DNA from: Glycera tridactyla
Lineage: Eukaryota
Assembly (NCBI GenBank): GCA_965644265.1
Contig: OZ286473.1
Coordinates: 38,588,074-38,628,000, forward strand
Length of the DNA: 39,927 nucleotides
Direction of reading: 5' to 3'
The position numbers and the translations under genes were made by a program. The notes beneath the pieces were generated by a model that searched no databases, had not been told where the DNA came from, and was given only the letters and a program-made list of their open reading frames with translations. Shown here piece after piece: positions 1 to 39,927 of this stretch. The stretch's first letter is position 1. Each line of letters begins with the position of its first letter.

Positions 1-12249: not shown

Positions 12250-13200
12250 AATTGCATATGATGAAGAACCGGGGCGCACTATGAAAAGTGGAAAGAGGAA
12301 ATAATTACTTTCATCAAGGATATCGCGATAGAGATTTAATATCATGAGTGGCAGTAGAGAGCTCACCGATGAACTAACATATCCACACCCATAAATATCT
12401 CCCTTATGGGGCTATGTTTAGCTGAACAATAGCTGAATTAAAATAGCACAGGGCATAAATTTACAGCAATGCTTCACCTTCAATATTCCAAATGATTTGA
12501 TTGTAATCCTTCAAGGGATCTTAAGAGTTCCCCAATGTAATCCAAAGCACAATCAAAGTGAAGTCAATGTCAAGATTGACAAGGACTCCAAAAAGGTGGA
12601 CACTTTCGAGTGAAAGAATTCAATTGCAAACTGCAGAATTTAGTGCTTGATTGATTGGTCCAACAACATGTGTCGAACCAAACAATGGTGTTTGCCACAT
12701 GTTTCTGATCTATGGATGCTGGAGGCCTGCTCACATTCCCTGGCATCCCTCAAGCAAACCCCGGACGCAAACCTGATGGGGACCAAAAATGTCAATTGGA
12801 AGATAATTCAGACACACCTCCACACAACTGTTCAGACCGAATAACCTGGCGATGCCATATTAATACATGTGACTGGCAGAAAACCATCTCTCAAGCCTGA
12901 TAGCAATTTCCTCAATCCAAGCAAAGCACAGTACTCAACAATTGTAAGGCATGAGGTTCGGAGAAAACTTGACCAAAGTCCATGAGTGAATGATGAAAGT
13001 GTTTCAAGTTGGCAAGGACTTTTGAGGAATGTAATCATAAGGGCAGGTGAACTTCTATGAATCCGAGACGGTGAATCACAGTCATATGGGATCAGTTCTA
13101 TCTATCACGGATAGCAGACAGTGAATCATCATATTAATGAGAGCACTTATTTCAATGCACCTGGCAACCGTCGTCTAGGGATGTTGACATGAGAAAATTA
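12250..13200 (+). mobile_element. Degenerate RTE-like LINE, AP-endonuclease region
   Basis: Collinear weak motifs: PINISLMGLCLA (cf. NITIIQVYAP), IPNDLIVILQG..VNVKIDKD (cf. ..LIIMGDFNAKIG), LIDWSNNM (cf. LIEFC..N.L), KPDGDQKCQL (cf. SPDG.T.NQID) and SSWQGLLRNVIIRAGE. Confidence 0.45.
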
Positions 13201-13429
13201 GATGAACCTAACGACCTGCGAGCAGCATTAGTGACAACCTACAAACTAGCACTTTGATCAATGATAAAATCGACCTGTAGCATCCGCCATCATCAGAGTA
13301 TGGCAACAGTGTGTTGGCCTCAGGCGGATACTGATGATTGCCAGTGCACTGCTCTGCTAGTCCGTGTTACAATCAAAGTTATTAGAGTGAGTGTGGGTTG
13401 GTTAGTCCCTAGGCTTGGAGGGGCATTGA

Positions 13430-13790
13430 TAGAGTTACTGATGTGCTATGTGAGTGTGTATAGTGGTGTTGATGTTTGAGATGGTGGTTGTGATGTTGAT
13501 TGAGGTGATGCATTTGTGAATGATAGAACTGTCCCTGTGTTATGTGAGTGTGTATAGCGGTGCTGGTGATTGTAGTTGTGGTGTGGATTGGGATAATGAA
13601 TGTGTTGAAAGATAGAATTACCACTGTGCTATATTATTGTGTACAGTGGTGTAGGTGTTGGTGGGGATGATGGTTGTGGTGTTGATTGGGAATATGAATG
13701 ACATGGATGATTGAATTACCACTGTGCTATATGATAGTGTGTAGTGGTGTTGGTGTATATGGTGATGGTTATTGTGGTGATGAATGGGGT
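13430..13790. repeat. Degenerate GT-rich tandem repeat, ~4 copies of a ~90-105 bp unit
   Basis: Recurrent GAT(A/T)GAA..TGTG(C/T)TAT.TG..TGTGTA.AG(T/C)GGTG, with exact GAATTACCACTGTGCTATAT twice. Confidence 0.7.
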
Positions 13791-15499
13791 GTTTGAGCTG
13801 TTGCCGATGTTGCACTTGTTGTTGGAGTAAATGTAAACTATATGTAGTTCAGTCAACACTACGTGTCGTTACTCAATGTTCTAATATATACCTATTGTCT
13901 TTTGAATATAGTATATATGTGTTTTATTGTTCTTAATGGGTACATCGAGTCGTCGAATATAGATAACTTTGAGAGTAAAATCAATATAAACATATGGTTG
14001 TAGTACTAGTAGTTGTTGTTTAAGTTGTTGTCTAAGATGGTGATGTTGGTTATGACAATGGCAGCGACAAGGACGAAAACCATTAAGGCGAAAATAGTGA
14101 AGATGGAGATGGTGGTGAAGGTGGTGGCTGTGGCAGTGGTGATAGTGGCAGCGGCGGCAATTTTGGTAACTGCAGTTTTGTGTCGATTGTCGTGGAGGCA
14201 ATATCGTGCTGATGTTTCTTTTTTGGTGGTGATTGTGGTATTAGTAATCGACTACGCGGATACACTGACATTGAAATACTCAGGAAGCTGATCATTGCTT
14301 GGCAATAAACTAATATATTTATATTTTGGAAGGAAGGAGACACACAACTGGAGTTTTCGAATGAAAAGACAGGCAGGGAGATTGGCTGGTCATCTCGACA
14401 GATCCGCAACATATATGATCTTCAGGATGCTATGTGAGACAGTAGTACCCACTAAAATGTACCTGTCACATTTGGATTTGGCCGACTAGCTATATTGCAG
14501 AGAAGCCCTACGGACAGACCATGGGGTATGCTTCCATATTTGATCACTAATCGACTCAGGAGAGTGTGATGGAAGATGCTGTCTCCCAGGCATCGACTCC
14601 AGATTACTATCATTATTCCAGCCGAATTAACATTTGCTTTACAGATCACTTACTCACTGGTAGAGGATTTGTCGACATGCCAACAGGTTTGCCCAGAGGA
14701 GCTGGTCTTAGTGCACCATTGTGGGCCATGGGTCGGCGCATTTGGATTGCTGCCATCTTCCTTCCCACGCTTACCTTCTGAACATACAATTCTACCAGAA
14801 ATTTGGTCTTCATTTTTTTGCAGCACTATCGTATTTGACGTGTAATCCTTCNNNNNNNNNNNNNNNNNNNNNNNNNNNNNNNNNNNNNNNNNNNNNNNNN
14901 NNNNNNNNNNNNNNNNNNNNNNNNNNNNNNNNNNNNNNNNNNNNNNNNNNNNNNNNNNNNNNNNNNNNNNNNNNNNNNNNNNNNNNNNNNNNNNNNNNNN
15001 NNNNNNNNNNNNNNNNNNNTGACAGCAGGCGACAGCATCTCTTCCAGTGATCTGTAGACATCCCTCCTAAGCTACCGCTTCTATGTGTGAAGGCCCATCA
15101 ACCCACACACTTTGTTAGATTAGTAAAGACAATAGCGAGCTAGTGGCAATGAGCACCATGTCAGCAGTTCGGACAGAGATCACTGACATAATTGAGCATC
15201 ATCAATTTTTCATCATCATAATTGTAATTATCGTTATCGTTGTTTCTCGTCATTCCCTTGTCCTTGCAATCTTCCTGCTCTGCTTTGTCCTCATCTTCAT
15301 CACCATCATATGCATATGAAAGATGGACGTGTGCTTCCTCGAAACTGAAGGCCACGCCTGTCCTGAGTAGAAAACCATAGTGGTTGAGCAACAAGGTGAG
15401 TAAATCGAGGCGAGATTACGTAGAATTACCTTAGATACCACCAAATTTCCACCGCAGTAATCCCAACATATTGATCTGATTGGCAATTTAGCACATTGC

Positions 15500-16130
15500 T
15501 TTCAGACCATCAGGCTGTTGAGTGTTCACCTGTCGGTCTTTGAAGGTAAATCATCTCGTGCAGACATGTGTGATGGCATGTCTCTATTTCGCTCCCAGTC
15601 TCTTAGTCTTTTGTTGTGTCTTCTACAGACACAATACCAACACAGGGAATAGACAGATACTAAGGCCTGTGAAGTACAATGGCATTGGACCTGTTAGATC
15701 ATATGGTTGTTCGAACACTAATCATATGATGAATTAGAGCTTTTTCTCCAGTGATTGTTTGGTCAGTTGAATCTTAGTGGTGTATGGTTTATGCTGTCAT
15801 TACTGCTGGAGGACATTCCTGTCAGTGCTTTTTCATGCTGAGACTGAGATAATCATCAGGACAGTGGTATACTATTGCTTCGTAATTCAATGATGTTTTT
15901 CCTTCAGTAAGCAGACTGAATTTAGGAATGTGTTGATGTCAGATTGTCATGATTATCACTCATTCTATCATGAGCAAGGTGTCTGGATATGGTGGTGTCA
16001 CTTGTCAGTGCCAATGATACAGTCTCTCTTGAATGATTCTCACTTTCTATATATATCCATGTACATGATGATCGAGGCCTTTTAGAATGCCTTGAATCAG
16101 TTTCAGTCACCAATATATATTTTCACTGCC
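15500..16130 (-). mobile_element. Possible degenerate L2-like LINE RT fragment
   Basis: ESENHSRETVSLALTSDT (cf. GFR.NHSTETALL.VT.D) followed by DNHDNL (cf. TVDHDIL); otherwise heavily eroded. Confidence 0.35.
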
Positions 16131-19100
16131 TAAAACTCTACAAATCTTCAAAATTATATTTCTCTTGAATTCCCCACACCTGAAAACATACATCTAGACA
16201 CTAAAACCACTTTGCTAGCATCATTAGATCTTGAGATATACTCCAAAGACCAATTCCCTTCAATCTTGGATCTCTCGTAAAGCTCCAGGGTGAGAGGTCC
16301 ACACCCACTCGATTCTGAACCTGGGTACCCTAGAGATGGAGAAAATGCAATAAAATGCCCCCCCCCCCAATTTCTTTCAAGGTTCAGCCCCAAATGCCAA
16401 TTGGCTGCTGGACTAAAGATGATGGTGATCCAGTTGGGCCATTAAGTTGACATTTCAGATGCCAGAGAACAAAACGGTGAATTTCTTTTCGAGTGGAGTG
16501 TTGAAACAGACACGACAGGGCTTTATCGACCACAGCCTCGAGATGGGGTTCATGTTGTCTGATCAGATTGTTCGAGTGTGTATCACAAGCTTGGTGGGTG
16601 TACCTACTATAAGGGCTCTTAACTAAAAGGGAACAGATTGACTACAAGGCAGGAAATGTGCCTTCCAGTCAGTGTCTCGTCATCTTTCAAATGATGGGTG
16701 ATGGCCCATCTTTTGAGATGGAGGTAATGTTCACAATTCGCTCGAAAAGGGCTCCATATGTACATAAAAGAGAGACAAGAATTTGTATAATGGCCGTCAA
16801 ACAAAAGATTCGTGGTCGAACCCTACACACTTTCACTTTGAGATAACTTCACAGGTTTGATGCCATCGTATCTATCATGTGTGATACGTTGCATCACATT
16901 GAACTGTGATTGTGATCCTTCATAGGGATAAGGGATTTCATTTGGTTGAAATGATATGTGTCATTTTATCTAATGCATACCAATGGAAAACAATAAATGT
17001 CGAAAGGCCAAGCGTACTTTTATGATATATCAAGCATTTGAAATCTCCTTATGGATTAAATGTATGAATTTTGCTGAAAATGGTTGGAAAGTTGTATCGT
17101 TAATTCTTTGCCAGTACAAACTCGTACATATTGACGAGCCAGGTGGTGCAGAAATCATATTGAATCAGAATATATTGATGAGCAATTCTCTGTGATCCAT
17201 GAACACATTAAGAATGAGTGTGTTCAAGAATGTGGCACAGAAAATATGTTGAACAGAAAATATGTTGAGCATTGTCCATTGCAATATCACCGATCTACCC
17301 ACCCACTCCTATATCACAAATGCACTCATGGAAAATATGTATATGTTCACACATTTGCCTATTTTTATGATAAACACCCCCTATACATGTACACGAAAGC
17401 CGCCTATTTATTCCTATATTTATTCACCCACTTATTTATACATCTATCTATCTATTCGTATTGGCACTTATTTGTACCCATGTATACCTCTGTGATAATA
17501 CTATATGAAACAGTTTGCCTATTCATCAATCACGCAGAAACCAAACCTCAGCCTCGCTATTTTATCTCATCTTACAATAACCACCTGATGACAATGGGCA
17601 ACCACCCACCAGGACCTGAAAAACCATACTCAGACCCCCGTTAACCCTGAGCATGGTTAAGGATGACAGAGTATGTATACTAATTCAAACTAAACCCACT
17701 CATCTAGTACACTATGCAACCTTAATATGGTTGCCGAGTCTTGTAGGCCCGCCAGGGGCCGGGGGTCAATTGTACTAATACCTAACCACTGCAATACTTG
17801 TAGATGACCTATGACTCGTTAATGAAAAATATGTTTTGTTATGTTATATGTTGCAATGGGCAGTATTATTTTTCATCAATACTTGTGTACATCATATTGG
17901 GGACAAGATGCCCATCTGAAGACGGAACTTGTTTTCAAATAAATCCAAAGGGGTTGATTAATGGTAAGTATATATTCTTGTCTCTGGCGACATTTTTGTC
18001 TCTTTCATCCATAATATTTATACTGTTTCGAAGAATTCAAATAGGTGAATGGATATAATGTGTCACAGGTCTCACGTAACAAGTGTAAATATTGTTAGCC
18101 AGTCCATATTTTTTTGCAAGGTTCTGAAAGTATCTTCCTCGTGAACTCAGCTGAGTACTATGACTTTTTCTTTCATACAATGGATAATCCAATATTTATT
18201 TGTGGATAATGGCAAAACTACGGACTTCTGGATGAGAAAATACAGCAGTCCCTGAAAAATTAAACGACCGTTGCTATTTTTGCCGCATTCATGCACCATG
18301 GATGTTTCTGTTATGAAGACAAGTATAATGAATTCATGGTTAGGACTTGTTTGTAAGCGTGTATCATATGATCATACAGAGTATAGAGTGGATGGAGTAG
18401 CTGCTGTATTTAACAATAGAGTGTATTGACATATGAATAGACACCGCTTCTCAGTACTGGAATAGGTGGCTAGCAAAACGCCCACATCCCCTCTGATCTG
18501 TCCGCATGTTAACATATATTGCCAAATGCCCACGCATCTCTGCTGTTCATTCAGCCAGCTAGCAGTTCCTTCACATCGCCACTGGTTCTTGGTTCTAACC
18601 ATTGATACTTCATCCTTGCGCTGTGACCATCCTTTTCCCTACTTCTGCTCCTACTTCTACTTCGAATACTATCATCACTCTCAAAAATTTACGTTAAATT
18701 ATCATGCATTGTTTATCTGTCCGTGACACTCAACAATATTATCACTGTTAAATTTACCTCATATCATTGTGTTCTTTTTATTAGTATGTACCACTCAACC
18801 GATATATACTGTATCTTTATGATCACTATGTATATGTTAAAATTCTAAAAAATATATAGAAAAACCAATGAAAGTATCTCGCTGCACAGGAGTGCATTAG
18901 TAGGTGGGAAATAGGTGTGAACACCGTGACCAAAAGCCGCTTTATAGGGGCGGGAAAATTTGGACATATATGCATGTGTAGTATTGAATACAGTATGAAT
19001 ATGTTTTTCATTTTTTTTTCCTGGTCACAAAAATGAAATTACTGTTTCACTNNNNNNNNNNNNNNNNNNNNNNNNNNNNNNNNNNNNNNNNNNNNNNNNN

Positions 19101-19699
19101 NNNNNNNNNNNNNNNNNNNNNNNNNNNNNNNNNNNNNNNNNNNNNNNNNNNNNNNNNNNNNNNNNNNNNNNNNNNNNNNNNNNNNNNNNNNNNNACTACC
19201 ACTAAGATAACTACTACTACTACCATTGCCATCGCTGATATCACAACTGCTACTGCTACAAGAACAAATAGAACAAAAACAACAACATCACCCACTACCA
19301 CTACTGCTAATACTACTACTACTACCATCATTACTACTGCTATAATTACCACCGCAAATTATTCAGAAATTAGCATTACATCAGCAGCCATATTTCTGCT
19401 GAGTGAATTTGAGTACCTTGCTCATTATCCATCTGAATCCTAATCTCGTTTGATGAGCAATTGAAAGTACACTGTATTATCAATTATTCTCTTTTTCATT
19501 TATGGTCATATTAGTGGAAAATGTTGATGCATTGATCCATTCTATATACGAGTGTGCTAGGCATTGGTCTTGGACATTAGAGTGAGAATGTGTGAATATA
19601 CTTGCGAGAGCTCATGACGAATTGCTCCCTATTTACTACCACCACCACTTTCTTTTGAGACCCTTTCCGGATTGGAACCAAGAAATGAGAGTAATTGAA

Positions 19700-21300
19700 C
19701 ATTCATCTCGGTAGACATAACTTCGCAGACCTCATATACTGTCTCAAAATTCACTCTAATGAGGATCAGCTCAAATTCGAACAAGTATAACGAAGCCACA
19801 CAGGATGATGCTGAGATCTACAATTGAAGGCCGCTCTATCATACATCACATCGGTCTTTGGCTGGTGTGCGTCCCTAGAAATCATGGATCTGCATTCAAT
19901 GGCCATCCCAGCTAGCGCTAGGTGGATTATCTGAGCTTCCCATGCCATGAAGCAGAAATAATTACGTAGCCTTATCGACAGGCTGATGTTTCCATGAAAA
20001 AAAAAACTTATCCATCTCGTCTCGTTGGATGGCATGCTTTCCATCGTGGCAGCAGGACCGACACATTGCTGTCTTGTTGATCTGTCAGTAGCAAGACTGT
20101 AGTTGTTGTGCTGCTTATATTTCAAGAGGGGTCATCCAAACTACATGCCTGTGTGGCTGCCAAAATTCAATAGGTAATAAGCACCCTCATTGTGATTTGT
20201 GTCTAATGCATGTAGGCAAAATAAGAAATGCTTCACAGCAATTCATATGAACCGATGTTGACGTTTCTCCTACACATACCTTTTTCACTGAGCTAGCAGG
20301 ACAAATGTAGTACTGAGGAAAGGAGTCTATTCTAAGTCAACTGCCCCTCGTATTTAGTGGCCAGGCTGTCTTGTGGATCACGGCTTGAATATATACACTG
20401 TTTTCACTGTTTCTTATACAGAATAACGAGTATAGCCAGATGGGATGAGAGGGGAAAGTGACACCAAGCATACTGACATCGGAAGAACATCGTAATTCCT
20501 GCAAAGAATCGAATACTTTATTGATTGAATTGAGGAGTCAATCGTTTGATTCTCCACTCACAGATATCAGATGCCTCGACCCATCCCTGTTCAATTTGAA
20601 TACCCATATCGTTTAATTTTCAGTCGAATCTCAGGATCACTTCTAAGATCATGAGAGGCATAGGAGATAGCAGGATCATCATCGGTGGCGAGTATGTTTA
20701 GTGAAGGCTCTATGAGTGAGCGCTACATCTATGATCATCAGTCTACCATTTTGTATGGAAGCAAAATAACTTGAGATCACAAGCAACTGGATATGGGTTG
20801 ATTTTTGCCATGGGTTGCTGTGTGATCACTTATCCAAATTCCCTTGTCAGGGCCACGAACATTTGATTGAATATCCCCCATTAGGTTGATCATGGTTATT
20901 ATAGCTTTCAATGGCTTTTGTATCATGCAGAACCATATACCTATGGGTAGATCCCTAGACGTGTGCTGGTCCCTGTCCAAGGTCATTGTGTACTTATCAT
21001 ACATTCCCCAATAGATCAGAAATTGATCATGGCTGTTGTAGATTCCAATCCTGTTTGTACCATTTCGCCAGGTATACTTTTGTTTGACATGGCCAAAAAA
21101 GAGATCCAGGCATTCAGGTTGAGACCCTTCCGTCTTTCATGAATATCTGTCAGTGGTATTCACTGAAATGAGGATAGAATTCGAGGGTAACAGGCCCTGA
21201 TTTCAGTAATTTCATGCAAATGCCAATGAAATTGGATGGGAATGCTTTTCTGTTTTGCCATAATTGCAATGTGAAATTAATTGTCATCGAATAAAGTCTC
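19700..21300 (-). mobile_element. Possible very old LINE endonuclease/linker remnant
   Basis: RIGIYN (cf. IGVYRPP), INLMGDIQ (cf. IILMGDFN), ISDHT and KYKQHNN (cf. KYK..RN), roughly in the expected order; weak. Confidence 0.25.
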
Positions 21301-22599
21301 ATCCACGGGGTGTCATTTCAATTAACAGAAAACGCCCCTGGTATAACTTGTGCCTGCACCAAGGAGACCCACCCAGAACGATGCAAACCACTTCAGAATC
21401 TAATCTTCGTATAGGGTCCACCATTGAACAGGCTTCAAAATGCTCCATAAATTCTATTTTCTGGTGAGATATGCCAACCGGCATATCTCCCTCTCAACAG
21501 TATTATATAACAGAAATAACATCACATGACAAATACATCAGATATTCAAACATGAAGTAATGTATGACTCAAAGCATTGTTACAGTACACATGAATAAAT
21601 GTCTGGTTTCCTGATTATATAGCATGCAATTGGAAGTAATTGCGTTATTTGAACCTATTTGTACTCAAAACATCACATGTTGCATTCCACCCAACACCCT
21701 GGGTTGACTGAGTACTATTGGTAATCAGCCATACACTGCAGAATCAATACAAGTACAGACTATAAATTAATTCAATAATTTCGAAACTATGATTTTGACC
21801 AAATTACAGAGATTGTGTCTTAAGCATGGAAACATATCAACAGATGCGAGCCTTCTGAAGGCTGAACAAGTGACACGCCGAGAACTGGAAAGCCATCATC
21901 GCACCATCCTTCCCAATTAGCACACATGATATACTCGCAGTATTTGCATATACAAATGTAGTGCAGTCGATCCTGCATGTGGGGATCAGCTGCACCTCGA
22001 TAAATCTCACCCGAGCTCGGAGGCTGATGATTTTCCATTGCAAAGAGCTGATCTCTCAAATGTGTCGTCGCGCGTGCTATTCGGAAACCATGAAAAATTT
22101 GGCTGACATTCTATGCATATAGTGGTCTTCAATCTGCTATTCTGGACAAGGTAATCATGATCCCTAGCAGACCGGTTCAAGTTTGATCAATTCTCATCTC
22201 CCATTAAGTAGATTTAACAATGCAGGATCAATCACATTGGATGAACACCCTTTTGTTACCTGCGCTGCCTATTGCCGTGCGAAATAGAATAAAAATCTCC
22301 ATGATATTTCACTTAGATCAAAATAATTCAGGACCCCAAACATAGCAATGAGTCAATCTTGGCGACTTCAGGTGAATCAAAGTAGATGGCACTCCTGCGG
22401 AATCTTCACTGGCATCAGAGGGTGCGTGGGCATGGTGAGAATCGGGGCTGGGTGCATTCAAATTTTGGAGACATACAAAACCGATATAATAGTTTGGAAA
22501 CTAATGCCAAGCGAACATCGAGGGGTTACCGGAATGTCCGGTAAGTGACGAGAGTTACGACCATTACGACAGTAAGGTTACCGAACAGCAAAATGGTGA

Positions 22600-23300
22600 C
22601 AGAAAAATGTTTGGCAGGGACCAATGCTTTGATTGGTTTGTGTTGCCTGGACTTCATATTCAAGATGTGTCCTCCCTTGTTCGTTGTGGTAGGTACACAG
22701 TCTGTGTAATGTGATCCACCATCAAACATGATATATTCATCATCGATCTAACACAAGAAAAATGTGTAATGTGATTCACCATCAAACATGATATATTCAT
22801 CACCGATCTAACCCAAGAAAAATGTGTAATGTGATTCACCATCAAACATGATATATTCATCATCGATCTAACCCAAGAGAAATGTGTAATGTGATTCACC
22901 ATCAAACATGATATATTCATCATCGATCTAACCCAAGAAAAATGTGTGATGTGATCCACCATCAAACATGATATATTCATCATCGATCTAACCCAAGAAA
23001 AACGTGTTGAGAAATTGAACACAATACCAAACATATTTGGGAAATATCTCTCGATTCTGAGGTGGATTCCAATTCAATCTATGATCTTCTATGTATCTGA
23101 AATTGATTTCGATCTTGTGGGAATACATCCGATAGAGTGTCCTCTCACACCATCTTATCTTGGAACGGTAAGCCTAAATATACGAACAAGTTGATAGGGA
23201 TGATCCCTCATGTCCGGTGCCTTGCTGTGAATGGCTTTCAAGTAAGTAGTTCAATGCAATCATAAAGATAGATGTGTTTCGATCATTCCTATCCGAGGGT
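22600..23300 (-). mobile_element. Possible degenerate LINE RT fragment hosting a 60-bp tandem expansion
   Basis: KAPDMRDH (cf. KAFDTVDH), *DGVRGH (cf. YGVRG), then LMVDHIT (cf. LFADDT) inside the repeat unit. Confidence 0.3.
22703..23002. repeat. Five near-identical 60-bp tandem repeats
   Basis: Unit TGTGTAATGTGAT(T/C)CACCATCAAACATGATATATTCATCATCGATCTAACCCAAGAAAAA starts at 22703, 22763, 22823, 22883 and 22943, with only a few substitutions per copy. Confidence 0.97.
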
Positions 23301-23847
23301 TACAATATTGTCCCACTGTTGTTGAATCAACAGTTACCACCGCAATGCATCCAGGTTGTGTATTTGTTGATTGCTTTTGATGACCTCATATCGAGTACAC
23401 CAGAATTGCTTGTAATCTATACTATTTCATGCACATCCCTGTCATGGGTGATACAATAAGAAAAAAAGGCCACGGATGCAACGGAATCCTGAACATGATT
23501 CCCACATCCACGTCGGAGATTTCTTGTTCAAATTGACTGCATCTTGTGACTGAACTGTTCATATCCTAAAGAGCCTCAAACTGGACACCTCTATCTCTAT
23601 TTGTATATTTTTTGGTGGTAACTGTTAAGCCGAACCAATCAGGTTAATTCAAGAAGAACGGACTAGTCTCGTTTCTCATGTCGTTAATGCAGTTTTGACT
23701 GCATTATTGAAATGCACTGACACGTGCTGGGGATTCTTATATTTTAACATGATGGAAGGGAATGATCTCAAGATCAATGTAATATGTGTATACAGACATG
23801 ACTGGGCTTCAACATAGGTTGGTTTAATCATCTGTATCCAAGGTTAT

Positions 23848-24257
23848 GGTTGCCATGGCAACCAACAAAGTAGAGAATTCTCCCTGAAATCATACATTTT
23901 GCAATTTCGCCATGAGTTCCCAGCTGATAGTTATGAATGTTGAATGTAATTATTCTCAGATACTTGGCCTCTCACAGATCCTATGGGGGGCTACTCAAAT
24001 TTCCTTGTAGTTTTCACAATTTTTGATGACAAATGCCCTCTGATTTTGAAAAATCACCTTTTTTCCATCTTTATTCCATGATATCATGGAAAAATATTCT
24101 GAAATCTCAGTAGCCCCCCCTATGAACTGATAGAGACCTCCAAGATGAACAAAATGATGTGCTCCTTCTGTATGTAACCCCCCAGGACTCATTCCGGATT
24201 TCAAAAATGTGTGATTTCAGGTGGAATTTCTTGGTTGCCATGGTTGCCATGGCAACC
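23848..24257. mobile_element. Foldback/MITE-like non-autonomous element bounded by GGTTGCCATGGCAACC palindromes
   Basis: Perfect 16-bp palindrome at 23848-23863 and 24242-24257. Inverted arms CCTGAAATCATACATTTT / AAAATGTGTGATTTCAGG and GGGGGGCTACTCAAATTTC / GAAATCTCAGTAGCCCCCC; TTCCATGATATCATGGAA palindrome at 24074-24091. Confidence 0.7.
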
Positions 24258-25147
24258 AAACTCTGAACGAATTGGTTGAACTCTGCTCAAATAAAAGCTG
24301 AACCGTTCAGGTCATATGATGATCAGAAAAGTGCCATGTAATGTAAAGATATTCATGTTCAAAATATGGAATAAACATGGAAGAGTAGGATCATGTTTGA
24401 ATATACCATAGATTGCATTAATGACATGAGTTGGCTGATCACTATGTGCAGCATTAGCATCTCAACTAAGTTACAACATAAACAATGTCATTGGTATCCA
24501 AAGCCAGGGATGATATTTCAGTATATTCTGTTGACATCACAGAACGTCCGATACTTCAGCATTCTTGTATTTGTATGTTTGTTACTTCTTTATTTTGATT
24601 CGTCTGTGCAAACATATACACATATGTACAGGCTACACACTGATACTCCTGTAAAGAAGTCTTCCAAGGTTGACAAAATATACCTTCAACGCAATTGACA
24701 GGTATCAGATAAATGACGATGATCATGATGATTGTATGCTTTGAATGATATGAGATGAATTGATACGAAGTGAGGTGAGAAAATAATGTGAATATTGTAT
24801 CCACGGGTGTCATCGATCTTAAAGCATTGAATTGTGCATTGTTGAGTTATAATTCAATATAACTAAAGTACATGGCCACAAGTCTGATACAATAGAATTA
24901 AAGACGAAACAAAACTATTCAGGGTGAAATATGTGGATAAAGTGAATATTTCATCTGAATATCCGCCAAAAAGCAAACTGCAAGAGGTTCCGATCGACAA
25001 TAGCAAAAACAACGATTTCATTGGGCTAAGACAGCATAACATTCGAGTAGAGTAATTGCCGTTAAAAATCACATGTAGTCGGACACGAAGATCTGTTTGT
25101 GACGATGCTAACGTTGTCCTGTTCACCGAGTCCATGTTCATATCCTT

Positions 25148-25208
25148 CTTCCATCAGATCAGAGAGGTATGTGTGTGTGTGCGTGCGCGCGCACTCGTGT
25201 GTGTGTGT
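25148..25208. repeat. (GT)n/(GC)n microsatellite
   Basis: GTATGTGTGTGTGTGCGTGCGCGCGCACTCGTGTGTGTGTGT read directly. Confidence 0.9.
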
Positions 25209-26135
25209 CATATGATTGCTATGAGCTGGTGGTCCCTACTCTTTGATGTCACATATTTCTAATTGAGATACAGAAATGAGAGAGCGTAGTGCTGACTGAT
25301 GTAGAAAGAGGTAATTGAGGAGGATTTTCCTTAGCTCTCTGCTCACATTATTCCAATCATGGATAATCACAAACATGTACAGAAATCAGGAGTTGAACGA
25401 GAGACACAATATCAAGCACGTGCAAAATTGATCATGTTCAATTTCAAACACTATTTTCAGAGTATTGACATGTTATAATAAATTCCATGTTGTATTTGAA
25501 ATCAAAAATTGAAACAAATAAGTAGTACACATAACAATTGTTTTGATGATGGATACTTATCATCATTGATAGCATGTTACAAAACATATATTTTCATGGG
25601 GCAGCCAGGTCATACTGGAGCAAGATGTTTATGTACATCCTATTCTTTTTAATTTCTTTCATAGTATTCAACTGTTGTTCCAATACTCATGTTCTCTCTG
25701 CTATAAATGCTTTTAGTATGACCAACCGGTCACATGTTTGCTTGATCCATACTCAAGATCATGTATCATTGCAAAGGTTAATGTATGCCACGTGTTCCTG
25801 GTCAATGAAGGCTAGATGTTTTATCCCCTGCAGGCATCACTTTCACAAACCATGAACACTATGTGATGGGAAACCTGAAAGGGTGTCACTAAATAGTGAA
25901 GGTGTACAATACAAAATGAAATATAATACCGGTGTACAACATAGAATGAACTAGAATACATATTGTGCCAAGGTAGGTCAATTCCATGAACTACAAAATG
26001 AACTATAATACATATTGCGCCAAGGTAGGTCGATTTCATGAACTACATTCGCCAGTAATCTCGATCATCGGCGCACCGGAAACATGGATGTCGAAATACA
26101 AAGCGAAACATACGAGCTCTGACTGGACGAGGCAC

Positions 26136-26230
26136 GCACGACACGTCGTGCACCTAATGACCCTGGTCTCCCATTAGTCACTTCCGCCCTGCCAGCCGAC
26201 CAATCAATCCCTACCGGTCGTGTCGCTGGC
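26136..26230. promoter_or_regulatory. Short CpG-rich patch with ETS, GC-box and CCAAT motifs (candidate promoter or TE terminus)
   Basis: ACTTCCGCCC (26180-26189; ETS half overlapping a GC box) and CCAAT (26200-26204); CpG density is visibly above background over ~26020-26330. Confidence 0.3.
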
Positions 26231-27896
26231 CAAATAACAAGCTCATGCACAGGCTGTTCTATTTGTGATTAGCTTGCAGTCTCGTGTTTGAGTGCAGGTG
26301 TTTTCATATATGAATGTCGGCGTGTGAGGAGTTCATGAGTTGACGTGATTCTTCCACTTCAGACAATAGATGATGGATATAAATTTATCTTCGAACGATA
26401 AGTGATTTGAAAGCACTGCCATACAAAAATCGCGGAAACGAATCGGCCTATATGGCTGGTATCCAANNNNNNNNNNNNNNNNNNNNNNNNNNNNNNNNNN
26501 NNNNNNNNNNNNNNNNNNNNNNNNNNNNNNNNNNNNNNNNNNNNNNNNNNNNNNNNNNNNNNNNNNNNNNNNNNNNNNNNNNNNNNNNNNNNNNNNNNNN
26601 NNNNNNNNNNNNNNNNNNNNNNNNNNNNNNNNNNNNNNNTAGATATAGGCAGGCAGAAAGAGGGAGAGAGAGAAAGAGAGATGGATAGATATTGGATAGA
26701 TGAAAAAATACCCCATCATATGAAATCCAATGGTCTACGGAATACATGCAGAATCCCTGATGACACTAACCAAGATGTCACTGTGAACTTCCATAATTCC
26801 GAGTAGAAACTCAAACGAGATTGGAAACACTCTAACGTTTCTTTTTTTTTTTTTGAGTAAGGTCCTTTGTGATGGCTTCACAATTCTAGAGTAAAGTTAT
26901 CACGAGGACACGCAACGGCAAAATGGAACATATAATTGGAGAGACAGCATCAGAAAATTGGCAATTTCAAGTGCTTGGGGATCGTATTGCCAAGCTGTAG
27001 TACATCTGAATGTACTTCCATGGTCATTTTGGTTCTGTTGGCATTCACGTGGAAACCTACGCCATTCTGCCTGCATCAAAGCATTTGTGAAACCGGCAGG
27101 TTGGCAACTTTACAGTAAAATCATCTTAGTTTTCCTTCTTCCCGTGTCTGATGAAAAATGCTCATGATCCCCGCTGATGGGAGGAGTGCAGTCTACCACG
27201 GCTACTCAGCCTACAGTTTGTAATGTCAAGGTTACTGTCACATCCTAAAGTAATACGTACGTGTCACAAGTTGAGAATTTTCATCGATTTGAATTCTGAC
27301 TGGAGTGTATGGCACATGTGACGATCATTGAAACTGATTCAGGAAAATTTGGATGCTTTTGGATGCAAAGACGANNNNNNNNNNNNNNNNNNNNNNNNNN
27401 NNNNNNNNNNNNNNNNNNNNNNNNNNNNNNNNNNNNNNNNNNNNNNNNNNNNNNNNNNNNNNNNNNNNNNNNNNNNNNNNNNNNNNNNNNNNNNNNNNNN
27501 NNNNNNNNNNNNNNNNNNNNNNNNNNNNNNTAATTATAATGATTTCACTAACAACAACGATAGTGATATTGATATCAACAATGATAATGGTAATAATGAC
27601 AAAGGATATTATAATAGAAATAATTATGAACTTGAAAAAAAAAATGAAGAGGACTAAGAGGTTATGCTGACATGGTTTGTCCTGAGCCTCGACAGGGGTT
27701 TATTACATATAATATCAAGCATTCAACTAGCATCTCAAGAAGCACGCCATAGACTAGCATGCATCTCTCCGAAATATCTCTCCAATATGGCAGCTGTTAT
27801 AATCGTCATAGATAATTCATGAACGTTGCTCCGTCTAGACATTCTGCAATACGTTTTGATAGACAGGCCTAATGAAGTCGGTGCCCTTGATGCAGC

Positions 27897-28052
27897 TCAG
27901 AAATGATGAGGTATAATCTCAGGGCATTGACTCAAGGCAGAGGTACTATTTCCAATAGCACTCACCGCTGATTTGTTGATAGCTTGACTCACCGCTCGCT
28001 CCTTCCAATCAACATTCCTGTCTAGTGCCATCACTCCCATCTCCATCCGATC
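27897..28052 (-). mobile_element. Possible Penelope-like GIY-YIG C-terminal fragment
   Basis: The minus frame reads DRMEMGVMALDRNVDWKERAVSQAINK (cf. H.MDWEGV..LDRE.DW..R.VKEAI.I). Confidence 0.4.
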
Positions 28053-28194
28053 CATGCAATTTCAAGAGTCCCAGTGATCGAGATAGCTAGTCATCCAGAT
28101 GATGCAGATCTACTGATCTACCTATATGATGTTCTTTGTAGTTATTCACCTATTCTCTCGTCCTATCCATCCCTTTCTTTACCAATTCATGTTG

Positions 28195-28840
28195 TGACAC
28201 AAAGGAGCAAGATATTTGAGTATTCATCTATTCGAACATCCAATAAACTATACAGTATAGATTCATATTCTTGCACAGGGCAGCATAACATCTGAGTACC
28301 CAATCATCCGAACACTCAATCAAGTATACAGTATAGACCATTGATCCATATTCCTAGCACAAAGGAGCATACCATCTGAGTATTCACCCATTTGAATACT
28401 CAATCAAGTACACAGTATAGATCATAATCTTATATTCTGACACAAGGCATCATAATATCTGAATATTCACCCATTTGAACACTCAATCAAGTATATAGTG
28501 TGGATAATTATTTTATATTCTGACACAAGGAAGCATAACATCTGAGTATTCACCAATTTGAACACTCAATCAAGTATACAGTGTAGATCATTATTTTATA
28601 TTCTGACACAAGGAAGCATAACATCTAAGTATTCATCCATTTCTACACTAAATCAAGTATACAGTGTAGATCATTATTCTATATTCTGACACAAGGAAGC
28701 ATAACATCTGAGTATTCATCCATTCGAACACCCAATCAAGTATACAGTATAGATCATCAATTCATACTCTGAGACAAGGGAGCATAACATCTGAGTATTC
28801 ATCCATTCGAACAATCAATCAGTTGACAGTATAGCTCATC
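28195..28840. repeat. Minisatellite, ~8 copies of an 83-bp unit
   Basis: The AGTATTCA landmark (variable copies) lies at 28219, 28295, 28379, 28462, 28545, 28628, 28711 and 28794 (periods 76, 84, then 83). Confidence 0.95.
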
Positions 28841-28864
28841 TTATATAGTTCAGTCGGGAATCAG

Positions 28865-29375
28865 ACCAATATAGATTATTCGGCAGTCTGTTCACTATAG
28901 CTCATCGGCAATCAGTTCACTATAGATCATTCAGCAGTCTGGTCACAATAGCTCATCGGCAATCAGTCCACAATGGATCATTCAGCAGTCTGTTCACCAT
29001 AGCTCATCGGCAATCAGTTCCCTATGGATTGTTCACCACTCTGTCCACTATAGCTCATCGGTAATCAGTCCACTATGGATCATTCAGCAGTCTGTTCACC
29101 ATAGCTCATCGGCAATCAGTTCCTATGGATTGTTCACCACTCTGTCCACTATAGCTCATCGGCAATCAGTCCACTATGGATCATTTACCAGTCTGTTCAC
29201 TATAGATCACGGCAATCAGTTCACTATGGATCATTTACCAGTCTGTTCACTATAGCTCATGGGTAATCAGTTCTGTATAGGTCATCCAGCAGTCCCATTC
29301 ACTATAGCTCATGGGTAATCAGTTCTGTATAGGTCATCCAGCAGTCCCATTCACTATAGCTCATCGGCAATCAGC
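28865..29375. repeat. Minisatellite, ~10 copies of a 51-bp dimeric unit (25+26 bp)
   Basis: Alternating TCACTATAGCTCATCGGCAATCAGT and TCACTATAGATCATTCAGCAGTCTG(G/T) subunits. Confidence 0.93.
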
Positions 29376-32047
29376 TCATCATGGTACATCCGGCAAGATG
29401 GCGAGCTAAACGAGGGTTGTTAGGTATTGGGGAAAATAGTGGCAGGGGATTGGGGATGATGTTATAGCTAATTTGTCCTGTGAAAGGAGGTCAATATGGA
29501 CGGGCCCTTCAAGCTCGGTCTTCATCCCTGGACTAGGCTGATTTATTGGGTGTGTGGGGTTGTGGCCGGTGTAGGTGGAAGATAGGATTGAACTTCAGAT
29601 TTAAGTCAGATACCCAGTTAGATCCACCTTTGAGAGTGGGTTTTATCGATATGACACTTGTATATCCGATGATCAAAGTCATCTTCTTAATGCGTTATGT
29701 ACATGCATCTTCTACGCACTCTCACGGCCACTGTACTCTGATGAAGGTTCCACACTATCCTGCTGTTACTGTGCATAGTCTTTGATTCAATCTCGTTCTG
29801 CAATGTATATTTGTCTTATAGGTATATCTATCTTTTGATGCTGTCTTGCCATTCAACTATGTGATGCTACCGCCATTCAACACATGATCAGTAGAATTGA
29901 GCCATCTTTCTACATCAATCCGGCATTTATCATGCAATAGTACCAATTCTTCTTTCGATATCGTCCATAGCATCCTTCATACTGGATCTCCATGTTCCTT
30001 AGTGACTCCTCACAACATTTACATCGTGAATGTATTGTATATAATCATGTTGTTTGTTTAGAAGTCGACCGTGTGAGCATGTAATATGATTGGCCTATTA
30101 CGAGCTCAGGTCCAGAAAGCATGTGTGGGGGTCTGCCTGAACTATTAGCCACCACCTCTCCACTACTCAATCACATCAAGATGCTGTCTTCTCATACACT
30201 TTTCTCTCTACTTCTTTTATTTCCTTTCCTGCCATAATATTTTTGGGTGATATATTTCATGTACTAGAAAGGTATAGTTTTTGTGACGTTCGGTATTTGA
30301 ATGAACAAGGTCTTTAAATGACGCTTTCGGTTTCGTAAGGGTTTGCGAGAATGGTGCAAGCAGAGGAGAGCATCCAACTTTCATTGATCAGAGACACATG
30401 TCATGTATAATCCTTTACTTCGATATATAACATCCAACTTCAACTACACCCGATCGGTAACATCTTGATCTGACTCGCACCCCTAACCCACACTGAGCTG
30501 AACGCAAATCTGATCTAATTTTCAGTGCTTGGAAGACATTCTGGTCAATTGAAGTGGTCGAGAACAAGGCTTCATGTAGCAAATCTTCATTGAAACATTT
30601 TAAACGACTCACGTATATCCGATACAAAAATTTAAAATTTAATGGATCGATTTGTTGGAGTTTGATAGTATGTATGGGTCAAAATGAGTATATATGCATC
30701 ATGCCCCTGAGACATTATGCTGACTGCAGACATCTATCTCTCAAACCCTGCACACAAGATGATGGAGAACAAAAAAGCGGAAGTTGCTGTTAGTCCAGGG
30801 ACAACTCTACTGACCACAATACTACAGATGCACTTTCAGATAGCATAATTAACCATCTGAGTGGGTGTAGGCTCAGACGCAAGAACAATAGAATGATTCA
30901 CATAAAGGGATGGACCTGAAGTCGATGCATGAGGTTCGGAAAGGACATAATGATCATGTGTTCAGTACTGAACAGAAATGTGAATGTGGGAGGTCAATGG
31001 TGTGGGCCACTTATATAATAGTGTTATGGTAATTACGGTCGAAGCCTATAGCGATAATCTCTCTAGAGGATTTATGTAGTGCATCTCGTCGCACGTGATC
31101 CAGCCAAATTACGCAGCATCAGCAATGATAATCATCCATACACTCCAATCAGCATATCCACCGGTGAATAACTCCAGAGGAGTACATAATTAGTGGGACT
31201 AGCACCATGAATCAAAATCACTAGGCCCTCGGGGTACACTTCGGATTTCATTTCGATTTTGAACTCACATTTGTAATCGTCATAGTAATACGATTGAACA
31301 CGACAAACAGGTTCATCATCAGGATCACGATTTATACATGTGCATCAAATGCTGAATACAATATGAATCTACTGAAATTAAATCGATGTTGATGATATTA
31401 TGACGTAGATGAATTAATTGAAAGAATGAGATGAAAAGGATCAAAATGAGTTGCAATGGTCATACAGATAGCACACATGCTAGTATTCATGTATCTTTTG
31501 ATTCCTTCTCTACTTTCTGAATCTCCCTTGATACAACATATTCAAGTTCAAATTCAAATTCAAGTTCTCCAATAGGCACTCAAAATGTAGATTCACAGTG
31601 AAACACTGGATCTGAACTGAACTGAATTTGGTAATAAATGTCATACAAGTAACCACTGTCTACTTGAAACGTGATAACGTGATAATGTCTACAGACAGAA
31701 CTACATATACTATCATGTTGAATCACTTACCTATCAATACTCCAAGTCAATCTTGCTATGAAGTACAGAGGAAACATGACTTCCCATGCCTTATGAGAAC
31801 TGAAATATGAGTCAATAGTATGAGCAATGAGCTGTGCATCTGTGTCATTTCAGGCAAGTAACGTAGGGTGTCCTAATATGGTCACTACTTTCAGTTCCCA
31901 CCCTAGGGTTGGATGTATGATCTGAGTATCCTTCCTGGACAGTTTCCATCTGTTTTTTGCACTTCTTTTGTGTTGAATTTCGAAAAAAAAATCAATTGTA
32001 GCTGTATTTTTTAGGCTTTTAGAGCGATTCAAAAATGGAAAGTTAGT

Positions 32048-32162
32048 GGTGACGATATTTGGACCCCGGGTACCTAATATCGTCACAAGGGGGGTCATAA
32101 TATCGTCAGGGGGTCCTAATATCGTTAGGGGAATCACAAGGGGGGTCCTTTCATCGTCACCC
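32048..32162. repeat. Left subterminal cluster of GGTCCTAATATCGTCA-like motifs
   Basis: Five imperfect copies: GTGACGATATTTGGACC (reverse), TACCTAATATCGTCA, GGTCATAATATCGTCA, GGTCCTAATATCGTTA and GGTCCTTTCATCGTCA. Confidence 0.8.
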
Positions 32163-32760
32163 AATCAAAATAAGATCTTATAATCGAAATCATGGCATGG
32201 AAATGCAATTTTTATCACCATTCTTCAAGGCGAATAATTAAACTCAGTAATTAATACAACAAATGATCCTTCTCAGATCAGTACAGCAGTGTTTCATGAT
32301 ATGAAATTCACAGCCCATGTTGGACATTTCAAAGACTGATCGACAGATGTAATAAAAGCAAGGCAGCCATTAAAATAAATGTTTATTGAATGTCTGAACA
32401 GTAAAGGACACAGCTTCTAAATGATCAAATTTACCATTCCATCGACTCATACATATTTTCATGACAATAGCTGTTGCAGAAAAAACAGATGATTATGAAG
32501 TTGTCAAATGACGAATATCACCAAGCATGACTTACATCAGTGAACTCAAAACGAAACAATAAAGTGGAAACATTTTTCACATGTATCTACAAAGGATATG
32601 GGGTCCATTCCAAATTCTCTTTCTGTGTTTGGTCCTCACATATCCTTGCTTTCAAGTCCATAGGAAAGGATCAGAGTTATTGAAAATATTTAACAAACAT
32701 GAACATTGCAACACAGAATCAAACATCAAAACATATTGATTGCATGGCAAACACTTGCAT

Positions 32761-33154
32761 ATATTTGGTATCAAAATGTGAGTTTTGATAGGACGCATTG
32801 ATTCAGAGCACTTATTTGATGAACATGGAGATAAAAAGGTGTAGGCTGCTAATAAATGGTATTTTCTGGTGATTTTCGGGATCAGGCTCCATAAAAGCTC
32901 AACTGAAAATTTAAGAATCACAGTGACCAGATGTCTGGTTGTAATATTCAGAAGGGACTATCACTCAGGTGTTGAGAACATACAGTCTCAAGTGTCCCTA
33001 GTGGTGGATTAGTATTTCAGAACCCAATGCTGATTTTCAGATGGGCATAAAGGGGCAAAACTAAGGAGAGGATATCATTAACCTCATATGACCTTCCCAT
33101 GGCACAATGTGGCCATATGTGGTATAAAAATGTAGGTCTTGATGGGATACATTG
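32761..33154 (-). repeat. Left arm of inner inverted repeat (~1.1 copies of a ~355-bp unit)
   Basis: The reverse complement begins CAATGTATCCCATCAAGACCTACATTT and aligns by eye along its length with 35659-36060 (shared AAATACTAATCCACCACTAGG, ACAACCAGACATCTGGTCACTGTGATTC, GAAAATCACCAGAAAATACCATTTATTAGCAGCC). Confidence 0.9.
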
Positions 33155-33159
33155 CCACT

Positions 33160-35400
33160 AAAGTTGAGCAGGAGGGTTGCAATGTGTGGTTTGCTGATAA
33201 ATGGCTATTTCATATATTTTCTCCACAAAGTGGAGTATTGCTTCACAAAGTATCAAATCCTCAGAAACCCTATATGTTATCCCTTCTTTCAGTATGTCGA
33301 GTTGATGCTATGACAACCAAAACTGAATCATTTGAAACAGCATGATCTCTATTCTATTTCTATAATGTTCAAAACAACTGATGCAACATGATATATTGAC
33401 TGCCAGGCTTGCTGAATTTCAGGGAAGGTGATAAATGGGGAAACCAATGTACTGGTATATCTCAGGCTTCTTTGAAGGCTATAATACCATGGCAGTACCG
33501 CATTTTACATGCCTATGAGTCCTCACAATACAGTTTCATCACCAAAACAAAGCAGATAGATAGACAAAGATGCTGCTTTGAGGCATGGTGTGCATTGCAG
33601 GATTCACTCATTTACTGAATGCCAGGAAGAGATGGTCTGTCGCAGAGCCATTCAGAAGAGTTCTTGTCAGTCATTTAATGGCCATGGCTATAGTATGGTA
33701 AGATGGGGGAGGCCAAGAACTCACACCTACTGAATCAAGAGAGATGAAAATGACTTCACAAATGTGATCCAAGAATTTGAAGAATCCCTGTATCCTCTCA
33801 ATGATGGGTAACTAATCACAATCTCTACTTTGTTGCCAGTGCAAAACCGAGCTCAGATGAAGTAGCCAATGTCCTTCTTGTTGTCAGTGATATTGGTACA
33901 CTCTGATTCATCTTGGAATTCAAGGACAAGTGTTTTGAGCAGCCAATTCAATACAAGATTGAAACTCTGTACAGGTTGCCCAAAAGATTCAATTATAACT
34001 GAAAGACATGAAAGTGCCAATTGTATGTTGTGCCAGAGACATGTTTGGGTGTTTAGTTGATCTTGCTGCCCCACAATATATGGTCTTGAGCAGTGTCTTG
34101 ACTTAACCTCTTATTAGTGCACCACTATCTCTAGCTCCATAAAGCAGACCAACAAATCAACACTCAGAAAGACAATTGTAGCCTATTAGATCCTGTTCAA
34201 TGAGTAACAGCAGATGGCTACCCAAGTGCTTTCTTCACACAAGTTTCGAAATATTCCTGTGACCTATGGTGGTGTTGCCAAAGTATCACTCGAGAGACTA
34301 TATGATCTGGCACTGACTAGCTGTTCATATTGTATGTTCATATCCAGATGGCCCATCTGTCAAAGCACGAACACAACAATCTCATTGAGACATTCAATTC
34401 AAATGAAATACATCATCACATACAGGACCTCTTCAGAATAAGCCCAGTGCCTTAAATCAGGCACTTTGTCCTCTTCATCCAAAATGGTCTTATGCATGTT
34501 TTCTGCCAACAAGTGATCACTGAACAACTATGGCACACTACCAATCCAATAAAAGTACACAGGTCATTCGAGAGAACTTCCCATGGCTGGGAAGTTCTCA
34601 TGAAGGAGGAGAAGCAAGAATGATGTATCATGGCTCATACCATGCTAAGCGAGTTCCTGATCAGAATCTTGTATTTCGATGCAATGAGACAGATGTGTTT
34701 CTTCTGCTTCTGTATTATGTCCACTACTTTTAAGCCATCACTCAGATTGACCATGGTCTCTGTTGTCAAACATTAAGTAATCTGGCTGAGTACCTTGGTG
34801 CTGATATGTGTGAGACACTTCTTAGATTCCATGCCTTCACAGGGTGTTACTACAGAGCAGCATTTATAGGACAGGGAAAAACAGGACCTGATGATCCAAT
34901 ATCCCACTGTCATTGAAGCCTTCTCACAAGCAGGCATGCTCCTGTCTCAGTCTGCATAGCACGTGAGAAGTTTGTCCGTATGTGGCAGCTCCAGGTTGCT
35001 CGTAGATGGTGCAAGATCTCAGCACTTTGTTGAAATTTGTGATTGAAAATCAGTGGTACCTCGAGCAAATCAAAGCATCTGATAAAGATAAAGATGGAGA
35101 TGAAGGGAATAAACTATGAGACACAATTTACAGAATTCAGACCAGAAGGACATGGATGGCTGCTCACCTGGGGCAATCTGGAAATGATCTACAGTGGAAC
35201 AAAAAAATATCCCAATGGCATTAAGTTTGACACAAGTGACATTACCAGTGACACCAAGAATAGTGATAAATACATGGCTGAGGTGTCCGCTGATAGGGGA
35301 GATTATTCAGAATGAGAATGTCATGTATCATTCAGAAGGGTACAGTTAATCTCACCTACACTCTGCCATGACAAGTTTGGATTCATGTCACTGACAATGA
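33160..35400 (+). pseudogene. Decayed Academ-type transposase C-terminal half plus XPG/FEN1-like nuclease domain (many stops and frameshifts)
   Basis: Manual translation gives collinear blocks: CIAGFTHLLNARKRW (~33590), NLYFVASAKPSSDEVANVLL (~33820), RDMFGCLV (~34036), FRNIPVTYGGVAK (~34245), PDGPSVK (~34345), SSHEGGEARMMYH (~34593, cf. SSHEEADTRIILH), RCNETDVFLLLL (~34680, cf. RSPDTDV), AEYLGADMCETLLRFHAFTGCYYRAAFIGQGK (~34785-34880, cf. FHAFTGCDYTSAFxGKGK) and PEGHGW (~35142). Confidence 0.8.
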
Positions 35401-35658
35401 AACCTACTTTCTTTTTGACATTTGCCCGTTTTTGTATCATTCAGTGAAACATATGTTATTTCAATTGTAAATATCAATAATTCACCTGTTATTGGTATGG
35501 ATGTAACAGTCACTGACATGTCATTATGCAAATGCAAGTTTTTCTGGGCAGGTCGGGAAAACACGTCCATCGTACAGGAAGAGGTTTCTGAAGATTCAAC
35601 ACTTTGTGGAGCAATTGTATACTTCACTCTTCTGTACATCTACTGTCATGGTCCTAAT

Positions 35659-36603
35659 CAATGTATCCCATCAAGACCTACATTTCGATACCATATATGG
35701 CCACATTGTGCCATGGGAAGGTCATATGAGGTCAATGACATCCCTTTCTCAGTATTGTGCATTCATGCCCATCTCATCTGAAAATCAACATTGGGTTCTG
35801 AAATACTAATCCACCACTAGGAACACCTGAGAATGCATGTTCTGAACACCTGAGTGATAATCCCTTCTGAATATTACAACCAGACATCTGGTCACTGTGA
35901 TTCTTCACTTTTCGGTTGAGGTTTTATGAAGCCTGATCCTGAAAATCACCAGAAAATACCATTTATTAGCAGCCCACACCATTCAATCTCCATGTTCATC
36001 AACGTAAGTGCTCTAAATTAATGTGTCATGTCAGAACCTACATTTTGATACCAAATATGACCATATTGGGCCATCAGAAGGTCATATGATGTCAAGAACA
36101 GCCTTCTTCCGCTAGTGCATTTTTTTGCCGACCTCAAATCAACAATGGTCTCTCAAAAACTGATCCACCACTAGGAACACTTAAGACTGCATGTTCTAAA
36201 CACCTGAGTATTAGTACTATCTGAATATAACAACCAGATATCTGGTAACTGCTATTCTTTACTTTTTGGATGAACTTTATGAAGCCTTATCCAAATAAAT
36301 CACAGAAAAATACCATTTATCAGCAGGCAACATCTTCCAATCTCTCTGTACATCAACGTTAGTGCTCTAAGTCGGTGTGTCTTATCAAGACCAACATTTT
36401 GATACCAAATATGACCATATTGGGCCATCAGAAAGTCATATGAGATCCAAAACAGTCCTTTTCCAGTGTTGCGTCATTATGCCTGTCTTCAAATCAACGA
36501 TGGGCTCTGAAATACTAATCCACCACTAGGAACACTCAAGACTGCATGTTTCAAACACCTTAGTGATAGTCCTTTCTGAAAATAACAACCAGACATCTGG
36601 TCA
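35659..36603 (+). repeat. Right arm of inner inverted repeat: tandem array of ~2.7 copies of a ~355-bp unit
   Basis: The landmark CCACCACTAG recurs at 35811, 36165 and 36520 (periods 354 and 355). GATACCAAATATGACCATATTGGGCCATCAGAA and ACAACCAGA(C/T)ATCTGG recur at the same period. Confidence 0.9.

Positions 36604-39927: not shown

What the first reader, a model, noticed from the sequence alone, without database searches (positions are those of the whole stretch)
32761..36603. Inner inverted arrays of a ~355-bp unit clamp the coding core at an identical breakpoint
Seen: both arms begin at exactly the same base (CAATGTATCCCATCAAGACC; 33154 on minus, 35659 on plus), with ~1.1 units on the left and ~2.7 tandem units on the right. 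The left arm matches the innermost right unit best. The N-terminal part of the transposase is missing right at the left arm. Inference: either expandable tandem repeats inside long TIRs (foldback-like, a possible satellite source) or repair of an internal deletion by copying the right arm. A read-through transcript would form ~400 bp of dsRNA able to trigger silencing.
Basis: partly seen in the sequence, partly recalled or inferred. Interest (0 to 1): 0.7.

Follow-up and report, generated by a model that had tools for sequence, protein, structure and literature searches.

The report
Dead long-TIR transposon nested in another
The two inverted repeat arrays are the normal, roughly 1-kb terminal inverted repeats of a DNA transposon family, each built of 2.7 tandem 354-bp units; this copy is dead and truncated on one side, and it was carried to at least seven places in the genome inside a second transposon, which makes it an ordinary if neat case.

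Summary
The left arm is 32761-33154 (1.1 units, minus strand) and the right array is 35659-36603 (2.7 x 354 bp). The arms meet the core at the same unit base, and the left arm matches the innermost right unit best (89% against 77-80%).

The shared "breakpoint" is the family's normal TIR/core boundary. It is seen in about 35 arms, including full-length 5.2-kb copies that carry 2.7 units on both sides. These copies have a unique terminus ...CTCTTGGAC and TA flanks.

The window copy lost the outer 585 bp of its left arm and 0.73 kb inside the core. It sits inside a different non-autonomous TA-flanked element (31861-38153). That composite is present as seven two-ended copies at 94-98% identity on different chromosomes. 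One further copy is "empty", and one (C17) has the core flipped between the arms.

A tree places the left arm with the same-side arms of independent copies, so it was not copied from its own right arm. Unit number is almost fixed, and no satellite-like arrays were seen.

The core is not a recognisable transposase. It is the decayed C-terminal part of a roughly 1,500-aa transposon protein with a FEN/XPG-like nuclease fold. Three intact 1,521-aa copies with the same termini exist elsewhere in the genome. Long dsRNA is thermodynamically possible but untested.

The parts
31859..31860 (.). TA flank (target-site duplication) of the outer element, left side
   Evidence: All six aligned copies have TA immediately outside ACGTAGGG...; the flanks beyond it are unrelated.
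31861..38153 (+). Outer non-autonomous DNA transposon carrying the inner remnant (composite of about 6.3 kb). Its terminal inverted repeat is ACGTAGGGTGTCCTAATATGG.
   Evidence: Homology with copies on C40, C26, C18, C29 and C1 at 94-98% stops exactly at these ends. The exact 23-mer end occurs at 20 places, which include 7 two-ended copies.
31868..32160 (.). Cluster of six 18-bp subterminal motifs (GGGTCCTAATATCGTCAC-like) of the outer element. These are probably transposase-binding sites (inferred).
   Evidence: 10 matches in the window against 0.02 expected, all near the two outer ends.
32761..33154 (-). Left (N-side) arm of the inner element, truncated. It holds one full 354-bp unit plus 40-46 bp of the next; the outer 585 bp, including the terminus, are missing.
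   Evidence: Full-length relatives continue for 2.7 units plus the terminus on this side.
33155..33556 (+). Family-typical core sequence next to the left arm, colinear with the full-length copies.
   Evidence: Window 32761-33557 aligns without a break to L031 8566-7809 and to L033 and L034.
33556..33557 (.). Point of a 0.72-0.74 kb internal deletion relative to full-length family members. It is shared by all composite copies.
   Evidence: L031 7071-7809, L033 5401-6134 and L034 5321-6041 are absent here. Contigs of run X1 diverge at exactly 33556/33557 (table 7).
34002..35240 (+). Decayed ORF remnant with many stops and frameshifts. It corresponds to residues ~884-1352 of the 1,383-aa relative P0155 and includes the ...ETDVFLLLLY... 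and ...HAFTGCYYRAAF... motifs of a FEN/XPG-like nuclease domain.
   Evidence: tblastn; profile search gave 222 relatives, best E 1e-16; a model of relative P0012 matches XRN1, FEN1, EXO1 and Rad2.
35659..36012 (+). Right (C-side) arm, unit R1.
36013..36366 (+). Right arm, unit R2.
36367..36603 (+). Right arm, partial unit R3p (about 236 of 354 bp).
36604..36637 (+). Unique terminal sequence of the inner family, ending ...GACCCCCAGCTCTTGGAC.
   Evidence: The end is identical in about 40 arms with unrelated flanks. There are 192 genome matches to the 20-mer against 1 in the control.
36638..36639 (.). TA that follows the inner terminus, as it does at every copy of the family.
36640..38153 (+). 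Right part of the outer element. It includes (AC)n at 37231-37297, (AG)n at 37363-37434, (CA)n at 37473-37507, and subterminal motifs at 37634-37766 and 38112-38129.
   Evidence: In the 'empty' copy it joins directly to 32760.
38154..38155 (.). TA flank of the outer element, right side.

Best explanation
The region is the inside of a nested, two-layer DNA transposon.

Inner layer (32761-36637). This is a dead copy of a cut-and-paste family whose terminal inverted repeats are about 0.98 kb long. Each repeat consists of the same three old tandem units (354 + 354 + 236 bp, 77-82% alike) plus a 34-bp unique end. TA follows every end. Because both arms are the same repeat read in opposite directions, they necessarily meet the core at the same unit base.

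This copy lost the outer 585 bp of its left arm and 0.73 kb of its core. It therefore cannot move on its own.

Outer layer (31861-38153). This is an unrelated non-autonomous element with 23-bp TIRs, arrays of 18-bp subterminal motifs and TA flanks. After it acquired the inner fragment, it transposed as one unit. That produced at least seven two-ended copies, all sharing the same truncation and the same deletion.

The long inverted arms remain recombinogenic. In the C17 copy the core is flipped, the arms are chimeric and one unit is lost.

Shown: the anatomy, the copy structure, the boundaries, the TA flanks, the empty copy, the flipped copy, the side-specific grouping of the arms, and the FEN/XPG-like nature of the ORF remnant.

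Inferred: that the TA is a target-site duplication; that the 18-bp motifs and the unit arrays bind transposase; that the three intact 6.7-kb copies with a 1,521-aa ORF are the autonomous source; and how the truncated fragment entered the outer element.
For: Inner family:
- The 354-bp unit matches at least 40 scored loci, each with the same R1 (about 90-99%), R2 (about 78%) and partial R3 pattern.
- Full-length copies L031, L033 and L034 have arms of about 0.97 kb on both sides. In L031 the inner boundary lies at the same unit base, 4937/8172.
- The terminus ...CTCTTGGAC followed by TA is common to about 40 arms whose flanks differ. There are 192 termini and 365 unit motifs genome-wide, against 1 and 4 in the controls.

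Composite:
- Copies on C40, C26, C18, C29 and C1 align to window 31858-38155 at 94-98%. Homology ends at the outer TIRs and the flanks are unrelated.
- The exact outer TIR is found at 7 two-ended places.

Layers are separable:
- The empty outer copy at C26:48.8 Mb joins 32760 to 36640.
- The same joint is present in a contig of an independent run.
- The empty copy is the most divergent of the eight.

Arm origin:
- In the tree, the window's left-arm unit groups with the N-side arms of L031 and L034. Its right-arm unit groups with C-side arms.

Recombination:
- The C17 copy has a flipped core and chimeric arms.

Protein:
- The ORF remnant is related to proteins of 1.36-1.6 kaa.
- A model of relative P0012 matches XRN1, FEN1, EXO1 and Rad2.
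- Three intact 1,521-aa ORFs are bracketed by exact family termini 6.7 kb apart.
Against: The junctions of the inner fragment with the outer element are not those of a clean TA insertion. The empty site reads GCATACTTCAG. The filled site reads GCATA|TATTTGG...GGAC TA ATA|CTTCAG, which leaves 3 extra bases at the right junction. How the fragment entered is therefore unresolved. It may have been captured already truncated at a break, or it may have inserted whole and then lost its left end.

Only one empty copy exists, and it is itself truncated at 37022.

Their arm structure and their link to the 5.2-kb family rest on exact 18-mer and 20-mer matches and on their spacing.

The catalytic (DDE?) nature of the protein's N-terminal part is unproven. 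It gave only sub-threshold DUF6589 hits.
Confidence: 0.85

Rival explanations
1. The left arm was created when an internal or terminal deletion was repaired by copying the innermost unit of the element's own right arm in inverted orientation.
For: The left arm matches R1 best, at 89%. The element does carry deletions.
Against: The arm/core junction is colinear with independent full-length copies, which have a complete left arm at the same place. The left unit clusters with the N-side arms of L031 and L034, not with its own right unit. L1-R1 divergence is 10.7%, whereas the orthologous arms of sister copies differ by 1-3%.
Confidence: 0.03
2. The whole 6.3 kb is one transposon with layered TIRs, and the 354-bp arrays are an inner TIR layer of the same family rather than a nested foreign element.
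For: Both layers have TA flanks. An earlier first-stage note (s1-322461) read the element this way.
Against: The inner family occurs at about 190 termini without any outer sequence and with its own ends and flanks. The outer element exists without the arrays. The outer-type TIR has its own relatives, found as pairs about 5 kb apart. The termini and the subterminal motifs of the two layers are unrelated.
Confidence: 0.05
3. The copies of the composite arose by segmental duplication or by assembly duplication, not by transposition.
For: The copies are 94-98% identical over 6.3 kb.
Against: Homology stops at the same base at both TIR ends in every copy. The flanks are unrelated and lie on seven chromosomes, and TA is present on both sides.
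Confidence: 0.02
4. The inverted arms are kept because the locus serves as a hairpin-RNA (siRNA or piRNA) source that silences the family.
For: A transcript through both arms could pair 365 of 394 nt (-596 kcal/mol against -192 for shuffled controls), with five uninterrupted helices of 21 bp or more.
Against: No RNA run holds the stretch. The arms are simply inherited TIRs that diverge at a neutral-looking rate: 10.7% between arms and 1-3% between sister copies. No promoter evidence was sought. This would be a by-product, not the reason for the structure.
Confidence: 0.1

Closest known systems
Galileo (P superfamily) and the Drosophila Foldback element: transposons with long, internally repetitive TIRs
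   Same: The TIRs are kilobase-scale and built of tandem repeats. Complete, deleted, two-TIR and solo-TIR copies coexist. Rearrangements and sequence exchange mainly affect the TIRs (PMC3573991 abstract). Here I see 5.2-kb copies, putative 6.7-kb copies, pairs of termini 0.4-1 kb apart, a flipped core and arms that have lost a unit.
   Different: The encoded protein is not a P or THAP9-type transposase. It is a roughly 1.5-kaa protein with a FEN/XPG-like nuclease part. The flanks are TA. Unit number is nearly fixed at 2.7 rather than highly variable.
Tetris of Drosophila virilis (a foldback-like element whose TIR-220 repeats seeded a satellite)
   Same: It is a non-autonomous element with tandem repeats inside the TIRs. 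It shares TIR ends with a MITE and is probably moved by another element (PMC4079207 abstract).
   Different: No kb-size arrays of the 354-bp unit were seen. No fetched locus and no listed motif match shows a run of more than three units, so the satellite-seeding step is not observed here. Only 100 of the 365 motif matches were listed.
AcademX lineage of the Academ superfamily (transposase plus XPG-type nuclease)
   Same: A large transposon protein is associated with an XPG/FEN-like nuclease. An earlier first-stage note called this element Academ-type. That AcademX encodes a nuclease and makes 3-4-bp TSDs is stated in PMC10045372.
   Different: The flanks here are a 2-bp TA, not 3-4 bp. No Academ reference protein was available, so homology of the N-terminal part could not be tested.
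Tc1/mariner/pogo elements with long IR-DR type TIRs
   Same: TA flanks on both layers, and repeated presumed binding motifs near the ends.
   Different: The coding remnant, its relatives and the 1.4-1.5-kaa proteins all lack Pfam hits to Tc1, mariner or pogo transposase domains. At about 1,500 aa, the protein is several times larger.

Membership tests
Foldback-like / long-internally-repetitive-TIR DNA transposons (structural class: FB, Galileo, Tetris) | TIRs that are very long relative to the element | tested here: met
   Arms of about 0.97-0.98 kb on each side of 5.2-kb elements (L031 3967-4937 and 8172-9147, 87-97% complementary).
Foldback-like / long-internally-repetitive-TIR DNA transposons (structural class: FB, Galileo, Tetris) | TIRs composed internally of tandem repeats | tested here: met
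   2.7 units of 354 bp in each arm.
Foldback-like / long-internally-repetitive-TIR DNA transposons (structural class: FB, Galileo, Tetris) | Repeat number and TIR length vary among copies | tested here: inconclusive
   About 30 of 35 arms have the same R1-R2-R3p layout. L025, L030 and the C17 copy have 1.7 units. A few arms are internally deleted. None is expanded.
Tetris-type satellite seeding | The same unit forms long arrays outside the element | tested here: not met
   The fetched loci and the 100 listed motif places show runs of at most three units. The remaining 265 motif matches were not listed, so absence is not proven.
AcademX (Academ superfamily) | Encodes an XPG-type nuclease | tested here: met
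   Relatives of the ORF remnant fold like XRN1, FEN1, EXO1 and Rad2 (Foldseek E 5e-5 to 3e-3, probability 1.0). The conserved motifs HEEADTR, DTD and HAFTGCD are present.
AcademX (Academ superfamily) | Target-site duplication of 3 or 4 bp (PMC10045372) | tested here: not met
   Every end is followed by TA and then a variable base. The left and right flanks of L031 and L033 share only TA.
AcademX (Academ superfamily) | Academ-type DDE transposase | not testable with these tools
   No reference sequence or profile was available. The N-terminal part gives only sub-threshold DUF6589 matches (12-20 bits, cut-off 27) and no PDB sequence match.
Tc1/mariner/pogo | TA target-site duplication | tested here: met
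   for both layers. That the TA is a duplication rather than part of the end is inferred.
Tc1/mariner/pogo | DD(34-41)E/D transposase with N-terminal HTH domains | tested here: not met
   No such Pfam domain was found in the ORF pieces, in the relatives or in the 1.4-1.5-kaa proteins.

The most novel reading that the evidence does not exclude
The inner family may belong to a lineage of eukaryotic cut-and-paste transposons that has not been described. Its features would be a single protein of about 1,500 aa that joins a DUF6589-like (possibly DDE) core to a FEN/XPG-like 5' nuclease, TA target duplications rather than the 3-4 bp of AcademX, and kilobase TIRs made of 354-bp units. Three copies with intact 1,521-aa ORFs and exact termini suggest it could still be active in this genome.
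Probability: 0.2. Interest if true: 0.55.

Novelty: new member of a known kind. Interest (0 to 1): 0.3.

Why it matters
The 'clamp at an identical breakpoint' is just how a long TIR looks, so the striking feature of this finding has a plain explanation.

What remains useful for annotating this genome:
- A clean example of one dead transposon amplified passively inside another, in seven copies.
- Direct evidence that kilobase inverted arms flip their core and lose units. This is the same instability that makes Galileo-type elements drivers of inversions.
- A pointer to a family with a FEN/XPG-like nuclease protein, TA flanks and three apparently intact copies. Its superfamily assignment (Academ-like or other) is open and would interest transposon taxonomists.

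The roughly 390-bp near-perfect hairpin potential, present at seven or more loci, is a testable candidate source of small RNAs against the family.

Tried and rejected
- Pfam scans of 16 stop-free ORF pieces from the window and three full-length copies gave only chance-level hits.
- Pfam on ten relatives, and NCBIfam on two long relatives, gave nothing above threshold.
- PDB sequence searches with two profiles gave nothing meaningful.
- The protein atlas returned only unnamed eukaryotic clusters.
- No copy of the 5.2-kb family has an intact ORF, and most share the same stops. I built no consensus.
- The reads tools found one small non-RNA run with a 0.09 share of words. It confirmed the empty joint, the deletion point and the element end, but it says nothing on expression or on long-read support.
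- The AcademH paper (PMC7165386) is not held.
- I looked for a 3- or 4-bp TSD and for a clean TA insertion of the inner fragment into the outer element. Neither fits.
- The N runs in the window were left untouched.
Full report
**Setting**

The window is C39:38588074-38628000 of a 2.04-Gb, chromosome-scale eukaryotic assembly. It is presumably an animal. The nearest protein clusters come from echinoderms, arthropods, cnidarians and molluscs. I did not try to name the species. The six N runs in the window were left alone.

**1. The observation**

It holds as described.
- The repeat finder gives inverted pairs at 32816-33043/35775-36002 (228 nt, 93%) and 33039-33154/35659-35774 (116 nt, 88%). Their inner ends are exactly 33154 and 35659.
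- TRF reports a 354-bp period with 2.7 copies at 35656-36601.
- The left arm (32761-33154) is 394 nt, or 1.1 units.
- Global identities between units are: L1-R1 89.3%, R1-R2 77.8%, R1-R3p 80.3%, R2-R3p 81.9%, L1-R2 76.6%, L1-R3p 79.9%.

**2. The arrays are the TIRs of a family**

A genome search with unit R1 hit at least 40 scored loci out of 256 first-look candidates. Nearly every locus has the same three-part pattern: a unit 90-99% like R1, then one about 78% like it (R2), then a partial one covering positions 1-236.

When each unit is assigned to its best window unit, the order R1-R2-R3p is seen in about 30 of 35 arms.

Full-length copies carry this array on both sides:
- L031 on C4, L033 on C29 and L034 on C42 have a core of about 3.2 kb between two arrays.
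- In L031 the arms are 3967-4937 and 8172-9147 (87-97% complementary). The inverted repeat stops at the same unit base as in the window.

Outside the partial third unit there are 34 bp of unique sequence ending ...GACCCCCAGCTCTTGGAC. TA always follows, and then unrelated DNA. Genome-wide this 20-mer occurs 192 times against 1 in the control. An 18-mer common to all units occurs 365 times against 4.

So the 'identical breakpoint' is the ordinary inner edge of a roughly 0.98-kb TIR. The units are old, position-specific duplicates, not freshly expanding repeats.

Variation exists but is modest:
- L025, L030 and the C17 copy have 1.7 units.
- A few arms are internally deleted.
- No arm is longer than 2.7 units.
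- Some pairs of termini lie only 0.4-1 kb apart, which points to MITE-like derivatives.

**3. What is wrong with the window copy**

Relative to L031, L033 and L034, the window aligns in two blocks. Positions 32761-33557 cover the arm plus 400 bp of core. Positions 33556-36639 cover the rest. Between them 0.72-0.74 kb is missing at 33556/33557. On the left, the arm stops at 32761, so 585 bp (1.6 units plus the terminus) are gone.

Contigs of an independent public run diverge at exactly 33556/33557 and at 36639. That is what other family copies would produce.

**4. The second layer**

Beyond the inner remnant, the window is flanked by sequence that is not part of the inner family. Copies on C40, C26, C18, C29 and C1 align to the whole of 31858-38155 at 94-98%. 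In every case homology ends at the same bases.

The ends are a 23-bp perfect inverted repeat (ACGTAGGGTGTCCTAATATGG...). TA lies outside on both sides and the flanks are unrelated. Ten copies of an 18-bp motif cluster near the two ends, against 0.02 expected.

The exact end occurs at 20 places in the genome. Seven of these pair into two-ended elements of 5.9-6.6 kb on C1, C17, C18, C26, C29, C39 and C40. Related end variants occur as pairs about 4.3-5.7 kb apart, which may be the autonomous relatives.

All two-ended copies share the left-arm truncation and the 0.73-kb deletion. These events therefore happened once, before the composite spread by transposition of the outer element.

**5. The layers can be separated**

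At C26:48.8 Mb the outer element's left part runs straight into its right part, reading ...CACTTGCATACTTCAG... with window 32760 joined to 36640. The same joint, 32758|36640, is in a contig of the independent run X1 (table 5).

Over 1,283 aligned sites, this empty copy is the most divergent of the eight (2.1-2.9% against 0.8-2.6% among composites). Under midpoint rooting it falls outside them. This is compatible with the ancestral state but does not prove it.

The junctions are not those of a clean TA insertion. The filled site reads GCATA|TATTTGG...CTTGGAC-TA-ATA|CTTCAG, which has three bases more than expected at the right junction. There are two possibilities, and I cannot decide between them:
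- a fragment that was already truncated, with 2-3 bases of donor flank, was captured at a break;
- a whole element inserted, its left end was later resected back to the flank, and a 3-bp change occurred in the empty lineage.

**6. The left arm was not copied from the right arm**

I labelled each R1-type unit by the core end it abuts (N-side or C-side of the ORF remnant) and built a tree rooted with R2.
- The window's left unit sits with the left units of its sister copies (100/95). That group sits with the N-side arms of the independent elements L031 (96/82) and L034 (82/90).
- The right unit sits in a C-side group with L031, L007, L035 and L019 (83/79).
- Orthologous arms of sister copies differ by 1-3%, while the two arms of the window differ by 10.7%.

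The arm-copying repair model is therefore rejected.

**7. The inverted arms do recombine**

In the C17 copy (L062) the outer parts and the truncation are the same as elsewhere, but the core runs in the opposite direction.
- The left arm switches from 'window-left' identity (97%) to 'window-R1' identity (93-98%) about 130-150 bp from its inner end.
- The right arm starts with about 118 bp of 'window-left' sequence (95-99%). It then continues in R2, so one unit is lost.

This is the signature of exchange between inverted arms, here combined with a unit contraction. It is the kind of TIR dynamism described for Galileo (PMC3573991).

**8. The coding core**

None of the stop-free pieces hits Pfam. 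All family copies are broken, and most carry the same stops.

One frame on the + strand (34524-34913) keeps the motifs ...NETDVFLLLLY... and ...RFHAFTGC(D)Y.... A profile built from four such pieces found 222 proteins at E up to 1e-3, with a best E of 1e-16. None has a Pfam family, and none has a name.

An AlphaFold model of the relative P0012 (mean pLDDT 74) matches XRN1, XRN2/Rat1, FEN1, EXO1, Rad2/XPG and T5 D15 (Foldseek E 5e-5 to 3e-3, probability 1.0). This is the PIN-like 5'-nuclease fold. It fits the invariant acidic motifs of the family, HEEADTR and DTD.

Longer relatives (1,363-1,607 aa) carry this domain at the C-terminus. Upstream of it they show only sub-threshold DUF6589 matches.

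Mapping the 1,383-aa relative P0155 gives the following:
- The window keeps about residues 884-1352, at 34002-35240.
- The 0.73-kb deletion removes about residues 414-740.
- Even the 'full-length' 5.2-kb copies start only at about residue 414.

So an N-terminal part is indeed missing, but not 'right at the left arm'. Calling the protein a 'transposase' is unproven. I note conserved motifs in the N-terminal two-thirds (FDNxD, VDxTLEQTVN) that would suit a DDE-type core. This is my inference only.

**9. A likely autonomous source**

The genome holds many intact intronless ORFs of this protein family. Among them are three of 1,521 aa, at C4:65801203-65805246, C10:80058107-80062150 and C17:20431456-20435499.

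Each is bracketed by exact matches to the inner family's 20-mer terminus in inverted orientation, 6.7 kb apart. Exact unit motifs lie about 100 bp inside each end.

Their arm structure is therefore unknown. The 854 bp between ORF end and terminus leaves room for at most about 2.3 units.

**10. dsRNA**

Co-folding the two arms as parts of one transcript pairs 365 of 394 nt (-596 kcal/mol, against -192 for shuffled controls). The longest uninterrupted helix is 45-61 bp, and there are five helices of 21 bp or more.

The idea is physically sound. However, the only public run holding any of the stretch is a small non-RNA data set, so it remains untested.

**11. Comparison and verdict**

Structurally this is a foldback-like, long-TIR DNA transposon of the Galileo/Tetris kind (PMC3573991, PMC4079207), but with a different protein and with TA flanks.

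The earlier first-stage note calls the 6.3-kb unit 'Academ-type' with layered palindromes. The nuclease fits AcademX. The 2-bp TA does not fit the 3-4-bp TSD given for AcademX in PMC10045372. The 'layers' are also two separable elements. A Tc1/mariner assignment fails on the protein.

The finding itself is an ordinary consequence of TIR architecture plus nesting. The remaining interest lies in three things: the hitch-hiking amplification, the documented flip, and the unclassified and possibly live family behind it.

Noticed in passing
G000 C4:65799394-65806100, C10:80057253-80063960, C17:20430602-20437310 (not in the window): Three elements of about 6.7 kb with exact inner-family termini in inverted orientation enclose uninterrupted 1,521-aa ORFs of the FEN/XPG-like protein family. 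These are candidate autonomous, possibly active copies.
   Followed up: partly
L062 (G000 C17:79994500-80004499), 1964-7865: A composite copy whose core is inverted between the arms. The arms are chimeric and the right array is reduced to 1.7 units, which indicates recombination between the inverted arrays.
   Followed up: yes
L064 (G000 C26:48794000-48803999), 3823-5105: An 'empty' copy of the outer element, with 32760 joined to 36640. It is itself truncated at the position matching window 37022. The same joint is in an independent run's contig.
   Followed up: yes
L034 (G000 C42:12358000-12367999), around 3939 and 8996: The 30 bp outside the two ends of this full-length copy are reverse complements of each other, so the inverted symmetry extends into the flanks. 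This could be a larger palindromic duplication or an insertion into another inverted repeat.
   Followed up: no
G000 C10:99698301-99698746, C18:87429605-87430199, C1:9459380-9460421: Pairs of inner-family termini in inverted orientation lie only 0.4-1.0 kb apart. These are probably MITE-like or two-TIR derivatives of the family.
   Followed up: no
G000, e.g. C4:34044173-34049837, C10:85087088-85092251, C11:93481249-93486022: Variants of the outer element's TIR (TAACGTAnGGTGCCCTAATATCG) occur as inverted pairs 4.3-5.7 kb apart on many chromosomes. These are possibly the autonomous relatives of the outer element. Their coding content is unknown.
   Followed up: no
window 37231-37507: (AC)n, (AG)n and (CA)n microsatellites lie inside the right part of the outer element and are shared by its copies.
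   Followed up: no
window 35633-35658: The 26 bp just inside the right arm resemble the end of a unit (family D3). The right array is therefore slightly longer than the inverted repeat, and there is no counterpart next to the left arm.
   Followed up: no
window 9070-9236, 14852-15019, 19052-19194, 26467-26639, 27375-27530, 39689-39896: Six runs of N, either masked sequence or gaps.
   Followed up: no
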